Below, in pieces: positions 1 to 64,000 of a stretch of 64,000 bases of DNA. The translations under genes and the position numbers were made by a program. This stretch comes from a virus, in the IMG/VR virus record IMGVR_UViG_3300028800_000064, positions 33,241 to 97,240 of that record. The stretch is one strand, 5' to 3'. The notes below the pieces were generated by a model. It was not told the DNA's origin, searched no databases, and worked only from the letters and a program-made list of their open reading frames with translations. How positions within the stretch are numbered: position 1 is the first letter of the stretch; each line of letters starts with the position of its first letter.

Positions 1-43
1 GAACGAAGCCAACGGGATTGAAGCCAAGAAATAACCAGGAGGC

Positions 44-349
44 ATGGTCATTATGACACGCAATGAGGTGTACCAAATCATCGACGTAGAGCGAAACTAT
101 CAAAATGATAAGTACCCGGCCAGTGTAGAACTCAGCAGTGGCCAAATGCGGCGGTTTCGCGATTTGGATGTGACTCCTGGCATTCTGCTGCTGGACGCAT
201 ATGTTCGCAAAGCACAGGACGCTTGGGTGGAGTCGGCATCCTCCAACTTAAAGGCTTTACAGCAGGTTGCCAAGGTGGCAGCTATCGCAGTACGCATTTT
301 GGAACGGGCGGGCGGTAGTGAGGAGTTGTTGACCAAAGGTTTGCGGTAA
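44..349 (+). CDS. Hypothetical protein, possibly MazG-like helical fold
   Basis: AGGAGG RBS; C-terminal 'LQQVAKVAAIAVRILE' resembles the phage MazG-like 'ELIQVAAVA' helix. Confidence 0.5.
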   Translation: MVIMTRNEVYQIIDVERNYQNDKYPASVELSSGQMRRFRDLDVTPGILLLDAYVRKAQDAWVESASSNLKALQQVAKVAAIAVRILERAGGSEELLTKGLR

Positions 350-392
350 GATACGACCCGAAAGGGTAAACTCAAAAACAGGATGGTGTAGC

Positions 393-842
393 ATGTCTTC
401 AGTGAACAAAGCTATTTTGGTGGGCAGGCTCGGCAAGGACCCAGAAGCGCGGTATACACAGGGCGGCGCAGCTGTCGCCAATTTCAGTCTCGCGACCGAC
501 GAATCATACAAGGACGCTTCTGGCGAGAGGCAGAAGAAAACCGAATGGCACAACATCGTCGTGTGGGGACCCTCTGTCGATAAGTTCGTAGTACCGTATC
601 TGCACAAGGGCGACCTGGTTTACATTGAAGGCAAGCTCCAGACCCGTTCGTGGGATGACAAGGGAGGAAACAAGCGGTACACCACGGAAATCAACGTCAC
701 CGAGATCAAGAGCCTCTCGACCGGCGACAAAAATTCCAGTGGCACCCCTGCCGCGCGGCAGGGACAGGCCAATACAAAACCCGCAGCTGCCGCTCCCGCC
801 GGGCGCAGCGCAGAAGTATCTGACGAAGACCTTCCGTTCTAA
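393..842 (+). CDS. ssb: Single-stranded DNA-binding protein
   Basis: VNKAILVGRLGKDPE, TEWHNIVVWG, GDLVYIEGKLQTRSW, acidic C-terminal DEDLPF. Confidence 0.98.
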   Translation: MSSVNKAILVGRLGKDPEARYTQGGAAVANFSLATDESYKDASGERQKKTEWHNIVVWGPSVDKFVVPYLHKGDLVYIEGKLQTRSWDDKGGNKRYTTEINVTEIKSLSTGDKNSSGTPAARQGQANTKPAAAAPAGRSAEVSDEDLPF

Positions 843-857
843 CAGGAGACACCTAGA

Positions 858-1028
858 ATGGTTGCAAAGATTTTCACCCTTGTCTGGTCTGGACTGTGGC
901 AGGGGTTCGGCGTAGAGTTGTCTTTCCTGGTGCTCTGGGTCTTCTGGCACTTCCTGCACAGCAGGATGGCGCACAAGTTTGATCCGGAGCATCTCTTTCA
1001 TCGCATTCACGACTACTTCACCCAGTGA
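858..1028 (+). CDS. Small hydrophobic hypothetical protein (56 aa)
   Basis: AGGAG RBS; ORF fills the ssb-helicase gap; hydrophobic N-terminus. Confidence 0.5.
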   Translation: MVAKIFTLVWSGLWQGFGVELSFLVLWVFWHFLHSRMAHKFDPEHLFHRIHDYFTQ

Positions 1029-1035
1029 GGCTCTT

Positions 1036-2631
1036 GTGGCTGAAATCGAGCTGAACCCAGACCAGCAGGCGGTTATCGCCGACTATCGGGGAGCGCGATC
1101 CGTCGTGGCAGGGCCGGGTAGTGGAAAAACGGCCACCATGGTACGGCTGATCCGCAAGTTGCTGGACGCGGGGGTTCCGGCTTCGGAAATTCGAGCCGTC
1201 ACCTTCTCGAAAGAGATGGCGCAGACGCTGGAGAAGCGCGTCGGGGTGAAAGGTGTGGTGTCTACTTTTCACAGCTTGGGGTATCTGATCTGTTCCGAGA
1301 CGGAGCGCAAACCTGTCGAGCCTGAGCTGCGGCATCGGTTGATGTCGAAACTGGTGCGCAAGTGGAATTTGGAGTACAAAGAGCTGGACAGCTTCATTGC
1401 CACCATGCGGCGGCAAAACGTCGGCCCAGATGAGGCAATAGAAGCGAGTGAGACTGGCGATCTTCCCCATGCTCTTGCTTATGCTTTCGGCGAGTACGAA
1501 CAGGTGCGAGCGCAAGAGGGGTGGATGGACTTTGACAGCATGCTTCGCGATTCTGTAGATTTGCTGGAGCGCAATTTGCAGGCGCGGGCGCGGTGGCAAC
1601 CACAATACTTGATTGTAGACGAGGCCCAGGATACGGACGATCTGCAGTGGCGCATGATGCAACTGATGTCGGAGAAACACGGCAACATCACGGTCGTGGG
1701 CGATCCCAACCAAGCGATCTACGGGTTTCGCGGAGCCAAGCCTGACAACATTACCAATTTTCAACAGTGGTTCCCCTCGGGACGAAAGTTCTATCTCGGG
1801 CAGAACTATAGAAGCACGCAAACCATCGTAAACTTCGTGCGCGAGAATGCTCCGGAGGATACGCCGGTTGAGTTGCTGAACCGGATGCGCGCGGCGCGGG
1901 AAATCAAAGGATCGCCTATCGGCCTGAAGATGTACTGGTCAGAGGAAGCTGAAGCCGAGTCGGCGCTCAAACTGGCGCAAAAAGACCCGCTCAATAGTGT
2001 CATTCTTGCCCGTACGAATCGCACTGTAGGGTTGCTGGAGCGGCTTTGTAATCGGTACCACATTCGATATCATCTGTTGGGGAAGTCTGGTTTTTGGAAG
2101 CAAAACGAAATTCGCAAAGCTGTTGAGGCGTTGAAGCAGTATCCGATGATTTCTATAGACGCTGGTTTCAATCTCACGCTGCCGGGGATCGAATCGAAAT
2201 ACGCGGTCGAGGACCGCACGGATCGAGACAACGACGCTCTCGAAAATCTCAAGGTTCTGCGCTTGATTGGAAAAGATTTTCGCATGGCGAAAGAGTTCGT
2301 GGTCTACGCCAACAAAATGATCCATCGACGCAATGACCCGCGAGGCGTGTCGATCTCAACCGTTCACCAGGCCAAGGGCGGCGAATGGCGTTCGGTATAT
2401 CTTCTCGGGGCCAGCGCCAAAGGTTTTCCGCATCCAAAGGGCGATCCCAAGGAGGAGAAACGCATCTATTTCGTGGCGGTAAGCCGGGCGATAGACACCC
2501 TGCGCATTTCGTTTGCAGGAACCCCGTCGTTATACTTGCGACGGTATTTGACGAACGAGATCATGGACAAGCTGCGCGATCATGCAACAGAAGTGGACCG
2601 GCTACAAGAACAAACACAACTTTTTTCGTGA
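1036..2631 (+). CDS. UvrD/PcrA-family SF1 helicase
   Basis: AGPGSGKT, TFHSLG, VDEAQD, VVGDPNQAIYGFRGA, QNYRS, STVHQAKGGEW, YFVAVSRA; GTG start chosen after GAGG. Confidence 0.95.
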   Translation: MAEIELNPDQQAVIADYRGARSVVAGPGSGKTATMVRLIRKLLDAGVPASEIRAVTFSKEMAQTLEKRVGVKGVVSTFHSLGYLICSETERKPVEPELRHRLMSKLVRKWNLEYKELDSFIATMRRQNVGPDEAIEASETGDLPHALAYAFGEYEQVRAQEGWMDFDSMLRDSVDLLERNLQARARWQPQYLIVDEAQDTDDLQWRMMQLMSEKHGNITVVGDPNQAIYGFRGAKPDNITNFQQWFPSGRKFYLGQNYRSTQTIVNFVRENAPEDTPVELLNRMRAAREIKGSPIGLKMYWSEEAEAESALKLAQKDPLNSVILARTNRTVGLLERLCNRYHIRYHLLGKSGFWKQNEIRKAVEALKQYPMISIDAGFNLTLPGIESKYAVEDRTDRDNDALENLKVLRLIGKDFRMAKEFVVYANKMIHRRNDPRGVSISTVHQAKGGEWRSVYLLGASAKGFPHPKGDPKEEKRIYFVAVSRAIDTLRISFAGTPSLYLRRYLTNEIMDKLRDHATEVDRLQEQTQLFS

Positions 2632-2638
2632 GGTTAAA

Positions 2639-3763
2639 ATGAGCAGCATGAAACCGCATCTATACATCAACAGCAAGGGCTACTTTGTTACCCGCCACTC
2701 ATACAGCGGCAGCGATTCGTTTAACTACTGCGCGCGGAAATACTACCTAGAGCGCGTGCAGGGGTGGTCGGAGAAGGTGGTGCGGTCGGCCACATTCTTC
2801 GGCACCGCTTTGGAAAAAGCAGTGACGTTCTGGCACCAGCATCGGCAAGATACTGCCGCCGCTGTCGCGGAGTTCGTTCGCTTGTGGGCGGAACACAAAG
2901 ACAAACCATACACCTACTCCAAGACCGATCTCGACTGGGACCGGCTCAACCTGACAGGTCAGGAGCTGCTGCGGCTGTACACGATCCGCTATCCCACGTT
3001 CCCTTACGTGGTCAATAACCCGCTCGATTTTCAGGTGGAGACCAACTTCGAAGTGTTCCCCGGCACCAAGCTGGCAGGCATCGAATTCACTTCGTACATC
3101 GATCTTGTCGCCCAGATGAAAGACAAATTCGAACCGATCATCATCGATATGAAAACGTCGGGCAAGGATGTACCCGAGTTCACAGTGTTGGACCCGCAGT
3201 TGCGAAGTTACTCCTGGGTGAAGAGCTGGCCGAATGTGGCGTTCTTGTGGTTCCGGAAGATGGGTCGCACGATCTCCAAGGGGGATACTGTGACGTTCCT
3301 GGAGCCGTATGCCGATCTGCAGCCGGGCGATAACGCGATTGTTTTGGCGACAGATGATTTCGGCATCTGGGTCACGCAAAACCAACGAGTGGTGGATGAG
3401 ATCGATGCTCAGTTTAAGGGGGAAAGCAAAGCTGTGAAGGCGGCGCGGCAAGCGTACATCGAAGCCAACTCAAGTCACGCACCTGAGCGGGTCATCACCA
3501 AGCAGAGAGTGCAGTTCAAAATGGCGGTCATCACTCCCGAGAGCGCCGAAGATATAGGTCGGTCGATCAAGAGGGATATCGTCAACATCGTTGGGGCCAA
3601 CGAAAAGGAATTCTGGCCGATGCAATCGGGTGTTAGGTTCCCGAACGAAAAGTGCCCGAACTGCGCGATGCGCGGAATCTGTGCTGGCAAACCGGAGCTG
3701 CGGGACACGCTCCTAGTTCGAAAGCAACTGGATGAGTTTGACTTTGGCAAGGAAAGCGAGTAG
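2639..3763 (+). CDS. PD-(D/E)XK nuclease, AddB/Cas4-like, with 4-Cys cluster
   Basis: SYS..FNYCARKYYL, IDL..IIDMKT, QLRSY, C-terminal CPNC..C. Confidence 0.88.
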   Translation: MSSMKPHLYINSKGYFVTRHSYSGSDSFNYCARKYYLERVQGWSEKVVRSATFFGTALEKAVTFWHQHRQDTAAAVAEFVRLWAEHKDKPYTYSKTDLDWDRLNLTGQELLRLYTIRYPTFPYVVNNPLDFQVETNFEVFPGTKLAGIEFTSYIDLVAQMKDKFEPIIIDMKTSGKDVPEFTVLDPQLRSYSWVKSWPNVAFLWFRKMGRTISKGDTVTFLEPYADLQPGDNAIVLATDDFGIWVTQNQRVVDEIDAQFKGESKAVKAARQAYIEANSSHAPERVITKQRVQFKMAVITPESAEDIGRSIKRDIVNIVGANEKEFWPMQSGVRFPNEKCPNCAMRGICAGKPELRDTLLVRKQLDEFDFGKESE

Positions 3764-3771
3764 AATACACC

Positions 3772-4155
3772 ATGCCTAAGCGGATCGTGGACGGGGACGC
3801 CCTCTGGCTCTCCGAAAAAGTGCGCAGCTTGCCAGAAGAGTTTCGCCTTCACTACGCCAATTGGATTCCTTTGGCGCGGGAGAACGGCGTCTTCGAAGCG
3901 AGTCCGCAACGCATACAGGCCCAAGTTTACAGTTATCTTAGGCCAAATTTCACTGTAGCAAGCGTGCAGCGCGTGCTTAACGCACTGGTACGCGCCGGGC
4001 TCGTACGGCTGTACGACGCCGACGGCAAAACTTGGGGATATTTTGTCGGAATGGATAAACCCGGTAGGTTGCCTGAATTGAGATACATAGAGCGGTATAA
4101 GAACCTGCCGCCCAACCCACCCCAATGGGTCATTAACGGGACTGATCCGGAGTAG
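3772..4155 (+). CDS. Phage replication initiator, N-terminal wHTH-like part
   Basis: MPKRIVDGDALWLSEKV and LVRAGLVRLY patterns typical of replisome-organiser N-termini; lies upstream of the primase. Confidence 0.6.
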   Translation: MPKRIVDGDALWLSEKVRSLPEEFRLHYANWIPLARENGVFEASPQRIQAQVYSYLRPNFTVASVQRVLNALVRAGLVRLYDADGKTWGYFVGMDKPGRLPELRYIERYKNLPPNPPQWVINGTDPE

Positions 4156-4230
4156 TCCGGACTACTCCGTAATACTCGCCGAGGGTTTGGTTTGGTCTGG
4201 ATAGGGATTAGGTTTAGGATTAGGTTTAGG
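4148..4230. repeat. 22-bp perfect palindrome followed by short GG-rich tandem repeats; candidate origin
   Basis: CGGAGTAGTCCGGACTACTCCG at 4148-4169; GGATTAGGTTTAGGATTAGGTTTAGG. Confidence 0.6.
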
Positions 4231-4246
4231 AGCCGGAGGCCCAGAG

Positions 4247-4879
4247 ATGCTCATCAAGACACTTCCCAAAATCGCGGCCAGGGTATTAAAAAATACCTGG
4301 GGTGTGCTGCCGCAAATGAAACCACGGCTGGAGCTGGTGGAGGAAGCCTACGGCGCGGCGGCGGTGGAAAAGGACTTCGAACAATGGTGCGAGGAAGTCA
4401 AAGACATCAACCCTCGATTCCCTGTGCCCGAGTACTTGAAGTTGATCGATTCCCGGCTGGGGTCTGTGCCGAAGGAGGATGAGCGTGATCCTCGGGTCGA
4501 GGAGATATCTGCGCTGACGTACAAACTCACGCGCCGCCCTGCGCCCCCGAAAAACGTGCGAGAGCTGCTGTCCCAATACTCGCTGGAAGAGATTGCGTCC
4601 GCGTTGCAGGAATATGTGGAAGGGATCGAAGATCGGGAGTTGGCGTACGCGGCGAGAACTTTTTTTGTGGACGGCGGGTGTACTGCAGTGATTATTTCGC
4701 GGCGACAGCGTGAGGCCGACCGGCAGAAGCAAATTCACAAAGATGCGGAGGAGAAACGTCTGATCGCAGCTTTGGTGGAGAAAGAGCGGTTGAAAAGCGA
4801 GGAAGAGGATCGGCTTCTGGAAGAAAGCGCGAATGAACCGAAGCCCACTGCGGCGCAATTGTTTGGGGAACCGCTATGA
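4247..4879 (+). CDS. Hypothetical replication-module protein, possibly the initiator C-terminal part
   Basis: GGAGG RBS; stop overlaps the primase start (ATGA). Confidence 0.65.
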   Translation: MLIKTLPKIAARVLKNTWGVLPQMKPRLELVEEAYGAAAVEKDFEQWCEEVKDINPRFPVPEYLKLIDSRLGSVPKEDERDPRVEEISALTYKLTRRPAPPKNVRELLSQYSLEEIASALQEYVEGIEDRELAYAARTFFVDGGCTAVIISRRQREADRQKQIHKDAEEKRLIAALVEKERLKSEEEDRLLEESANEPKPTAAQLFGEPL

Positions 4880-6906
4880 CAAAATTTTCAAACGAAGACC
4901 TGACTCGTTGGAAAAAAGAAATTAACGCGGGTCCAGTCATCGCTTCGCGGATGACGTTGCGCCGCGAGAACGCGGAATATGTGGGGTTGTGTCCGTTTCA
5001 TGAAGAAAAAAATCCCTCGTTCAAAGTGTATAGACTGGACGACGGGTGCTGGGGCTTTAAGTGTTTCGGTTGCGGAGCCAACGGAAATGTTTTTCAATTC
5101 ATTCAGAAAAAAGATGGCATTTCCTTCACCGAAGCTGTAGCAAAAGTTTTGGAGCTGGCTGGTGTGACAGGATGGGAGAGCGGCAAGGTTCAGGTCGATC
5201 AAACGTTTGGGAAAATACTGGACAACACGAAAGACCTCGTGACGTTTCCCATCGAGAACTATACCCAGTCGGAGAAAGCTTTGCATGAGTCTGCAGCCGG
5301 GCAAAAATGGCTGACGGATCGCGGGATCACCATGGACGCGGCGCGCCGACTGCATCTGGGATTCATCCAAGATGCGACCATCGTGGCGGGTACGAATCAC
5401 CCATGGGCCAAACGCGGCTGGATCATGTTTCCAACTTTGTCCGACGACGGTCACACGGTGATTTCGGTGAAGTACCGGAGTCTGGTAGGCAAGAAAGAGA
5501 TGCTGGATCAAAAGTCAGTCTCCGGCATTCTGCGCGCGAAGGATACCGCCACGGTGCTTTACAATCTTCGCGAAGTGAATCCGATGGAAGACGTGTGGGT
5601 TGTGGAGGGGGAGCCCGATACGCTGGTTATCTCTCAGATGGGTTTTCCTTGCGTGGGATACCCGAGCGGCCAATACAATCCCACGGCGGAAGAGCGGGAC
5701 GTGCTGATGAAGTCCAAGCGCAGGTTTCTAGCGGGAGACACTGACGAAGTAGGCGCAGCGGCCATGGATAAACTTTGGAAGGAGCTGCGAGAAAACACTT
5801 TTCGTATCCACTGGCCGAGTGGGTGCAAAGATGCCAACGACACCTTGTTGAAAGAATGTGGCGGAGACCTCGCGAAATTCGCAGAGTTGCTGGATCAACT
5901 GAAAACGAAAGCTCTTTCGCAACCGATTCCAGATTACTACGACATGATGGAGTCTTTGGAGGGCTGCGACGACACGAACCCGATGGATAATCCGCGCCGA
6001 TTACATTGTCGCACGAAGGAAGTGGATGAAATGGCCGTCACGCTTCCTGGCAACGTGGTGAGCGTGTTTGCCAGCTATACAGGCAGCGGGAAAACGACGT
6101 GGTTGTTGGATGAGATTGAGTTATACGAGGCGATGCAGTTCGGTTCGGTTGTGGTGAACTATTCGGCGGAGTTGTCGGTGCAGGAGCTGGCTACTCTGGT
6201 GGCCGCCAATCTGACCAACACGGATCGGTTGCAGATCGGAAAAGTGCAGTACAAAAAAGCTGCCGCAAAACTGCAAGCCGCTCATGCGCGTTTCTACGTG
6301 GGATATAATCCCGATTTGAATCGCATTGGGATGGTGCTGGACTCGCTGGAGTGGGCGATCCGGAGACTTGGCGCGAATATCATCGTGCTGGATCACTTGC
6401 ATTTCTTGTGTCGCGGCGAGAAGGACGATATCAAAGCGCAAGCCGATGCGATGCAGCGGATCAAGAACATCACCCGCAAGTACGATGTGATTTTCATCGT
6501 GGTGGGGCAGAGCCGGAAACCCGCGCAAGGGAATCGCGGCAAATCTTCGGAACAATGGGACGCAAAGGGCAGCGAAACGTTCACCTCAGACGCTACCACT
6601 ACGTATCACATTCATCGGGCGCGCAAGAGCGACATTGACTGGGAGCATCCAGACACATGGCCTGCGGATATCTTGGAGAACCGAACCGAAATTCGTCTCG
6701 ATAAGTGTAGAACCAAGGGGCCTGGAAAAGCAGTGGCGTTGCAGTGGTTTGCTGGCAATGTCGGAAAGTTTTTGCCTTATACGAATCAGACACCGGATAC
6801 GCCGCCTGTTCAGCACCCGGCGAATTCCGCAGCTCAAGGCCAGTTCGCGGAGGAGGATTTCCACTCCGACGAACCGCCAATTGTGAGGGACTTCGATGTC
6901 CGTTAA
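4876..6906 (+). CDS. Primase-helicase fusion (CHC2 zinc finger + TOPRIM + SF4 helicase)
   Basis: CPFHEEKNPSF..CFGCG; VVEGEPD, GDTDEVG, KDAND; GSGKTT, IIVLDHLH. Confidence 0.93.
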   Translation: MTKFSNEDLTRWKKEINAGPVIASRMTLRRENAEYVGLCPFHEEKNPSFKVYRLDDGCWGFKCFGCGANGNVFQFIQKKDGISFTEAVAKVLELAGVTGWESGKVQVDQTFGKILDNTKDLVTFPIENYTQSEKALHESAAGQKWLTDRGITMDAARRLHLGFIQDATIVAGTNHPWAKRGWIMFPTLSDDGHTVISVKYRSLVGKKEMLDQKSVSGILRAKDTATVLYNLREVNPMEDVWVVEGEPDTLVISQMGFPCVGYPSGQYNPTAEERDVLMKSKRRFLAGDTDEVGAAAMDKLWKELRENTFRIHWPSGCKDANDTLLKECGGDLAKFAELLDQLKTKALSQPIPDYYDMMESLEGCDDTNPMDNPRRLHCRTKEVDEMAVTLPGNVVSVFASYTGSGKTTWLLDEIELYEAMQFGSVVVNYSAELSVQELATLVAANLTNTDRLQIGKVQYKKAAAKLQAAHARFYVGYNPDLNRIGMVLDSLEWAIRRLGANIIVLDHLHFLCRGEKDDIKAQADAMQRIKNITRKYDVIFIVVGQSRKPAQGNRGKSSEQWDAKGSETFTSDATTTYHIHRARKSDIDWEHPDTWPADILENRTEIRLDKCRTKGPGKAVALQWFAGNVGKFLPYTNQTPDTPPVQHPANSAAQGQFAEEDFHSDEPPIVRDFDVR

Positions 6907-7216
6907 AGTCGTGAAGGTGAATCAAAGACGGGATAATTTCACGGTGTATATCGGGAGAGAGTGGTCGGACGTTTTTCTCCAATCTCCATTTCACAACCCG
7001 TTTCATATAGGGCGGGATGGAGATCGGGCGGAAGTGATCCAAAAATTCGTAGCTTACTGGTATGCGCCTGAACAAGCGCATTTGCGCCGGTATGCGTTGG
7101 ATCGAATTACCGAAAACGACGTGTTGGGTTGCTGGTGCGCCCCTCTGCCGTGCCACGGAGAAATTATTGCAGGCTATATCAAGTGGAAACGCCAGGAGAC
7201 GCGACTATGGTGGTAA
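6896..7216 (+). CDS. DUF4326-like protein
   Basis: VYIGR..SPFHNPF..R.EVI..LGCWCAPLPCHG. Confidence 0.85.
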   Translation: MSVKVVKVNQRRDNFTVYIGREWSDVFLQSPFHNPFHIGRDGDRAEVIQKFVAYWYAPEQAHLRRYALDRITENDVLGCWCAPLPCHGEIIAGYIKWKRQETRLWW

Positions 7217-7458
7217 AAGAACCTACAGACCCAGCTTTGCGTTACACCTCGCCGGAGAATCGCGGTGTTTGCGGTTTCTGTGGCGCAGAAGAGGGCGGCT
7301 ACGCCAAACGGGACGAGAGCGGAAACTGGCAAGCGTCCTGTTGGGCTTGCGTGCGGCCAGCGGCTGCGAGTGCCCCGCAACCTAAACGGCGGTTGATCGG
7401 ATCGCTGGCGAACAACGCGGTGGTGGTTTCGGACGATGCAGAGCGAGTGGTGCGATAG
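7207..7458 (+). CDS. Small zinc-finger hypothetical protein
   Basis: CGFC..CWAC; AGGAG RBS. Confidence 0.55.
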   Translation: MVVKEPTDPALRYTSPENRGVCGFCGAEEGGYAKRDESGNWQASCWACVRPAAASAPQPKRRLIGSLANNAVVVSDDAERVVR

Positions 7459-7466
7459 GAGAATCC

Positions 7467-8111
7467 ATGTCTACAGACAGTTCTATCCAGCATGCTTGCG
7501 GAGACGACGCGCTCCGGCTGGTAACCAAGCAAGCTGCGGAGATGGCCAGTGCGGAGGATCAATGCGAGCGCGGATACGCCCATCTCGGCTGGCTGTTGCT
7601 TGAGGTTTCGGAGATGCAATACTGGAAAGTGCAGTACGACACGTTCCGCGAATATCTGAAAAGCGTAGCCGAAGTCTCGAAGAAAACCCCCGGTCAGCTG
7701 CAGCAATATTTTCTCACTGTCCGTGACCTGAGTGACACGTTTAAGCCCGCCCAGTTGGAGAGCATGGGGATCACCAAGGCAATTAAGCTGAGGGCGGCTA
7801 AAGACTACGCTATCGTGTTGCCAGCCTCTGTGGTGAAGGCAGCCCTTGATCCAGCAGTTACGGTGAGAGAACTCAAGAAAGTGATCTCAGAGACTCTCAA
7901 GATGCCTGATGAGGAAGGTGACTGGATGGATTTGGAGATGGAGTTTATGGTGACTCCGGAACAGCGGGCTCTGTTTGAACAGGCCATCGACGTGGCGATG
8001 CACACGGACCCGTTGACGAAGTCAACCATCTCGCGGTCGGCGCAGATGCTGGACGTGATGACCAAGTTTGCGCAGGAATTTTTGGGCGCGCATAGTGGAG
8101 ACGGGCAATGA
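7467..8111 (+). CDS. Hypothetical protein, probably DNA-binding
   Basis: AGGAG RBS; 'YDTFREYL' motif; overlaps next gene. Confidence 0.7.
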   Translation: MSTDSSIQHACGDDALRLVTKQAAEMASAEDQCERGYAHLGWLLLEVSEMQYWKVQYDTFREYLKSVAEVSKKTPGQLQQYFLTVRDLSDTFKPAQLESMGITKAIKLRAAKDYAIVLPASVVKAALDPAVTVRELKKVISETLKMPDEEGDWMDLEMEFMVTPEQRALFEQAIDVAMHTDPLTKSTISRSAQMLDVMTKFAQEFLGAHSGDGQ

Positions 8112-8464
8112 GAACTCCTGGACGAATGGAATGGGTTGAATTGGCTCCTGGTGAACTGCGAATCGTTCGAATTTTTCGTAACAAAAAAGACGCCCTTATC
8201 GAACAGTATGTGACCCACTGTTTCATTGTCCAAGTGCTATATCGTGAAGCTGTCGGAGCCATTCGGTATCAAATTTGGCTGCGGTCTCGCGGCGAATGCG
8301 AACTTTGCGCCGCGCCGATCACTGAGGCGTCGGGGCATATGCATGAGAAACAACACCGGGGCCGAGGCGGAGAAATCTCGCTCGATAATTCTGTTTTCAT
8401 TTGTCAGAGATGTCACCAGCGCGCACATGCGGATCGAAACCCGCGATGGTCAGAAAAGTCTTGA
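8108..8464 (+). CDS. HNH endonuclease-like protein
   Basis: CELC..HMHE..RGRGG..N..CQRCH. Confidence 0.8.
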   Translation: MRTPGRMEWVELAPGELRIVRIFRNKKDALIEQYVTHCFIVQVLYREAVGAIRYQIWLRSRGECELCAAPITEASGHMHEKQHRGRGGEISLDNSVFICQRCHQRAHADRNPRWSEKS

Positions 8465-8582
8465 CAGATTTGAGTTTTTCTGGCAGGATACTGACTGAGA
8501 GCAACACCCCGAGACATCGGGTTTCCCTACGGAGGCGGGTCGTTTGAGCAGACGGCCCGCTCAAATTCTTGCAGGAGGAGTT

Positions 8583-9011
8583 ATGGGACACAATGTCGGA
8601 GTAGCCGCAGATCGAGCGGTCAAGAACAGCGAGCGCGTCAAGCCAGTTTCCCAGCGCACACCAGAAGAACGGCTGGCGAACATTCGGAATTTGCTAGCGG
8701 CAGGCCTGGCGGTGCCGCCTGTCGAGCAAAAGTTTCTGTTGGCGCAATACGATAGTATTCAGGCAACGCTCGTGCAAAACACGAGAGTGCTTGAATTGGC
8801 CCGCGCGACGGTGGAACTTGCCCATGAGGAGATCGAGAGTCTCAAGGCCCAGATTGCGCAGTTTCGCACGGTGTATGAACAGGAAAACAGCAGCACCACG
8901 TTCAAACTGGAGCGAGTGCCGGTAAATGAACTCATTTTGGAGACCTCAGAGGGCCAGTTGATTCGGTTTGAGGGCGAGGGTGGCGCGGTTCCGGCGGAGC
9001 CGATTGCGTAA
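8583..9011 (+). CDS. Hypothetical coiled-coil protein
   Basis: AGGAGG RBS; coupled to next gene. Confidence 0.65.
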   Translation: MGHNVGVAADRAVKNSERVKPVSQRTPEERLANIRNLLAAGLAVPPVEQKFLLAQYDSIQATLVQNTRVLELARATVELAHEEIESLKAQIAQFRTVYEQENSSTTFKLERVPVNELILETSEGQLIRFEGEGGAVPAEPIA

Positions 9012-9439
9012 TGACGCGCTTCGAATCATTTTTGCGTCGGTACCTCCAGTTCAAAGAAATCGGCTGGACGGAGATCGGCGAGAAGTTCACACGGTATGCT
9101 TTGTGCCGCACGCCGTGGTTCAACATCTATCTGCACCAGCTCTACGCGCCGAACTGGCACCCAGAGTGCCACGATCACCCCTGGGGTTTCATTGCCATCT
9201 TGATTCGGCGCGGGTATTTGGAGCGGGTGGGAGACAAGAATTACCGCCGCAAGGTTGGGTCGGTTCTGTTTCGCCCGGCCACCTTCACGCACAATGTGAT
9301 TACGCCGTACGGCACCTCGTGGTCGATCATTTTCACGACACCGAAGAGCCGTGACTGGGGATTCAAGCCCTGCGACCACCATTTGTCGCCATTAAATCCA
9401 GACACGTATAGGGGAATATACACCCATGCTCCGAGATAA
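9011..9439 (+). CDS. Cupin-like protein
   Basis: IYLHQ..CHDHPW..GYLE..FRPATFTHNV. Confidence 0.75.
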   Translation: MTRFESFLRRYLQFKEIGWTEIGEKFTRYALCRTPWFNIYLHQLYAPNWHPECHDHPWGFIAILIRRGYLERVGDKNYRRKVGSVLFRPATFTHNVITPYGTSWSIIFTTPKSRDWGFKPCDHHLSPLNPDTYRGIYTHAPR

Positions 9440-9827
9440 AGACGGCAACAGGTTGTTTCGCAAGGTAACTGTACGGATCGTTTATCCGGATTCGATCTTT
9501 CCGACAAAGACGCTCATCCAGCACGCGGGCGCGCGGCAGGGTTTTGGTCCCGAAGGGGTCGATCAGATTTTGAATGGCATTGCGGACCAGCTTGAAACTT
9601 TGTATCCGTGGTGGGAGTTCCAGGTTGTTGAACTGACTCCCGAACACCGGACGGCGCGGTACGTGTTCACTTTCGCAGGTTACCGCGCAGGTTATGTGCC
9701 GCAAGATTTTGGAGCTGCGGTTGCTCCAGGAATTAACCCACAAAGCAGCAGTACGCTCGACCTTGGGACGGCGGAAAGTACCACACCGGCAGAGGAAATG
9801 ACCGAAGCCGGGAACACACTGTCGTAA
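9426..9827 (+). CDS. Hypothetical protein
   Basis: Continuous ORF within the operon. Confidence 0.55.
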   Translation: MLRDKDGNRLFRKVTVRIVYPDSIFPTKTLIQHAGARQGFGPEGVDQILNGIADQLETLYPWWEFQVVELTPEHRTARYVFTFAGYRAGYVPQDFGAAVAPGINPQSSSTLDLGTAESTTPAEEMTEAGNTLS

Positions 9828-10230
9828 CCGCTGTCCCGAGAGCGAGTGCCTGGAGGAAGAAATGGCCCACGCGATGTACGAGGTTTGGGAAGACCCGATA
9901 GGGGATGACGATAAATCCCCGTGGTGCGCGCAGATGGTGAACTATGCGCCTCGTTTTCCCACAAGGAAAGCTGCGGAAGACTACGCGGCGACGATCCGGA
10001 GGAATCGCGAGAAGGCCGGGCTCAAGTAAGTTTGAATGGCTCGCGCCAGCCGCAGACCAGAGGCCCGCACTTGCACGCAAGGCAGGTTGTCACGAACGGT
10101 TCCCAGCATAAAGTGAAACAACAGGTCCATTCCGCGCCGCAAACGCCGCAGACATGAGGCTGGCTCCACGATTCTTCAATCTTGTCCGATTTCTTAGGCG
10201 CGGCCATGTTGAGATAGTAGCAGAAAAGGC

Positions 10231-10260
10231 TTGACGAAGTCAACAGGAGTCTGATACCAT
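10231..10260 (+). promoter_or_regulatory. Sigma70-like promoter, overlapping a divergent one
   Basis: TTGACG-N18-TACCAT on +; TTGACT-N18-TACTAT on -. Confidence 0.5.
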
Positions 10261-10735
10261 GACAAACATGAGCGACGAGATCAAAGTTGTATACCGAGAT
10301 GTTGAGATTACGTACGTTGAATACTCCAATACATGGAGTTTCGAACTGCGCGGGCGGGAGAAAAACGTTCCATCGTTGCAAGCGGCCAAAGAGGAGATTG
10401 ATAAGCCGGAACCAGAGAAAAAGAAACCTTTCGTCAGGACCGAAGCATATATGTTCATTTCGGAGTTTTTCGATCCTGAGCGGTTGAACTCTTTTGAGAA
10501 GGTTCGCGTCACTTCGATAGCGGATACCGGTGTTGGCGTTCGAAAAAAAATGTGGGTGATCCGAGCGAACGGGCGGCGGGAGCAAGTATGCGCGAGCGAA
10601 TTGTTCATTATAAACCCGTCGAACCTAGAAATCATGCACGAGTATCATGTCGAGGCGAAGCATATCAACCGCCTGCGTAACGAACAGGACATGCGGCTGA
10701 AAAGTCTGACGCGGATTGAGATTCCCAATGAGTGA
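10259..10735 (+). CDS. Hypothetical protein
   Basis: 158-aa ORF overlapping the lysin start. Confidence 0.65.
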   Translation: MTNMSDEIKVVYRDVEITYVEYSNTWSFELRGREKNVPSLQAAKEEIDKPEPEKKKPFVRTEAYMFISEFFDPERLNSFEKVRVTSIADTGVGVRKKMWVIRANGRREQVCASELFIINPSNLEIMHEYHVEAKHINRLRNEQDMRLKSLTRIEIPNE

Positions 10736-11237
10736 GCCATGCACGGCCATTGCGATCACACTGGACCCCGCACACGAAGGCGGGTTTCAGGATAACCCGA
10801 ACGACCGCGCCAATTGGACTGGCGGCCAGGTCGGGGTGGGGCAGCTCGTCGGGACCAAATACGGAATCACCGCTTTGGATATGCCTGGGACCGACATCAA
10901 GAATTTGACGGTCGAGCAGGCCACGGCGTACTATTTGGAACACTACTGGAAGCCGCTCTACGCTCAGATCGAATCCCAGGCGATTGCGAATAAGCTTTTT
11001 GACATGGGCGTGTTGTTCGGGGTGGGCACGGCAGTGAAAAGGCTCCAGGAAGCTCTCGGGATTTCCGCCGACGGGGTTTTTGGACAAGGAACCTTGGAAG
11101 CGACGAATAGTATCCTCCCTTTTGTTTTGTTGGGGCGATTTAATCAAGAACTGCGTAATCACGCGATCTGTGTTGCTGCATCCAACCCATATGATGCCCA
11201 TGATCTAGCAGGATGGCTGCGAAGAATCGATTCGTAA
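10728..11237 (+). CDS. Endolysin, glycoside hydrolase family 108 with peptidoglycan-binding part
   Basis: HEGGFQDNPND..TKYGIT..YW..LFDMGV..LQEALGISADGVFG. Confidence 0.9.
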   Translation: MSEPCTAIAITLDPAHEGGFQDNPNDRANWTGGQVGVGQLVGTKYGITALDMPGTDIKNLTVEQATAYYLEHYWKPLYAQIESQAIANKLFDMGVLFGVGTAVKRLQEALGISADGVFGQGTLEATNSILPFVLLGRFNQELRNHAICVAASNPYDAHDLAGWLRRIDS

Positions 11238-11355
11238 AAAGGACTTTTCAAAGCATGCATAGAAGGACAAATTTGACCGAGTCGGCGCGGGACAAGGCTC
11301 ATCGCATCATTGGAGCCAATCAAATAAATACGCCGACATCCAGAATTGAGGGGCC

Positions 11356-11562
11356 ATGGCTGGGATACCGCGACTCTATACGTTTAAGTGCAAGCACGGG
11401 CATTTAATGGATCGCGAGTTTCCCCCAGGAACCTGCGAAGATGACGAAGACGAAACGGTATGCGAGGATTGTCTCAAAAATCATGCAGTGCAACCCGCGT
11501 ACGTTGTGTTCATTCGGTCCAAGCCCAGTGGAGAAAAACTGAATGGCCGCACAAACTCATAA
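11356..11562 (+). CDS. Small zinc-ribbon protein
   Basis: YTFKCKHGH..CEDC. Confidence 0.55.
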   Translation: MAGIPRLYTFKCKHGHLMDREFPPGTCEDDEDETVCEDCLKNHAVQPAYVVFIRSKPSGEKLNGRTNS

Positions 11563-11845
11563 GTACTACTGCCACTATTGCCGCCGATATCTGATTGACG
11601 GCAGCGTGGCAGCTCTCTCGAAGCGCGTAAACGGGCACAACAACGACATGCACCCGGCAGATTACGCAAACTGGACCCCCGAGACTATTTTGTTGTCCGC
11701 GCACTACGTTTCCCCCTCGACCGGTGACGAGACTATGGCTCCGATTGTTAAAGCTGCGGAAGGATGGGGTAGGAAGCCACCTGAGCCGAAGATCACCGAT
11801 GCAGATCGGGCGTTCCTTGCGAAAGGCGGAGTGCGATGGGATTGA
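11543..11845 (+). CDS. Hypothetical zinc-binding protein
   Basis: CHYC..H...H; GGAG RBS. Confidence 0.55.
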   Translation: MAAQTHKYYCHYCRRYLIDGSVAALSKRVNGHNNDMHPADYANWTPETILLSAHYVSPSTGDETMAPIVKAAEGWGRKPPEPKITDADRAFLAKGGVRWD

Positions 11846-11923
11846 AATTGTTCCTGGTGTGGATCGGAATCGTGTTGGCCGGTGGTCTCGTTGATCGCTG
11901 GTGCGCGATTTGGAGGAACTGGG

Positions 11924-12118
11924 ATGACGGCGACTGAAGAAAAACTTCTCGAATTGGGAAACGCTCTAGCTCGAAGCGTCGGTCACGTCGCGGGGTCTGG
12001 CTGCCCAAAAATGTCTCCCGTGATTCCCTGCACTTGCGGCTCTGGAGCGGAACAAGCTCAGGCCCTGCACGATTGGTGGCATCTTTCGCGGGAGATGCAG
12101 GCTAAAAAAATCTCTTGA
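11924..12118 (+). CDS. Hypothetical protein
   Basis: GGAGG RBS; H..C..CTC. Confidence 0.5.
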   Translation: MTATEEKLLELGNALARSVGHVAGSGCPKMSPVIPCTCGSGAEQAQALHDWWHLSREMQAKKIS

Positions 12119-12143
12119 CAAAGTTGCCGGGCCGTTGTAAGCT
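12115..12143 (+). promoter_or_regulatory. Sigma70-like promoter
   Basis: TTGACA-N17-TAAGCT. Confidence 0.6.
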
Positions 12144-12284
12144 CGCCTTGAGAGGTGCCTTATGCGAAATCGCTAATCTCTGACCTCATAGACAGATGAG
12201 ACAACCTAAAAGAGAAGCACGACAGCGGGGCCTTGGAGGGGTTAAACCCAATGAAGAGGTCCCGCTAATAGTTTGGAGCCGAGC

Positions 12285-12878
12285 ATGACTCACGATCTTT
12301 TTTCGCCCGATCACTTCGCGCAGAAAACCTGGGAGCGCGTGCGTAACGCGAAGCCCGCAGATTTTGAACCGTGGGAAGAGGCGCGCGAACGCTACATCGC
12401 CGAGAAGGTGCAGCCGCTGCTTGCCATGTACAGGCAGGGTGACCATGATTGGTTCCGCGATTTCAATCGGCGGCGCGGGCAGTGCATGCATGCCAGCGAT
12501 TTGATCTTGCGATTGCAGAGGTTGAATCCCAACATCTCAGTGCAGTTTCAAATCAACTTCCCGGACGACTGGGGCTTGTATGCAGCTTCTCTTGGCCGCG
12601 TGCAGTTTCTCACCGGTTTCCCGAAAGGCTGGTTGACCGAATTCTCATACGCCATGGTGGATGAGCGCGATCTGCCCACCGAAGAACGCAGGGGGTGGCG
12701 CACGGTCCTCATCTACTGCTTGATGAAAGGTGCCATCACCTGGAAGCAGGTGGTTGCAGAGTTCGGCGAACCGAACGATGCGTGGAACGAGATGCGCTGG
12801 CAGGAAGTGACTGCTGACTTCCGGCACGGCGGAGATGAGATTGTGCAGCGGAATATTGCGAACGTAGTCCAGCTCTGA
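12285..12878 (+). CDS. Hypothetical protein
   Basis: GGAG RBS; 197-aa ORF. Confidence 0.7.
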   Translation: MTHDLFSPDHFAQKTWERVRNAKPADFEPWEEARERYIAEKVQPLLAMYRQGDHDWFRDFNRRRGQCMHASDLILRLQRLNPNISVQFQINFPDDWGLYAASLGRVQFLTGFPKGWLTEFSYAMVDERDLPTEERRGWRTVLIYCLMKGAITWKQVVAEFGEPNDAWNEMRWQEVTADFRHGGDEIVQRNIANVVQL

Positions 12879-12968
12879 ACCCCCAGTTGCTGAAAACTTG
12901 TTACAGTTTTTGACTAATCTCCCCATAGGTGTAGAGTATTCAGTGTGAGCCTTTTGAGGAGTAGTCAA

Positions 12969-13469
12969 ATGCCAAATGAGCATGACGCCAACCGTAGTTC
13001 TGCCCTTTCGCCGGAAGCTCTGGCGATGATTAACACTGCCACGGCGCAAGCTGTTCAGGCCGCCGTGAAGAGTGTCTTCGAAAATCTGGGACCCGTCCTC
13101 AAGGATATGGCGATCACCCCCGAAAAGTTGCGGGAAGCCAACAAGCCGTACGAGGACCCTGCCAAGATCGCCCGCGAGATGCGCGAGTCGCTGAAGTCGA
13201 AGGCGGATGAAGCCGAAATCCAGAAGATGAATAACGCGCGCAAGGCCGCGTGCCCGCACCTGGACAAGAACGGTCGCTCTGCCATCTGCTTGGTTCACAA
13301 TCAGCCGGATCATCAAGCGCGCGGCGTATGCGTGGTTTGCGGCGATTGGATTCACCCGAAGGAATGGCGCATCGGAGTACCTGATGAGAAGAATCCGCGT
13401 GGCCGGGCCTACTTGGTCGAGCCGCACAAAGATTACCGAATAGTTTTGCAGCTGGAGTCCATGAACTAA
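12969..13469 (+). CDS. Hypothetical protein with C-terminal zinc finger
   Basis: GAGGAG RBS; CPH..CVVC. Confidence 0.7.
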   Translation: MPNEHDANRSSALSPEALAMINTATAQAVQAAVKSVFENLGPVLKDMAITPEKLREANKPYEDPAKIAREMRESLKSKADEAEIQKMNNARKAACPHLDKNGRSAICLVHNQPDHQARGVCVVCGDWIHPKEWRIGVPDEKNPRGRAYLVEPHKDYRIVLQLESMN

Positions 13470-13532
13470 GTGTAGTACTTTCTGATCGACGGGGCGCAGT
13501 GATTGCCCCGAGCAGTTAAAAAAGGAGCGATC

Positions 13533-13790
13533 ATGCAAAATGATTTGGTTTTCTCTGTAGTTGAGATCAAAGCCCTGGGGTCCGGTCTCGGTCGTCGTCT
13601 CTCTGTCCGTTTAGACGGAGATTGGCTGGACCGCGCCTCATGTAATTCGCAGGGTGCCCCTCAACCTGCCGCATATACTATTCATGCGGTCTTGCCTTAT
13701 TCTCCAGAATATGGTACACTTCAAATTGGTCAACGCTTTGGGTTGGTTTCTGTTCCATTTCCTGAAATCGGAGAGGCAGGTTCGCGATGA
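13533..13790 (+). CDS. Hypothetical protein
   Basis: AGGAG RBS; overlaps the glycosyltransferase start. Confidence 0.5.
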   Translation: MQNDLVFSVVEIKALGSGLGRRLSVRLDGDWLDRASCNSQGAPQPAAYTIHAVLPYSPEYGTLQIGQRFGLVSVPFPEIGEAGSR

Positions 13791-14560
13791 GTGCTAAACC
13801 GAACGGCATAGTATTGTTAGTCCCTACGAGCGGACGCAACGTCTGCATCGAATGGGCAGCCGCGATTTCTTCACTGAGCTATCCCGTAGGGATGAACCAT
13901 TATCTCTACATCAGCAAAGCCGACCCAACCGGTGGTCACACCCGCGCTGAACAGCGCGAGATGCTGGCGGATATGGCGTTGAAGATCAACGCTGAATTTA
14001 TGATGTGGATCGACGATGATACGATCCCCCCGGCGACTGCCGTCCAAGAACTGTGCTACGTGCTGGCGCAGAATCCGAAAGCCGCGATTTGCGGTGGCAT
14101 CTACTGCACCAAGGGTCATCCGACCGAACCCATCGTGTTTTTGGAACTGGGCGGAGGACCACACTGGCTCTGGACCATGGGCGACATTTTCAAATGCGCC
14201 GGTCTTGGGACCGGATGCATGATGGTTCGGACCAGCGTTTTGAAGGAACTTTCCAAGCCGTGGTTTCAGGACATCGCGAAGGCCACGCTTGGTGAAACCG
14301 AAACGCGCAACGGGGAGACGATCAACGTTGCCGCTCGGACGGGCACGGACGATCTATATTTCTGCAAGAAAGTTGCAGAGGCCGGGTACGACATCATTGC
14401 GCATGGCGGCGTCCTGCCGGTTCATGTGGACTACACCAACAACGAAAACGTTCCCTACAAGCTTCCGAAGAACTCCTACCCCGTAACCAGCTACGCTGAG
14501 AAGCTTGCCGCACTCAACGCTACGCTGCCGCCCGACAAACAGAGGATTCTGCTGCCATGA
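13787..14560 (+). CDS. Glycosyltransferase, GT-A fold (family 2-like)
   Basis: MWIDDD (DxD), GLGTGCMMV, DDLYFC..AGYDI..H. Confidence 0.85.
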   Translation: MSAKPNGIVLLVPTSGRNVCIEWAAAISSLSYPVGMNHYLYISKADPTGGHTRAEQREMLADMALKINAEFMMWIDDDTIPPATAVQELCYVLAQNPKAAICGGIYCTKGHPTEPIVFLELGGGPHWLWTMGDIFKCAGLGTGCMMVRTSVLKELSKPWFQDIAKATLGETETRNGETINVAARTGTDDLYFCKKVAEAGYDIIAHGGVLPVHVDYTNNENVPYKLPKNSYPVTSYAEKLAALNATLPPDKQRILLP

Positions 14561-15444
14561 CTGATCTCGTAATCGGATTCGCCGCTAACTACGATTGGCC
14601 AGCGTTGGAACCGTTTGCTGTTTCTCTTGCCCGCTCAGGCTACACGGGCAAGAAAGTGTTGTTTGCGCAGAAGCTTACCGCAGAGGCCTGCGAGCATTTG
14701 CAAGAGCTGGGGTTTGAATTGCTGCCCCTGCCGGTTTTGGATTACTCCGACGCGCAACTACCGCTTGGGAGTTTTTTTGCTTACGTCGCGCGCTTTCTTC
14801 TCATTCATCGATACCTGTACGACCATCCGCAATACCGTTTTGTTGTTACCTGTGACGCCCGCGATGTGATTTTTCAGTCAGACCCGATGGTCTGGCTGGA
14901 GAAGAATATCGGAGACGCGGGGTTGGTCGCTGCGTCCGAATATATCTATCACTGGGCGCAACAAGGAAACACGGCCTGGGTGAAAGCTGGCTTCCAGGAA
15001 GTTGATTCGTGGATGATGTCGCAGATTGTGTACTGTTCTGGTTTCATTTCTGGCAGGGCAGAGTACATGAAAGACCTTTGTCTGGCGATCTATCTGATAG
15101 GGCGGCATCTGACGGGGAAAATCTGGGGCGCGGACCAGCCTGCTTATAACGCGATTATGCACCAAAAGCCCTACGCCGACATAACCTTGGTTCCAACCAT
15201 CGATCAGGGCTACTGTTTCAATCTTTGTGTTGTGGCCTTCGAAGAGTATCGCCAAAGCTTGTTGGAATCCCCGCCCCCGCTGGTTTATGGCTCTACCCGA
15301 ACAGACGGAGTGAACCCGCCAAATATGTGGGATTATGATCTGGCCGATCTGAAACAGTTTGCGGTGCTGCACCAGTACGACCGTATGCCAGAACTCACCC
15401 AGCAGATTCGTTCGGAATATCGACTAGCCACTGTCGCCAAATAA
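14557..15444 (+). CDS. Glycosyltransferase-like protein, GT-A fold
   Basis: CDARDVIFQSDP, CSGFISG, DQPAYN, VLHQYDR. Confidence 0.8.
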   Translation: MTDLVIGFAANYDWPALEPFAVSLARSGYTGKKVLFAQKLTAEACEHLQELGFELLPLPVLDYSDAQLPLGSFFAYVARFLLIHRYLYDHPQYRFVVTCDARDVIFQSDPMVWLEKNIGDAGLVAASEYIYHWAQQGNTAWVKAGFQEVDSWMMSQIVYCSGFISGRAEYMKDLCLAIYLIGRHLTGKIWGADQPAYNAIMHQKPYADITLVPTIDQGYCFNLCVVAFEEYRQSLLESPPPLVYGSTRTDGVNPPNMWDYDLADLKQFAVLHQYDRMPELTQQIRSEYRLATVAK

Positions 15445-15521
15445 GTTTTAGACTTGTCCCTCTATAGTAGGTGGTCACTACGACGCCCTGCAGGGTCCCT
15501 GCAGATTAAGAGGAAAACATC

Positions 15522-16490
15522 ATGGCACAAATTCTTAGTTCTCGCGGGTACGATTCGTCCTACCGTGGATCGAATGCCCCTGGCGCGTTTTATCAGATTT
15601 TGACTTCCGACTTCGGTGAGCCTGCTCCCGGAGCCCCGACGCTGACGGTGCGCACCGCTTCCGGAACCATCACTTCCACCACATCCAACATCAAGTTGAC
15701 TTGGATTACGGCGGAAGGCGTTTCGCTCCCGTCCACCAATACCGGCATTACGGTGAACTCGGCTGACGGCGGCGTGTCTATCGTCATCCCCACTGCTCCG
15801 ACTACCGGAGCCCCGGTCATCGGGTACCAGATTTATTCGCAAGGTTCGACCGGCGCGCCTCTTTTGAATACCGCTGGCATCGTTCCCGCGCCTCAGACGT
15901 TCCAAACCACAAGCGGCCCGGTGATTGGGTTCCCGATCACGTCCACCACTGTGTTTCAGAACAGCTTTGGTACGGGTGCGGGCGTTCCTCTCGTGGACCA
16001 ATCGGGTATTCAGCCTGCGCTGCCTTCGGTTTCGGCAGCTTCTGCTTCCGCGAGCGGCACCGCCGATTACGATTTCATCGTGCCCAACTCTGGGTCTCAG
16101 TGGAAGACGTACAAGTCCGTTGGATACATGAAGCCCTCGGGTGTTGCAGAAACGCCGGGCCTCTCCATGGTCGCGAACTTGGATTGTCTCGCCCCGCTCT
16201 ATCCAGGTGCGACCCCAGGCACCAGCACCTACACGCAAGTGTCGGTGACACCAGGGACCTACATGGTGATGAATGGAAACCTGTTCATCTCCACATCCGC
16301 GACCGCAAACATCGCTGCCACTTTCATCGGCGGCGCAGCGTTCGCAGTCACCAAGGGCACGTCTGTAACAGACGGTTCCGTGACATGGCTGTGTCTCGGT
16401 AAGGCTGTCCTTGTCCGCGCTCACTTTATCAACAACGGCAGCAACGCACAGACACCTGTGCAGCAAGAGACCGACATTTTCCAGTTCTAA
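15522..16490 (+). CDS. Virion structural protein (beta-rich)
   Basis: T/S/G-rich; VTDGSVTW motif shared with the large tail protein; strong RBS. Confidence 0.65.
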   Translation: MAQILSSRGYDSSYRGSNAPGAFYQILTSDFGEPAPGAPTLTVRTASGTITSTTSNIKLTWITAEGVSLPSTNTGITVNSADGGVSIVIPTAPTTGAPVIGYQIYSQGSTGAPLLNTAGIVPAPQTFQTTSGPVIGFPITSTTVFQNSFGTGAGVPLVDQSGIQPALPSVSAASASASGTADYDFIVPNSGSQWKTYKSVGYMKPSGVAETPGLSMVANLDCLAPLYPGATPGTSTYTQVSVTPGTYMVMNGNLFISTSATANIAATFIGGAAFAVTKGTSVTDGSVTWLCLGKAVLVRAHFINNGSNAQTPVQQETDIFQF

Positions 16491-16577
16491 TTTTCCATAG
16501 GGGCGTCTGGGTCGCTTCGGCGATCCGGCTCCTGCCAATTTTCGAAAGTAGTCAAATCACCGTTTGGAGGCAAGGCA

Positions 16578-16892
16578 ATGAGCACATCACCCGAAGCACC
16601 CGTGGCGACACCAGCCGCCCCGGCAGCACCAAAGACTGCGATTCAGATTATCGAGCAAGAGTTGGCCAATTTCATTCAGCAACACGCACAGGCCATTTCC
16701 AAGGTTCACGCAATCGAAGGCGCAATTCAGGGAGCCCAGCATCTGTTGGGCAAGTTGAAGGCCGAAGCTGCCAAGGCGGAAGCTGCAACGAAAGCTGCAG
16801 TGTCTGACTTGGAAAAAGAGGCGGGTCAGGTCGAAAACGACGTGAAGACCGAAGCGAGCAAGGTCACGGAGTTCGTAAAAAAGGAATTGTAA
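16578..16892 (+). CDS. Small coiled-coil protein
   Basis: GGAGG RBS; Ala/Lys/Glu-rich helix. Confidence 0.65.
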   Translation: MSTSPEAPVATPAAPAAPKTAIQIIEQELANFIQQHAQAISKVHAIEGAIQGAQHLLGKLKAEAAKAEAATKAAVSDLEKEAGQVENDVKTEASKVTEFVKKEL

Positions 16893-16937
16893 TTGATCTT
16901 CCAGAGATGCCTGCTCACATCACTGGATGCTCCGAAC

Positions 16938-16980
16938 ACGCCCTGTTTCTCCTCATAAGAGGGACAGGGCGTTTCTATTT
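16938..16980 (+). terminator. Rho-independent terminator
   Basis: ACGCCCTGT/ACAGGGCGT stem followed by a T-rich tail. Confidence 0.7.
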
Positions 16981-17001
16981 CCTGAGTAGATCGAGAAGAT
17001 C

Positions 17002-18414
17002 ATGGCAAATTTCAATCTTGTTCCGAACGTGAATCAGACGACCACCATCCAAGCGATGGCGGATCAACTGAAAATTCACACGAAGCTCCAGAATTTTTTC
17101 AACGTTGGCGGGATCGACGGCCAGCCCATGCTTCGGCTGTGCGACAATGTCCAGCAGATGCTGTTGACGCGGCGCATGGGTTGGAAGTTCAACCGGGTGA
17201 ATTTGGGAAGCAACAATCCTGCGGTCAACCCGCACTTTTTCGTGAGCCAGCAAGGCTTTCAGGACTTTCATCATGCTGGGGCATCGTGTTTCGCGCTCAT
17301 CAATAGCGTCACGCCAGGCGGTCAACTTCCCGCAGGTGGGGCGGGCGTGGATTTGAACCCCGGCACGTATCAGAATGGCAACGCGCGCGTCAATTATGGT
17401 CCGTTCAATGGCGGCAATTCCTACGGGCCGACTGGGAACTGGCAAACCGCTGGAATCATCTTTGATCCGGTGGCCAACACTTTCACCGTGCAATTTCTCG
17501 ATCCTCACCCCTTTCAATCGGCGAACATTGGGTCGTCGCAGATGCTGATCGCCGGTGTGGTGAATCCCGCGTACAACAGCACGTTCACATACAACCAGCT
17601 CACGCAAACCAGCCAGTGGATCAACAGCTACACGCTGATCGCCATCCCAGACAACTTCCATATCGTTCTGGCAGGCACGCCAGGGCAGTTCGGCTTTGTC
17701 GGAAGCATCTCCGCCAGCGGCAGCATTACAACGATCACGATGCCAAACGCGATGAGCCCCGGCGACATTATGACGTTCACAGGGATCACCACGAACTCCG
17801 CGCTGAACGGCAAGACGGTTACGCTGCTAACGGCTACAGCGTCCTCGATCACTTTCACGACTCCGACAGGCGTCACAATTACAAACGGAGCTGACACAGG
17901 AACAGTGTATGCAGCCCCATCGGGCGCGCCGGGCATCTGGAACATGGGCTGGGTCGAAGCCGCCGCGACCGCGGATATCAACAACCCCAGCTTTCCTCTG
18001 CCCGTCACGCCTATCAATGCTGTGCATCGGATCGCGCCCGAGTACACATCCACGGGCGATGCGTTGAATCTATCTTGTGAGATCGACTACGGTAACGGGG
18101 TGGTGAAATTCCGAACTTCGGAGCCAGTCAGCACGTACCCGTATGCGTTTAACGTGGTGTACCAGGCCAAGTCGCCGAAGTTCACCAGCGGTCAGAATGT
18201 GTTTCAGTGGCCGGATGACCTGTCCTACGTTTTGTTCGAAATGCTGTTGTGGCAGGGCATGCGCTTTGCGTACGGAATCACCTCGACCGAAACACAAGCG
18301 CAAATGCAAGCGGCGATGATGGCAGTTCAAGCGGCCATGGCGTCCGAGGATCGCGAGGATAATATCCAATCTTTGACGCCGAACTTCACGCTGATGGGTG
18401 GCCCGACCGGATAA
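17002..18414 (+). CDS. Virion protein, probable head-tail adaptor with inserted beta domains
   Basis: Helical termini around T/G-rich inserts; position ahead of fibre and nozzle-like genes. Confidence 0.55.
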   Translation: MANFNLVPNVNQTTTIQAMADQLKIHTKLQNFFNVGGIDGQPMLRLCDNVQQMLLTRRMGWKFNRVNLGSNNPAVNPHFFVSQQGFQDFHHAGASCFALINSVTPGGQLPAGGAGVDLNPGTYQNGNARVNYGPFNGGNSYGPTGNWQTAGIIFDPVANTFTVQFLDPHPFQSANIGSSQMLIAGVVNPAYNSTFTYNQLTQTSQWINSYTLIAIPDNFHIVLAGTPGQFGFVGSISASGSITTITMPNAMSPGDIMTFTGITTNSALNGKTVTLLTATASSITFTTPTGVTITNGADTGTVYAAPSGAPGIWNMGWVEAAATADINNPSFPLPVTPINAVHRIAPEYTSTGDALNLSCEIDYGNGVVKFRTSEPVSTYPYAFNVVYQAKSPKFTSGQNVFQWPDDLSYVLFEMLLWQGMRFAYGITSTETQAQMQAAMMAVQAAMASEDREDNIQSLTPNFTLMGGPTG

Positions 18415-18443
18415 AGACTTCGGGCACCTAAGTAGGGATACCC

Positions 18444-21434
18444 ATGATTACGTTGACAAATGGTTTGCCGCAGGGTCCGAACGGTTTAATTGTGCCGAAC
18501 GGCTCGATCAAGTTTCAACTGAACATCGACGCTACTGTGATCGCCGCGCCGGGCGGTTTCGTCGCGGCGGATATTCCTGTGGTGTTTCAGTTCAACGCGG
18601 CTGGGCAGATTCAACCAAATCCGCCCGCAGCCGCTGCGCAAATTTACAGCAACGCGGAGCTGAATCCGCAAAACTCGATTGGTCTGGGCACGTACTATTT
18701 GGTCACGTTCTACGATCAGAACGGCGCGCAGTTGAATATGTCGCCCATGTGGTGGCAGTTTTATGAAGCGGCAGGCTCGACGGTGGATATCAGTCAGATC
18801 ACTCCGGTGTCTACCGTAGGAGGCAACGTGATTTTTTATCCGACACCAAACTTCACGAACAACATTGCGTGGAATGATATTCTTCCGGCCACGGGCAACA
18901 TGGCTTTGAATAATGGGGCGTTCACGACTACGATCACCTCTTCCGGGTTGTTTGACATTGAGGGGCCGTTTCAGGTAGATGGTCCAGCTACGTTCACGGA
19001 GCAGATTACGAATGTAGGAGCTTTGATTATCTCCCCGACCACGATTTCTTTTGCGGCTCCCACGGTAACTCCGGCAGTCTCCGGCAGTTCGGTGTGGTCT
19101 TATCAAGTCGCTGCGTTCCGCTCCAATGTTTTGATTGCTCTCTCCGCTGTGGGTACCACATCAGTCGGAACGGCGACGTTGAGTGGTACGGATTTTAATA
19201 CCGTCACATGGGCGGCAGTTCCAACTGCGGATACCTACGTGGTGCAGATGGTCGCGAGTCCTGCCCAGAATCCAGAAGGCATTTTCACAGGAGCGGGTAT
19301 CGTGGCAGTGCTGAGTGCTCCCACGGTCACCTATAATGATGTCTCCGGGTTACCCCACTACGGTGCTGGTAATAACGCCTGGTTGTATGGGTCTGAGTCG
19401 GGTTTTGTGGGGATCACCACTGGGCTGCACATCGGCCCAGCGTTTACGGCCTTCTCCGGGGCGTTTCCCTTTACTGCCGACTTGGCGGCGGGTTCTCCGC
19501 TTGTTGTGAACTCCATCAGCAGTAATTCCGCGATTGTGGGAAACCTCCAGGTGTCTGGAGCGCAGTCCGGTTTTCCGAACTACCTGGCGACGGGATATCT
19601 TGCGTTAGAGGTCACCGCAGCTAACACGGGGTTATTCACCAGCGCGCTATACGTGGCTTCCGATTATACGGGTTCGACCGGAACCCAAGAATTTTTGTTT
19701 GGTATCATCGCCAGTCCCACGCATTCAGGTTCGGGCGCGCTGACAAACCTCGGCGGCTATTATTGCGCCTGCAACCCATATGGGACCGGCGCACTCGACA
19801 CCATGTTCTGCTTTGAGGCCGACACGCCAGAGCCGCCAGGCGGAACGCTAGCAACAAACATCGGCGTCTGGATCAACGATCAGTCGGGCATCGCCACCAG
19901 CAACTACGGTTTGAAACTCGACGCGCTCACCAATGTCGGAGCCGGAAATTGGGCTATCTACGCCGACAACGGAATAGTAGATTTGGGCGGCAACCTGAGT
20001 ACTCAAAACAGAACAGCCGCCATTAGCACTGTGAATCGGTCTTCTCCCACGTTCACGTTAGGCGGCCACTATTGGACGGGCTCCGTATCGGCGGTGGACT
20101 CCTGGACGCTGCAGGATTTTCTGTACCTCGGAGCCGTGTATACTTTGTCCGCTGCTTCAAACGCAGCCGGGGGTCAGACAACATACACTGGTGTTTTCAT
20201 CCCGACGCTGCCAGTCGGCACAACGCTGACCATTGCGGGATTTTCGAATGCGGGTAACAACGGAAGTTTTACGGTTACGGACAATCGTGGAAATTCGCTG
20301 GTGGTTGGAAACTCGGGCGGGGTGTTGGAAAGTCATGTCGCTACGGCCACGGTGACATCAGGCAGTGGCAGTGCGCTGCTCTTTACGCACGCTGGGTCTT
20401 CTAGTCGGACCCAGATTTTGATCCCGAATGCTTTTAGCAACTACCCAGATTTGGCGTTCGAGGGAGACACTGGATTAGGATTTTCGAATCTGGGGTCTTC
20501 TGAACTGCAGCTTTCGTGCGGCCCATCGGCTGCCTTTTTGTGGACGACGAATACGTTCGAAGTAGGTGTTGGAGATATGTGTTTCGGCCCTGCCGGGGTC
20601 GCCATGGTGTCTCTGCACACGGACCCGACAACGACATACGCTTTGTCGGCGGCGTCAAACGCATCGGCGGGCAACACGACATACACGGGGGTTTTTTCTC
20701 CTGTGGTTCCTGTGGGGGCGAAAGTTAACGTCGGTGGATTTACAAACTTCGGAAACAACGTAACCTATGGTGTCACAGTCTCCTGCAATAGCACAACCTT
20801 AGTTGTGGTCAATCCCAATGGTGTAGCCGAAACCAAAGTGGCCTCGGTCTCGACCAGCAACCCGTGCTTTTTTGTGGGGCTGGGCGGATCGGCGGTTTCC
20901 GGCTTTACGGCGACTCTGGGGGTTCCGCCACAGGGCTACGATCCTCCCGCTACGGGAACATGGACAAGTAGCCAAGCCGGGCGGCTGTGGTTCAACACCG
21001 CCACCTCGCAACTGCGATACTGGGACGGCGTAGAAACCGCATCAGTGCCGGGCACGGTCGCCACATCGCACTTGACCGCGCAAGCCGCTGCGATCTCCGC
21101 GACAACCATCTATGCGGTTCCCGCTGCTTTGGGGGGCCTGTATGAAATTTCGTGGTCGGCGACGGTAACGGTTGTGGATGGCAGCTCATCCACACTCGGT
21201 GGTGCCACGGGCTTTCAGGCGAAGTACACAAACGTGAATGACTCTGTAGTGAAAACTACCAACCCCACAACCGCGACGATTTCAGCCGGAAATACTACGG
21301 CAACATCGATTGGCGGGACTGTTGTGGCCTACTGTAAGGGCGGCACGAATCTGCAGTATCTGTTCGGGTACACGAGCAATACTCCAGGGCAGATGAATTA
21401 CGATTTGAACATCTACGTGCGGTACCTCGGATAA
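18444..21434 (+). CDS. Tail fibre / receptor-binding protein
   Basis: 996 aa, G/T/S/A-rich, internal duplicated module YxLSAASNA..TTYTGVF. Confidence 0.75.
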   Translation: MITLTNGLPQGPNGLIVPNGSIKFQLNIDATVIAAPGGFVAADIPVVFQFNAAGQIQPNPPAAAAQIYSNAELNPQNSIGLGTYYLVTFYDQNGAQLNMSPMWWQFYEAAGSTVDISQITPVSTVGGNVIFYPTPNFTNNIAWNDILPATGNMALNNGAFTTTITSSGLFDIEGPFQVDGPATFTEQITNVGALIISPTTISFAAPTVTPAVSGSSVWSYQVAAFRSNVLIALSAVGTTSVGTATLSGTDFNTVTWAAVPTADTYVVQMVASPAQNPEGIFTGAGIVAVLSAPTVTYNDVSGLPHYGAGNNAWLYGSESGFVGITTGLHIGPAFTAFSGAFPFTADLAAGSPLVVNSISSNSAIVGNLQVSGAQSGFPNYLATGYLALEVTAANTGLFTSALYVASDYTGSTGTQEFLFGIIASPTHSGSGALTNLGGYYCACNPYGTGALDTMFCFEADTPEPPGGTLATNIGVWINDQSGIATSNYGLKLDALTNVGAGNWAIYADNGIVDLGGNLSTQNRTAAISTVNRSSPTFTLGGHYWTGSVSAVDSWTLQDFLYLGAVYTLSAASNAAGGQTTYTGVFIPTLPVGTTLTIAGFSNAGNNGSFTVTDNRGNSLVVGNSGGVLESHVATATVTSGSGSALLFTHAGSSSRTQILIPNAFSNYPDLAFEGDTGLGFSNLGSSELQLSCGPSAAFLWTTNTFEVGVGDMCFGPAGVAMVSLHTDPTTTYALSAASNASAGNTTYTGVFSPVVPVGAKVNVGGFTNFGNNVTYGVTVSCNSTTLVVVNPNGVAETKVASVSTSNPCFFVGLGGSAVSGFTATLGVPPQGYDPPATGTWTSSQAGRLWFNTATSQLRYWDGVETASVPGTVATSHLTAQAAAISATTIYAVPAALGGLYEISWSATVTVVDGSSSTLGGATGFQAKYTNVNDSVVKTTNPTTATISAGNTTATSIGGTVVAYCKGGTNLQYLFGYTSNTPGQMNYDLNIYVRYLG

Positions 21435-21527
21435 GACGAGATGCTGTTGGGCGCAGCGGTAACTGAAACAAGACTTTCCCTTCCATAAGTGAGGGTCTAC
21501 CCTCAATCACATAGTCTTGGGTGTATC

Positions 21528-24500
21528 ATGGCGCGCCGATTAAGCGCATCCGATCCGATCTTGTCCATCGATTTCTGGACATCCGGATTTTATACATATC
21601 GCTCGCAGCTGTTCGCTCCGTTCAAGGGAATCGGAGTCAACGTAGTGTCTTTCCACGACCCGGTGATTGCGGGCAGCAACATGGAAGACACCGACAAGCT
21701 GGAGTGGCAACGCCGTCCCGGCTTCTCTATATTCTGCCCGATCCCTCTCGCTGACGATGAAGTTGTCAATCAGTTCTATTCTTATCGGAATTTGAATGGT
21801 GTCGTGGTTTCCCTGTTCGACTCGACCACGCGCTTGGCCTCTTTCACGGATACGACGCTAACGCCCATTATCACGAAGACCACATCCGAACAGGGTTTCA
21901 TCAGCGCGGTTGGGAATATGTTTTATTTCTCCGACGGAGCTTCTGCCGATCTATACAAGTTCGACGGGGCGAACGTCAGTGTCTGGGGGCTGGCTGCGCC
22001 GACTGTGACGCCTACAGTTTCAGGCATGGGTTTTTGGCAACCGTTTACCAGCAGCAGCAAAATCGGGACGATCCTGGACACGAATGGAAGCATCGAAAGC
22101 TTGTCCAGCGTCTTCAGTCCGAACGGGACGCAGGAGTCTCCGGGTTCCAGCGACATTATTTTCATTCCGGGCGGCGGTGGCAACGGCGGCAGCGCGGCGA
22201 ACTGGGCGGGGGGCGCATTTCCCGGTGCGAAATATACTGAGACGTTCAACGATTGTTTTAGCCACTACCTGTTTTTGAACAGCTTCAATTTCCATATTCC
22301 GGCTGCAGCTACCATCACTGGGATCGAAGTGATTCTGTACAAGTACGCGGACAATGTCGTCAATCCGGCGAGTTTCGTGCAAGATCGGAACGTGTTCTTG
22401 GTGGTTGGCGGAACTCCTGTGGGGTCGGATCGCGCGAAGGTGGGCAACTGGACCGACTCAGGGCTCGTGCCATATGTGTACGGCGGTAAGACCGATCTGT
22501 GGGGGCTGACCCCCAGTCCTGCGGACATCAACGCCAACGGTTTGTCTGGATTCGGCGTGGTCCTGTCGGCGAATCTTTTTACATCGTCCGCGAACGTGGA
22601 TGCGGTCGTGGGGGTTTCCTCGCCTGTTGCGCCGGTCGTCACGATTTATTTCACCGTGCCTTCCGGAACGCCGACGCCTGGATTGTCGGGCGCGACCGAG
22701 CCTGTCTGGCCCACCGCTGTGAATGGCGTCGTGACCGATGGCGGAATTGCGTGGAGCAATTTCGGTCCTATCGCGACTTGGTTTCCATTTACGAATTATC
22801 CCCCGCCGGTTGTGATTTTGGATATCAACGGCAATCTGCAGCTCGGTACTGCCACAACACCCGTGGTGTTGGCGTGGGACGCTGGGACGACCTACTCGAC
22901 CGGGGACCTGGTGAGTTTCGGCGGCTCGTATTGGATTTCTGTCTTCCCCACGGCGAACATGGGGGTCGCGCCGAACTCTGTGACCACCGCGACAACCGGA
23001 GGAACCACTTCAGCTTACTGGGCTCCAGCATCTTCGCCAGTTCAAACAGGTCCAATCATGCCCGTGTGGCAAACCACACTTGGTGCGATCACCGATGATG
23101 GTGACTATGCGTGGGAGAACATTGGCCAGGGGACGGGTTTGGCTTTCGTGGGCTACTCCTATGTCTATGGGTACCGCACAGTCTATGGTCATCTGACTAC
23201 ATCCTCGCAGACGAGCCTGAATACCGGGGCGATCCTGGGGCCGCTGAACGGAAGCATCACCGCATTCTCCATTACCGGCGATGTGGTGACGTTTACGGGG
23301 AACAATAATTTCGTGGTTGGGAACGTGTTTGAAGTGACGGGATTGACGGTTGGGATATATCTGAACAACCAATCGTTCACAGTTCTTTCGGCGGTGCCTT
23401 CGGCAACATTCCCGTTAACGCAGGTTCAGGTGACGACCAACGTTGTGACGGTTACTGCCCTCAACAATCTGATAGCTGGTCAAACAGTGACGTTCAACAA
23501 TGTGGCCTCTGCGAGTTTTCTCAACGGCGTGACCGCGACGGTGTTGGCATCTGGATTGTCGGGCACCCAGTTTGAAGTGGACCTGACGAATCCGGATTAC
23601 GGCCCAACGGCGGATTCAGGAAATGTGGTCATCGTCGGAAGTTGGACTGCGTCCTTTATGCACGCGGACGTGGGTGCAACCACCGACACGGGCGTTGCGC
23701 TGCCGCTGATCGCTACCATCACAGGCATGGGGACGGGCTCGCCGCTCAGCAATTCGGTGGCCAATATCACAGCTGTGAGCGTGGCCGCAAACATTGTCAC
23801 GCTCATCGCCAGTAACAACTTTCAACCAGGCATTTGGGTGACGCTGGCAGGATTGACGAACGCCACATTCTTGAACGGGATTCAGTTTCAAGTGATCTCC
23901 GTAGATAAGCTTGTGGGCACTTTGAACACTCAGTTCCAGGTGTTTCTTGAAAACGCGGATTACGTGCAGACTGCGGATACGGGGACCGCGACCTTCAACG
24001 CGATTGAGATTTACCGTACCAGCGACGGTGGCGGGGTGTATCTGTTTGATGGCGCGGTGACCAATCCCGGCGCGGGCGCAACATGGACCTACAATGATTT
24101 TGTGATCGACGCTGATTTGGATGTGCTGTTGGTGGCCCCCCAGGGACACCAGAATGATCCCCCGCCAGGCGGCGCGGGCTCGACGATCACGCCCGTGGGG
24201 ACGCTGTCGGTTTATTGGCAGGGTCGCCTGTGGCTGGTTGTGGGGAACTTCGTCTATTTCGACGCGGGTCCGGACTGCACCAATGGTATCCCCGAGGAAT
24301 CATGGCCCCCTGGCAACCGTTTCCAGTTCGCAGGCCCTGTGTTCGGTCTGGAGATCACAGCGGACGGCGTTGGTCTCCTTGTTTACCTGGCCGACAGGGT
24401 TGCGGCCATCTTGGGCGGCCCTGAGACAATTTCATTCTATGCGACCAATGCGCTGTCGAATTTCGGCATTTCCAACTTTAACGCGATCTTCCGCGATGGG

Positions 24501-25766
24501 TCGGTCATCGGGCAGTTTACTACACAGCGTCAGTATTTTGAATTGCTGGAGAAAGAGAAGCAAGAGATCGGGTCACACATCGCGGACTATTTGACCCAGA
24601 ATTTCGACGCGGCGTCCACATACGTGACGATGCATCGTGACGGTCTGGACGTGGGTGTCTTCCTGAGCAACGGTGTGGATCAAGTTCTTCGGTTTGGAAG
24701 CAACATCAGTGCGTGGAGTGTTCCAGCCTTCCCCACCTTTGGTGCGGGCGCGCTGCGTTCGATTGAAACCGCAGTGGGTGTGTACAGCTTGATGTTGGCG
24801 ACACCGCGTGGCGGAGTGACGGCCACCGTTGGCCCGGTGAATCCAACCTCCGGCACCAGTGTCGGCGCGGGAACCGCATGGCTGACACCCAACAATATCA
24901 CGTTGGGCAATCCGGCAGATTATGCTACCGCGACCTTTGCAGGCTCAGGCACATCGGCCATTTTGCGCGCGGCGGGCTACCCTGCGGCGCTGAGTGTTCC
25001 CACAACGGCAGTGATCCAGGGTGTAACCGTTTCGATTGTCGGAAAGCAAACGACCGCCTCGAATCTGACTGTGACGATCACGCCGACAAATGCGGTTGCT
25101 GGCGCGGAGACTCACACGTTCAGCTTCGGGACGACGAACACTACGGAAACTTTTGGCAGCTCGACCGATCTATGGGGGATGCCGTGGGGAAGCCCTGTCA
25201 GCGGAGTGATTGGTTTTGACATCACAACCGCCAATACCGGGGGCGGCACGCCCGAGGTTTTTGTGGCCGAAGTCCGCGTTACCGTGACCTATCAAAATCC
25301 AGGGAACTATCTGTACGCGCGCGACACCAACTCCTGGGGTGACGCCGGAGTATACGGCGCGAATAACGGGACGCCGTACGACACTACGAACATCACAGTC
25401 GGCAGCATCACGCTATCTCAACCTGGCGGTCTGCTCATCCCACTGCAGCATGTCGTGGGATACTTCGACGCGGCAGGTACGCTTGACCATGGCGGTCCCT
25501 CGATCCCGAACATCTGGATCATGCCGAACGAGATTTCCGACGACGCGGGCATCGGATTCGTTTACTTGCCCGAGGTATCGCAGGAGCCCCCTACCGGGCA
25601 GAATATGCCGTCCAAGTCTTTGTTGTCCTTGCGGTGGCCGGTGAACATGGTGAACAGCAACACAATGTCTCAGTTTATCCATCACCTGCAGGTGAAGATT
25701 CAGTTTGAACCTGAGAATGCGCCGAACACGATCAAAGTGTTGGCGTTCAAACAAGATCAGTCATAA
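21528..25766 (+). CDS. Large tail protein (nozzle-like) with repeated inserted domains
   Basis: About 1410 aa; IEIYRTSDGG, WQGRLW, EESWP; three beta repeats; AWDAGTTYSTGDLV carbohydrate-binding-like motif. Confidence 0.75.
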   Translation: MARRLSASDPILSIDFWTSGFYTYRSQLFAPFKGIGVNVVSFHDPVIAGSNMEDTDKLEWQRRPGFSIFCPIPLADDEVVNQFYSYRNLNGVVVSLFDSTTRLASFTDTTLTPIITKTTSEQGFISAVGNMFYFSDGASADLYKFDGANVSVWGLAAPTVTPTVSGMGFWQPFTSSSKIGTILDTNGSIESLSSVFSPNGTQESPGSSDIIFIPGGGGNGGSAANWAGGAFPGAKYTETFNDCFSHYLFLNSFNFHIPAAATITGIEVILYKYADNVVNPASFVQDRNVFLVVGGTPVGSDRAKVGNWTDSGLVPYVYGGKTDLWGLTPSPADINANGLSGFGVVLSANLFTSSANVDAVVGVSSPVAPVVTIYFTVPSGTPTPGLSGATEPVWPTAVNGVVTDGGIAWSNFGPIATWFPFTNYPPPVVILDINGNLQLGTATTPVVLAWDAGTTYSTGDLVSFGGSYWISVFPTANMGVAPNSVTTATTGGTTSAYWAPASSPVQTGPIMPVWQTTLGAITDDGDYAWENIGQGTGLAFVGYSYVYGYRTVYGHLTTSSQTSLNTGAILGPLNGSITAFSITGDVVTFTGNNNFVVGNVFEVTGLTVGIYLNNQSFTVLSAVPSATFPLTQVQVTTNVVTVTALNNLIAGQTVTFNNVASASFLNGVTATVLASGLSGTQFEVDLTNPDYGPTADSGNVVIVGSWTASFMHADVGATTDTGVALPLIATITGMGTGSPLSNSVANITAVSVAANIVTLIASNNFQPGIWVTLAGLTNATFLNGIQFQVISVDKLVGTLNTQFQVFLENADYVQTADTGTATFNAIEIYRTSDGGGVYLFDGAVTNPGAGATWTYNDFVIDADLDVLLVAPQGHQNDPPPGGAGSTITPVGTLSVYWQGRLWLVVGNFVYFDAGPDCTNGIPEESWPPGNRFQFAGPVFGLEITADGVGLLVYLADRVAAILGGPETISFYATNALSNFGISNFNAIFRDGSVIGQFTTQRQYFELLEKEKQEIGSHIADYLTQNFDAASTYVTMHRDGLDVGVFLSNGVDQVLRFGSNISAWSVPAFPTFGAGALRSIETAVGVYSLMLATPRGGVTATVGPVNPTSGTSVGAGTAWLTPNNITLGNPADYATATFAGSGTSAILRAAGYPAALSVPTTAVIQGVTVSIVGKQTTASNLTVTITPTNAVAGAETHTFSFGTTNTTETFGSSTDLWGMPWGSPVSGVIGFDITTANTGGGTPEVFVAEVRVTVTYQNPGNYLYARDTNSWGDAGVYGANNGTPYDTTNITVGSITLSQPGGLLIPLQHVVGYFDAAGTLDHGGPSIPNIWIMPNEISDDAGIGFVYLPEVSQEPPTGQNMPSKSLLSLRWPVNMVNSNTMSQFIHHLQVKIQFEPENAPNTIKVLAFKQDQS

Positions 25767-25775
25767 GGCGGTACT

Positions 25776-26255
25776 ATGAAAACACAGGATGATCGGCTTC
25801 AACCGCATGCGGGATCGACACCCAGCTCTCAGGTTGTGTGGCCTGCGAATCGGCAGCAAGCCAACCAGATTCAACAGACCAAGGGTTCAGCGAAGCCCCA
25901 GACGTTCGATGTGAAACCAACCACGCAACCCAACCAGTCGGCGGTTGCGCCGCGCACGACCCCAGGACCTGTAACCAACATTCGGGTGGTTTCGACGCGC
26001 CCGGCCAACGGCCAGAAGACCATTACGGTGCAGTTCAATCATCCGGCAGCAGACCCATATTTTGCAGGTGCGAATATCTACCTGCGTCGCGCAGGGAGCC
26101 AGCAGCCGGTGCTGGTAGCGGGGGGCGCGCAATCACCCTTGACGTTTACGGTGCCGGTGCATACCGCGCCGCACACCATTCACATCACCTCGTTTGGCAA
26201 CTGGGGGGAGACGGATGTGAAAACGAGCCCGAGTCGGCCCGTCCGGTTGATGTAG
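25776..26255 (+). CDS. Small FN3-like virion protein
   Basis: PGPVTNIRV..ANIYL..; position in the tail module. Confidence 0.55.
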   Translation: MKTQDDRLQPHAGSTPSSQVVWPANRQQANQIQQTKGSAKPQTFDVKPTTQPNQSAVAPRTTPGPVTNIRVVSTRPANGQKTITVQFNHPAADPYFAGANIYLRRAGSQQPVLVAGGAQSPLTFTVPVHTAPHTIHITSFGNWGETDVKTSPSRPVRLM

Positions 26256-26292
26256 AATTAAGACTTTGGTTTCTTAATCAGGGAGACCTTTT

Positions 26293-26739
26293 ATGAGCGG
26301 ACAGTGGACCTTTCGGCTGGCAGTACCGGAAGACGCGGAAGCATTTGCGCGCTGGGCGGCTGGTAACCCGCTGATCGATCCAAAGGACTTGCAGACAGGG
26401 CTCAAGAAAAACAATCCGACGATCTTGTTTTTCGCAGTAGAAAAAGATGGCGTTGTGCAGGCGTTCGCGCCGCTGTACTGCCCAATGATCTTGGCTTATC
26501 TGGGTTTCAACCCTGAGGCGACAAGCGAAGACAAAAAGCAAGCGATGCAGACGTTGCTGGACGGGGTTTCGGCGTTCGCGGTGCAGTTCGGGATTCGCGA
26601 GATCATAACGTTGAGCAAGGAAAAATATCCTGTTGCGCAGTGGGCTTTGGCCCATGGGTTTGAGATTGATCCGCGCCAGCTTTTGAAATTAGACTTGAAC
26701 AAAATTATGGAATCTGCAGAGGTACCAGCAAATGTGTAG
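26293..26739 (+). CDS. GNAT-fold protein ahead of the ejection proteins
   Basis: FRLAVPEDAE start, W..HGFE end; synteny as in podoviruses. Confidence 0.6.
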   Translation: MSGQWTFRLAVPEDAEAFARWAAGNPLIDPKDLQTGLKKNNPTILFFAVEKDGVVQAFAPLYCPMILAYLGFNPEATSEDKKQAMQTLLDGVSAFAVQFGIREIITLSKEKYPVAQWALAHGFEIDPRQLLKLDLNKIMESAEVPANV

Positions 26740-27349
26740 TAGTGGCGGTGCTGTTGCACATAACGACGAAGCTCTCCAAAACGCAAGCCTTGCTGCGTAC
26801 AAGGTGATGAATGCGGATTTTGGCACAACCTTCGCCGAACAGCAGCAGGTGCTTGGTCAGCAGCGCGCCAAGCTGGAGTCTATCGCAGCGAACCCGATGG
26901 GATATACGCCTGAACAACTGCATACGGCTACCACTTCGATCAACGATAATACGGCGACAGCAGCGAAACAAGCGATTGGTGCGGCGGCTTCCTACGCGGC
27001 GGCACATGGCGGCGCGGATATAGGTTCGGGTCCCACGGGCCAAATCGCGGGACAGATCGCATCAGGGGCGGCACAAAGCAAAGCCCAGCAACTGAGCGCG
27101 CTGAGTAACGCGAATCAGGAGATGAAGCAGCAAAATTTCAGGTATGCGATTAGCGGTCTGACCAATGTAGGAAGTGAGTACGGCAGCGAAGGCGGAACAG
27201 CCCTTAGCGGGGCTTCCAGCGATTCCAGCGGGGTGGTTAACTCAGGGTCGGGAGTCTTGGCGGCACAGGCCGCAGATCGCGCCAACACAATGGGACTGAT
27301 TAAGGGGATCGCTGGCCTCGTCACCTCGCCTTTCACGGGCAACGCTTAA
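26732..27349 (+). CDS. Putative internal virion/ejection protein
   Basis: MC start; A/G/Q-rich helical composition. Confidence 0.6.
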   Translation: MCSSGGAVAHNDEALQNASLAAYKVMNADFGTTFAEQQQVLGQQRAKLESIAANPMGYTPEQLHTATTSINDNTATAAKQAIGAAASYAAAHGGADIGSGPTGQIAGQIASGAAQSKAQQLSALSNANQEMKQQNFRYAISGLTNVGSEYGSEGGTALSGASSDSSGVVNSGSGVLAAQAADRANTMGLIKGIAGLVTSPFTGNA

Positions 27350-27362
27350 ATAAGGATTTCTC

Positions 27363-28076
27363 ATGTCCGAAAAAGTGAATTTGCAGCGGTCTTATAGCTC
27401 GTTGAACGAACGGCTCGCAAAACTGTTTGATGAGTCAGGCGTGCGGCGTTCTTTCACGATCCCGTACATTGACGGGCAGAAGACTGATGAACATATCCAA
27501 GCGGTTGGGCAGGTGGCCGCGCAAGCTGGCGGATTGACCAATAATTTGGTCACGTCATCTCATCATTCGACTGGGAAGGGTTGGGGAACCGGAGATGGCC
27601 ATACGGTTGGTCATCCCAGTGAGAAGCTCCGGGCCACGGTGATCCCCCAGAATGACGAGAACGCCAAATCCGCGATTGAGGCGGCGCAGAAGTACCTGAC
27701 AGACGTGGCAAAACTGGTTGGAGATGATGATCCGACTATCGTGGTTGCCAACCATCAGCTTGACCTGGTTAAGAAAACTGACGGCTCGGGAATGAATTTG
27801 CTGGACTTTGGTGTTATGCTGACTCAAATCATGTCGGCTCCTACGCAAGCGGTGGCGCGGGCACATTCCGGAACCAAGGATGGGGGGCATTCTCCTCAAC
27901 TCCGGGCTCCCGGCGCGCAAGCGGCTCAGGAATCGACGGACGAGCCCCAAGGCGAGGCTCCGGCGGCTGGACAGGCATCAGAGGGTCAGGAAGCGGCTCC
28001 GGCAGCCCAGGCGGCTCCTGCAGCTAACGCGACCCCATCTGGCGCAGCTCCTGCGGCAGCGCAGGCACAAGGATAA
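27363..28076 (+). CDS. Hypothetical protein, possibly virion-associated
   Basis: AAGGA RBS; Ala/Pro-rich tail. Confidence 0.65.
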   Translation: MSEKVNLQRSYSSLNERLAKLFDESGVRRSFTIPYIDGQKTDEHIQAVGQVAAQAGGLTNNLVTSSHHSTGKGWGTGDGHTVGHPSEKLRATVIPQNDENAKSAIEAAQKYLTDVAKLVGDDDPTIVVANHQLDLVKKTDGSGMNLLDFGVMLTQIMSAPTQAVARAHSGTKDGGHSPQLRAPGAQAAQESTDEPQGEAPAAGQASEGQEAAPAAQAAPAANATPSGAAPAAAQAQG

Positions 28077-28081
28077 CGATC

Positions 28082-29863
28082 ATGGACGACACATCCACAA
28101 CTCCGGTAGCCACCCCCGCGCCCGATGACACGGCAGCGGCTGCCGCGCCTGCGCCCACAGCTCCGGCTTCTGATCCGGCATCGGTTCAGGCGCAGATTGC
28201 TCCTTTTCAGCAGAAGGAACAGGAGGCCTATCAAAAAGCTTCCGATTTGGCTAATCCTCCTGCCGCGCCAGCACCAGGACCGCATGCTCGGCTTCTTTCC
28301 ATGGTGAAAGGCTTGGTACAAGGCTTGGCAATCGGGGCCGACGCTTTTGCTACCAGTGAAGCTACGGGGGGCAAAGAGGGCGGTGTTCAAGAGGTTCTGA
28401 AGGTTCGCCAGGAACAACAGCAACAAAAAATTCAGGCGCAGCAAGCCGCCACGGCGCAGCGCAACCAGCAGATTCAGCAACAGTTGATGGTTGGGGATAC
28501 CAACCACAAATTGGCGCAGAACATCATTCTGTTGGCCACGTTGCCCAATGAATTGGCCAAGAGCGATCTCGAAGTGAAGGGCGCGCAGCAAGCGCAGGCG
28601 ATAACCGGTGCCGATTTCCAAGCGGCGCACGGCGGCATGACGCCCCAGGAGTTCAGTACTGCTTTGTCCGGAACTGCACCCGCAAACGGCGGGCAAGGCG
28701 GTACCGCGAGTTCGTTTTTCACGACCACGGCAACTCAGCAACTGGGCGCAGCTCAGAAGATTTTGGGCTCGGACGATCCATACGTGCAGAAACTGCAGAC
28801 CGTGCTTTCCGATCCGAAGGCAACGCCCAAGGATTTGTGGACGGCCACCAATCAAGTTCAAAATCAAGTTGGGCTCCAAGAGAAGGCGACCGAAGCGCAG
28901 ACGAAGCGCGAGGCTGCGGCGTCCAACAGTCCCGTTGGCAAACTCTCCACACCTGAGGCTCTTGTGGCCCCCGGCGCGGTAGAGGCAATCAACGCGAAAA
29001 TCAAGGACCCGAGCACGGACCCCAAAGACGTTCCGCGACTGCAAGCTCTGATTCCTCTGGCGCAGGCTGCGCAGGAACACAAAATTGCGTTGGACCGCCA
29101 GCAGAAGCAGATGGAGCAGGATGTGCAGGCGGGTGACCCTGCGGTTATTGGGCAGGAAATGGCCTCGGGTCTTGTTGCGCCATCTCAGGTTTTGAGCGCG
29201 CGTTCCATGAGTCGTCCATTTTATTCGAAGGTGCTGTCTGCCGCGAATGATGCAAGTATGAAGGCGACTGGGAAGCCCTTTGATGCCACGCAAGCAGAAG
29301 CTCAATACAAGTACGCGCTCAACCCGCAGACTCAGAATACACTCAACATGGTGGATTCACTGGAGAAGCCAGGCGGAGTCGCAGACATTCTTTTGGAAAA
29401 AGGCAAAGCGTTGCCTACTGTCGGGGTTCCTAAGTTCAACAGCTGGGAGCAAGCCCTGAGTTACCAAACAGGCGGCAAAGAGGTTCCTGCGTACATGCCT
29501 GCAGCGGTGGATTTTGCGGACATGTATTCGAAAATCATGGGCGGCGGCGTCGGTAGCGATTCCGCACGGCTCCAAGCTTTGAATCTTGTCCTGGCCGCAC
29601 AAAACGCACCTCAGCGCGCGGCGTCGGTTGAGACCCTCAAGGATACACTGAAGCAACGCGGTGGCAGCATGGTGCGGGATAATCCCACGCTGAACGCCAT
29701 GTATCCCAATTTGACGCAGAAGGTCAAGGCGTCCAATTTTGCGCGTCCTGCTAATGTTTCGGCGAACGCGAAACTCATGCAAGCTCCTGGGGGCCAGCCT
29801 CACTGGATCGAGCCTCAAAATCAAGCCGCCGCGAAGAACGCGGGCGCGGTTGAGATACAATAA
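28082..29863 (+). CDS. Putative DNA ejection protein
   Basis: 593 aa, A/Q-rich helical. Confidence 0.6.
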   Translation: MDDTSTTPVATPAPDDTAAAAAPAPTAPASDPASVQAQIAPFQQKEQEAYQKASDLANPPAAPAPGPHARLLSMVKGLVQGLAIGADAFATSEATGGKEGGVQEVLKVRQEQQQQKIQAQQAATAQRNQQIQQQLMVGDTNHKLAQNIILLATLPNELAKSDLEVKGAQQAQAITGADFQAAHGGMTPQEFSTALSGTAPANGGQGGTASSFFTTTATQQLGAAQKILGSDDPYVQKLQTVLSDPKATPKDLWTATNQVQNQVGLQEKATEAQTKREAAASNSPVGKLSTPEALVAPGAVEAINAKIKDPSTDPKDVPRLQALIPLAQAAQEHKIALDRQQKQMEQDVQAGDPAVIGQEMASGLVAPSQVLSARSMSRPFYSKVLSAANDASMKATGKPFDATQAEAQYKYALNPQTQNTLNMVDSLEKPGGVADILLEKGKALPTVGVPKFNSWEQALSYQTGGKEVPAYMPAAVDFADMYSKIMGGGVGSDSARLQALNLVLAAQNAPQRAASVETLKDTLKQRGGSMVRDNPTLNAMYPNLTQKVKASNFARPANVSANAKLMQAPGGQPHWIEPQNQAAAKNAGAVEIQ

Positions 29864-31260
29864 TGCCTCAAGACCCTTTAGCGCAACTTGGAGTTCCGGC
29901 CACACCTGCAGCGAATGCTGATCCGTTGGCTTCTCTCGGGGTGTCGGCAGCGTCGTCAAGCGGGTCTTCGCAGACCCCTCCCCCAAGCCAAGGTGTTCTC
30001 TCCACACTCGCGGACACGGGTGCGGATGTTGCGGCAGGGGTTGTCAAAGGCGCGGGCGATACGGTTAGCGGTGTCTCTCATCTTCTTAACAAAATTCCTG
30101 GTATCGGCGAAACGCTGGCTCCGTCCGCTGGTGTCGGGGCTCTCGATCAACTCGACACTTCGAAGAATACCGCCCAGTCCGTTGGCAAAGGGATTGAGGG
30201 AATCGCGGAGTTTGCTGCCGGGGACGAAGCCCTTGAGGGCGCGGCGAAGGCATCGAAGTTGGTGGCTCTGGCGCAGAAGTATCCGTTGATCGCCAAGACC
30301 CTGGACATGGCGACTGCCCATCCGTGGTTGGCGAAGATCATTACGGAAGGTGCGAAGGGTGCCACTGTTGGTGGTGCAGAGGGTACCGTCAAAGGTGCTC
30401 AGAAAAATCGCCCGGCTTCCGGCGCGGCAATCGGCGCGGCCACCGGTGGTTTGACCGGCGCAGCTGTTGGCTCCGCAGTAGGCGCGGTCGATGCGCTCAA
30501 AAGTATGAAAGTGAATCCATTCCGCGCCATACTAGAAGGAAAAGGTGTGGCACAGGAGCCTGCGGAAGCCGCGTTGCGTCAAGGCGTGCAGGAAAGCGCG
30601 CAAGCTGCGGGAGTCGCGCCAGCCGCGCAAGCAGGGATCGCTGCAAATCCCGTTCTGGCAGGCAACGAAACAGTTTTGGATGAACCGCTGCAACTTATCG
30701 CCAGCAAAGAAAAGAAGGCGTACCAAGCGGTCGATAAAACGGTTGGGTTCGACTTGAAAGAGGCGAAGCTCGGGTTGAAGAACGACCAATATAACCTGCA
30801 GCAGCTGGGAAACACTCCGGCGGATCAGGCCGCGCGTAAAACGCTCACGGAGTCCATCAACGACTCCACAAGCCGAATCAACCAGGCAGAAAGCAAACTC
30901 AAAGCGGCAGGCATCGATCCAAAAGCCGCCGATCAGATTCACACTGCCCGCATGGCCGGTGAGGATTTCAAGAAAGCGATTGTGCGTACGACCGCGCCAG
31001 ACGGAACGATTAACGTGGATCAACTGCTCAAGCAGAGCAAGACATTGCGCTTTACAAAGCGTGGCGACCGATTGGCGCAGTTCATGGGGCCGAAGGCTGC
31101 AGACGCCTACATGCAAGAACTGCAAGCGGCTCAAGAGGCAGGTGTCCACGCCATGAAAGTGCAGAAGATCGCCAAATGGGTTGGCGGCCTCGCGGCCAGC
31201 GGGTTAGGGTTGGGTGCTGGGGCGGAGGTGGCTTCGCATTTGTTTCCGCCTACGCCGTAG
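29863..31260 (+). CDS. Putative DNA ejection protein
   Basis: DPLAxLGV repeats and GA-rich membrane-active segments. Confidence 0.6.
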   Translation: MPQDPLAQLGVPATPAANADPLASLGVSAASSSGSSQTPPPSQGVLSTLADTGADVAAGVVKGAGDTVSGVSHLLNKIPGIGETLAPSAGVGALDQLDTSKNTAQSVGKGIEGIAEFAAGDEALEGAAKASKLVALAQKYPLIAKTLDMATAHPWLAKIITEGAKGATVGGAEGTVKGAQKNRPASGAAIGAATGGLTGAAVGSAVGAVDALKSMKVNPFRAILEGKGVAQEPAEAALRQGVQESAQAAGVAPAAQAGIAANPVLAGNETVLDEPLQLIASKEKKAYQAVDKTVGFDLKEAKLGLKNDQYNLQQLGNTPADQAARKTLTESINDSTSRINQAESKLKAAGIDPKAADQIHTARMAGEDFKKAIVRTTAPDGTINVDQLLKQSKTLRFTKRGDRLAQFMGPKAADAYMQELQAAQEAGVHAMKVQKIAKWVGGLAASGLGLGAGAEVASHLFPPTP

Positions 31261-32065
31261 TTTTTTCCTTTGCTGGTAGTTCCACGCCATCAATTCAAAC
31301 ATCGCGCAGAACACCTGGAAGATGCAGTACATGGCGAACAGTGTGCAGGCTATCGCAATCATGGTGTCTCCATTTTCAGTGGGTTGATCTCGCGGCATAT
31401 GGGGCAGCGGCGAGGTGCTTTGCCGAAGCAAATAAACTCCATCTTTGGTTGAGCGGAACACAAAAAGCCGAAAGATTTGTCCTCTATCCTGGTCAGGATG
31501 TGTTCCCACTTGGTTGGTTTTTCGGGCTTCTGTTCTTTGCGAGCGGCAGGGCTGCTTCCCTCATCCACTACAAAGCGGTCTGTCATTAAGCCGTCCTTTT
31601 GCGGGTCAGAATGTTGACTTCGGGGCCGTCCTCTGCTGGGTCTATTTCGGCCACCAACTTCTGGGCGAGATCGGGGATGCCGAAAGCCATCAGAGCGGCG
31701 ATAATCATTGTGCGTTCAGGTTTAGTTACTTCGATTTTTACTTTCATATGGTTCCCTCCATGTGCTGAGAATACCAAAGACCTAGTTTTTTGGCAATGGT
31801 ACCAACGTACCGAAAATTTGGTGACTTTGCGTACCATAAGTGTAAGCAGGAGAATGTCTTGACTCGACCGACCTACTGCCCTCAATGTGCCAGCCGCTAC
31901 GCGGAGATTCATGGGTTGTTGTATGCCATGGGTGAAGCGGTTGGGGTGCCGTGTAAAGATTCGTGGCATCGTGGGGAGACCTATGATCCCAACATTCTCA
32001 ATTTGACGGAAGAGGATCGGCAATTTTTAGCAGATCAGTGCATCAAAATCTAACCCAGGTGATTT

Positions 32066-32359
32066 ATGCACCCGCAACTAGACTTGATCGATCAGTTGAT
32101 TCGTATGTTTGGCTGGCCCGCTCTATTGGGAGCTTTGGTTTGGGTTGTACGCAAGTGGGATAAGGCGACGGATGAGTTTCGTTTGATCCATGCCACTACC
32201 GTTGAGACGCGGCAAATGGTTGCCGACACGCTGACCGGAGTGAACACGATTCAGAATAACCATCTGACCCATTTGGAAGCGGAAGTGAAGGAACAGACAC
32301 CGATCCTTGCGAACATGGACAAAACTTTGGCCGTGATCGCCGCGAAGCTTGAACGCTAA
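32066..32359 (+). CDS. Small membrane protein, holin-like
   Basis: One N-terminal TM helix followed by a coiled coil. Confidence 0.5.
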   Translation: MHPQLDLIDQLIRMFGWPALLGALVWVVRKWDKATDEFRLIHATTVETRQMVADTLTGVNTIQNNHLTHLEAEVKEQTPILANMDKTLAVIAAKLER

Positions 32360-33738
32360 ATCTGGACGCCCCAGAAGGCTCGTTGTTGAAATGGTACTTT
32401 CGGCAGCAGCTTCACGCATGACGAATCCGCTGAGATGGTGAACTGGCGTTCGGTTGGGAACTGCACCACGACCGTCAGGTGCTCGGTTAACACATTCATT
32501 TTGGTCACGGTGCCGCAGTATCCTGCCGCTGGCCCGGTTAGAATTTCCACGAAGTCTCCGCAGTGAACTATAGGCACGTTTGGCACATTGCCGGTCTTCA
32601 TCATTTTTTGGATATCCTCGTTGGGCACGGTTACCGCGCGCACGAATCCCCCTTCATCGTTGCACATCGCAGAGAGTTCCGAGATGCCGCGAACGCGGGT
32701 CAGCGCGCGAACCAGAGAGGGCGACGTGCAGCGGGCAAAGAAATAGCCAAACTGTAGTTCGCCTTCTGCGTTCACTGGCGCGAAGATTTGGGCGGCTTTT
32801 TTGCCGAAGAGTCTTTTGCCCTGGGTTTGAAGGATCGGGGTGAGCTGGTCCATGCGGTGCGCCGACGATATCTCCAGCATGCACCACGGCGTGTCCTTCA
32901 ACGTCTCGACCGGGCCGAAGGAGAGTAGCGGCGAAGTCTCTGCCGGGGGCGCGGCGAAGCGCAAGCTCTTAACGCGCCGGAGCCGAGAGACACAGCTCTT
33001 GCTGAGTCCTGCCTTTGTGAGAGACGCCTGATGGGTCAGGTTGCGCAGATAGGCACCCACGGCTACCACTCGAATATCCTTGTCCGCAAGTAGCGCGCTG
33101 ATGGTTGGGCGGAAGATTCGGCGGATCGCCGGAACGGGAGCCTTGACTTTCTTTGCGATGGCCGCGTAGCTTTGAGTCGAGGCGTAGAGCAAGATCATGT
33201 CGGTCAGGCTGCCGTACGGTGTTGTCTCTTTGCCAGATTTTACCAGCAAAGGCCGGATCACCGACGCATCAGGGTTGAGCCCTAGCAGTATGAAAGCACC
33301 CATGGTCTGTTCGATGATGCGCAGGGCTTGCCACGTTCGCGTTTGGATGAACCCGTGGGCTTTGCCGATGAAGGCTTGTGATTTGTGAAGCACGTAGTAC
33401 TCGACGCAAAGCTCTTGGAATTCGGGGCGCAGGGGCTCCAGCAGCTTGTGGAATTTTTCCGGAAAGTCTTTGGCGAACGCGGCGAAACTCAAGAACCCGC
33501 TATTTTCTGGCAGGGCTTCGGCACTGAGAAGCGCGTCCTCTTTGTCGTCTTCGTTTTTGCGCCGATTGAAATCTTCGAAGCTGGCGGCGTTGGCGACGTG
33601 ATCCATATAGCTGGAAACACCTTGCGTGTTGTCGCCGCGCATGCGCGCTTGGCCGCGCAACCACCGGCCACCGAAGTGTCCATAGCTGCGCCGACCGAGA
33701 CTACAAGGATTGCGCAAACCGCACGATTTGCTTTTCAT
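32356..33738 (-). CDS. Transcription regulator: sigma region-4-like HTH, second HTH, NusG NGN and KOW
   Basis: LRPEFQELCVEYYVLHKSQAFIG..IQTRTWQ; PWCML..IFAP..FGYFF..RGISEL..VPNEDI; GDFVEILTGPAAGYCGTV. Confidence 0.75.
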   Translation of the reverse strand: MKSKSCGLRNPCSLGRRSYGHFGGRWLRGQARMRGDNTQGVSSYMDHVANAASFEDFNRRKNEDDKEDALLSAEALPENSGFLSFAAFAKDFPEKFHKLLEPLRPEFQELCVEYYVLHKSQAFIGKAHGFIQTRTWQALRIIEQTMGAFILLGLNPDASVIRPLLVKSGKETTPYGSLTDMILLYASTQSYAAIAKKVKAPVPAIRRIFRPTISALLADKDIRVVAVGAYLRNLTHQASLTKAGLSKSCVSRLRRVKSLRFAAPPAETSPLLSFGPVETLKDTPWCMLEISSAHRMDQLTPILQTQGKRLFGKKAAQIFAPVNAEGELQFGYFFARCTSPSLVRALTRVRGISELSAMCNDEGGFVRAVTVPNEDIQKMMKTGNVPNVPIVHCGDFVEILTGPAAGYCGTVTKMNVLTEHLTVVVQFPTERQFTISADSSCVKLLPKVPFQQRAFWGVQI

Positions 33739-34043
33739 AGGCCGCCTAGTCCGTCCAGGTATCGTTTTGCATTTCGCCAGTAGGAATCAACTAAAGCATT
33801 GAACAGCTTGCCGTGCCGCAGTTCGGGTTCAGCGACATGGACCATCTCATGCACGAGAGTTTTTCCCCAGCGTTTGTACGCGGAGTTTAGGAAAATCACG
33901 GGTCTGACACAGTTATCGTCTTGAAAGGTGATCCCGAAGCACATAGGGATCGTGTCTCTGGTGACGAGAGACACCGTGGCCTCGGGGAGTCGGTTGTGCC
34001 ACAGTAGGCGATTGAGATGACGGTACGCTGCCGCAGGGGTCAT
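33735..34043 (-). CDS. SprT-like zinc metalloprotease
   Basis: YRHLNRLLW..LP, TLVHEMVH, HGKLF. Confidence 0.85.
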   Translation of the reverse strand: MTPAAAYRHLNRLLWHNRLPEATVSLVTRDTIPMCFGITFQDDNCVRPVIFLNSAYKRWGKTLVHEMVHVAEPELRHGKLFNALVDSYWRNAKRYLDGLGGL

Positions 34044-34088
34044 AATGGGCCAATAGTACCAAAGTACTATCGGTTTGTCAAGGCAGGA

Positions 34089-35065
34089 TTAAAGACCGAG
34101 CCATTTTAATTGTTCCTCAATTGGGTCTTTGGCGGGTGCCGCCGAGACAAGCACCAGCCCTTCGACCCAGCTCCAACCTCCGCCGATCTTTACCATCGGC
34201 AGGAATGGGCAGACCGCTTCGACTTCGAACACTTCACCGCCGAACACGGACTGAACGGAATCACCGAGCGCGATCATCTTTGGTCCATTCCTCGTGCAGC
34301 TTATCTACCAAATGCCTCGGGTAGGCCACGGAGAAGTGTTTTTCTATGCCCGAAGGCGGTGTTGGGATGAGCCGCGCGGAGCCTTGCTCATCGAAAGTTT
34401 TGTGGGTGCCCTCATATTGGCGCACCCAGTTGGATAGATCGACACCGCTTGGGAGTTTTGGCGGAAAAAGCCAAGAGAGAATTCGTGCGAACATTATCGC
34501 TTCACAATCGGCTGACGAAGCGAGCCGTCCGGATTGTTTTCGAAGTGGCCGTATCGGAAGCGGTCGCGCACCAGAGCCGCCGCATCGAAGGTTGGATCGT
34601 AGGCATTGCCGATTATTTTGTTGCGATCCGCTTTGAGCCAGCCTTTGTTGCCATAAACGGTGCCGGTGAGGATATCCACAAGAAACGCGGATGAACCGGA
34701 GATCACGAGATGGAACATAGTCTTTCCGGTCGTGAAGCGGGTGGTATCGTAGAAGCTGGTGAGAGGGTCCGCGCCATATTTGTTGATGTAGTCCCGGCAC
34801 GCAGCTTGGTGCCAACTGGTGCAGAGATTTTCGATTGCCAGTACTTGTTGCAGTGTCGGTTTCGCCATCACAGCACCTCCGTTTGAAGTACTTGCACATC
34901 TCGGTGTTTCCACGTCGGCAGCACGGCCAGCACTTGCTCAACGCTGCCCGCCTTTACGTGGACGTTCTCAGTTCCGCGCACGGAGACTGTCAGACCTGCG
35001 CGTTCGAGTCGATCAGCGGTCGTGTTTACTTGCGTTGGCCCTGTCCAAACTTTGAGAAGTTGCAT
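34089..35065 (-). other. Run of about four small hypothetical genes
   Basis: Abutting minus-strand ORFs (e.g. 34089-34277, 34494-34869, 34868-35065) with RBSs. Confidence 0.55.
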
Positions 35066-35157
35066 CGGGGTCTCCTTGATTGCGAGACTATGATCTCACG
35101 AGATCGAGTTTGGGTCAATAGTACAAAAGTCCCAGTACTAGGGCTCAAAAATAATGC

Positions 35158-35186
35158 TTGACATTTGGACTTGGGCCGGGTATATT
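35158..35186 (+). promoter_or_regulatory. Sigma70 promoter for the tmRNA locus
   Basis: TTGACA-N17-TATATT. Confidence 0.8.
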
Positions 35187-35301
35187 GGAGGAGTTAATTC
35201 GAGGGACTTGGGCGGCACAGTAGGCTTCGGGAAAAAGGATCGAAGCCATATACCACCGGGGACCACGCGAACCGCCTCTTAAACAGAGTCGAATTCACCT
35301 C

Positions 35302-35861
35302 GGATTGGCTGGTGGAGGCGGGGGTAAACCTATAGAGGTCCCTTGCCCTAAACTTTCGGTGGGGTCTAAGCGCCTGCTAAACGCCGAGCCGAAGAGCCTA
35401 GCATATGTAGCACAGAACTAGGCGGGACCCCAAATTACGCTCGTAGAACGCTCATGGCGACCTAACTGGACGGCGGTTCGACTCCGCCCAGGTCCACCAG
35501 AGCGCATTCCTGTTCCGGGTCAACGGGACCAACCCGTAAGACCATTCGGTACGGAACAAACCTGACGAGGGGGAGTGCGCTTTAATGGTGGGCCTGACCC
35601 GGTTTCGACAGGTGGGTTTAGCGGTGGGGCTTTTTCGAGCCGTCCTGACAACGACGTGAAACTAGATCAAACTATAACTGTCAAGCAAACGCTTGCCAAG
35701 GTGATTGAGTTCGTCGTTCCGGTTCGCTCGCGCGAACTGGCAATGGCGGCTTAGTTGCCGGGAGGGGCTGCCCGCAAGGTGGCCCCTTCACATTTTTCGT
35801 GGTTCCCTGGATAATTACGACAGGGATTAAATCGGCGACCGGATGCGCACAGCAGCCAGCC
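35302..35861 (+). ncRNA. ssrA: Circularly permuted (two-piece) tmRNA
   Basis: 3' tRNA-like half (GGCGG-TTCGACT-CCGCC-CAGGTCC-ACCA, ends 35499) precedes the 5' half (GGGCCTG..TTCGAC, starts 35590); G3.U70 pair; tag frame 35680-35754 = VKQTLAKVIEFVVPVRSRELAMAA*. Confidence 0.9.
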
Positions 35862-35965
35862 ACACCTTTTTTTTGGAGGAGACTTGATGAGCGAACCACA
35901 GGCAATGCTGCCTCGTTTTTGCGAGGCGGAAGGTTGTTCCAATCCTGGTGTTTATCTAGTCGAGT

Positions 35966-36307
35966 TTGAAGAGGGCCGGTCGGAATGGTTTTGCGAAAGC
36001 TGTTTGGAACCAGCTGAGGAGACAGAAGGTGTCTAAGCATCCTGGCATGGTTTTGAACGCGGACGGGTACCTGCGAATCAAGGCGCGTCGAAACGGATTG
36101 CGCGATCAACTGGCGCACCGCGCCTACGCTGCTCGCCAGCTCGGAAGGAAAACACTCCCCAGCGAATTCGAAGTTCACCACGAATGCATGAACCGCGCCT
36201 GCTGGCCGCCTACCGATTTTCATTTGGTGATCGTGGATCAGGCATTAGCACCGCATATGTACCAGAGGCGCGGCAACAAGAAAGCTCCGCGCCGGAGGGC
36301 AGCATGA
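35966..36307 (+). CDS. HNH-like endonuclease (start uncertain)
   Basis: DGYLRI..LAHR..EVHHECMNRAC..HL. Confidence 0.7.
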   Translation: MKRAGRNGFAKAVWNQLRRQKVSKHPGMVLNADGYLRIKARRNGLRDQLAHRAYAARQLGRKTLPSEFEVHHECMNRACWPPTDFHLVIVDQALAPHMYQRRGNKKAPRRRAA

Positions 36308-36506
36308 GCGCCTATCGCGTGCATCGCTTGGAGTGGGAGCACCAAGAGCCCAGAGACTTGGAATGGGCGCTACGCACCAAACTGCGAGTGAAACTTGAGA
36401 AAGAAAAGGAACCGGTGCCAGCGGAATTGTTGGTTCAAGCATATACCGAGGCTCATCGAATCGGGGAATTTTGGAGAATGGTTTACGGTTTATCGTGGGA
36501 GGAAAA

Positions 36507-36728
36507 ATGAGTTTCGACGGATTCACACCGATCAGTTCGGACCATATCGACGGAGTTAAGTACGACTCGTTTGCACAGCGGCTCACCATCCGTTTCAAAA
36601 ACGGATACATCTACGACGTGCATGGCGTGTCGCCCAAGGAGCACGAAGACTTCCTGAACGCACCCTCGCAAGGCCAACACTTCCATAGTCAGATCAAAGG
36701 GAATTTCCACATCGAACGGATCAAATAA
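36507..36728 (+). CDS. KTSC-domain protein
   Basis: SSDHI.GVKYD..LTIRFKNG.IY..V..FLNAPSQGQHF..IKG. Confidence 0.9.
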   Translation: MSFDGFTPISSDHIDGVKYDSFAQRLTIRFKNGYIYDVHGVSPKEHEDFLNAPSQGQHFHSQIKGNFHIERIK

Positions 36729-36732
36729 AACA

Positions 36733-36760
36733 ACGGGCAGAAGATGTTTTTCCTGCCCGT
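36733..36760. terminator. Hairpin between convergent genes
   Basis: ACGGGCAG/CTGCCCGT. Confidence 0.55.
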
Positions 36761-36767
36761 CTGGGAA

Positions 36768-37136
36768 TTACGACTGTGGGACTGTGCCTGATACGATGTT
36801 GGATGGGGAGGATTCTACGCCCGAGCTATCCACTGCCGTGACATAGTAGAAGTACGTCTGTCCAAGCTGGATGGCCGAGTCGTTGTAATCGAGTTGGTTG
36901 ATGGGGCTCGGGGTCAGTTTAGTCCAGGGGCCTGATGATCCAGGCCCCCGGTAAACGTTGTACCCCACAACTGGATCGGTTCCCGGTACTGCCGCTGTCC
37001 AGTCCAGAGCCGCATAGTGGCCGACTTGGATGGAGAGCTGGATGGTGGCCGTCTGCTGGGCTCCGAAGAGTATTCCAGCGAAAGCCAGCATCGTTAGCAG
37101 CAAGAGAGCCAACGCAAGTTTGAGGTGTAGGCTCAT
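36768..37136 (-). CDS. Secreted fibronectin type III protein
   Basis: Signal peptide; LDW..GYNVYR..YFYYVTAVD..ES.PSN. Confidence 0.85.
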   Translation of the reverse strand: MSLHLKLALALLLLTMLAFAGILFGAQQTATIQLSIQVGHYAALDWTAAVPGTDPVVGYNVYRGPGSSGPWTKLTPSPINQLDYNDSAIQLGQTYFYYVTAVDSSGVESSPSNIVSGTVPQS

Positions 37137-37741
37137 TGCGCCGACGCCACTTGGAGTGTGAAGGTGATCGCGCCGGTCACGGTCGGAGTTCCTGCCAGAT
37201 GGCAGTTGTTGCCGACAGTGGTAAGAGCGATGCCTGTTGGGAGTGAGCCCGCGCTGACGCTGCAGGTATAGGGTCCGATGCCGCCCGTGAACGCCACATC
37301 CGCTGAATACGGCTGGCCGATCAAGGTAGCAGGGATCGTAGTGGTTGTGAACACCAGCTTGGCAATGACGATGACCGTATATGCCTGAGTCTTGGTGGCA
37401 GGAGGCGTTTCCGAATCAGCAGCCTGCACGGTGAAGTTGTAGGTTCCCGCGACAGTCGGAGTGCCGGAAATGACGCCTGTCAAAGAATTGATCGTGGTTC
37501 CGGTTGGAAGCGCGCCCGCCGCAATGCTATAGGTGAACGGGCCTACTCCGCCAGTTGCCACAATCGACTGGTTGTAGGGTGTGTTGATGACCACGTTCGG
37601 CAGTGTCGATGGAGCGATAGAGATAACGGGTGCCGTGACGGTCAGTGTGAGTTGCTGGGTTGCGGTCTGCTGCGCGAATGCAGCGGAGCCCGCAAGAAAG
37701 AACAGGAATGCTCCGAGAATCAATCCCCTCAGAATGCGCAC
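37133..37741 (-). CDS. Secreted protein with two putative Ig (He_PIG-like) domains
   Basis: Signal peptide; GG.GP..S..G.LP.G..GTPT twice. Confidence 0.85.
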   Translation of the reverse strand: MRILRGLILGAFLFFLAGSAAFAQQTATQQLTLTVTAPVISIAPSTLPNVVINTPYNQSIVATGGVGPFTYSIAAGALPTGTTINSLTGVISGTPTVAGTYNFTVQAADSETPPATKTQAYTVIVIAKLVFTTTTIPATLIGQPYSADVAFTGGIGPYTCSVSAGSLPTGIALTTVGNNCHLAGTPTVTGAITFTLQVASAQ

Positions 37742-37742
37742 G

Positions 37743-38081
37743 CTATAATCCTCCTGATTGATTTGAAATCTGTAGCTGGGCCGTGGTACTGCTTGCGTCC
37801 TTCACTTCAACAACAAAAACCGATGATCCCGCTACGGTGGGAACACCGGCCAAAACTCCAGAAGCACTCAGCGTTACCCCGGCAGGCAAAGAGCCTGACA
37901 GGATCAGCCAAGTGTACGGAGCTGTTCCTCCCGACGCCTGCAGTTGCTCCGCGTAGACGGCAGAGATTTGGGCGTTCGGAAGAGAAGTCGTGGTGATTTT
38001 GAGAGCCGCTGGCGGCGTGGGGCTCGGGTTGGACGCGCACCCCACCAGAAAAAGAACGAACACCAACCATAGTTTTTTCAT
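37743..38081 (-). CDS. Lipoprotein with one putative Ig domain
   Basis: Lipobox LVGC; ITTTSLP..ASGGTAPYTW..GSLPAG. Confidence 0.85.
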   Translation of the reverse strand: MKKLWLVFVLFLVGCASNPSPTPPAALKITTTSLPNAQISAVYAEQLQASGGTAPYTWLILSGSLPAGVTLSASGVLAGVPTVAGSSVFVVEVKDASSTTAQLQISNQSGGL

Positions 38082-38428
38082 TTGCTCTCCGGATGCGCGG
38101 CGTCGGTTTTGATTTCGTGGATGAGTGCTTTATCACCTTCGGCTCGCTGTTCCCCCGAGTCCCAGCCCCACAGTCTGCCGGGGTAGAGACTGCGACCACT
38201 TCGAATGTTTTCCGCGATCTCGCCGTGCGGCTTCGAGAGATCATACGGAGCCCCGAGAACGGCGGGCTTGGAAGTCGCGCGTTGGTAGTCAGGCAGCATC
38301 GCCGAAAATGAAAAGGTCACCTCTTGATCGGGGTTCAGATAAGAGAGCACCTGGGCGAGTCGGCTGCGCAGCTCGGAGACGGTCCACTTCTGTCCGTTCG
38401 ACGCAACGACAATGTTCACGGTTGGCAT
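38078..38428 (-). CDS. Hypothetical protein
   Basis: AGGAG RBS; coupled to the lipoprotein gene. Confidence 0.55.
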   Translation of the reverse strand: MPTVNIVVASNGQKWTVSELRSRLAQVLSYLNPDQEVTFSFSAMLPDYQRATSKPAVLGAPYDLSKPHGEIAENIRSGRSLYPGRLWGWDSGEQRAEGDKALIHEIKTDAAHPESK

Positions 38429-38436
38429 GATGGCTC

Positions 38437-39459
38437 CTATTCTTCCATGCTTTCGATGATCTTGTCCAGCTCTATTCGCGCGTTTGCGGGGAGGTGGTAT
38501 TCGAACCGCTTGCGAAACTCTTGAAGTCTTTGGAGTGGTCCGGGGGTCGAGGGAATGACCCAGGACTTCACGCACCGAAGCACATTCTTGATGGTGTCTG
38601 ACACCAGCACCCACTTCAAACCAGCGGCGGTCGCGCGCTGGATTTCATCTTGGGAGGAGACTGGGACCGCCTGATGGCCGTGGGTTCCCACGAACCATCC
38701 CAAACTATGCAGAGCCAATGCGGATGTGGAGGTGACATGAGAATCCACGTATCGCACGTCTGGGGCTTCTTGTTCTAGCAGTTCCACGGATCGCTGGCCC
38801 CCGTGCATGGTCCAGAGACGCGAGGTTTCATACGAAAGATCGAAGCCATCTACCATGCCGCGATCCCGATCCAGCTTGATGGTGCCTGGCGGAAACGAAT
38901 AACCACACTGGTAGCCTTGTGCGGTGGTGACGTAGAGACCGCCGACATAGATGCGGCCTGCTTCGTTTTCATCATCCAAGATGGTGGCAGGCTCATCGAC
39001 TACTTGGCGCACATTGCGTTGAATCGTTTCATAGTCCGAGTTGCGGACGCCTTCGATTCGGAACTGCACACCATTGCTGAAAGGGACAGATTCGGTGTAA
39101 ATGTTCAACACCGTGGCGTTGAAGGCGTCGTCATGTTCTAGCTTTGGTTGCCAGAGTTCGGAGCCGGAGTGAATCAACACGTTGTGACCAAGGCGCGTCA
39201 GCACCAAGAGAGCCAGCTTGTAACCTTCTCCAAATTTGCCGCGCAGGGTGGGATCATTTCGTTTGGAGGTCGAGCCTAGCACGAGCGTTTCAGGCGTGAG
39301 CCGCCCGGTGCCGGAGGAGATGACGAGATAATCGTCGTCCTCCAGGTAATCCATCTTGGCTCCGCCTTCGTCTAGGGCGTTCTGGTAGATTTCACGGATG
39401 GCTTCCCAAAGACCCCAGTGTTCGCAATACGTGGGTGCTAGCGGTAGTGTGAATTTCAC
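38437..39459 (-). CDS. GHKL (HATPase_c) ATPase-domain protein
   Basis: EAIREIYQNALD, GSTSKR, GKFGEGYKLAL. Confidence 0.85.
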   Translation of the reverse strand: MKFTLPLAPTYCEHWGLWEAIREIYQNALDEGGAKMDYLEDDDYLVISSGTGRLTPETLVLGSTSKRNDPTLRGKFGEGYKLALLVLTRLGHNVLIHSGSELWQPKLEHDDAFNATVLNIYTESVPFSNGVQFRIEGVRNSDYETIQRNVRQVVDEPATILDDENEAGRIYVGGLYVTTAQGYQCGYSFPPGTIKLDRDRGMVDGFDLSYETSRLWTMHGGQRSVELLEQEAPDVRYVDSHVTSTSALALHSLGWFVGTHGHQAVPVSSQDEIQRATAAGLKWVLVSDTIKNVLRCVKSWVIPSTPGPLQRLQEFRKRFEYHLPANARIELDKIIESMEE

Positions 39460-39761
39460 AGGAACCCATCCCGAGCGATTTTTTCGATCAGCTCTTGTTC
39501 TTGCTGCTGGATATCATCGGTATCTATCTCCGGAAGTTCTTCCGGTTTGAGATACCCGCGCGGGTGAGCGGGTTCAGTCTCTTTGTGGTCGAGATCGGAA
39601 TCGATGTCTGCGTGCGTAGTTTCAGTGCTCATCGGTTGCTCCTAGAGGGCCGCTGAGGCCCAGTCGCGGATTGGACGCCGCCATGCGACAGCGTTGTTTC
39701 CAGGTGTCTGCAACTGGGCCTAGTCGAGCCCAATTGATAGTTGCACGGATTGGCGGTCGTG

Positions 39762-40541
39762 TCAAGAATTTAATAGCAAAGTGCTTGATTTTTTCAGACG
39801 GCCTGGTGATAAATTTACGGCAGCTCCTGCAGAGCGTCCACGTTGGAACGCTTCTGTATTTCTGCCGCTTCGGGATCGTTGGGTGACCTCGGATGCTCCC
39901 CCATCTTTGATGGCTTTGGCGATCAAAGCCAAATCTTTGCTGATGTGAACCATGGCCGTGGATGAAGACGGGAGCCCGGCCATCCGCGCTTTGTGAGCAT
40001 CATAGAGTCGGGCGGAAACCGCCTGGGCGAAGCCCAAGAGCCAGGATCGCCGGTAGTCGCGCATCCACGCTCGGAAATTCCCATCCGCCTCTGCGCATTT
40101 TACGGCTTCGTTTATGTAATCATATTGCATACAGAGTGCGCTGAGACGATAGCCAAGCTCCAGCAGAGAGGTGAAGACGGAGCGGCATATTTCGCGATCC
40201 GAAGTACGGCCTACAAAGTAAATGCTGCTCCCGTTCGATGCTATCACGATATCACAGGTGTTGGAGCGGGCGATGCCTCGGGCGAGTTTTATTTGCCATG
40301 GGATTCTGCGCAGGCGGGAACAATCGAAGCCTTCCGTGACCGGATCGAATTTCTCCCATTCGATTGGTTCGGACTCTTCGCGGGCTTCAAACTCGACCTC
40401 GGACATGGAGAGCTTGTGTTCATCCAGCAATTGCTGGATTTTGTCAGCAAACGCCTCGGCTTCCTTGAGGTTGCCGATGCTGCGCGCCGACTTTTCGTGG
40501 GCAATCAGCTTGCGAAGCTTTTCGATGATCGGATTTTCCAT
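39762..40541 (-). CDS. DUF2786-family protein
   Basis: IIEKLRKL..EAEAF..LL..H.L; SWLLGF; AFQRG..AG. Confidence 0.85.
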   Translation of the reverse strand: MENPIIEKLRKLIAHEKSARSIGNLKEAEAFADKIQQLLDEHKLSMSEVEFEAREESEPIEWEKFDPVTEGFDCSRLRRIPWQIKLARGIARSNTCDIVIASNGSSIYFVGRTSDREICRSVFTSLLELGYRLSALCMQYDYINEAVKCAEADGNFRAWMRDYRRSWLLGFAQAVSARLYDAHKARMAGLPSSSTAMVHISKDLALIAKAIKDGGASEVTQRSRSGRNTEAFQRGRSAGAAVNLSPGRLKKSSTLLLNS

Positions 40542-41167
40542 TGTCTGCTCCTATTCAGAATGCGCTGCCTTGCATCGTGCAAGAAAGTTTTTTGCTGCGC
40601 GGTACCTTCGCGTTGTTGCCAAATAGGTGCGACACTTCATGGCGTTCTCCTCACCCTCTCGATACAGATCGATTTCATGTTGCACCATGAAAGCCAAATC
40701 GTCAATGGTTTTGTGTTGACCAACAAGATCGATGCCCACGTAGAGCCAAGCAGGCATTGCCTTGAGTGCAGCTTCGAAGCTGGGAAACGGGATCGCACCA
40801 CTCATTTGAATCCTCCTAGAATTCTACGGTCGATTCGACTTCCCCAGCGTCATTGCGTTTCACGAGAATGGTTCCATCACATTCCCAGTGATATCCTTCG
40901 GACAAGAGCTGACTGATGTCCGCAGCACTCCAAACTTGAACTGCGTGGAGTTGCCGTGTGTAGTTTTCAGACGGCAACCAGAAACGATAGGTCATGCGAG
41001 CACCGCCTTTGCTCGTTTTTTCCAGCAAACATACCTCTGACCCCATTTCTCAATCATCGTGTCGTGGTCGTGCATTGTCCAATAGTTCCGCCACTCCTGC
41101 ATCTCCTCGCGGGTGTGCATGCCGCAGTAATCCCAGTGGGTTTGGATGCCGGAGAACTCCCAATCGT

Positions 41168-41713
41168 TCATGCCAGCACCAACGAATCCATGGCGTCCTG
41201 CGCCAGCATCCCGTCATTTTCTTGCAGATAGACGAAAGCCGACGAAGGCGAGCGGTGCGCCAGAAACTGACTCACCGCGCCGATACGCTTGGTCACGTCG
41301 AACACAATCATGGCCGCACTATGGCGGAAGACGTGAGAGTGTGCGTAATCACTATGAATGCCCGCTGCATCCGCGTACTTGCGAAGGTTCAGGTTAAAGT
41401 ACTGCCGGGAGAGCCCGCCGAACAGGCGCGATTGGCGTTTTGTCTTGGCCAGATCGATCAGCGGCGTCATGTCGAAGGCCGGGTCCGCATCAATGTGCAG
41501 CGAGTGGGTGATGGCGTTTCCACGCTTAGCGGCGCGAATCTTGATGACCCACTTTCCCTCGCGCTCGAAGATGTCTTCGCCGCGCACGTTCAGCACTTGC
41601 GAGATTCGCGCGCCGGTGAAGAAACCCACGAGCATGGCCAGGTGGTGCATACGGTTCGTCTCGTGCGCCGCGCGGAAGATTTTAGCGAGTTCTTGCTTGC
41701 CGAGGTATTGCAT
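41168..41713 (-). CDS. Compact tyrosine recombinase, catalytic domain only (FimB/FimE-like size)
   Basis: TGARISQ, K, HSHVFRHS, LAHRS, VY: full R-K-H-R-H-Y set in 181 aa. Confidence 0.9.
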   Translation of the reverse strand: MQYLGKQELAKIFRAAHETNRMHHLAMLVGFFTGARISQVLNVRGEDIFEREGKWVIKIRAAKRGNAITHSLHIDADPAFDMTPLIDLAKTKRQSRLFGGLSRQYFNLNLRKYADAAGIHSDYAHSHVFRHSAAMIVFDVTKRIGAVSQFLAHRSPSSAFVYLQENDGMLAQDAMDSLVLA

Positions 41714-41892
41714 TACCGCACCACCTTTGCGCGTAGCGCGAAGAATTTCTTGACAGCTGCGTTGTAGGGTTTGGAGTACTTGTTGGCGGAGGTGAAGATC
41801 ACGAACTTGGCATCTACCGGGACTCCCTCTTCGGCGCACATGAGAGCCCAGAGGCGGGTCACTTTCGCTTGCGTCTTCTGCAGTTCGGTCAT
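41713..41892 (-). CDS. Small hypothetical protein coupled to the recombinase gene
   Basis: GGAGG RBS; TAATG overlap. Confidence 0.6.
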   Translation of the reverse strand: MTELQKTQAKVTRLWALMCAEEGVPVDAKFVIFTSANKYSKPYNAAVKKFFALRAKVVR

Positions 41893-42278
41893 GGTCACAT
41901 CCTCCATGCGAAGAGTATCGCACAAAGGCGGCAGGATTTGCAATAGTACGAAAGTACTGATTTTTGGCTAGTACTAGGTAAAAATTACCGCTTCGCATCC
42001 AGCGCGGCATCCAGCGAATAATAGCCCGGCTCGGTAGGCCCAGGTTCTAGTCCTGTCCGCAACACGAGGAAAAATGCGAAGTCGTTGAGCATGCGAGACC
42101 ATACATGGTACGGGCTAGTGGTGGCGTTCAACCCTAAGAGGTTGGCTCCGTCCAGGTTGGCTCTCTTTGATACTGCCGCTACGACCAACTCTTTTATGGA
42201 TTCAACTGTCGCTGAGAAGAGAACGGTTCCGGTTAGGCTGAGTAAGTCCATGATTCCTCCTATTTAATTTTGGGTATT

Positions 42279-42863
42279 TTATTTATGGGCCAGCGCGAGA
42301 ATGCGCGCGGAGTACCCCGCATCGCAGGTTGGGCATCCGACACCAGCTCCGTTGTAGAGCTGTACGCCTTCGGCGGTGCCGTGATCGTGAATGAGGCGGG
42401 CCATGATCTCGGAACCTACGCGGACGTTGGACTCTTCGTTGAAGAGATTCACGGAGCCTGAGAAGTCATAGTGATCCTTCCAGACGCTGGGTCGTACTTG
42501 CATTAGACCGATGGCACCCCGCGATGAGATCGCGAAGTTGTTGCAGTTGGATTCGGTGGCAACGGTCGCTGCCGCAATGGCGGGATCGAGCCCGGCGCGG
42601 AGCGCAGATTGCGCTGTCATCTCGACCAGCTCTGGCGTTGCGTCGGAACAACCTTGCGCGCGTCCAAACACTTCCGCTACGATCAGCGGCGCGGTGCGGT
42701 AGATCGAATAGTGGAGTGCCGGGGGATGCGGCATCTCGCGCGCGATTAGGGATCGCAAAACGGCATCGCGCGGTTGGGATGATGTGGTGTGACCCGAGAT
42801 CAGAGCTAGCGCCATCAGGCCCACCAGTGCAACCCAGATCGAAAGAGCGGTACGTACTTTCAT
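42279..42863 (-). CDS. Lytic transglycosylase (SLT) with N-terminal TM/signal
   Basis: ATES..AISSRGAIGLMQV, YNG. Confidence 0.9.
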   Translation of the reverse strand: MKVRTALSIWVALVGLMALALISGHTTSSQPRDAVLRSLIAREMPHPPALHYSIYRTAPLIVAEVFGRAQGCSDATPELVEMTAQSALRAGLDPAIAAATVATESNCNNFAISSRGAIGLMQVRPSVWKDHYDFSGSVNLFNEESNVRVGSEIMARLIHDHGTAEGVQLYNGAGVGCPTCDAGYSARILALAHK

Positions 42864-43276
42864 TGGACCCTCCTCAAAGCAAGTAAGAGCCTACCAGCAA
42901 TCCCCGCGAAGCGCAAGGGAAAAATTCCGTGGGGCTAACTTTGCTCTTGACAAGAAGGATACGAGGTGAGACATTGGTGTCCGGAGGATTCAAATGCACA
43001 CTCACATGCTTCGCACAATCCTGGTGACGTACGTGATCTGGGTGGCCGTGGCTTTGGTCGTGGGCCTTTTCGTATCTCGCGCCATGAGCGTAGGCTCGGG
43101 CAAGTGAGCGAACAGTGTAATCAGTGTGGTGGCTATGCGGGAGTAAATCCCGTCCAGCCGTGTGAGATGTGTTCGACCTTGATTTGTGGTCGCTGCAAGC
43201 TCAGCCATGAGATGGTCTGTACGGTTGCGCAAGCAATGAAACAACGTGGACAGGGACCAACCATTCGTAAGAAACC

Positions 43277-43693
43277 ATGAAGGCGCGGGCAATCCTCGGG
43301 TTGATGTTGCTGGCCACATCCGCAGTGTGGGCAGACGCGGACCCGTATCTCGCCCGGCGGGACGTGCGCGCCGCTGTCGCTTCGGTGCGCCGTGACACCT
43401 GGCAGAACGGGTTGCGCATCGAGTACGCTATCATTGTTCGTCCAGAAACAGCTTTGCATTCTCTGGACTGGTCATCGGGGACTCGCGAAGATGTGCCGAT
43501 CTACTTTCCGTGGGACAATCAAATTTTGGCGATTTTTCACACTCATTTGGACAAAGGTTTTGAAAGACCGTCGGAAACTGACAGAGAGCTGGCCATTGAG
43601 CATCGCACACCCATCTATGTGATCTCACAGTTTGCGATCTGGAAGGTTGCGCCGGATGGAGAAGTAAGTCTAGTTGAAGAATCAAAACACTGA
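43277..43693 (+). CDS. JAB/MPN-like metalloprotein with signal peptide
   Basis: E..FHTH..RPSETD..IYVIS. Confidence 0.7.
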   Translation: MKARAILGLMLLATSAVWADADPYLARRDVRAAVASVRRDTWQNGLRIEYAIIVRPETALHSLDWSSGTREDVPIYFPWDNQILAIFHTHLDKGFERPSETDRELAIEHRTPIYVISQFAIWKVAPDGEVSLVEESKH

Positions 43694-43699
43694 GGAGGA

Positions 43700-44749
43700 G
43701 TGATGAACAAACTGCAGCATTTTCCGGATAACGAGCAGACTGCCGAATACCTGAACCATCCATCCCACGCGCGTCCGGGAATTCACGTATTTCCGGCTGA
43801 ACTCGCGGTAGTCACCATGATGTCGAATCCTCTTCGTTGGCGATCTCGCTATGCCAACTACTGGAAATTTGAACGGCATGTCGCAGCGTCGGGAGCCAAG
43901 CTCTATACGTGCGAGATTGCTTTTGGGGAACGCGCGTTTGAGGTTACCGATCCCAAGAACCCGCAGCATTTGCAGCTGCGGTCTCAGGACGAATTGTGGA
44001 GCAAAGAAAACGCCCAGAATCTGATGATCCAGCGCGTGGCCGAAAGATACATCGCGTGCATAGACGCCGATTTGGTTTTCACGCGCACGGACTGGGCGCA
44101 GGAGACGTTGCATCAACTGCAGCATCATCCGGTGGTTCAAATGTACTCCCACCTCCAGGACGTGAATGCGGACGGCCAGCCGGTCGGAGGGGTAGCGGTC
44201 AGTGCCATGCATCTGCGGGATCAAATCGCCGCTGAGGACGGCTCGGACCTAAAGTCTCTGACCTCGTACGGCAAAGGGGAATCCGCGCGGGATAGCGTGG
44301 TGCGGCGGTTGGGTTGGGGATGCCCAGGCGGTGCGTGGGCGTATCGCAAGAGCGCGCTCGACGGGCTGGGTGGTCTCATGGATTGGATCATCATGGGCTC
44401 CGCCGACTACTACATGGCGAAAGCGTTCTTCGGCGAAGTCGAGGAAGTGTTGCAGCCTCACTATGCGCCGGAGTACAACCAGCTGGCTCGGGAATGGGAA
44501 CAGCGGGCACTGGCAACCGTGCAGAAGAGCGTAGGGATGGTGCCGGGGATGGTAATTCACCACTGGCACGGCCCCAAGCAACAACGCGGCTACGAGCTTC
44601 GGCCCGAGTTTTTGTCGTTCACTCAGTTCAACCCGCTGCGCGACATCAAAAAGGATTCACAGGGGCTCTACACGTTGGCAGGCACCAATCTCGCGCTCCG
44701 AGACAGTCTTCGTCTCCTTGCCCGTATCCGAAACGAGGATGGTCAATGA
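43700..44749 (+). CDS. Glycosyltransferase-like protein, GT-A fold
   Basis: WSKEN, CIDAD, PGGAWAYR, HHWHG. Confidence 0.7.
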   Translation: MMNKLQHFPDNEQTAEYLNHPSHARPGIHVFPAELAVVTMMSNPLRWRSRYANYWKFERHVAASGAKLYTCEIAFGERAFEVTDPKNPQHLQLRSQDELWSKENAQNLMIQRVAERYIACIDADLVFTRTDWAQETLHQLQHHPVVQMYSHLQDVNADGQPVGGVAVSAMHLRDQIAAEDGSDLKSLTSYGKGESARDSVVRRLGWGCPGGAWAYRKSALDGLGGLMDWIIMGSADYYMAKAFFGEVEEVLQPHYAPEYNQLAREWEQRALATVQKSVGMVPGMVIHHWHGPKQQRGYELRPEFLSFTQFNPLRDIKKDSQGLYTLAGTNLALRDSLRLLARIRNEDGQ

Positions 44750-44974
44750 AGCGACTGACGCGGGTGCTGGATTGCCTCGGGGGCTACCTGCTTCTGGTAC
44801 TTCTGGCACCCGGTCTCGGTTTCACCGCCGTTTGCGATTTTGGATATCTGCTGACGGGAGAACCGAAGCTGGCGGCGTTGTGGATGTTTGTGGTAGGTCC
44901 CGCATGCATGGGCGGCTTCATCTGGGTCACGGATCGATTCAAGACTTCGTGACGGATAGTAGAAGGTCAAGTTC

Positions 44975-45916
44975 ATGGCACTGGTCTATACAGAAATTGC
45001 GCGGGACCCGTTTCAGCGGCCCAATGAGAACCCGCTGAATCCGGCGAAGTGGTCCGCTACCTTCGGTCCCGAAGGTGGGCCGCTTGCCGTCAATAGCGAT
45101 TTGTGCATCAGTCCCTCAATCCTCAATGGTGGCGGGGAGCTGTGGACGGGAGATGCGATTCCGCCAAATCAGTATTCCGAGTGTACGATCCGCGACATCA
45201 TTGGAGAGACTGACATCGCGGTGCGGAGTAATCTGGATACCAACACCGCGACTTTGTATTATTTAGCTGTTCAAGGCTTTGACAATTTCTGGCAGCTTGT
45301 TGTGGTTGTCGATGGCGTGTATGAGCCCTTGCGCGAAGGGACTTTGACGCCCGTCGCGGGCGATAAAATGCGCATCGAAGCCTTCGGGTCTACCATCACA
45401 GCTGTGTACAACGGGCAGGTGCTGGCGACCGTGGAAGATTCGCAGGTGACTTCGGGCAGTCCTGGTGTGTACATCTACCCTGAGAATACACCAACAGATA
45501 CTTCGATCAGTTTGTACACGGCTGGCGTGATTACAGAGGCGGTGCCTGGTGGTGCGGGCATTCGGCTGCCGTTCAGCAAACGCATGACTGCTGCGGCAGC
45601 GGTCTTCGCGTGTTTGGCGATTGCATCCCCGCGCGGCGCGCAGCAGCTCACGACGATACCGGCGACGATTGCGGCTCTGGCTCTCTCTTATGCGCAGCTG
45701 ATAAAAATCTACCCGGCCCTCATTCATCAAGACACCGCGAACAATCTCGTTGATCTCTATGCGGCCATCGGGCTTGCTGTGATCGCCGTCGGTGCGCTGA
45801 ATACCACGCTCCAAGCGATGTCGGCGTCTGGCGATGCAGGCGTGCAGCTCCGCCAGATGCAAATCGTGGTCGCAAACGCCCTCTCAACTCTCAACAACGT
45901 GCAAGCCGATGAATAA
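44975..45916 (+). CDS. Hypothetical protein: lectin-like beta sandwich plus helical C-terminus
   Basis: GDKMRIEA.GSTITA.YNG..D..GSPG pattern. Confidence 0.55.
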   Translation: MALVYTEIARDPFQRPNENPLNPAKWSATFGPEGGPLAVNSDLCISPSILNGGGELWTGDAIPPNQYSECTIRDIIGETDIAVRSNLDTNTATLYYLAVQGFDNFWQLVVVVDGVYEPLREGTLTPVAGDKMRIEAFGSTITAVYNGQVLATVEDSQVTSGSPGVYIYPENTPTDTSISLYTAGVITEAVPGGAGIRLPFSKRMTAAAAVFACLAIASPRGAQQLTTIPATIAALALSYAQLIKIYPALIHQDTANNLVDLYAAIGLAVIAVGALNTTLQAMSASGDAGVQLRQMQIVVANALSTLNNVQADE

Positions 45917-46517
45917 GCTTTGTCCGCATTGCCACGGCCCGCTCTGGGGAGAGTCCGAGCAGGAAATGAATTGTTGTTTGATGTGTCGCCGGGAGGCATT
46001 GCTTCTCGGCAGTTGGCCAAATCAACCAGGAGAGACGACGATGAAACTGACCGATGAGCAGATCGACCGCGTGTTTGTGTTATGTGCTGAGATCGCCGCT
46101 GTACGGAAGGAATTGCCTGCCGCACCAGTAGGATTCAACGTAGGAATCGAAATGGCGCGGCATCTCCGCGTGAGTCTGGCGCAGCACGGCGCAGCTTTGC
46201 AGGAATTGGGTGGTATTCTCGCTGTCCGAGACGACCAATGAGAGCAGCGCCAGCTCCTGCGGCCATAGTGTTCTGGATCATCGTGCTTGTGACCGCCGTG
46301 TTGTTGATCTGCGGGTGGAACTCTTAGTCGCGCTCCACCCGCCGGGTTGAGAAGTTTGGGCCTTCCAGCAGGCGATCAATGGCCTGTTCCGTCAGAAGGC
46401 GCAGGCGGAATTTTTGTGCGTGATCTTCCGACATGAACTTATAGCCCGCGATTTTCTGCAGGTCCTCAAACTCTTTGAGGGCCATGAAGCGGATGGGGCG
46501 ATCTGGGTTCCATTCCA

Positions 46518-47027
46518 TTATTCCATCCCCTCCAGTTTTTTGATGATCGTGAGCGCCTGGGCTTCTGAGAGGTTCCGCAGATGGATGGAGAATTTGGCAT
46601 CCTCTTTCAATTCCCAGTCATTCACACCAAAGCGGGTCTCTTTCAAATCTAGATCGGATGCAGCCAAGGACCGCTTGAGCAAATCGTGCAGCTCTGCGGC
46701 TTTGTCTCGGCGTTCTATCATGCGGTTGTCTTTTTGTTTTTCTTCCTGCTTCCATTGTTCGATGCGCTTCATGGCAATGGGGAGGAGATTTTGAATTGCA
46801 CCCTCGCGGCTCAGTGCCTTTTCGGCCCAGTCAGTATTGATGAAGTGGCGAGCTTCCCAGAACTGGGAAGTACCAACTCCTGCGACACTGCGAAGCAGAC
46901 CGCCGAAACCAGGATATCCATGAGGAAACATGGTGTCGGTGGTGACGACAAATCTCCACTGCGCATCAGGGCACTCTTTCTTTTCGATGGCGTAAGGTCG
47001 TTCGTATTTCACATCCAAAATTTTCAT
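46518..47027 (-). CDS. Hypothetical protein
   Basis: GGAGG RBS and own promoter TTGACA-N17-TATTCT. Confidence 0.65.
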   Translation of the reverse strand: MKILDVKYERPYAIEKKECPDAQWRFVVTTDTMFPHGYPGFGGLLRSVAGVGTSQFWEARHFINTDWAEKALSREGAIQNLLPIAMKRIEQWKQEEKQKDNRMIERRDKAAELHDLLKRSLAASDLDLKETRFGVNDWELKEDAKFSIHLRNLSEAQALTIIKKLEGME

Positions 47028-47118
47028 GGGGACATCCTCCATGGCCCGAGAATAGCAAAAGCTCTTCCCGTTGTCAACAGTACGAAAGTACTGCCCAGGT
47101 TTTGGTACTAAAAAGAGG

Positions 47119-47147
47119 TTGACATCGGCGATGGCGTGTGGTCTACT
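47119..47147 (+). promoter_or_regulatory. Promoter for the Tas-like locus
   Basis: TTGACA-N17-TCTACT. Confidence 0.6.
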
Positions 47148-47155
47148 CGCTCGTG

Positions 47156-47203
47156 GAGGATGACCACGAAAACGTTGCAAACCAAGCTCACAATGTCATT
47201 CTC
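47156..47203 (+). ncRNA. Single TIGR-like guide unit in the leader
   Basis: GAGGATGA-CCA-cgaaaacgt-TG-caaa-CCA-agctcacaa-TG-TCATTCTC. Confidence 0.8.
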
Positions 47204-47226
47204 ACACTTGAAACCCGGAGATCAAC

Positions 47227-48258
47227 ATGAACACGAAGATGATCGCGCTTCACAAGACCTTCGATAAAGATGCTGCAGGAAAACGCAACCTTGTAGTCCA
47301 CATTTCAGATGGTGTTAATCACGAGTTCCTCCCCCCAAAGAAATTTGAGAACTTTATTGCGAAGCTGCCTGCCACGACGCTGATTCGCGCGACCGCAGTA
47401 AACGCTACGGACGGAGTGCTACTAGACCTTGCGGAGCGCGGTAACAAAATTGTGTACGCCTACTGGCATACCACTGGACTCGAATCTGGCCTGGACCCGG
47501 CAGACCTTGTATCCCAGTACGCATTGCTGCCCGAGGAGATGTTTCGTACGTTCAAGCCCCGCGCGGATATCGCGAATTTGAAGCAGGTTCTGTCGCTGCG
47601 GAACGCTATCGTTCAGTTTGCTGGAGACGCCACACGGCGCTTGAAGCAATCGGGTCGCGACATCGGTGATCCTGAAATGGAGATCGCGGAAGATGCGATA
47701 ACATCTATCCGCAAGGGTATCGTGCTGGAAGATGGGACCCCGCTGGATAAGCACGTACAAAAGTTGGCGGAGCGGATTCCGGAGTGCCGGTTGTTCAAAC
47801 AAATTACACACATCCAGGACTCATGGATCATGGCAGCTTCGTTTGTGGCGTACTCAGGTGGCTTCGACCGCTTCGAGGACGTTGCTTCCCTGTGGCACTA
47901 TTTTGGGCAGCATGTAGGAGCCGATGGCCGCGCGCCGCGCCGTCGCAAGGGTACCAACATCGACTGGAATCCGCGCGGGCGCACCATTTTGTATCAGCTC
48001 GGCTCCACGATCATCAAGAATCGTAAGAACCCATGGCGCGACTTTTTCGATCAAGCTCGGGCCATCGAGATCGCCGCGCACGACGTGAAGCATCCGGGAT
48101 GCAAAACCAAAGACGGGCACTGCACCATGATGGCATCTCGAAAGATGGTCAAGGAAATCGTCAAGCGTTTCTTCCTGGCCGAAAAGGGAATTCAGTACCA
48201 AGAGGATCACAACCCACTAAGCCACCAGGACAGTGAACTCCAACTTGTCAATGCTTAG
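47227..48258 (+). CDS. Tas-like Nop-domain (IS110-related) RNA-guided protein
   Basis: DRFEDVASLWHYFG..PRRRKG..WNPRGRTILYQLG..H..A.RKMVK; flanked by guide-like units. Confidence 0.85.
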   Translation: MNTKMIALHKTFDKDAAGKRNLVVHISDGVNHEFLPPKKFENFIAKLPATTLIRATAVNATDGVLLDLAERGNKIVYAYWHTTGLESGLDPADLVSQYALLPEEMFRTFKPRADIANLKQVLSLRNAIVQFAGDATRRLKQSGRDIGDPEMEIAEDAITSIRKGIVLEDGTPLDKHVQKLAERIPECRLFKQITHIQDSWIMAASFVAYSGGFDRFEDVASLWHYFGQHVGADGRAPRRRKGTNIDWNPRGRTILYQLGSTIIKNRKNPWRDFFDQARAIEIAAHDVKHPGCKTKDGHCTMMASRKMVKEIVKRFFLAEKGIQYQEDHNPLSHQDSELQLVNA

Positions 48259-48636
48259 GGTTGTGCGTGGGTGGCCATTGTACGATTGAAAACCAGTGAT
48301 CCATTGCCACCCACAAAATTTTATGACGGCCACCAGCTACGTGAAAACCACAACCGCAATGCCGTCAATAGTTTCGGAGCCACGGTACCGATGAAAACCA
48401 GAGTGTTTTTGCTCCGAGAAATTTACACAACGGCCACTGGCGACATGAAAACCACGGAAAGCGTGCCGTTTGCGAGTTTGGAAGCCAAATGCTCCTTGAA
48501 AACCATGGCACCCATGCTTCCAAAAAATTCAAGAGTTTGGCGCGGCCAATGAAACTATGAAAACCATCGACGGGGTGCCGCGCCTTGCAATTTCGAGGCC
48601 ACTGACGGTTTGAAAACCAAGGTCGGAATGCTTCGA
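48217..48636 (+). repeat. TIGR-like stem-loop array 1 (8 units)
   Basis: Units start at about 48217, 48267, 48324, 48372, 48429, 48477, 48539, 48593; each stem-CCA-N9-TG-N4-CCA-N9-TG-stem. Confidence 0.92.
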
Positions 48637-48654
48637 TAAAAAGGAGAAACATCA

Positions 48655-49149
48655 ATGGCTACGCTGACAGAGGTGAAGCAGCAACGCAAGGCGTTCGACG
48701 GTCGAGACACCTACGAACGTTTTACAGCTTACTGCAAAAAGCAAGACCTGGAGCCGAACAAGAAAGCGTTGATGGCCTGGGATGAACACCACAACCACTT
48801 CGCAATTCGGGACAACTACGGCACTCAAAAAGATGTGTATGCGCTGGGACTCCTGACGCTATACGAACGGTTCCTTGTGAACAACTGTATGCGTATTCCG
48901 AATGGCGCGCCGGTGAAACTTCCTAACGGGGCCACGTATCAGCCGACAGTGACTGAGCATCGGCATGTCGGTGGGCGCGCAACCCAGTTGCGGGATATCA
49001 CCGCGCAGCAGCTAAACGTGATCCGCGACCAATTCCGCACCGAGCTGCGACAACTCCTACGCACCCAGAAGTTTTTCAATCTGTCCGCTGGGGATATTCG
49101 CGGGATCGTTGCCGATGTGCTGGAGGAAACGCTAGCGGAGAAAGAATAG
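48655..49149 (+). CDS. Hypothetical protein embedded in the array
   Basis: AAGGAG RBS; 164-aa ORF between the two array blocks. Confidence 0.75.
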   Translation: MATLTEVKQQRKAFDGRDTYERFTAYCKKQDLEPNKKALMAWDEHHNHFAIRDNYGTQKDVYALGLLTLYERFLVNNCMRIPNGAPVKLPNGATYQPTVTEHRHVGGRATQLRDITAQQLNVIRDQFRTELRQLLRTQKFFNLSAGDIRGIVADVLEETLAEKE

Positions 49150-49157
49150 CTGAGACT

Positions 49158-49451
49158 GGGAGCGGCCACGCACCGATTGAAAACCAAGATACACATGCCG
49201 CTCCTATAAAATTTTCGAGGCCATGGAACTCTTGAAAACCACGCGGTTCGTGCCTCGATTCGATTTTAGGTGCGTCCAACAGAACATTGAAACCCACTGT
49301 GAGCATGACGCACCTACTAGTTTTCGGGACCACCGATTGAATGAAGCCCATAAGTGCGTTGTCCCGAACCGGATTGAGACACTGTCACAGCGGTGTCTCT
49401 TACAACTTCAAGGCCATTGGCGCTGTGCAGCCCATAAAGCACATGCCTTGA
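49158..49451 (+). repeat. TIGR-like stem-loop array 2 (5 units plus one spacer-less hairpin)
   Basis: Units start at about 49158, 49215, 49267, 49323, 49408. Confidence 0.9.
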
Positions 49452-49521
49452 TTTTTCTACTTGACGGATGGCAGCTAATGTGATTTAATAAGGAGATTCA
49501 AAGGCACCACAAGGGGACACG

Positions 49522-50235
49522 ATGAGAATCCGAACTATGTTGCTTGGGCTGGCGTTGTGTTTGTTGGGCTCGGTTGGTGCAAAGGCCCAGGTTTCGAAGG
49601 GCTGGCTGGTTGAGTCGGTCAGTGTAGAGAATGATCGCGGGCTGGGGTACGCGCCTCTGCCTGTCATCGAATTCGGAACCACGGCAAATGTCCCGCTCGG
49701 CAAGCGATGGGTGCTGGATGTAGCTACGTCCTACGATATTGCGCATAAGATCGGCATTGCGAACGGCTACCAATTGAACGATGGAGGCGGGGCGAAGTTC
49801 TACATCACGCCGTGGTTTGGTGTGACCGGCAGCGCCACCTACTCCTTTCTGAAGAACAGCTCTTATCACAAGGGCGGATTCAATTTGAATCCCGGCGTTG
49901 AGTTTCGCACCTATCCGCTGGGCATCCCATCACATATCGACATCGCGGCCTTCATTCCCAACGGCACCATCGACCGGAAGACGGGGATCGAGTCTAATCG
50001 CATCTCGGGGTTCTCGGTCGCGTGGGATGCATACCTAGCCAGTGCTGGCCCGTTCGACATTCACATGACCACATATGGCGGCTATTACCACGGGTACAGC
50101 GAAGGCAATCCGCAATGCGATGGCACGGACCCAGGTCCTGTAACCTGTCCGCGTGCGTCGTGGGCCACCGGCAACATCGGTACGACTGTGTCGTTTTACT
50201 TTCCGCGCACCAAAGACCCAGACCACTACTGGTAG
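49522..50235 (+). CDS. Secreted, outer-membrane beta-barrel-like protein
   Basis: Signal peptide (..AKA/Q); alternating aromatic/Gly strands. Confidence 0.6.
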   Translation: MRIRTMLLGLALCLLGSVGAKAQVSKGWLVESVSVENDRGLGYAPLPVIEFGTTANVPLGKRWVLDVATSYDIAHKIGIANGYQLNDGGGAKFYITPWFGVTGSATYSFLKNSSYHKGGFNLNPGVEFRTYPLGIPSHIDIAAFIPNGTIDRKTGIESNRISGFSVAWDAYLASAGPFDIHMTTYGGYYHGYSEGNPQCDGTDPGPVTCPRASWATGNIGTTVSFYFPRTKDPDHYW

Positions 50236-50796
50236 GGAGAACACATGATCTCGGACGAGACCCGGCTAGAGATGGATCAGTTGCGGAGTGAGGCTCGGCG
50301 GTTGGCGTTGAAGAATGATGTGCTGCAGGATGATGGAGTGGCGCACGTACTCTATCATCTCGTGGACACGCTAGCGCGAGTGCTGAACAGGCTGGACGAA
50401 GAATCTCCGATGGAGAAGGTGGCGAATGAAACCGTCAACTAAAAAAGTGTTGGGCGAGATTGCGATGTGGGTAGTGCTTTTTGTTGCCATCGTCGCAGCG
50501 CAGCAGCTCGGATACCACGAGGGTTTCGCAGCGGCCATGAAGTACAACATCCGTCTTGCCGTGAGCCCGATGTGACCATGGAAGACTCATACGATCACGA
50601 AGTGACGATCCATCTAACGAAGGCCGGAAAACTGCCGCGTGAAATAGACTGCAGCGAGTGCGGCGGAAAGATGTATCGTTGGAAGACTCGGGCGATACCG
50701 ACGTATCGATGCCAGGATGCGGACTGCGGCGCACAGACCACGCTCGATCTCGCAGATTTGAAGCGGCAGCATTTATCCTGACCGTGAGGGAGACCG

Positions 50797-50994
50797 ATGA
50801 CTGACTCCGAATTTCAGGGAATGATTGAGAACGTGCTAGTCCGGGGCGGAGTGCAGCCTTGGGAGTTGGGAGATTTCTTAGGCGTGAGCGCACGCACGAT
50901 AACGCGCTGGGCGGCAGGTTACGATCTTCCGCACACCAGCTTGCGCGTGCCGATTCAAGCTTCGATCCAGATATTTTCGGAGGGGCGGCAGTGA
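50797..50994 (+). CDS. Small Cro/Xre-like HTH protein
   Basis: ELGDFLGVSARTITRWAAG..P. Confidence 0.75.
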   Translation: MTDSEFQGMIENVLVRGGVQPWELGDFLGVSARTITRWAAGYDLPHTSLRVPIQASIQIFSEGRQ

Positions 50995-53659
50995 TGGATC
51001 GGCAACAAGTTTTGAGCTTGGCTCCAATTTGGAATGTGGGGGCTCCGATTGCCCATTTTTTGGCGTGGGCGGATGTTGTGGAGCGTCCGGGCTATAGCGA
51101 ACACACGCGAGCGGCTGGGCCTGTACTGCGCGGGTTCGCCTATGCCTTGACTGGCACGACGCCAGTGCGGCCCAGTGTTATCAGATTTCTGACGCACGCT
51201 ACGCCTGAGCAGTTTATGCCATGGATCGAACGTGCGGTAGGATTGCATTTGGATGCAGTCAATACAGTGGCACTCTTGAATCGTGCATACCGCGAAGATC
51301 ATGTTTGATTCAACCGCGCCAGGCTTCGAACCCTGGTGGAAACATGCCACCCGAGGAGAGATAAAGGCGCGAATCATGCGTCTGCGGTATGTGTTGTGGT
51401 TTTGTCGAGGAAGCGCAGCGGATCACAAAGAGAACGTGCTAGAGCACATCGCATTTCTGGAGGGACTACAAAATGAGCGGCATGAAACGCTATCGTAATT
51501 TCTACAATCATGTGGTGGAAGCGCAACCGATTGCGAAGTTTGAGTTTGATCGCCAGGCGGCCCAAGCTAAGCTCGTGCTGGAAGATGGCACGGTGGTCCT
51601 GCAACCGCGCGTCCATGGGTTTCATCCCGTGGTCGGCGACTACTATGTGCGCTGGGTCCCCGAGGCTAACGTGGCTTCCAGCACCGCGCATGCTCACTCC
51701 ATGTTTGCGACAGACATCATCCTCAGCAGGGCTCTGGTGTCCAGCTACTTGCGGCCTATAGAGCCGGAGACTGCGCCGTCCGTGTTTGCCGATTATCCGG
51801 GTGGCGTATGAACGGATACAGCACCTATATCATGGGTGATGTGTCGTTGTTCAATCGCGACGAGGCGGGCATTTTGCGAGCGTGCGCCGTGGCGCGCCAG
51901 CGATGGGCCTATATGTCCAACTGGCGTGTGCTGCACATCGACGGCTTCGAGCCGATCTACGCTCGGTCTCGCGCGCAATACCAATTCACCATGAAGGCTC
52001 AGAAACGTGGACAACTGGTTTGCAACTTTCAGTGACGCAGACGCGGCGCGCCTAGCAGTGATTTTGGCAGCAGGTGTTATCCTGTCCGCGATATGGCTCT
52101 GCAGTGATCCGCTGGACGACGATAGGGAGAAGTGATGGACAACGCAGATCGGTGGTACAACGTCAACTACGACGGCTATATGTGGCAGCCGGTCACGTTC
52201 TTTGCCGCGTGGAATGTGGTGATGGCCGAGGGCCTAGAAACGTGGTTACGCGGAGCCGTTGCAGAGGGTCCAGATGATCGCTGTGAATCGTGCGGGCACA
52301 CGCGCGCCAGCCATTATCCTATCTGCCGTGCGCTTGATGCAGCAGGCGATGTTTGCGACTGCTTAGATTTCAGACTAAGCCTAGGCAACCATAGGACGCA
52401 ATGATGAATCGCCCGACACAACGTCAACGGATCAATCATGGGCGCAGAACCGCACGGCGGCATCGCTGTTCTTCGGATCGGTTTTCTCCGGCCCGATGCC
52501 AGAACAACGTAGTGAAGAACGGGGAGTGGTGCGTTTACTGCCAAGCATGGCAGAATGGCGGCAGACGAGTGGAAAATCGATGAGGTGCTTATGACAACGG
52601 ACCAAAGCTGGCCAGGAACGAAGATCACGAAACCCACACCAGATGAGCGGGCGGTGCGTGCCTTGAATTTGCTGTTCGGGCGCAGCGATCACTCGCCATG
52701 GGCGATCAAGGTGTTGGCCAATGAGATCAAGGAGGCAGAGGATACGGCCAGATTTGAGCACCGGTTACCGGGGAACGGCGGGATAGCTCCAAGCCTGTGG
52801 GCCGTGCCTAGTTGTCCCGTGGTGGGCTGCCAACAGGTGGGGAGTCATTCGCACAATGAAACCGTCATCACCAGAGCCCCCACGACAGGAGGGAAACCAT
52901 GAAGAAAAAGAAAAAGAAACGCATCAACCAGGACAAGTACTCTTTTACCTGCCCGTGTGGGCGGGTAGAGGTATATCCGATGTACGTGTACGCGCACAGC
53001 ACGGCACAGTTGCGCTTCAAGTGTCCTGATTGTGGCCGTAATTTTGTGATCGAGAATTTCCAAGCGACGGAAGACCTAGACGTATGAGCGAACCAATAGA
53101 AACTTTGCTGGCGGAGCTGCAGGCGCTGGCTAGCCGCTGGCGTGAAGATACATGCCACAAACAGGAATGGGTTGAATTGCTCGGCACGACTGTGAAGTTA
53201 CCTGAGCTTTTCGATTGCGGGGATCGCGATTGCGAACAAGTTCGTGTGTGCGCGGATATGTTGGATTCGCTTGTGCTTTCTTGGGTGCGCCGATGAGTCT
53301 TCAAGATCGATTGATTTGGAAGGACGTGAAGATTCTCACCGACCCAGGCGGTCGCCTTGTCACTGCCCTGTGCGATATCGTAGGAATCTCAGGACTCTGG
53401 ACGCGCGGCTGGTTTCGACTGATACCACGGTGGGTCTGGGCCATCTACTGGCGCAGGTACTACGGATTACCGCTGTGGAGCAACAACAACGCGACAGGGT
53501 ACGCGCGAAGGATGCCATGAGACACCCGCGAAAACATTCTTTCAAAGCTACGATCAAAGCCTTCGAACGCATGGATCGCTGGTGGCTGGGCTGGGTCATC
53601 TGCCTGCCCAGGATATTCGGCATCAACCTTCTCATTGCCCGTGCAACCAAGAGGAAACC

Positions 53660-54022
53660 ATGGCTATAGGTCAAGCGAAGTGCATCAAATGTGGTGGGGA
53701 GACTATATATCGGTGGGTAGGCTACAGCGAGAGGCTCGCACGATTTGGCGGGTCCAATAGGAATAGTCCCGAGTTTTGGCCATACTGTGAATCTTGCTGG
53801 ACTGGCGATAAGCCCGCAGAGCCTACGAGGCAACCATTTCAACAGCGAGTGATCGATGAGAAGCGCGAGCTGGATGAGAAGGTGGCCAAACTCCAGACGT
53901 TTACTACATCGGCGGCTTTTGAGATGCTTCCCTGGGAAGAGAGGGCACGCATGCTCCGCCAGCATATGTACATGGTGGGATACTCCCAGGTGCTGCGCGA
54001 ACGGATTGCGGCATTCGACTAG
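53660..54022 (+). CDS. Zinc finger plus conserved phage helical domain (crAss001_48-like)
   Basis: QQRVIDEKRELDEK..L..F..Q..M..Y..VL.ERI. Confidence 0.65.
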   Translation: MAIGQAKCIKCGGETIYRWVGYSERLARFGGSNRNSPEFWPYCESCWTGDKPAEPTRQPFQQRVIDEKRELDEKVAKLQTFTTSAAFEMLPWEERARMLRQHMYMVGYSQVLRERIAAFD

Positions 54023-55336
54023 CTGGACTGACGATCAAAATAAGGAGACCCAGTATCATGCTTAACTTCTATCTTCTGCCCGGAACTTCGAGTTGGAGTC
54101 TTGGGGGTTTTCGTTTGTAGTTTTGCACAAAAACTCGGGTGCGTCATGTGACCGTGTCTGGGAGGAAACTAGACTTTGATACAAAACGTCTTTGGGTTGT
54201 TTGGCCAAGTTTGAGCGTAGGGCCGGATCACGATTCACTGAGCGCAACGGGGTGGATTCAGATTCAGTGGTTGCGTTACGTCTGGGAGTGGGCAATCTAC
54301 ACCCATGGTTGGGACGTGCGAGCTGACGGTGCTTGGGTGGATCGGGAAACCGGATATGTGGTGGGAAGTCAGTCAAAGGAGAAACCATGATGATCGAGGT
54401 TAGCCTTCAAGCAGGCGTCAACAGACACAACTGGAGTGTGTGGCCGAGTTTGATTCTGATAGACGCGCCATATTGGAGTTTAGAGTTCGGCTGGCTTTGT
54501 TTTTACGTTGCCATTTTGAGCGGGGACCGGCATCGCTCGTAGAGAATCAGAGGTATACCTCTCCGTGGTATTTGAGATCAAAGTCTCTGCACTCATCTGC
54601 GGTGAGACGGCGATCAACGCGAATGAGTCCATGCTGGTGGCGGGACACTGGAAGATCGAGGCGGTGATGGGCAATGTTACCTGGGACTTCGGCGTAATCC
54701 CATTGCAAGCCTTTGGGCAGCGTAGCGAAGCCCGCAGGCCGCAACAGGGGCTGATAGAGATAGGCCACGGCAGGTGTTGGCGTCATCGGGGCATCCCCGG
54801 CTTGACCAGCTTGCGCACTTCGAGCGCGTATCGGGGAGAGGATAGCGTGGGTGCGTTGATGAAGATCACAGTGATCTGATGGGTATGGGAGTGGCGGGCG
54901 TACCAACGATCTCGGGCTTCGGCGGTCTTAAATTTGATGATGCGGTTCATGTTCGTATCCTCCATGTCCAGAGGATAGCAAAGCACCGAAAGCGTGTCAA
55001 CAGTACCGAAGTACCGATTTTGCAATAGTACTAGGTAAAAGTTACACGAAGGCTGGATCGACAGTATAGCGAGACTGATCGCCGGGCGCAAGTGGACATA
55101 GCCTATTCGTCGCAGGATGGGCACGCACCACGCCGGAGTAAACGACGACCCGTAGCGGCGGAGATCGTGTCAGTTGAAGGTCAGTCTCGCCATACTGTCG
55201 GGGGAAAATAAATGCACATATTGTGCAAAAGGGAACAGACAGTTTGATGGCCATGTGCATGCGAAAATGGTCCGTTTTGTGACTAGAAAGAATATGACTT
55301 GCGCTGCCTATGTAGAAGCAACGATAGGAGATTAGC

Positions 55337-56392
55337 ATGTTGGACAAAAATAGAGTGCTGTTTGTACTGAAGGATTTTAGCCAGGACGACGAGTTGCCAA
55401 CCTACTCGGTTGAAACTCACTTCCATGGTCAATATGGGTACTTTGGTGGGGGCCTATATTGGTCAGCGAAGTATGTCTCCGACATGCTGAACCAATCCAA
55501 TGTCCCAGCCAAGCTGGTCGAAGTGTTCGATAACAGTTTCATCGACGCGGAGATCGTGCAGTTTAAGCCTACGATTGTGATCGTAGAGGCGCTGTGGGTT
55601 GTACCGGCCAAGCTTGCGGAGCTGCAGAAGCTCCATCCCGAGATCGTCTTCATCGTGCTGTTGCATTCGGAGACACCGTTCTTGGCAAGCGAGGGCATCG
55701 CGGTCGATTGGATCAAGCAGTACGCGGCCAGCGGTGTGCGCATCGCTGTGAACTCTCCCAAGACCCTCCAGGACGCCTCGGCAATCCTGGATGCCGCCCA
55801 CATCACCGCAGGCGTGTTTTACCTGCCCGACTACTACAAGATTCAGTCGAAGACGGCTCAAAGCCATGGCGAGGATCACCTCAGCGTCTCGTCCTATGGG
55901 GCTATCAGACCACTGAAGAATCAACTGATTCAAGCGGTTGCGGCCATCCAGTTTGCGAACCAGATCGGCAAGAAACTGTTCTTCCACATCAACGGCACTC
56001 GGCCTGAAGATGGCGGCAACGTGATTCTGCAGAACATACGCGCGCTGTTCGCGGGCACAGATCATACACTGGTCGAGGACGATTGGATGACCAACGACGA
56101 CTTCCTCAAGGCATTGCAGACTGTAGATATCGGGATGCAGGTGAGCTTGAGCGAGACGTTCTCTATCGTGGCTGCAGACATGACTAGCGTCGGTATTCCG
56201 ATTGTGGTGTCGCCGGAGGTGCGGTGGTCCGCTGAAATCAGCCACGCCGATCCCACCGACAGCACATCCATTGTGGCCGCGTTGCTCAGGGCTCATTGCG
56301 ATCCACAACTGAACGTGGGCATTAACAGAGAGCGGCTCGGTCGTTCAGTAGATGAGGCAAAACGTATCTGGTTGAAACTCCTGGGTGCATAA
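55337..56392 (+). CDS. Glycosyltransferase, GT-B fold (family 4-like)
   Basis: GAIRPLKN, DIGMQVSLSETFSIVAAD..GIPIV. Confidence 0.8.
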   Translation: MLDKNRVLFVLKDFSQDDELPTYSVETHFHGQYGYFGGGLYWSAKYVSDMLNQSNVPAKLVEVFDNSFIDAEIVQFKPTIVIVEALWVVPAKLAELQKLHPEIVFIVLLHSETPFLASEGIAVDWIKQYAASGVRIAVNSPKTLQDASAILDAAHITAGVFYLPDYYKIQSKTAQSHGEDHLSVSSYGAIRPLKNQLIQAVAAIQFANQIGKKLFFHINGTRPEDGGNVILQNIRALFAGTDHTLVEDDWMTNDDFLKALQTVDIGMQVSLSETFSIVAADMTSVGIPIVVSPEVRWSAEISHADPTDSTSIVAALLRAHCDPQLNVGINRERLGRSVDEAKRIWLKLLGA

Positions 56393-57147
56393 TGTTCGAA
56401 CTTCAGCGGTTAAGCAAGCTAGAGCTAGCCATGTGCGAGAACACGGTTAGCTCTAATGCTTTCTATATGATCGTGGGCAGCAGCCTGCTGCGCCGCGAGG
56501 GCTTATCCGTGGTGCGTATGGGCGATGGCGAACACCATCTGTGGTATCACTGCAAAGCGGGCAAGCCGGAATAACTCCTCACACCTGATAGCTATCACTC
56601 TCCCGAATGGCTGGCCAACCTGGGATGCGTGGGTATCACCAAAGGCGAGCTTATCACAAGGCTAGAGAACGCGGCAGCGGACTGCACGTACTTCGCGGCA
56701 TCGATCTCGGGTATCTGGCGCGACGACTACCAGACGCACATGCTGTCATACCGGCAGCGATACGTGGACAATTTCTTTGTCAATGAGTGGACCGAAGAGA
56801 TGCAGATCGCGCTGTTCAAAGAGGCGCGGCATGTGCTGTTGATACACCGCAACCCAGAGACCGCAGACGCCATGCAAATCAGGGCTAAGGTGGGACTGGG
56901 CGTCAAGCTCACATACCTCAAGATGGAGAGCTGGACTGAGACTGAGGCGATCATTGCAGCGGCCAGCAAGATAGACGCGCCGCTGGCATTGGTGAGCGCA
57001 GGGCCAGCTGGGAAGTACATCATCCCCAAGATTGCAGCGTGTGGCACAGCGCACAGCAAGGTTGTGCTCGACCTGGGTCACTCCGTAGATCACTGGACAT
57101 TGCCCAGCCTGCCAGGGTTTGGGTTTCAGTCCTGTGAGGCAAAATGA
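56392..57147 (+). pseudogene. GT-D-fold-like glycosyltransferase interrupted by one in-frame TAA
   Basis: SVVRMGDGE and SAGPAGK..LDLGH in the same frame; single stop at 56572-56574. Confidence 0.7.
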
Positions 57148-57753
57148 GCTGTAAGGCAGACCCGAGCTTAGAACAGATGAAGCAGGACCTAATCGGTGGC
57201 GGCTGGACTTCGTCATACGGTGGCACAATATGGACCAACCTGCAGGGTCAATCATATCGCGGGCCGCACAAAGCATGGCATGTCTGGGCTGGTGAACCGA
57301 TGGATGCACCAACTGTTTGGGGATAGCATGAGACTGACAGATACAGAACTCCTTGAGATGTTCGAAGGCATGTTCAGCGACGGGGAAGGCGATATCCGCT
57401 GCTATGCGCGCAACGTTGTGGCTAAGACTCGCATATCACACGCCTGTTCTGGGCTCACTGTTGAGGACCATCACGTCATCCCTGCAGGAAGCCGGGCGGT
57501 TAGAGAGACGTGCATCATGGATGGACGGCGGGTTGCGGCCTATACTTGTGAAGCGCATGTGTTGGCATGGGGTGTGGAGTCAGGCCAACTCGCCAGGGTC
57601 AACACATAGGGCGCATGGCGATAAGCCTTGGGATTGAGGCATCCGACCCTCTTCTCACCTGTCCGGGCGTTGCTAATGCCTAGGCGCGCACCTTAAATGG
57701 ACTCAGAGAAGTAATGGCGTTGCTGATGCCTCGGTCTCAAAGCTCTCGCAGAT

Positions 57754-58008
57754 TCAGTCCTCCAGACCAACGGTCAGTTCGGCATCGCGTGGAACCAAGA
57801 ATACGTCGTATTGCTTGTGGGCAGTCTCGACCACTATCACCAGTTCTTTGAACTCGTTGCGATACACGAGGTGCTTGGTCGAGTATGCATAGGGCGACGG
57901 GATATCGCGCTGGCGTGGGATCGTCGAGCCGGTGAACGCCAGCTCGGCCATGTATCGCGAGACACCGACGTGTGAGGTGATCCGCTTGATGCGTCGTAGG
58001 TTAGCCAT
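57754..58008 (-). CDS. Hypothetical protein
   Basis: GGAG RBS. Confidence 0.55.
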   Translation of the reverse strand: MANLRRIKRITSHVGVSRYMAELAFTGSTIPRQRDIPSPYAYSTKHLVYRNEFKELVIVVETAHKQYDVFLVPRDAELTVGLED

Positions 58009-58022
58009 GTGCGTTGTCTCCC

Positions 58023-58292
58023 TTAGACTTCGGCGATTGTGCCAACCCAGCCTCGGACAATCAGCTGGTATTCAACGGCTTTGATGGCATATTCCAGAGT
58101 CCAGAAGTACATCTTGACGGTATCTTGCTTGCCTGTGTCGAAGCTGACGACTAGATTGCGGCACGGAGCTTTGGGCTTGCTAGATGATAGGACATATCGA
58201 CGGCCTTTGCACTGGAAGCATGTGCCTCGGTCATAGCGGCCAGTTCCACCGCACCGTGGGCACTCGACATTGAACTTGCGCGTCGTCTTCAT
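58023..58292 (-). CDS. Small zinc-finger protein (CxxCxGxG)
   Basis: CPRCGGTG..CFQCKG; promoter TTGACG-N17-CATACT 6 nt before the ATG. Confidence 0.7.
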   Translation of the reverse strand: MKTTRKFNVECPRCGGTGRYDRGTCFQCKGRRYVLSSSKPKAPCRNLVVSFDTGKQDTVKMYFWTLEYAIKAVEYQLIVRGWVGTIAEV

Positions 58293-58737
58293 GGTCAGAG
58301 TATGCCATGAGCCCAGCGCCGCGTCAATAGTACTTTCGTACCAAGTACCAGCGCATCGCGCGGTCGGCAGTCCCTAGGGGCATCCCAGCCTCATCTCCAA
58401 CGGCATCATTCCAAACAAACCGCGCCCGCCTTCAGGTGTTCTTTCAGTTCTGCCCGTAGTCCATCGTACAGAGAGGCTATTACAGGTCTAAGGAGGAGTC
58501 GTACAGTAGAGAGTAGGGGAGAGTGTGAGTGTGAGAGCTGTGATGGGCTGGTGGGCGGCTTATTCGCAGCGCCAGTGGTCTGGGATCAGGGCGGTGATGC
58601 GCTGGGCGCTGTGGGCTATTCGAAGCGCGCCTCGGGCCACAATGAGTGAACGATTCTCATCGCGGGACGCGGTGCAATGTGTGCGCGTGGTGTACACGAG
58701 GGACGGGTGCAGTTCAGCAACCTGTATGCCAAACAAC

Positions 58738-58833
58738 CTATGATTTTCCATAGATGTCTATGAAATTTCATAGGTCGATCTATGATTTATCATAGATTTG
58801 GGTAAATTTGTTACGAGATATGATTTATCATAG
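58738..58833. repeat. Four copies of the 16-bp palindrome CTATGA-N4-TCATAG
   Basis: Copies at 58738, 58758, 58780, 58818 (first and last have one mismatch). Confidence 0.9.
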
Positions 58834-59235
58834 GTGCGCGAGCTGGTGTCGGCGGGCGCTTACTTGTCTAAGTGTTGGCCCTGGATGTCCGAGTAGCGGC
58901 TAAGTGCTATCACACCATCACATTGTTCGAAATCAGTATTTTGGCATAGTCGCGCGGGCAGGGCTAAGTCCTTTGTATTCAGACGTGCGCGCCGCTGTCG
59001 CTGATCGAAAGCGATTACTGAATACGCCCCGCTGCATCCAATTGATTCGCGAGGAGTTATCGCAGTTGTCGAGTGGGCAACAACGTGTTACCTGCACGCC
59101 GAGTGCCAGTCGGAAAAAACAGGGGTCCCTATGGATTTCCATATCGGGGTAAAAACGCCCCAAGGTACCGCGCTCTGCAGCTTGGCTTGACTACGCCCCA
59201 ATAACTCAGTCTCTTAATGTTCGTTACGAATTCTC

Positions 59236-59264
59236 TTGACAAATTTCTAGGGGTCCTGTACAAT
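59236..59264 (+). promoter_or_regulatory. Near-consensus sigma70 promoter
   Basis: TTGACA-N17-TACAAT; ATG follows at 59271. Confidence 0.85.
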
Positions 59265-59270
59265 CCCCGC

Positions 59271-62200
59271 ATGTTTATCATACGTGTTGGTGGGCCATAC
59301 AATCAACCGGGCAGCATTTGGGTAAACGGTAGATGGATAGCCACTTTCAGCGATGAGACGGTTGCGAGAAGGGTAGCTGATAGAATCCATCAAGCCTTGA
59401 ATTTGACCCAGGAAGAGGAAACCCCAAAGCCCCCTGTCCCCGTCATACAGTGGAGGGGATTGTAATGAGGGATGAGATTCTGCTGTGGCTGGTGATCGCC
59501 GGGCTGTTCTGGCTGGCGGTCCAGGTCACCGAAAGGAAGCGGCGATGAAGGGATGTGCGGTCGCGCGCGGGCAGGTTTGGATAGATAACGACCCTCGTTG
59601 TCGGGGTATTCGGACCATGCTGGTGAAGGGGATTATTCTGCATGCCGTCCGGGGGCCGATGGCCGTTTGTCAGGTGCTGGAGACTGGCCGCATTGTCAAG
59701 ATTCTGGTGCGTCGGTTCCGGCCTACGGCGTCGGGGTACAAGCTTGTCAAGGAGAATGGAATATGAGCCAGCTCTGGGTGGTTGAGCGGCGGGAAAAGAC
59801 GGAGAGGAAGTGGAAGCCCCTTCTCCTCTGGGTGGTCGAGAGAAGGTCGGCAGCACACTTCCTCCTCAAAGAGCTACGAAGGACCGCACGCACATACGCC
59901 ACCGGCACCCGATACAGGATGATGAGCTATCGGAGGACTGAATGAGCAAACGCTATTCCGAACGCCAGATGATCTGTATGCTGCGCCGAGCCGTGGAGCA
60001 TTTCGAGAGCGACAACCTCGTCACGGGTCGCAGTCTGGTCAAGTCGGTCATCCAGGAGATGTTTCAACGCCTCGTACCGCACGGCCACCAAAAGCACTAT
60101 GTTTGGGAGAAACCCCAGGGCACGGAGTTCTGGGCCTTGACCAACCATTCTTTCGATACCTACAAAGCAGCCGCGACCTTCATCGATCAAGAGAGGCGAC
60201 CGGGCAGAGAGTATTCGATCACCCACGATGAGAACTATACCGACTCCGGATTGGCTGAGCCGCCCCGCCCGGCCAAGCCTGTTCCGGAGAAACAGCCGCT
60301 CACCTGGATCGAGTCTCTGCTGCAGGTCAGCCCCCAGTTCCGGGTTATGTGGAGGACCACAGACGGGTCGTTGCATCCGCTCGCTCAACCGTTTTCGAGC
60401 TATAAACTCGCCCAGGAGTTCATTGACGCTCAGTACGACTCACCCGAGTTCATGCATTCGATCCAGATGTACTACATCCGGCAGGAGGGTCCTACGCCGG
60501 AGGGACAACAGGCTGAACCCGTGAAGCCCAAGACCTATTATCGGGTTACGGAACTAAAAGGCAATGGGTCCGACGGCGCGGCGCTGCGGTTTTCGAGCTA
60601 CCGCGAGGCAATGCAGTTCTTGGTAACGCACAGTTCTACAGCGTGGCGCTACGTGGTCACCCGTCACCACGAGTAATTCTCTGCCCGAGGAGCTGTAATG
60701 GACCTGACCCGAGAGGGGTATGTTACGCTGGAGATGATCCGGCAGCGGTTGCACCACACGGCTTTGACGTGGCAGCCGTTCCCGGCAGAGCTGGTGCTGA
60801 CCCACAAGCAGTGGGTTGTGCTAGAGAATGAGGCGGCCATCTGCGACCTGATGGATTTTTTGAGGTTGACAATTGCAGGCATTCCGGTTAGAGTGGTGGC
60901 CGATGAGTAGTTTGAATCCCAAGGTGCGGTTGACGGTCAGCGGGGCGGTTTACTTTCCCGGCGGCTTCATGCACCCGATATCGTTCCGTGAGATGTTCGG
61001 GCAGGAGATGTGGGAAGAGCTGCTGGCCCGGCCCCGGATTGTGACTTCGTATGATATTCCCGAGGAGGAGCAATGTCCGAATCAGACGAACAACTAACTG
61101 TGGACGTAGAGGGTGGGGTGTTGACGGTGGCTGGCATCCGAGAGGCGGCTCGGCAATTGAAGAAGACGAATCCGCCCCGAGTAGTAAAGGGTGACCAGAT
61201 GGCCTCTGCCGCAGCGATGCTCTTTTTGATGGGTCGTCTTGGTGTGGATGTGCCTAGAGTCATCGACGAGGTTGCGGGCAAAATCCCCAAGGCCCCGCGC
61301 CCCAGGTCCATGGTTGGTTTGGTGTACGAGCGTATGAAGCGGCCTCTGTTCGAGAGTCCAGAGCTGTCGAGAGAGACGCGCCAGCAAAAGCGGGCTCGCC
61401 ACCGTCAAGAGCGGATGGTCGAAGTGCGACTCACCCATCGCGGGGAGACGCGTGCCGCGCGCCGTGCTCGCGCACTGGCGTAACGATGAATCGCCTAGAC
61501 CAGTGGTTCAACTACGAACGCCGGTATCACCCCATTCGGTTCTGGTTCGGCTTTGCGCTGCCGCTCTATTTGTTCTTGCTTTTTGTCGGTTTGTTGGGTA
61601 TCGTGGTGGCGGTCAAGGAAGGCGTACTGAGATAGGAGACGACGATGATTAAAATCACGATTCAAGAGGGGTTGTTTCCTGCTCACGAGGTGCGATTGGA
61701 ATTGCGAGCGAATGCCATGAGGCGCATGTGGCATCCTGACACAGATCAATATCAGCAGGTGCCTCGCGAAGATGTGCGGTTTTTGTTTGTGTATCCAAAC
61801 CGCGCTCACGGGGTCCGAGGCACTTATAACAACGCCAGCTACCTGTCCGGTATGTGGAGCGGCAAGGTTTCGATTTCAAATCGCGACGGGGTGTCCAAAA
61901 TTCTCCGCATCGGGTGCGTCGAGTTCACAGCTAAAGAAACCAAGATCATTCGCAAGTGGGCGTTGGGCAAAAAAGTCGTGAGGAGGAAGTATGAACCAAA
62001 GACGAAAAGGTCGGTCGGTCGGCATTCCCGCCAGCGATGATCTGGCCAAAGCTGCCGAGCTAGCACAGAAGCTGCTCCCTTTGCGGTCGCGCCTGTCGCT
62101 TGTCGATGAGCGGAAACGGCAAGCGATAGTCTGCACGGGGCGTTCGTTGCGGGCGAATCTCCGCCGGTGTTTGAAGGCTTCGGTTTGATCGCACATCCAA

Positions 62201-63245
62201 GGAGGCACAATGTTTGAACGCGCAGTGTACTGCACCGAGGAAGACCGCTGGTACAAGCAGGGCGACGATCCATGGACGGTGCGCGACATCCCGGCGGATC
62301 GCGTGGTCACGCCCATCATCAGCGTGATCGCGGATACATATGGCGAAGCTTTTGAACTGCTGTTTGGTCACGCGGTCGTAATCCCCGCGCCTGTTCGTTC
62401 CGCGCGGCGGGCTCTGGCGGAGGCTTGATGAATTCCGACCAAATCTCACACACGCATGTCAACCCCCTTGGGTATGGCGACAGTCGTACGGATGTCGCGG
62501 CCTGCGCATTTTGGCTTCAACAGATCGCCTATCAGCTTGCCGTGTTGAACGAGCGGCAGGCGTCTATCGTAGAAGGAAAGGCTGGGGTCAATGTGATTCT
62601 TTGTGCCTCAAACGATAGCATTCCTGTTGCATTGAAGGAGACATAATGTCAACTGAAGCCGAACTCGAAGACCTCTTCCGCGATCAGGTAGCAGCGGCGG
62701 AGGAATCTGCCAAAAACACTCTGTATCATCTAGCAAGCATATCTGATAGCCGCCGACAGATTTTGGAATGGCTAGATGAGAACAAATGGAAGTCTGACAG
62801 TGGTGCTTTAACCCGCCACACGCAGCTCGCCGTCGCGCTGGCGCTGGAAGAGGCGGCGAAGGTTTGTTGCGCGAACAAGGAAAGCGAGTGTGAAGACTAT
62901 GCCCAGAGGGCGTATGAAGTAGCCGAATCCGAAATTCGCGCACTCCGCCCGGACGCCACGAAGCTACTGGCCGAGCACGATTACAAAATTGCAGAAGAGG
63001 CGGCGAAGTCGGCTTGCGAAGGTAGATACGAAAGCGAAACATTTTCCTCAGCGGAAGCGTTGGCCGAGGACCGAGAGCGGGTGCGACTGGAAGAGGCGAA
63101 TGTCTGGCTGCCGTACTACCGTTCCGCCTTTGTCTGGCACCAAATTGATGACGATGCTAAGGCTGACGAGTTACGAGATTGGGGAGTCAAACGTATCGCT
63201 GAACTCGACTCCGCCCTCGCCCAGCGGGACGGAGGGAAGGAGTGA
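59271..63245 (+). other. Operon of small hypothetical, probably early, genes
   Basis: Contiguous + ORFs (e.g. 61073-61483, 61645-62040, 62646-63245) with RBSs. Confidence 0.6.
59942..60676 (+). CDS. Hypothetical protein with three repeats of a small domain
   Basis: FDTYKAAATFID / FSSYKLAQEFID / FSSYREAMQFL. Confidence 0.7.
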   Translation: MSKRYSERQMICMLRRAVEHFESDNLVTGRSLVKSVIQEMFQRLVPHGHQKHYVWEKPQGTEFWALTNHSFDTYKAAATFIDQERRPGREYSITHDENYTDSGLAEPPRPAKPVPEKQPLTWIESLLQVSPQFRVMWRTTDGSLHPLAQPFSSYKLAQEFIDAQYDSPEFMHSIQMYYIRQEGPTPEGQQAEPVKPKTYYRVTELKGNGSDGAALRFSSYREAMQFLVTHSSTAWRYVVTRHHE

Positions 63246-63285
63246 TCCGCGTGCATTGCGACTGGCCGGGGTGCGGGGAGGGACG

Positions 63286-63690
63286 ATGAAAGCGTTAACG
63301 CTGACTGAGCCGTGGGCCACGTTGATGGCTTACCAAGCCAAGAGAATCGAAACGCGGTCGTGGCGATTACCGAACAATATCATTGGTCAAGAAGTGGCGA
63401 TCCATGCGGCCAAGGGCTTCCCGAAGTGGGCCAAGGAAACGTGCGACGAAGAACCGTTCACGATTCTGAATACACTCAACGTCTCTCTGAATCCGGGACA
63501 CGTTCTCTGTGTGGTGAAATTCATCGGATGCAGAATGACTGAGGATGTCAGCAAGCAAATAACTCCGCAAGAGTTTGCGTTTGGCGATTATGGAGAAGGT
63601 CGCTGGGCATGGTTCTCGGAATTCGTCAGAAAGCTCGATAAACCGATTCCGGCAGTAGGGCATCTCGGATTCTGGGACTGGACCGAATAG
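63286..63690 (+). CDS. ASCH-domain protein
   Basis: MKALTLTEPWA..KRIETRSW..AIHAAK..PIPAVGHLGFW. Confidence 0.9.
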   Translation: MKALTLTEPWATLMAYQAKRIETRSWRLPNNIIGQEVAIHAAKGFPKWAKETCDEEPFTILNTLNVSLNPGHVLCVVKFIGCRMTEDVSKQITPQEFAFGDYGEGRWAWFSEFVRKLDKPIPAVGHLGFWDWTE

Positions 63691-64000
63691 GCTCTGCCCC
63701 GCGCACGCCCAGGCGCTCGGGCTGAGGGACGGAGCGAAAGGCGGCAGGGAATGACCGAAGCTGAGTACCAGAAGCAGGCCAACGACCGCGCGCAAGCTTT
63801 GCGCCGATACGAGCGGCTGGCTTTGTTGATAACGAGCTGCATAAAGGCCAACCCTATCTTTTACAAGAAATCACAGCCAGATAAATGGTGTGACGAACTC
63901 CTGGAGCTGTCCCACCAGTACGGATTCGGGAAGGAGTGACCAATGAAGACTGCGATCTATATCGAAGATGGCCGTACTCAGTTTGTGTTGACGCCGGAAA

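Follow-up and report, generated by a model that had tools for sequence, protein, structure and literature searches.

We found that an uncultured soil phage encodes a single protein in which a module with a sigma region 4 fold is joined to an NGN-KOW module of the NusG type. The gene lies within the window, by which we mean the whole 64,000-nt stretch of DNA that was analyzed, part of a ~97-kb genome that is 98% complete. The fusion protein joins what jumbo phages encode as two separate genes, whose products are predicted to form a heterodimer. We put the probability at about one in two that the protein is a specialized NusG paralogue recruited by a DNA site, serving as a late-gene factor on the host multisubunit polymerase and keeping that polymerase processive. 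On the modeled structures and their genomic setting, it ranks as the leading candidate for the switch to late genes in this phage.

The first-pass annotation of this DNA had placed the open reading frame at 32356-33738, and these limits were confirmed exactly, on the minus strand, for a product of 460 aa. The gene and the parts of its product are as follows.

32356..33738, minus strand: whole open reading frame (sigma4-like, helical/HTH, NGN and KOW parts), 460 aa (P0001), stop codon counted in
33607..33738, minus strand: Arg/Gly-rich N-terminal extension, residues 1-44, predicted disordered
33487..33606, minus strand: helix and short linear motif LLSAE..PE, residues 45-84, a conserved stretch of low confidence
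33280..33486, minus strand: sigma-70 region-4-like HTH domain, residues 85-153, from structure match and weak PF06530 matches in homologues
32977..33279, minus strand: second helical domain with candidate HTH, residues 154-254, from predicted structure
32896..32976, minus strand: linker with short strands, residues 255-281, from predicted structure and homology
32578..32895, minus strand: NGN domain, residues 282-387, from Foldseek and VIA-align
32392..32577, minus strand: KOW domain, residues 388-449, a predicted beta-barrel with profile matches
32359..32391, minus strand: C-terminal tail, residues 450-460, with invariant F455-W456-G457

P0001 gave no significant match to Pfam, NCBIfam or PHROG models. 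Sub-threshold hints were confined to residues 331-428 and came from UpxY (E 0.036; 14 bits against a cut-off of 100), NusG_myco (E 0.11; 12 bits against 150) and phrog_6386, 'transcription antiterminator' (E 0.2). An AlphaFold2 model of the 460-aa protein, built from 40 homologues, reached a mean pLDDT of 82, with values above 90 across most of residues 85-460. Conservation in the family spans residue ~45 to 460, and the N-terminal extension is kept in part of the family and missing in other members (e.g. L009). The stretch at residues 45-84, which is probably flexible judging from the model, is also conserved in stand-alone N-modules, and S72 and E74 are invariant within its LLSAE..PE motif.

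When the N-module was modeled alone, residues 91-153 adopted a sigma region 4 fold, superposing on SigD4 (3vep_D) with Z 9.8 and an rmsd of 1.6 Å over 63 aa, and on 8jzt_A with Z 9.7 and an rmsd of 1.1 Å over 57 aa. The top 22 structural matches are all sigma region-4 domains save one UPF0122/YlxM sigma-4-like protein, and nearly all of the 23 chains at Z ≥ 8 are sigma region 4; among the best are domains that bind the -35 element, two with structures solved on DNA. IQTRxWQxLRIIEQ (residues 131-144), the putative recognition helix of this HTH, is nearly invariant in the family. A sigma70 region 4 pattern had been proposed at residues ~98-146 and an NGN-KOW pattern in the last ~180 aa; modeled domain by domain, both fold as claimed and at matching residues, indicating that the two ranges were right. 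Sequence searches of the fusion protein returned no match to Sigma70_r4, r4_2 or Sigma70_r2, a region 2 fold is absent among the structural matches, and Foldseek with the N-module found nothing at E ≤ 0.001.

The adjoining residues 154-254 form a confidently predicted helical domain that contains the sequence YAxVAK...APVPAIRKIFRP and a candidate second HTH, SYAAIAKKVKAPVPAIRR, at residues ~189-206. The earlier claim of a second HTH thus stands as to the helical domain, and its identity as an HTH is plausible but unproven: homologues match the Pfam HTH families HTH_28, CENP-B_N and HTH_Tnp_ISL3 at E 0.02-0.2, and the fold weakly matches the Spo0A DNA-binding C-domain (Z 4.2) and ScpB (Z 4.2). 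Profiles of region 1 alone or region 2 alone of the N-module found nothing among PDB sequences. Comparison of the two regions by hhalign gave a probability of 0.1, and an internal duplication in the N-module is therefore not detectable.

The C-terminal half is clearer. Foldseek recovered NusG, Spt5 and RfaH over 170-190 columns (E 2e-6 to 3e-4, probability 1.0), and VIA-align placed the NGN (residues 282-385) on E. coli NusG (6vz7_AB) with Z 8.4 and an rmsd of 2.7 Å over 96 aa, and on the Spt5 NGN and RfaH with Z 7.7, bearing out the assignment of the last ~180 aa to NGN and KOW. Residues 390-449 lie within an rmsd of 1.1-2.4 Å of KOW-type barrels; in the AlphaFold2 model the KOW consists of strands (E396-444) with no helices, a single predicted state with which fold switching is compatible. 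At the sequence level, profile matches to the NusG KOW reach E 0.033, Pfam KOW matches are present in homologues, and a profile of the wider NGN-KOW family matches A. aeolicus NusG at E 0.002. PF02357 (NusG) has no match on P0001 or genome-wide, and the best relative scores 17.3 bits against a threshold of 22.2. From the modeled fold we infer that the NGN may bind the beta' clamp helices of RNA polymerase.

For both the NGN and the sigma4 domain type, the docking sites known on core polymerase overlap with those of sigma. Together with expression of the gene from a predicted host-type promoter, this overlap would suit an inhibitor of the host in which the NGN on the beta' clamp helices and the sigma4-like domain on the beta flap outcompete host sigmas, with no sequence-specific role at all. 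We consider such a take-over protein highly improbable. DNA reading would account for the near-invariance of the recognition helix and second helical domain, the genome has a conserved orphan late motif (see below), and the KOW and the second domain would be superfluous for a pure inhibitor.

The architecture described in the first-pass annotation recurs in at least 147 full-length homologues, all metagenomic and many of them on phage contigs of 85-107 kb. A scan of genome contigs found no prophage copies; the phage itself bears an integrase. Profile searches sort the matches into full fusions, stand-alone N-modules and NGN-KOW-first proteins. A search of 50,697 phage records found either half in the isolate Tunturi_5 alone, a jumbo phage that encodes the two as gp346 (N-module, annotated 'exonuclease') and gp25 (NGN-KOW, annotated 'transcription antiterminator'), the latter belonging to the same NGN-KOW subfamily as the C-terminal half of the fusion protein. 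Likewise, all six complete metagenomic jumbo-phage records with an N-module also encode an NGN-KOW protein, and in these six and in Tunturi_5 the two genes lie tens to hundreds of kilobases apart. The proteins adjoining the Tunturi_5 N-module gene, gp348 and gp349, were considered as partners and neither is NGN-KOW.

Complex prediction for a pair from one phage gave ipSAE values of 0.88, 0.88 and 0.89, against 0.00 for the best control, with at least 93% of contacts common between runs and partner pLDDT ≥ 72. Of 80 solved complexes 58 reached this mark, as did 2 of 110 mismatched pairs, counts that hold only roughly here because our own alignments were used for the complex prediction. The conserved C-terminal tail of stand-alone N-modules, to which linker residues 255-281 of the fusion protein are homologous, docks on the NGN-KOW partner in the predicted complex, and the post-KOW stretch equivalent to residues 450-460 sits in the interface. 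The start of the sigma4-like domain also packs against the KOW/NGN, and its sigma-like surfaces may therefore be used differently.

The predicted binding of separate N-modules to the NGN-KOW protein would make part of the N-module a protein-binding surface, and the conserved short motif around S72 and E74 lies in a flexible stretch. One could accordingly picture a generic NusG-like processivity or coupling factor whose N-module is a protein-protein adaptor to a phage or host protein and reads no DNA. The closeness of the sigma region-4 match (rmsd 1.1-1.6 Å), which extends to binders of the -35 element, makes this very doubtful.

The fusion gene follows a small gene in a two-gene unit.

34053..34081, minus strand: sigma70-type promoter TTGACA-17 nt-TACTAT, identified from the sequence and conserved in the relatives L004 and L009
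33735..34043, minus strand: upstream 102-aa gene with an HExxH motif, predicted to be co-transcribed with the fusion gene

The start codon of the fusion gene overlaps the stop of the upstream gene (ATGA), and the pairing of the two genes is conserved across the clade. The 102-aa product gives sub-threshold matches to SprT-like and YgjP-like metallopeptidases. To judge from its sequence, the promoter drives the two-gene unit and places the fusion gene under a host-type sigma70 promoter of the early/middle class; an ATG lies 9 nt past the -10 box, so the transcript would be nearly leaderless. Its spacer and -10 box are covered by GTACTTTGGTAC (34056-34067), and it carries a GTAC-N4-GTAC box, a palindrome with half-sites 8 bp apart. 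Boxes of the form GTAC-TTT[G/C/A]-GTAC occur in 5-14 copies in the clade with the fused protein versus 0-3 in controls.

This enrichment, restricted to the fused-protein clade, and the conservation in relatives of the box in the gene's own promoter raise the question of whether the N-module reads the GTAC box at early sigma70-type promoters, acting as an antiterminator, an autoregulator or in early shut-off, with the late motif left to another factor. We regard this as quite unlikely, since a palindrome suits a symmetric dimer, such as the repressor of this integrase-bearing phage, better than a monomer whose two domains differ, and since the early units are short with good host-type promoters and have less need of a NusG-type factor.

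A different signal marks the late genes. The strand-specific bipartite motif W4-AGACTT-N7-YATARG-TRGRG precedes morphogenesis genes, and its full-consensus copies occur only in front of them. Six related genomes hold 5-8 exact copies each (~0.2 expected); in five of these relatives the counts are 5, 8, 6, 5 and 5, on a single strand in each. The window has 7 matches against 0.71 ± 0.76 expected, a number reached by none of 100 shuffles. Motif copies and the terminator-like hairpin of the late block, all read from the sequence, are given here.

12911..12936, plus strand: late promoter-like motif, TGACTA-N7-CATAGG...
15450..15475, plus strand: late motif, AGACTT-N7-TATAGT..., upstream of the 322-aa gene 15522-16490
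16938..16972, plus strand: terminator-like hairpin with a 14-bp stem and T-rich tail, inside the late block
18415..18440, plus strand: looser late motif, AGACTT-N7-CTAAGT, upstream of the 996-aa gene
21471..21496, plus strand: late motif, AGACTT-N7-CATAAG, upstream of the 1425-aa gene
26261..26286, plus strand: looser late motif, AGACTT-N7-TTAATC
31822..31847, plus strand: late motif, TGACTT-N7-CATAAG, upstream of the last plus-strand unit (31859-32359)

That last unit ends tail-to-tail with the fusion gene. The internal terminator that had been noted at 16938 is real as a hairpin, and the gene that comes next (17002-18414) lacks a motif. The ~19-kb structural block was previously taken for one operon, and this view does not hold, given at least five internal promoter-like copies (12911, 15450, 18415, 21471 and 26261). 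The general proposal that a site-specific module loads the NusG part onto polymerase is still the reading with the most support, and the late motif is a candidate for its DNA site; a single ~19-kb target does not survive. Motif copies recur every 3-5 kb, so little long-range antitermination would be required.

The information profile of the motif has two half-sites ~13 bp apart, center to center, which fits a monomer with two different DNA-reading domains, and on the modeled N-module we infer that this module would bind it. We found no hairpin covariation within the motif, indicating that it behaves as a linear DNA site; an RNA or non-template hairpin was also rejected on folding energy (mean -3.08 kcal/mol versus -2.78 ± 0.28 for chimeras, 29 of 200 chimeras being as low). 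Phylogeny confounds the link of motif to protein, as one clade has both. Tunturi_3, a distant relative with a 23% identical portal, has neither the fusion protein nor the motif. Tunturi_5 shows no enrichment of AGACTT-N7-YATA (4 forward and 6 reverse copies versus 7 and 6 in controls), and no similar motif was found in the split-module jumbo phages; de novo k-mers in the complete jumbo phage G011 instead yielded TTAACC-N18-TAGAAT and CAGTATTA classes. Among sequencing runs, only two, both of rhizosphere DNA, contain small shares of the late region, and no RNA run was found to contain it.

The motif has no -35 element and a poor -10 box, the last position being mostly G and not T, and host sigma70 alone should read it badly. 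At just 10-18 nt from most start codons, the YATARG element would be an awkward standard -10 box, save where late mRNAs have almost no leader. The rest of the 98%-complete genome gave no match to Sigma70 r2, r4 or r4_2, to the NusG Pfam family or to the Q21 family PF06530, the sole Sigma70_r2 match being a 13.8-bit stretch inside a UvrD-like helicase. A search for a T7-like polymerase (PF00940) gave no match, and its positive control was likewise without one; several large phage proteins have no family match, and a cryptic phage RNA polymerase may be among them.

These properties of the motif and the failure to find a phage sigma in the genome also bear on a bolder reading, in which the NGN stands in for sigma region 2 on the beta' clamp helices, the sigma4-like and second domains read a compact bipartite late promoter, and core polymerase initiates without sigma and keeps the factor for elongation and antitermination, the same work being done by two subunits in jumbo phages. 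The NGN and sigma region 2 share one beta' binding site, the portal of this phage is SU10-like, and late transcription in related podophages such as phiEco32 relies on a phage sigma working with host core. We nonetheless hold a sigma substitute to be unlikely: there is no sigma region 2-like domain and nothing suggests DNA melting, the ~13-bp spacing of the half-sites is unlike -35/-10 geometry, and the predicted packing of the N-module on NGN-KOW is compact, unlike extended sigma.

The reading we prefer, a DNA-recruited NusG paralogue, is suggested by the folds, the conserved family, the two-part origin, the late motif, the host-type promoter of the gene and the failure to find another candidate factor in the genome. 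Host sigma70 holoenzyme would make the fusion protein from the consensus promoter with its GTAC-N4-GTAC box; the N-module would read the late motif before morphogenesis genes through its sigma4-like HTH and second helical domain; and the tethered NGN would take the beta' clamp-helix site at or just after initiation. The factor would then remain as an anti-pausing, antitermination subunit, reading through the hairpin at 16938 for example, with the KOW left free for a partner such as the ribosome. On folds and context, activation and antitermination are its putative activities.

The NGN and KOW are shared with RfaH, LoaP, UpxY, TaA and plasmid ActX/PrfaH (RfaH 8pen_P, Z 7.7; PrfaH 9ik0_B, Z 6.6), although the sequence similarity of the fusion protein to specialized NusG paralogues is below all family thresholds. 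Known paralogues are stand-alone proteins of ~160-200 aa whose NGN itself reads the recruitment signal, in the non-template DNA strand (ops) or in RNA leader elements. Here, in contrast, a ~240-aa module with a predicted sigma4-type reader of double-stranded DNA is fused to the NGN-KOW, or in jumbo phages is predicted to be non-covalently bound to it; recruitment is proposed to occur via this module rather than as at ops, and the KOW is modeled as a beta-barrel with no alpha-hairpin as in RfaH. The first-pass view that NusG paralogues are normally stand-alone agrees with the matching NusG-like viral proteins in BFVD, all stand-alone at 173-241 aa; those from phages (A0A6J5PZH6, 'NusG', and A0A6J5MAV8, 'RfaH') have the NGN-KOW in common with P0001 and lack the N-module, which in Tunturi_5 is a gene separate from gp25. 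Specialized paralogues are dedicated to a few long, horizontally acquired or specialized operons and are recruited at a nucleic-acid signal near the operon start (PMC7819879). A NusG review mentions only one extra domain, that of T. maritima, and in our literature search neither a sigma4/HTH-NusG fusion nor its two-part version turned up.

Lambdoid Q proteins (Q-lambda, Q21 and Q82) offer a functional likeness, as phage late-gene regulators with a DNA site at the late promoter (predicted here) that then ride host polymerase. PF06530 (Phage_antitermQ) weakly matches the sigma4-like region in 9 of 40 homologues (best E 1.3e-4; for P0021, 12 bits against a cut-off of 26, at residues 99-147 only), and Q21 (6jnx_P) is a weak fold match (Z 5.9, rmsd 2.5 Å over 73 aa) in the HTH region only. 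Q proteins act by remodeling the RNA exit channel and contain no NGN or KOW, whereas the putative polymerase-binding part here is NusG-like. Within the sigma70 family, residues 91-153 superpose on the -35-binding domain of ECF and group-3 sigmas; unlike those factors, the fusion protein has no region 2 and no Pfam sigma match, and its sigma4-like domain lies N-terminal, not C-terminal, to the putative polymerase-binding module. T4 gp55/gp33 are small phage proteins that replace parts of sigma and carry polymerase docking and specificity (PMC7892883), and the candidate late promoters here resemble those of the T4 gp55/gp33(/gp45) system in having no -35 element.

If the preferred reading is true, a NusG module tethered to a sigma-type reader of double-stranded DNA, covalently in the fusion protein and by predicted non-covalent binding in jumbo phages, would be a new recruitment principle that ties promoter recognition directly to elongation control. 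To our knowledge, no transcription factor other than NusG/Spt5 is conserved across all domains of life, and all characterized specialized NusG paralogues locate their operons via the non-template strand or nascent RNA. The preferred reading would also explain the late-gene switch in a large group of uncultured soil phages that have no recognizable sigma or phage polymerase. Because the cultured Tunturi_5, with Tunturiibacter psychrotolerans as host, carries the split version (gp346 and gp25), the system is experimentally accessible. The only isolate relatives of this soil phage group infect Acidobacteriota.

The 97,240-bp IMG/VR viral record to which the window belongs (bases 33241-97240) is estimated to be 98% complete, and the fusion gene lies in it as the second gene of a two-gene unit.

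33735-34043, - strand: gene for a 102-aa HExxH protein with sub-threshold matches to SprT-like and YgjP-like metallopeptidases
32356-33738, - strand: gene for the 460-aa fusion protein

Translational coupling (ATGA) links the HExxH gene to the fusion gene, a pairing kept in most relatives. The fusion protein has no significant match among Pfam, NCBIfam or PHROG models; sub-threshold matches at residues 331-428 are to UpxY, mycoplasmal NusG and a PHROG 'transcription antiterminator'. The first-pass annotation had proposed a search for homologues of the same architecture, and among 5.8 billion proteins we found 147 (E <= 1e-3), nearly all aligned over 90-100% of the query with identities of 50-67%; every one is metagenomic, and many lie on 85-107 kb contigs. 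In an alignment of 40 homologues, conservation runs from residue ~45 to the C-terminus and 45 positions are invariant, while residues ~1-44 are variable or missing. Because the homologues are spread in this way and their alignment is conserved, the fusion is a genuine selected architecture rather than an artefact of assembly or frameshift. Residues 1-44 (33607-33738, - strand) form an Arg/Gly-rich disordered extension (MKSKSCGxR...LGRRSYG...), kept in part of the family and missing in others, that might be an arginine-rich nucleic-acid-binding tail. In one 241-aa family member (P0134, alignment A5), the second helical domain seems joined straight to a KOW domain and the FWG tail without an NGN; this may be a deletion variant or fragment.

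An AlphaFold2 model built on the 40-homologue alignment has a mean pLDDT of 82, exceeding 90 for most of residues 85-460. The C-terminal NGN and KOW domains first read from sequence are borne out by this model: Foldseek against the PDB returned only NusG, Spt5 and RfaH as top chains (E 2e-6 to 3e-4, probability 1.0), and an independent all-against-all structural search matched the NGN (residues 282-385) to E. coli NusG (Z 8.4, rmsd 2.7 Å over 96 aa) and the KOW (residues 390-449) at rmsd 1.1-2.4 Å. The FWG that follows the KOW is invariant. A separate model of the N-module (residues 45-265), from a deeper alignment that included stand-alone relatives, has a pLDDT of 83. Sigma region 4, placed by the first-pass annotation at about residues 98-146, is recovered at residues 91-153, which superpose on the -35-binding domain of ECF and group-3 sigma factors (Z 9.8, rmsd 1.6 Å over 63 aa; Z 9.7, rmsd 1.1 Å over 57 aa); almost all of the 23 chains with Z >= 8 are sigma region 4. 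Phage Q21 is a weaker fold match (Z 5.9), and 9 of the 40 homologues have weak PF06530 matches on this stretch. The protein differs from sigma factors in having no sigma region 2. A rival reading of it as a sigma-competing inhibitor we consider very improbable. The second HTH called in that annotation falls within a confidently predicted helical domain (region 2, residues 154-254), and its identity as an HTH is less firm, drawing weak matches to Pfam HTH models in homologues and to Spo0A-C and ScpB (Z 4.2 each). No sequence relationship was found between the two regions of the N-module. A short motif with invariant S72 and E74 precedes the sigma4-like domain in a flexible stretch.

Searching 1.84 billion representatives with a profile yielded 332 matches (E <= 1e-3), which fall into three populations: full fusions (about ten clusters), many stand-alone N-modules of 240-300 aa, and many NGN-KOW-first proteins of 190-755 aa with variable C-terminal extensions, some of which have HTH-type Pfam matches. 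In the last population (alignment A3), HTH_38, GerE or Sigma70_r4_2 matches occur at the C-terminus of single members, so there is more than one order in which NGN-KOW has become fused to DNA-reading domains; one member has an intein-splicing match. When 50,697 deposited phage genomes were searched, the two halves each matched a single record and shared it: the 309-kb Tunturiibacter phage Tunturi_5, a jumbo phage infecting Acidobacteriota (PMC11924767). Its gp346, annotated 'exonuclease' (PP885688.1 301753-302487), is homologous to the N-module along its full length (34-36% identity), so the exonuclease label is probably a misannotation. The NGN-KOW protein of this phage is gp25 ('transcription antiterminator'). 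Stand-alone N-modules occur on 66 viral contigs, many of 200-460 kb. An NGN-KOW protein is also present in all six N-module records of 90% completeness or more, detection in fragmentary records follows their completeness, and the two genes are non-adjacent.

For the pair from a complete 300-kb jumbo phage (G011), complex prediction gave ipSAE values of 0.88, 0.88 and 0.89 against 0.00 for the best control, with at least 93% of contacts common to runs and partner pLDDT of at least 72. This mark was attained by 58 of 80 solved complexes as against 2 of 110 mismatched pairs, counts that apply only approximately here, since we supplied our own alignments. We know of no similar solved complex, which makes it unlikely that the model merely reproduces a known structure, and the modelling predicts an N-module/NGN-KOW heterodimer in jumbo phages. 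The predicted interface joins two parts of the N-module, its conserved C-terminal tail and the beginning of the sigma4-like domain, to the first NGN strand, KOW and post-KOW tail of the partner. That N-module tail corresponds to the covalent linker (residues 255-281) of the fusion protein.

A candidate target is a + strand motif ahead of the morphogenesis genes, W4-[A/T]GACT[T/A]-N7-YATARG-TRGRG. The window contains 7 core copies against 0.71 +/- 0.76 expected (0 of 100 shuffles reach 7), and five related genomes have 5, 8, 6, 5 and 5 exact copies, all on one strand, opposite the fusion gene. Across 38 sites, the informative positions are those of two half-sites, separated by about 13 bp, and of their flanks, with none at -35; no hairpin covariation was found in the motif, and YATARG is mostly 10-18 nt from the start codon. 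An asymmetric bipartite motif suits a monomer that reads DNA through two dissimilar domains, and the near-invariant putative recognition helix parallels the invariant AGACTT. A role for the N-module as a non-DNA adaptor seems to us highly doubtful. Neither fusion protein nor motif was found in the control phage Tunturi_3. The association is drawn from one clade, and split-module jumbo phages have other promoter classes. In G011 (L091-L105), a leaderless class, TTAACC-N18-TAGAAT(A), and a CAGTATTA class precede many genes.

We favor, at a probability of about 0.5, a reading in which the fusion protein, made as an early or middle product, would bind the late motif, hand its NGN to the host polymerase and remain there as a processivity or antitermination subunit. 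Read-through would matter at, for one, the hairpin at 16938-16972, where the next gene has no motif before it. A rival reading, as a sigma-independent initiation factor, we judge unlikely. In its proposed working the protein is most like the specialised NusG paralogues RfaH, LoaP and UpxY, and it would share DNA-site loading logic with Q proteins; it falls below the sequence thresholds of these two families and of sigma factors. Stand-alone phage NusG-like proteins are already in databases; in the literature searched, we found no description of the fused and two-subunit forms.

A rival target is GTAC-TTT[G/C/A]-GTAC, present in 5-14 copies per genome in the fusion clade versus 0-3 in controls and clustered in the early region of one related genome (G005). 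The genome is divided into early and late promoter classes. Action of the fusion protein at GTAC-box promoters is quite unlikely. The boxes are not enriched in jumbo phages, and the GTAC box is probably a phage repressor operator or early-promoter element. Promoters of sigma70 type, often leaderless, have GTAC boxes lying across their spacer and -10 box. The two-gene unit is itself preceded by TTGACA-17 nt-TACTAT, whose spacer and -10 box are covered by GTACTTTGGTAC (34056-34067), with the unit's ATG 9 nt past the -10 box; in related loci, either the gene pair or the promoter and its box is found again. The interval 31790-31847 (+ strand) has, immediately ahead of the final late motif copy (31822), a sigma70-like promoter (TTGGCA-16-GAAAAT) that a GGTACCAACGTACC box overlaps. 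This promoter precedes two possible lysis genes, one for a small Cys-rich protein and one for a 97-aa membrane protein.

The phage encodes an SU10-like portal, GroEL-like chaperonin, RecA, ERF, UvrD-like helicase, primase-helicase and integrase. No sigma region 2, 4 or 4_2, NusG Pfam or Q21-family (PF06530) match was detected in the rest of the 98%-complete genome; a search for a T7-like polymerase was silent, as was its control, and is uninformative. Of the deposited phages, only the 97.6-kb Tunturiibacter podophage Tunturi_3 matches the portal (23% identity), and this match, together with the soil and rhizosphere sources, suggests an Acidobacteriota host. No prophage copy was found. In a 1579-aa protein (genome 20024-24763; L021:24-4763), the only family match is to a GNAT acetyltransferase domain, at residues 275-353, and ARAGORN calls a permuted tmRNA at 35407-35845 (+ strand) whose tag peptide ends in ELAMAA.

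Follow-up and report, generated by a model that had tools for sequence, protein, structure and literature searches.

TasR proteins that have lost their nuclease activity have already been described. Inactive TasR was predicted by Faure et al. 2025 (PMC12045711), and Xu et al. 2026 (bioRxiv 10.64898/2026.09.09.750476) reported that PateTasR and CsTasR, whose RuvC sites are substituted (R91 in the pocket of the former, R8 and V126 in the latter), do not cleave. According to the same preprint, CsTasR and MbTasA repress a reporter reversibly, and the dead RuvC domain of inactive TasR still contacts DNA as well as box D of the RNA. Among active proteins the closest reference is TaTasR, for which PMC12045711 describes UG as box D and CCA as box C, and in which the D11A substitution abolishes cleavage. 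An "intermediate" array type, with a dual-repeat-like loop on stem-loop units, is also mentioned by Faure et al. 2025 (PMC12045711).

The protein described here is one more member of this published class of dead TasR. Its gene lies in a viral DNA window of 64,000 nucleotides, positions 33,241 to 97,240 of the 97,240-bp contig IMGVR_UViG_3300028800_000064 (IMG/VR). On the + strand, the tas gene (47227..48258, from the ORF list) encodes a TasR-type protein of 343 amino acids, similar in size to PateTasR with 329 amino acids. Like PateTasR and CsTasR, it is phage-borne, and its N-terminal RuvC fold lacks the catalytic acids and precedes a coiled coil and then the Nop domain; the three also share stem-loop tigRNA units of ~50-55 nt, each with two spacers of 9 nt, and an arginine at or beside a catalytic position (R8 in CsTasR, R91 in PateTasR). 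Box C reads CCA here, as in TaTasR, whereas CUU is reported for PateTasR. The loop also differs from that of PateTasR and CsTasR: it is A-rich and conserved, a 9-mer reading UGAAAACCA that is akin to the loop repeat of dual-repeat arrays, which makes this the "intermediate" array type of Faure et al. 2025. Going by published descriptions, the clade-specific residues H9, R54/T56 and W80-H81 set Tas apart from both. Matching the PateTasR contact residues to Tas by published numbering gave no consistent register. Overall, we favour, with a probability of roughly 0.75, the reading that Tas carries a RuvC domain devoid of metal-binding acids and that its guide-bound complex acts as a roadblock or transcriptional repressor.

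Three segments make up the protein: an N-terminal RuvC-like domain of the RNase H fold (residues 1 to ~111, 47227..47560; AF2, Foldseek and hhalign), coiled-coil helices (residues 113-164, 47563..47718) and a C-terminal RNA-binding Nop domain (residues ~171-320, 47737..48186; HMMER match to 9mty_A residues 139-294 and to TasH 21kl_A). The coiled coil consists of AF2 helices 113-146 and 149-164, mostly with pLDDT above 80. A single-sequence search of the PDB matched TaTasR (PDB 9mty_A) to the C-terminal half of Tas with an E-value of 2.5e-11; with a 20-sequence family profile, PDB sequences 9mty_A and TasH 21kl_A were matched at 2.1e-25 and 5.1e-10, respectively, and a search with the full family profile aligned the Nop part alone. 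In Pfam, PF02371 scored 15.5 bits, below its cutoff of 21.3 bits, and PF01548 (DEDD_Tnp_IS110) was matched neither by Tas nor by 20 family members, so a plain HMM search cannot see the N-terminal domain. PHROG 4285, a "transposase" family, matched Tas with an E-value of 2e-14. That tas is a real gene follows from 22 close homologues and from 62 cluster representatives matching over the full length in an exhaustive profile search (E<=1e-30); beyond these representatives, matching proteins align in the Nop part only. The whole-chain AF2 model built from the family alignment reached a pLDDT of 87.7. In Foldseek it matched TaTasR (9mty) over the full length (E 2.7e-12) and the IS621 recombinase (8wt6/8wt9; E ~3e-9), with TasH aligned over the Nop part alone. 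Tas shares with IS110/IS621 (8WT6, 8WT9) the succession of a RuvC-like domain and a Nop-related RNA-binding domain, but unlike these it lacks the DEDD tetrad, IS ends and bridge RNA and has a guide array of 14 units. The identity of Tas as an IS110 recombinase was considered and rejected, as there is no DEDD, no match at the Pfam level and no IS context. With a Nop domain, a coiled coil, an adjacent array and the RuvC fold, Tas has the features of a TasR of stem-loop TIGR systems.

The original prediction had singled out about 110 extra residues ahead of the coiled coil as a RuvC derivative and had proposed structure prediction and comparison with TasR and IS110. AF2 models confirm the domain, and its RuvC-derived fold is supported by Foldseek and hhalign comparisons. 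The isolated N-domain (residues 1-113), modelled from 28 N-domain sequences, had a pLDDT of 95.9, and it is a separate unit, with the long coiled-coil helix beginning at residue 113. Both models contain the strands b1 (5-14), b2 (20-27) and b3 (32-35), helix a1 (37-46), strand b4 (52-55), helix a2 (63-70), strand b5 (74-77), a short helix (80-83) and a helix at 91-99; in the models, this order of elements is that of RNase H and RuvC. A Foldseek search with the N-domain alone returned TaTasR 9MTY as the top match, with a probability of 0.99-1.0, a TMq of 0.52-0.59 and a weak E-value of 0.013, and the next ~45 matches were all RNase H-like (Argonaute PIWI, Mos1/Metnase, EndoV, the C-terminal half of UvrC, integrase and RNase H1). 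TaTasR is thereby the best match in sequence and structure for the whole of Tas, and the top structural match for the isolated N-domain.

Evidence for common ancestry comes from profile alignment to eight more distant TasR with an evident active site, in which the motifs IDW(A/S)H, TENMP and EKTD(E/V)ND can be read. Aligned by hhalign over the full length, the 64-member Tas clade and the eight active TasR gave an E-value of 1.5e-51. The N-domains on their own gave a probability of 82%, an E-value of 1e-5 and a score of 34.2, compared with 9.5 for the reversed template and 7.5-18.6 for 30 column shuffles. Scores of shuffled profiles thus stayed at or below 18.6, indicating that the N-domain is homologous to the TasR RuvC domain beyond mere similarity of fold. 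These data support the N-terminal ~110 residues being a RuvC domain of common ancestry with the nuclease domain of active TasR. The domain remains under constraint instead of decaying, as its mean pairwise identity of 33% stands between those of the coiled coil (27%) and the Nop domain (42%). We also observed an extra helix between b3 and b4 (residues 37-46, 47335-47364) that is missing from the active TasR relatives, TaTasR included; hhalign opens an 8-residue gap there, and the dead N-domain is accordingly slightly larger than the active RuvC domain.

The same alignment locates the former catalytic positions. The original prediction read the first strand, MIALH (residues 5-9), as lacking the catalytic aspartate and the later strand, LIRAT (residues 52-56), as lacking the glutamate, and both readings hold in the profile alignment: H9 (codon 47251-47253) aligns with the first catalytic aspartate, D11 in TaTasR, and T56 with the glutamate of TENMP, while R54 (codon 47386-47388) precedes T56 by two residues on that strand. 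The suggestion that DPAD (residues 90-93, 47494-47505) is a catalytic remnant finds no support in this alignment. L89 aligns with the third position, aspartate or histidine (GIEKGL here against GLEKTD), and A92 with the fourth catalytic aspartate, so that D90 and D93 would then flank the catalytic positions rather than occupy them. Were the register offset by one residue, D93 would sit at the fourth position; the choices of L89/A92 over D90/D93 and of T56 over R54 are set by the profile alignment alone. TaTasR keeps four acids and cuts both strands, whereas the corresponding residues of Tas are H/T/L/A.

These substitutions are common to the clade. Among its 64 members, histidine occupies position 9 in 63 and position 81 in 63, arginine position 54 in 59, threonine position 56 in 55, tryptophan position 80 in 60 and leucine position 89 in 50. 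Position 90 is variable (P 15, D 11, E 11, S 11), and positions 92 (E 41, A 10, D 6) and 93 (E 35, D 11, A 6) are each acidic in ~73% of members. Aspartate was found at position 9 in none of the 64; the first aspartate and the glutamate are missing in essentially all of them, none has an acidic tetrad of the DEDD or DEHD type, and no acid is conserved at catalytic positions 1-3. The predicted loss of the catalytic acids is therefore clade-wide and not peculiar to the protein in the window. With the intact tetrad missing, Tas falls, as judged by sequence, in the inactive TasR subclass. Only four N-domain columns are conserved at 90% or more (n=64), namely H9, R54, W80 and H81. They map to b1, to b4 and to just after b5 in the models, from which we infer a placement like that of an RNase H-like active site.

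A pattern scan identified 14 TIGR units on the tas strand with the layout variable stem-CCA-N9-TG-N4-CCA-N9-TG-complementary stem; in the RNA, a variable stem leads to CCA, the 9-nt spacer A, UGAAAACCA, the 9-nt spacer B, UG and the complementary stem. The + strand of the 97,240-bp contig has no further such units, and the - strand gave two looser matches only. All units are on the + strand: one in the tas leader (47164..47195; CCA-N9-TGCAAACCA-N9-TG, flanking stem ~47153-47206, fold z -2.0), one over the last tas codons with a stem extending beyond the stop codon (48222..48253; -20.8 kcal/mol, z -2.6), seven stem-loop units at 48267..48640 (pattern scan and folding) and five more at 49166..49445 (pattern scan). 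In RNA folding, most of the units tested formed a stem that closes off a large internal loop. The variable palindromic stems identify the array as being of the stem-loop type, and because stems and spacers vary between units, Tandem Repeats Finder called nothing in it. The array resembles that of TaTasR in its UG and CCA boxes and its A-rich loop, UGAAAACCA having the appearance of a loop repeat of the TaTasR type; it differs in that the TaTasR array has fixed edge repeats where this one has variable palindromic stems. Three related viral contigs, L001-L003 (32-44% protein identity), show the same unit grammar around tas.

A self-target search took each of the 14 guides in four arrangements of its spacers and covered the two strands of the whole 97,240-bp contig; it gave no match with up to 2 mismatches, and matches at 3-4 mismatches were as numerous as in shuffled controls. 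Among the phage-contig sequences, none emerged as a repressor operator for any of the 14 guides; presumably, the guides target the host or competing elements. Separately, the related contigs offer a view of spacer turnover. Between L001:3950-5250 and L002:3950-5250 (alignment A3), the sequence outside the spacers, comprising stems, linkers and the embedded partner gene, is ~86% identical, whereas identity at the 9-nt spacer positions drops to 32%, close to the random level; a single unit (L001 4382, L002 4381) has kept both spacers with one change each. Comparison of scaffold and spacers thus indicates that spacers were replaced inside a conserved scaffold, an observation that bears on how TIGR arrays acquire spacers.

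Two of the units lie in the tas leader or over its last codons. The unit at 48222-48253 falls in the disordered, low-pLDDT tail of Tas (residues 331-343), which agrees with a comment in the literature that disordered regions are where intragenic tigRNAs map. Guide maturation could be coupled to tas expression by processing or binding at this unit and at the leader unit (47164-47195). The tail, ~23 residues after the last Nop helix (residues 321-343, 48187-48255; pLDDT below 70), also contains a motif (Y/F)xxxH(N)P, with tyrosine or phenylalanine at Y324 in 41 of 64 members, often phenylalanine, and H328 in 34 of 64. The motif recalls the Y/H dyad that processes tigRNA in dual-repeat Tas, a dyad that stem-loop clades are said to lack. 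From Y to H the spacing is 4 in Tas, and 7 in SpTasH (Y289/H296; PMC13421893).

In order to rationalise these features on the molecular level, we propose that Tas is most likely an RNA-guided DNA binder that does not cut its target, by analogy with the characterised inactive proteins. In the dead RuvC domain, the first aspartate would have been replaced by the near-invariant H9, the glutamate by T56 near the near-invariant R54, the third residue by L89 and the fourth by alanine here and by glutamate in most relatives. Loss of the metal-binding acids would leave Tas incapable of canonical two-metal DNA cleavage. The protein would dimerise through its coiled coil, a role we infer from TaTasR and Nop5 (PMC12045711), and the Nop domains would bind one stem-loop tigRNA whose CCA box C and UG box D lie at the stem and at the UGAAAACCA loop. 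Each of its two 9-nt spacers would then base-pair with a different strand of an 18-bp target, following the model put forward for relatives in PMC12045711. The complex would remain on the DNA and block transcription, with the dead RuvC domain serving as a scaffold that contacts DNA and RNA. Analogy with CsTasR, PateTasR and TasA suggests the function of a repressor or roadblock.

One feature is left unexplained by this mechanism, namely the conservation of the His/Arg/Trp-His pocket. The four best-conserved N-domain residues lie at or beside the former active site, where a pure scaffold role would not obviously need them. The pocket formed by H9, R54, T56, W80 and H81 might therefore have been rebuilt instead of being a relic, for metal-independent maturation of tigRNA or for docking of a partner, although we give this little credence.

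A docking role would draw in a 164-amino-acid ORF that splits the array (48655..49149, + strand, from the ORF list), whose product is a candidate partner or auxiliary protein; the dead RuvC domain would serve as the docking surface for it as the protein supplying an effector. The gene is positioned between the two sub-arrays, and homologues with 34-35% identity occupy the same place in L001 (4529-4795) and L002 (4527-4787). In addition, extended flanking sequence with downstream CDSs is reported to improve tigRNA processing (bioRxiv 10.64898/2026.09.09.750476). However, tblastn detected no homologue in L003, the 164-aa protein matched no Pfam family, and single-protein dead TasR and TasA are enough for repression in E. 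coli (same preprint). We regard such a partnership as unlikely.

Sites composed of histidine and arginine are typical of metal-independent ribonucleases, and H9, H81, R54 and T56 could accordingly form a rebuilt ribonuclease that matures stem-loop tigRNAs, with the action on DNA still limited to binding. In keeping with this idea, the sole N-domain columns conserved at 90% or more lie at or next to catalytic positions, and the RuvC domain of PateTasR touches box D of the tigRNA (bioRxiv 10.64898/2026.09.09.750476). Several observations argue against it: the preprint attributes processing to a host RNase on the grounds that it occurs in E. coli, the cut in the tigRNA falls at the variable stem bases, a long way from the protein (both bioRxiv 10.64898/2026.09.09.750476), and CsTasR (R8/V126) and PateTasR (R91) have other residues at these positions. 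The conserved arginine and histidines may just plug the pocket or hold an interdomain interface, as R91 of PateTasR does. By the simpler account drawn from PateTasR, the arginine would plug the pocket and the other residues would hold an interdomain or RNA interface. We therefore consider a ribonuclease of this kind distinctly doubtful. Finally, DNA cutting through a non-canonical site, built from histidines and the remaining acid (mostly E92/E93, D93 here), is very improbable despite an acid at position 92 or 93 in ~73% of members and a histidine at the third position of the DEHD-type active relatives P0081 and P0112, because loss of the first aspartate alone, as in D11A, abolishes TaTasR cleavage (PMC12045711), both that aspartate and the glutamate are gone in essentially all 64 members, and neither of the two TasR with substituted sites that have been tested cleaves (bioRxiv 10.64898/2026.09.09.750476).

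Guided binding without cleavage thus remains the preferred reading, and it has parallels outside the Tas proteins. TldR repressors, which derive from TnpB, are naturally nuclease-dead and RNA-guided. Both they and Cas12k, cited in bioRxiv 10.64898/2026.09.09.750476 as a naturally nuclease-dead RNA-guided binder, resemble Tas in keeping the RuvC fold, losing catalytic residues and using RNA-guided DNA binding for recruitment or repression; their guide-RNA architectures and protein families are unrelated, so the analogy is one of mechanism only.

In a Nop-domain tree of 149 proteins, the Tas clade is monophyletic (70 tips, support 0.71) and active TasR form a separate clade (support 0.97). As the midpoint root falls between the Tas clade and the rest, no sister group can be named. 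In the small clade of active TasR relatives, the DW, EN and TD motifs are gone from P0143, a loss that would represent a separate inactivation event. Histidine takes the third catalytic position in two other members, P0081 and P0112.

The locus adds to the family a phage clade of ~60 sequence clusters that combines the H9/R54/W80-H81 pocket with TaTasR-type CCA and UG boxes and stem-loop guides. Naturally nuclease-dead RNA-guided DNA binders that are very small (343 aa) and PAM-free have practical appeal as programmable repressors, and they bear on how phages use TIGR-Tas systems against hosts or rival elements.

Follow-up and report, generated by a model that had tools for sequence, protein, structure and literature searches.

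TIGR-Tas systems are portrayed in the literature as compact RNA-guided binders of DNA that consist of a single protein, and they are in development as tools for editing and repression. The described representatives closest to the locus considered here are PateTasR and CsTasR (Xu et al. 2026, bioRxiv 10.64898/2026.09.09.750476) and the TasR, TasH and TasA proteins (Faure et al. 2025, PMC12045711). As an additional protein gene, Faure et al. (PMC12045711) describe only a ParB-like one located beside some dual-repeat tasA genes, and a 2026 survey of 20,096 tas loci does not mention an accessory gene. The primary papers leave open the natural role of Tas proteins with a missing or dead nuclease, the processing of stem-loop guides, and the way in which spacers are gained.

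The locus that we analysed resembles these systems in several respects. It encodes a Tas protein that has a Nop domain and the fold of TasR, it has dual 9-nt spacers and variable closing stems, its arrays are placed 5' of tas, 3' of tas and inside the end of the tas coding sequence, and it is phage-borne, with a nuclease that is probably inactive. Whereas the known TIGR-Tas systems were described as single-protein ones, in this locus a second conserved protein gene, called the partner below, is interleaved with the guide units. The locus is very probably a two-gene TIGR-Tas variant with an undescribed second protein; such a variant was not found in the searchable literature, nor was any published description of the protein family.

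The window, i.e. the whole stretch of DNA analysed, comprises 64,000 nucleotides (positions 33,241 to 97,240 of the IMG/VR virus record IMGVR_UViG_3300028800_000064). Its source record of 97,240 bp is rated ~98% complete and represents a 97-kb phage genome. The stem-loop TIGR-Tas locus extends from 47156 to 49451 (Table 1). Guide units were detected by a scanner whose grammar consisted of a terminal stem (5 bp or longer), CA, the 9-nt spacer A, the loop TGNANNCCA, the 9-nt spacer B, T and the closing stem. This grammar was matched by 14 units within the locus, all on the + strand, with ~1 match expected per shuffled 64 kb; outside the array region of the window there was one match on the + strand (12507-12545) and two on the - strand. 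One unit is located in the tas leader, one at the tas 3' end, seven between tas and the 164-codon open reading frame (ORF), and five after this frame. The stems vary in sequence across the array, yet pairing is kept in every unit.

Table 1. Positions of the tas gene, the partner gene and the guide units in the window
Feature	Position	Strand	Description and basis
tas, 343 aa	47227..48258	+	TasR-type: RuvC-like N-domain, coiled coil, Nop domain
164-aa gene	48655..49149	+	founder of an unnamed Tas-linked, array-embedded family; invariant W42, D43, N47
RBS AAGGAG of the 164-aa ORF	48641..48646	+	sequence reading
TIGR unit in tas leader	47156..47203	+	9-bp stem, loop TGCAAACCA; unit scanner and sequence
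TIGR unit within tas 3' end	48217..48258	+	tas TAG stop inside closing stem; scanner and sequence
Seven stem-loop TIGR units, tas to ORF	48267..48636	+	stems of 6-9 bp, which differ; loop TGAAAACCA; scanner
Five stem-loop units 3' of ORF	49157..49451	+	last two with degenerate loops TGAAGCCCA, TGCAGCCCA; scanner and sequence

Two of the units are intimately connected with the tas message. The unit at 48217-48258 encodes the final Tas residues and the TAG stop, and that at 47156-47203 directly precedes the tas RBS. Due to this overlap of guide units with the end and the leader of tas, guide processing or Tas binding could affect the tas mRNA.

No terminator-like site was found on the + strand between tas and position 50178, and a sigma-70-type scan of the region 46400-50400 revealed no + strand promoter-like site. 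Since neither kind of site was found, transcription of the guides and the 164-aa gene as one shared transcript, regarded as almost certain in the original prediction, is consistent with the sequence, which falls short of proof. An additional 7-bp hairpin (GAGACAC...GTGTCTC, 49376-49399) can be read amid the last two, degenerate units; it is not followed by a T-run and so is not a typical terminator. The product of the next gene on the + strand (49522-50235) is 237 aa long and its N-terminus resembles a signal peptide; a terminator-like hairpin (50178-50193) is situated near the end of this gene. The 237-aa protein matched no Pfam or PHROG family, and its gene is not kept beside the module in other loci. 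No RNA sequencing run was listed as containing the window stretch. A 262-nt contig identical to 48515-48776 occurs in one DNA run (a rhizosphere metagenome, small share) and is uninformative on expression or habitat. When the 14 spacer pairs of the window were compared with the 97-kb phage genome, matching was no better than for shuffled spacers, and the sole match with at most 2 mismatches falls within the array itself.

The product of the 343-aa gene is a genuine Tas protein. Its family profile matched, among PDB entries, TasR (9mty, E 2e-25) and TasH (21kl, E 5e-10). The AF2 model (pLDDT 89.8) was best aligned by Foldseek to TasR 9mty, over 340 columns, and next to the IS621 bridge recombinase; on the basis of these alignments we assigned the architecture of a RuvC-like domain, a coiled coil and a Nop domain. 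Thus, as judged from profile and model, the window Tas is a protein with a Nop-type guide-RNA-binding domain, as a Tas protein of a TIGR-Tas system has to be.

The state of the nuclease is a separate problem. In the family alignment an invariant H9 and the pair A55/T56 occupy the places where we infer that the catalytic D and E belong, and a conserved E/D13 is located near these RuvC acid positions. Alignment of the Tas N-domain sequence to the solved structure gave no result, so D11 of TasR has no residue-level counterpart in our comparison. The RuvC active site of the window Tas is probably inactive, with its catalytic positions placed by inference and not by residue-level superposition. Stem-loop TasR proteins were reported to be catalytically dead and to serve as RNA-guided repressors, and our reading of the window Tas fits these published proteins (bioRxiv 10.64898/2026.09.09.750476). 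The premise of a nuclease-dead Tas, from which the original prediction had argued for a partner protein, is plausible in view of the TasR fold and of H9 and A55/T56 at the expected acids, although the acid positions themselves are deduced.

The 164-aa ORF begins with ATG at 48655 and ends with TAG at 49147-49149, which gives 164 codons. All the local features originally ascribed to it were confirmed. The strong RBS, AAGGAG, lies 8 nt 5' of the ATG. The preceding unit ends at 48636, which leaves the predicted 18 nt, and it is the eighth unit if the one bearing the tas stop (48217-48258) is counted as the first. The next stem starts at 49157/49158, i.e. 7-8 nt past the stop codon, where 8 nt had been claimed. 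In all 10 related loci (see below) the ATG of the homologue is preceded by an AGGAG-type RBS. The ratio dN/dS among related loci is 0.14-0.19 for this gene and 0.10-0.21 for tas. The existence of homologues, together with these ratios, rules out a chance ORF, and by such comparison of sequences the frame is a genuine protein-coding gene under purifying selection.

The family to which the protein belongs has ~35 members, which are 150-190 aa long and basic (median pI 9.05). Six homologues are 56-65% identical to it and ~25 others are more distant; an exhaustive HMMER search added ~17 distant relatives (150-190 aa), and the fetched loci contributed ten. The family HMM recognises its members in the 10 related loci with E from 4e-51 to 9e-9. 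Homology is full-length in the alignment of 33 sequences (A4), in which W42, D43 and N47 are invariant and form a W-D-x3-N motif; G65, Y70, R72, F73, G92 and R103 are other conserved positions. The AF2 model (pLDDT 78, >88 for residues 20-70, pTM 0.43) consists of a five-helix domain at the N-terminus, in which the invariant patch is located, a beta segment that is poorly defined, and two long antiparallel C-terminal helices.

That no known family had been recognised in this protein at first reading was borne out by the searches, which gave no Pfam, PHROG, NCBIfam, PADLOC or PDB match. Scanning of 23, and then 33, members by hmmscan against Pfam, NCBIfam and PADLOC detected no family, including ParB, Cas1, Cas2, integrase and reverse transcriptase. 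None of the members matches the L7Ae alpha-beta-alpha sandwich (Pfam PF01248), and the model is mainly helical; the absence of L7Ae from the fold lists, like that of ParB, is inconclusive by itself. Fold searches of the partner (Foldseek against PDB and BFVD, VIA-align, ESM Atlas) returned nothing significant, a result which does not amount to demonstration of a new fold. A tblastn search of GenBank phages gave zero matches, and the partner alignments used as queries against viral, metagenome and genome collections retrieved no loci. A search for longer forms found no fused Tas-partner proteins, which is weak evidence.

We considered whether the partner might be the missing nuclease. This is unlikely: the invariant residues are limited to W, D and N, the model consists mostly of helices, and no nuclease motif is present.

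The structural comparisons bear also on another possibility, namely that the partner regulates its own module. As a small DNA-binding dimer it would set transcription of tas and the array, in the way that Aca proteins do in anti-CRISPR operons. A basic protein of ~160 aa with a terminal helical hairpin, of a type used for dimerisation, in its model would suit such a function. The best rows of the exhaustive VIA-align search, all of them non-significant, were helices from the C-termini of GntR- and MarR-type regulators (Z 4.4-4.9), matching the helical hairpin only. However, every fold match was below significance, a helix-turn-helix Pfam match occurs in 0 of the 33 members, and the gene is placed 3' of tas, inside the transcript and away from a promoter. 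We find this reading distinctly unlikely.

The family proved to be strongly linked to tas. Related loci were collected with the Tas-family alignment as the query, which yielded 15 metagenome and 4 IMG/VR loci; the same alignment found no loci among genome contigs. With a cut-off of >200 bits for the Tas clade, 11 of the fetched loci pass, and their Tas proteins are 31-47% identical to that of the window. In 10 of these 11 (Tas 34-47% identical) a family member is located immediately 3' of tas on the same strand, and guide units adjoin the member in all 10. The weak IS110-like matches among the fetched loci have neither units nor a partner gene. This count leaves out the long-contig family members P0009, P0011, P0022 and P0027.

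The eleventh clade locus, L019, belongs to a complete 103-kb soil phage and its Tas is 31-32% identical to the window Tas. A HMMER search with the family gave zero matches anywhere in this record. There is, nevertheless, a 182-aa ORF (P0069, L019:7166-7714), whose product, like the window partner, is small and basic and is encoded between TIGR units beside a Tas of the same clade; P0069 lies 5' of tas, whereas the window gene lies 3' of it. Compared with the enlarged family profile by hhalign, P0069 gave a probability of 75% and E 2.5e-5 over 114 columns, with WDx3N in register. It is probably a distant family member in a changed gene order.

Eight further pairs of partner and Tas were matched by an equal nucleotide count of their contigs and by the same source. 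These are P0002 with P0029 (28249 nt), P0003 with P0030 (3195 nt), P0006 with P0031 (5085 nt), P0016 with P0039 (18593 nt), P0018 with P0040 (5166 nt), P0054 with the Tas locus L018 (53236 nt), P0057 with the Tas locus L017 (55388 nt), and P0024 with P0037 (83704 nt, 8 contigs each), the partner being named first. They lend independent support to the linkage with tas. Co-occurrence of homologues with tas and arrays had been set as the test of the original prediction, and its outcome was clearly positive, in the 10 of 11 loci, in the probable eleventh and in these eight pairs. The two-gene variant proposed there gains support from this genomic association with tas and the units, and it is at the level of association that the proposal now stands.

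One might still argue that the partner is unrelated cargo, for example an anti-defence or host-takeover gene, which merely uses transcription of the array and contributes nothing to TIGR-Tas function. Small uncharacterised genes do accumulate in accessory regions of phages, and a possible tas-less copy was encountered. In this copy (P0005, from a 1308-nt Logan contig) the N-terminal 27 residues correspond to the initial 22 of Tas with 77% identity, so that an N-terminal segment of Tas is fused in frame to the partner from about residue 7. As read from this contig, P0005 may be either a natural deletion of tas and array 1 or an assembly chimera; were it real rather than chimeric, the partner would be able to persist without tas. 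Against the cargo reading, linkage is kept down to ~31-34% Tas identity, and it outlasts both the change of gene order in L019 and transfer between unrelated phage backbones, with all other neighbours differing. The module is hosted by phages of 53, 55 and 97 kb whose backbones are otherwise unrelated, and in an all-against-all comparison of genes only tas and the partner were common to the window neighbourhood and the other loci. Pairwise identities of Tas and of the partner are correlated with r 0.97, which indicates co-inheritance of the two proteins and not their interaction. In our opinion, it is very unlikely that the gene is mere cargo.

Placement of the guide units is conserved together with the genes. 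Units flank the partner gene on both sides in L002, L003, L007, L017 and L018, and in L008 the scanner found them on the 5' side only. The distance from the end of the upstream unit to the partner ATG is 18-34 nt in these six loci and the window, and wherever a unit was found downstream (L002, L003, L004, L007, L017, L018) its stem starts no more than 28 nt past the partner stop. In L004 the partner abuts tas, and units are found 5' of tas and 3' of the partner, one of them overlapping the partner stop codon. Stemless unit-like repeats with the loop TGAAACCCA are present on both sides of the partner in L005 (1000-1110 and 1585-1640) and L006 (820-940 and 2510-2660); those of L006 have a conserved edge repeat and are dual-repeat-like. 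To judge from the repeats, the L005 and L006 arrays look like intermediates between the stem-loop and dual-repeat architectures. The picture which emerges is that of a two-gene operon in which guide units are able to fill every intergenic space, and not of a gene fallen into an array. In L003 a Cys-rich gene with CxxC motifs, HNH-endonuclease-like by sequence reading, is located 3' of the module (2832-3225); it is absent from the window.

Such proximity to the guides could mean that the partner is a cofactor of tigRNA maturation or loading, which binds the stems or bases of the precursor and defines or protects guide ends or recruits a host RNase. The gene is 6-34 nt from units on both sides, its product is basic, and longer flanking sequence was reported to sharpen the ends of CsTasR tigRNAs (bioRxiv 10.64898/2026.09.09.750476); processing was better with a CsTasR flank of 2,215 nt. 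If true, this would answer the question of who processes stem-loop guides. On the other hand, the family lacks both an RNase-like motif and a conserved set of His, Lys and Tyr, its sole invariant residues being W, D and N. L004 has no unit between tas and the partner, and in other clades E. coli processing of stem-loop arrays takes place although the partner is absent (bioRxiv 10.64898/2026.09.09.750476). We regard a maturation cofactor as unlikely.

A different aspect of the module became apparent when near-identical loci were compared, namely L003:1730-2812 with L007:586-1802, and L017, L018 and L002 with one another around 8980-10180. Between L003 and L007 identity is 98.7% for tas, 100% for the partner gene, 97.7% for the unit scaffolds and 100% for the linkers, and it is 36% for the spacers, or ~28% without the single identical unit 3' of the partner. 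L007 has two additional units relative to L003. In the trio of L017, L018 and L002 the scaffolds are 94-96% identical, the tas and partner genes 85-88%, and the spacers 30-33%. Conservation of scaffolds with divergence of spacers implies, as far as aligned sequences can tell, that spacer pairs would be swapped in situ within fixed, individually recognisable stems. Divergence restricted to spacers bears on how TIGR arrays renew them, and it makes these loci a natural system for studying turnover.

It could be proposed that the partner serves this exchange as an adaptation factor, helping to replace the two 9-nt spacers within the fixed unit scaffolds. The near-identical loci (L003/L007 and L017/L018/L002) diverge almost solely in spacers, the partner is the sole other conserved protein of the module, and TIGR systems are not known to possess any adaptation machinery (PMC12045711; bioRxiv 10.64898/2026.09.09.750476). 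But the association is circumstantial, the protein has no integrase, nuclease, polymerase or reverse-transcriptase signature, and other TIGR clades possess diverse spacers without having the partner gene. We thus consider a spacer-exchange factor highly improbable.

Taken more broadly, the gene is best explained as encoding the second conserved protein of a mobile two-gene unit, which consists of tas and the partner with guide units before, between and after them, and it is likely that this TIGR-Tas clade has the partner as a dedicated component. The specific reading which we prefer, as a tentative one that falls a little short of being probable, is that of a non-enzymatic accessory subunit of a nuclease-dead TasR-tigRNA complex; the mechanism is deduced. 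According to this proposal, a single long precursor would contain both the guides and the partner message, whose translation would start from its own strong RBS. The product would be a small basic protein, probably dimeric and without an enzymatic signature, built of a five-helix N-terminal domain with the W-D-x3-N patch, a short beta segment in which an Arg is conserved, and an antiparallel helical hairpin at the C-terminus. Its binding partners may be the Tas dimer, the guide stems or target DNA, singly or in combination, and it could thereby help to assemble or stabilise a DNA-bound roadblock complex.

In other TIGR-Tas systems no such protein is needed for binding, for processing in E. coli or for repression (PMC12045711; bioRxiv 10.64898/2026.09.09.750476), hence the partner is no general requirement. 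This weighs against a strong claim, as do P0005 and the negative search for fused forms. The question of auxiliary factors in stem-loop systems was left open (bioRxiv 10.64898/2026.09.09.750476). That the partner is the missing stem-loop auxiliary factor, defining the tigRNA ends or helping to replace spacer pairs in situ within fixed scaffolds, seems to us rather doubtful; if true, it would provide the first protein handle on maturation or renewal of TIGR arrays. In any case, a protein which is inherited together with one Tas clade, and whose gene is interleaved with the guides, offers a concrete and cheaply testable candidate for the questions which the primary papers left open.

It remains to compare the two-gene module with the known arrangements in which a guide-binding protein has neighbours or partners. 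TasParB is ParB-like and is found beside the dual-repeat TasA, whereas 0 of the 33 members of the window family match ParB or any other Pfam family. The window partner has a mostly helical model without a known fold, and it accompanies a TasR-type Tas with stem-loop units. Another comparison is offered by the box C/D RNPs of archaea and eukaryotes, whose guide RNAs contain two guide segments and are processed from polycistronic or host-gene transcripts. In sequence and fold the partner does not resemble L7Ae or fibrillarin, and TIGR systems target DNA, whereas box C/D RNPs target RNA. Nevertheless, should the partner work with Tas, the two would be alike in composition, since the box C/D RNP also joins a Nop protein (Nop5/Nop56-58) with small partners, L7Ae/15.5K and fibrillarin (PMC12045711).
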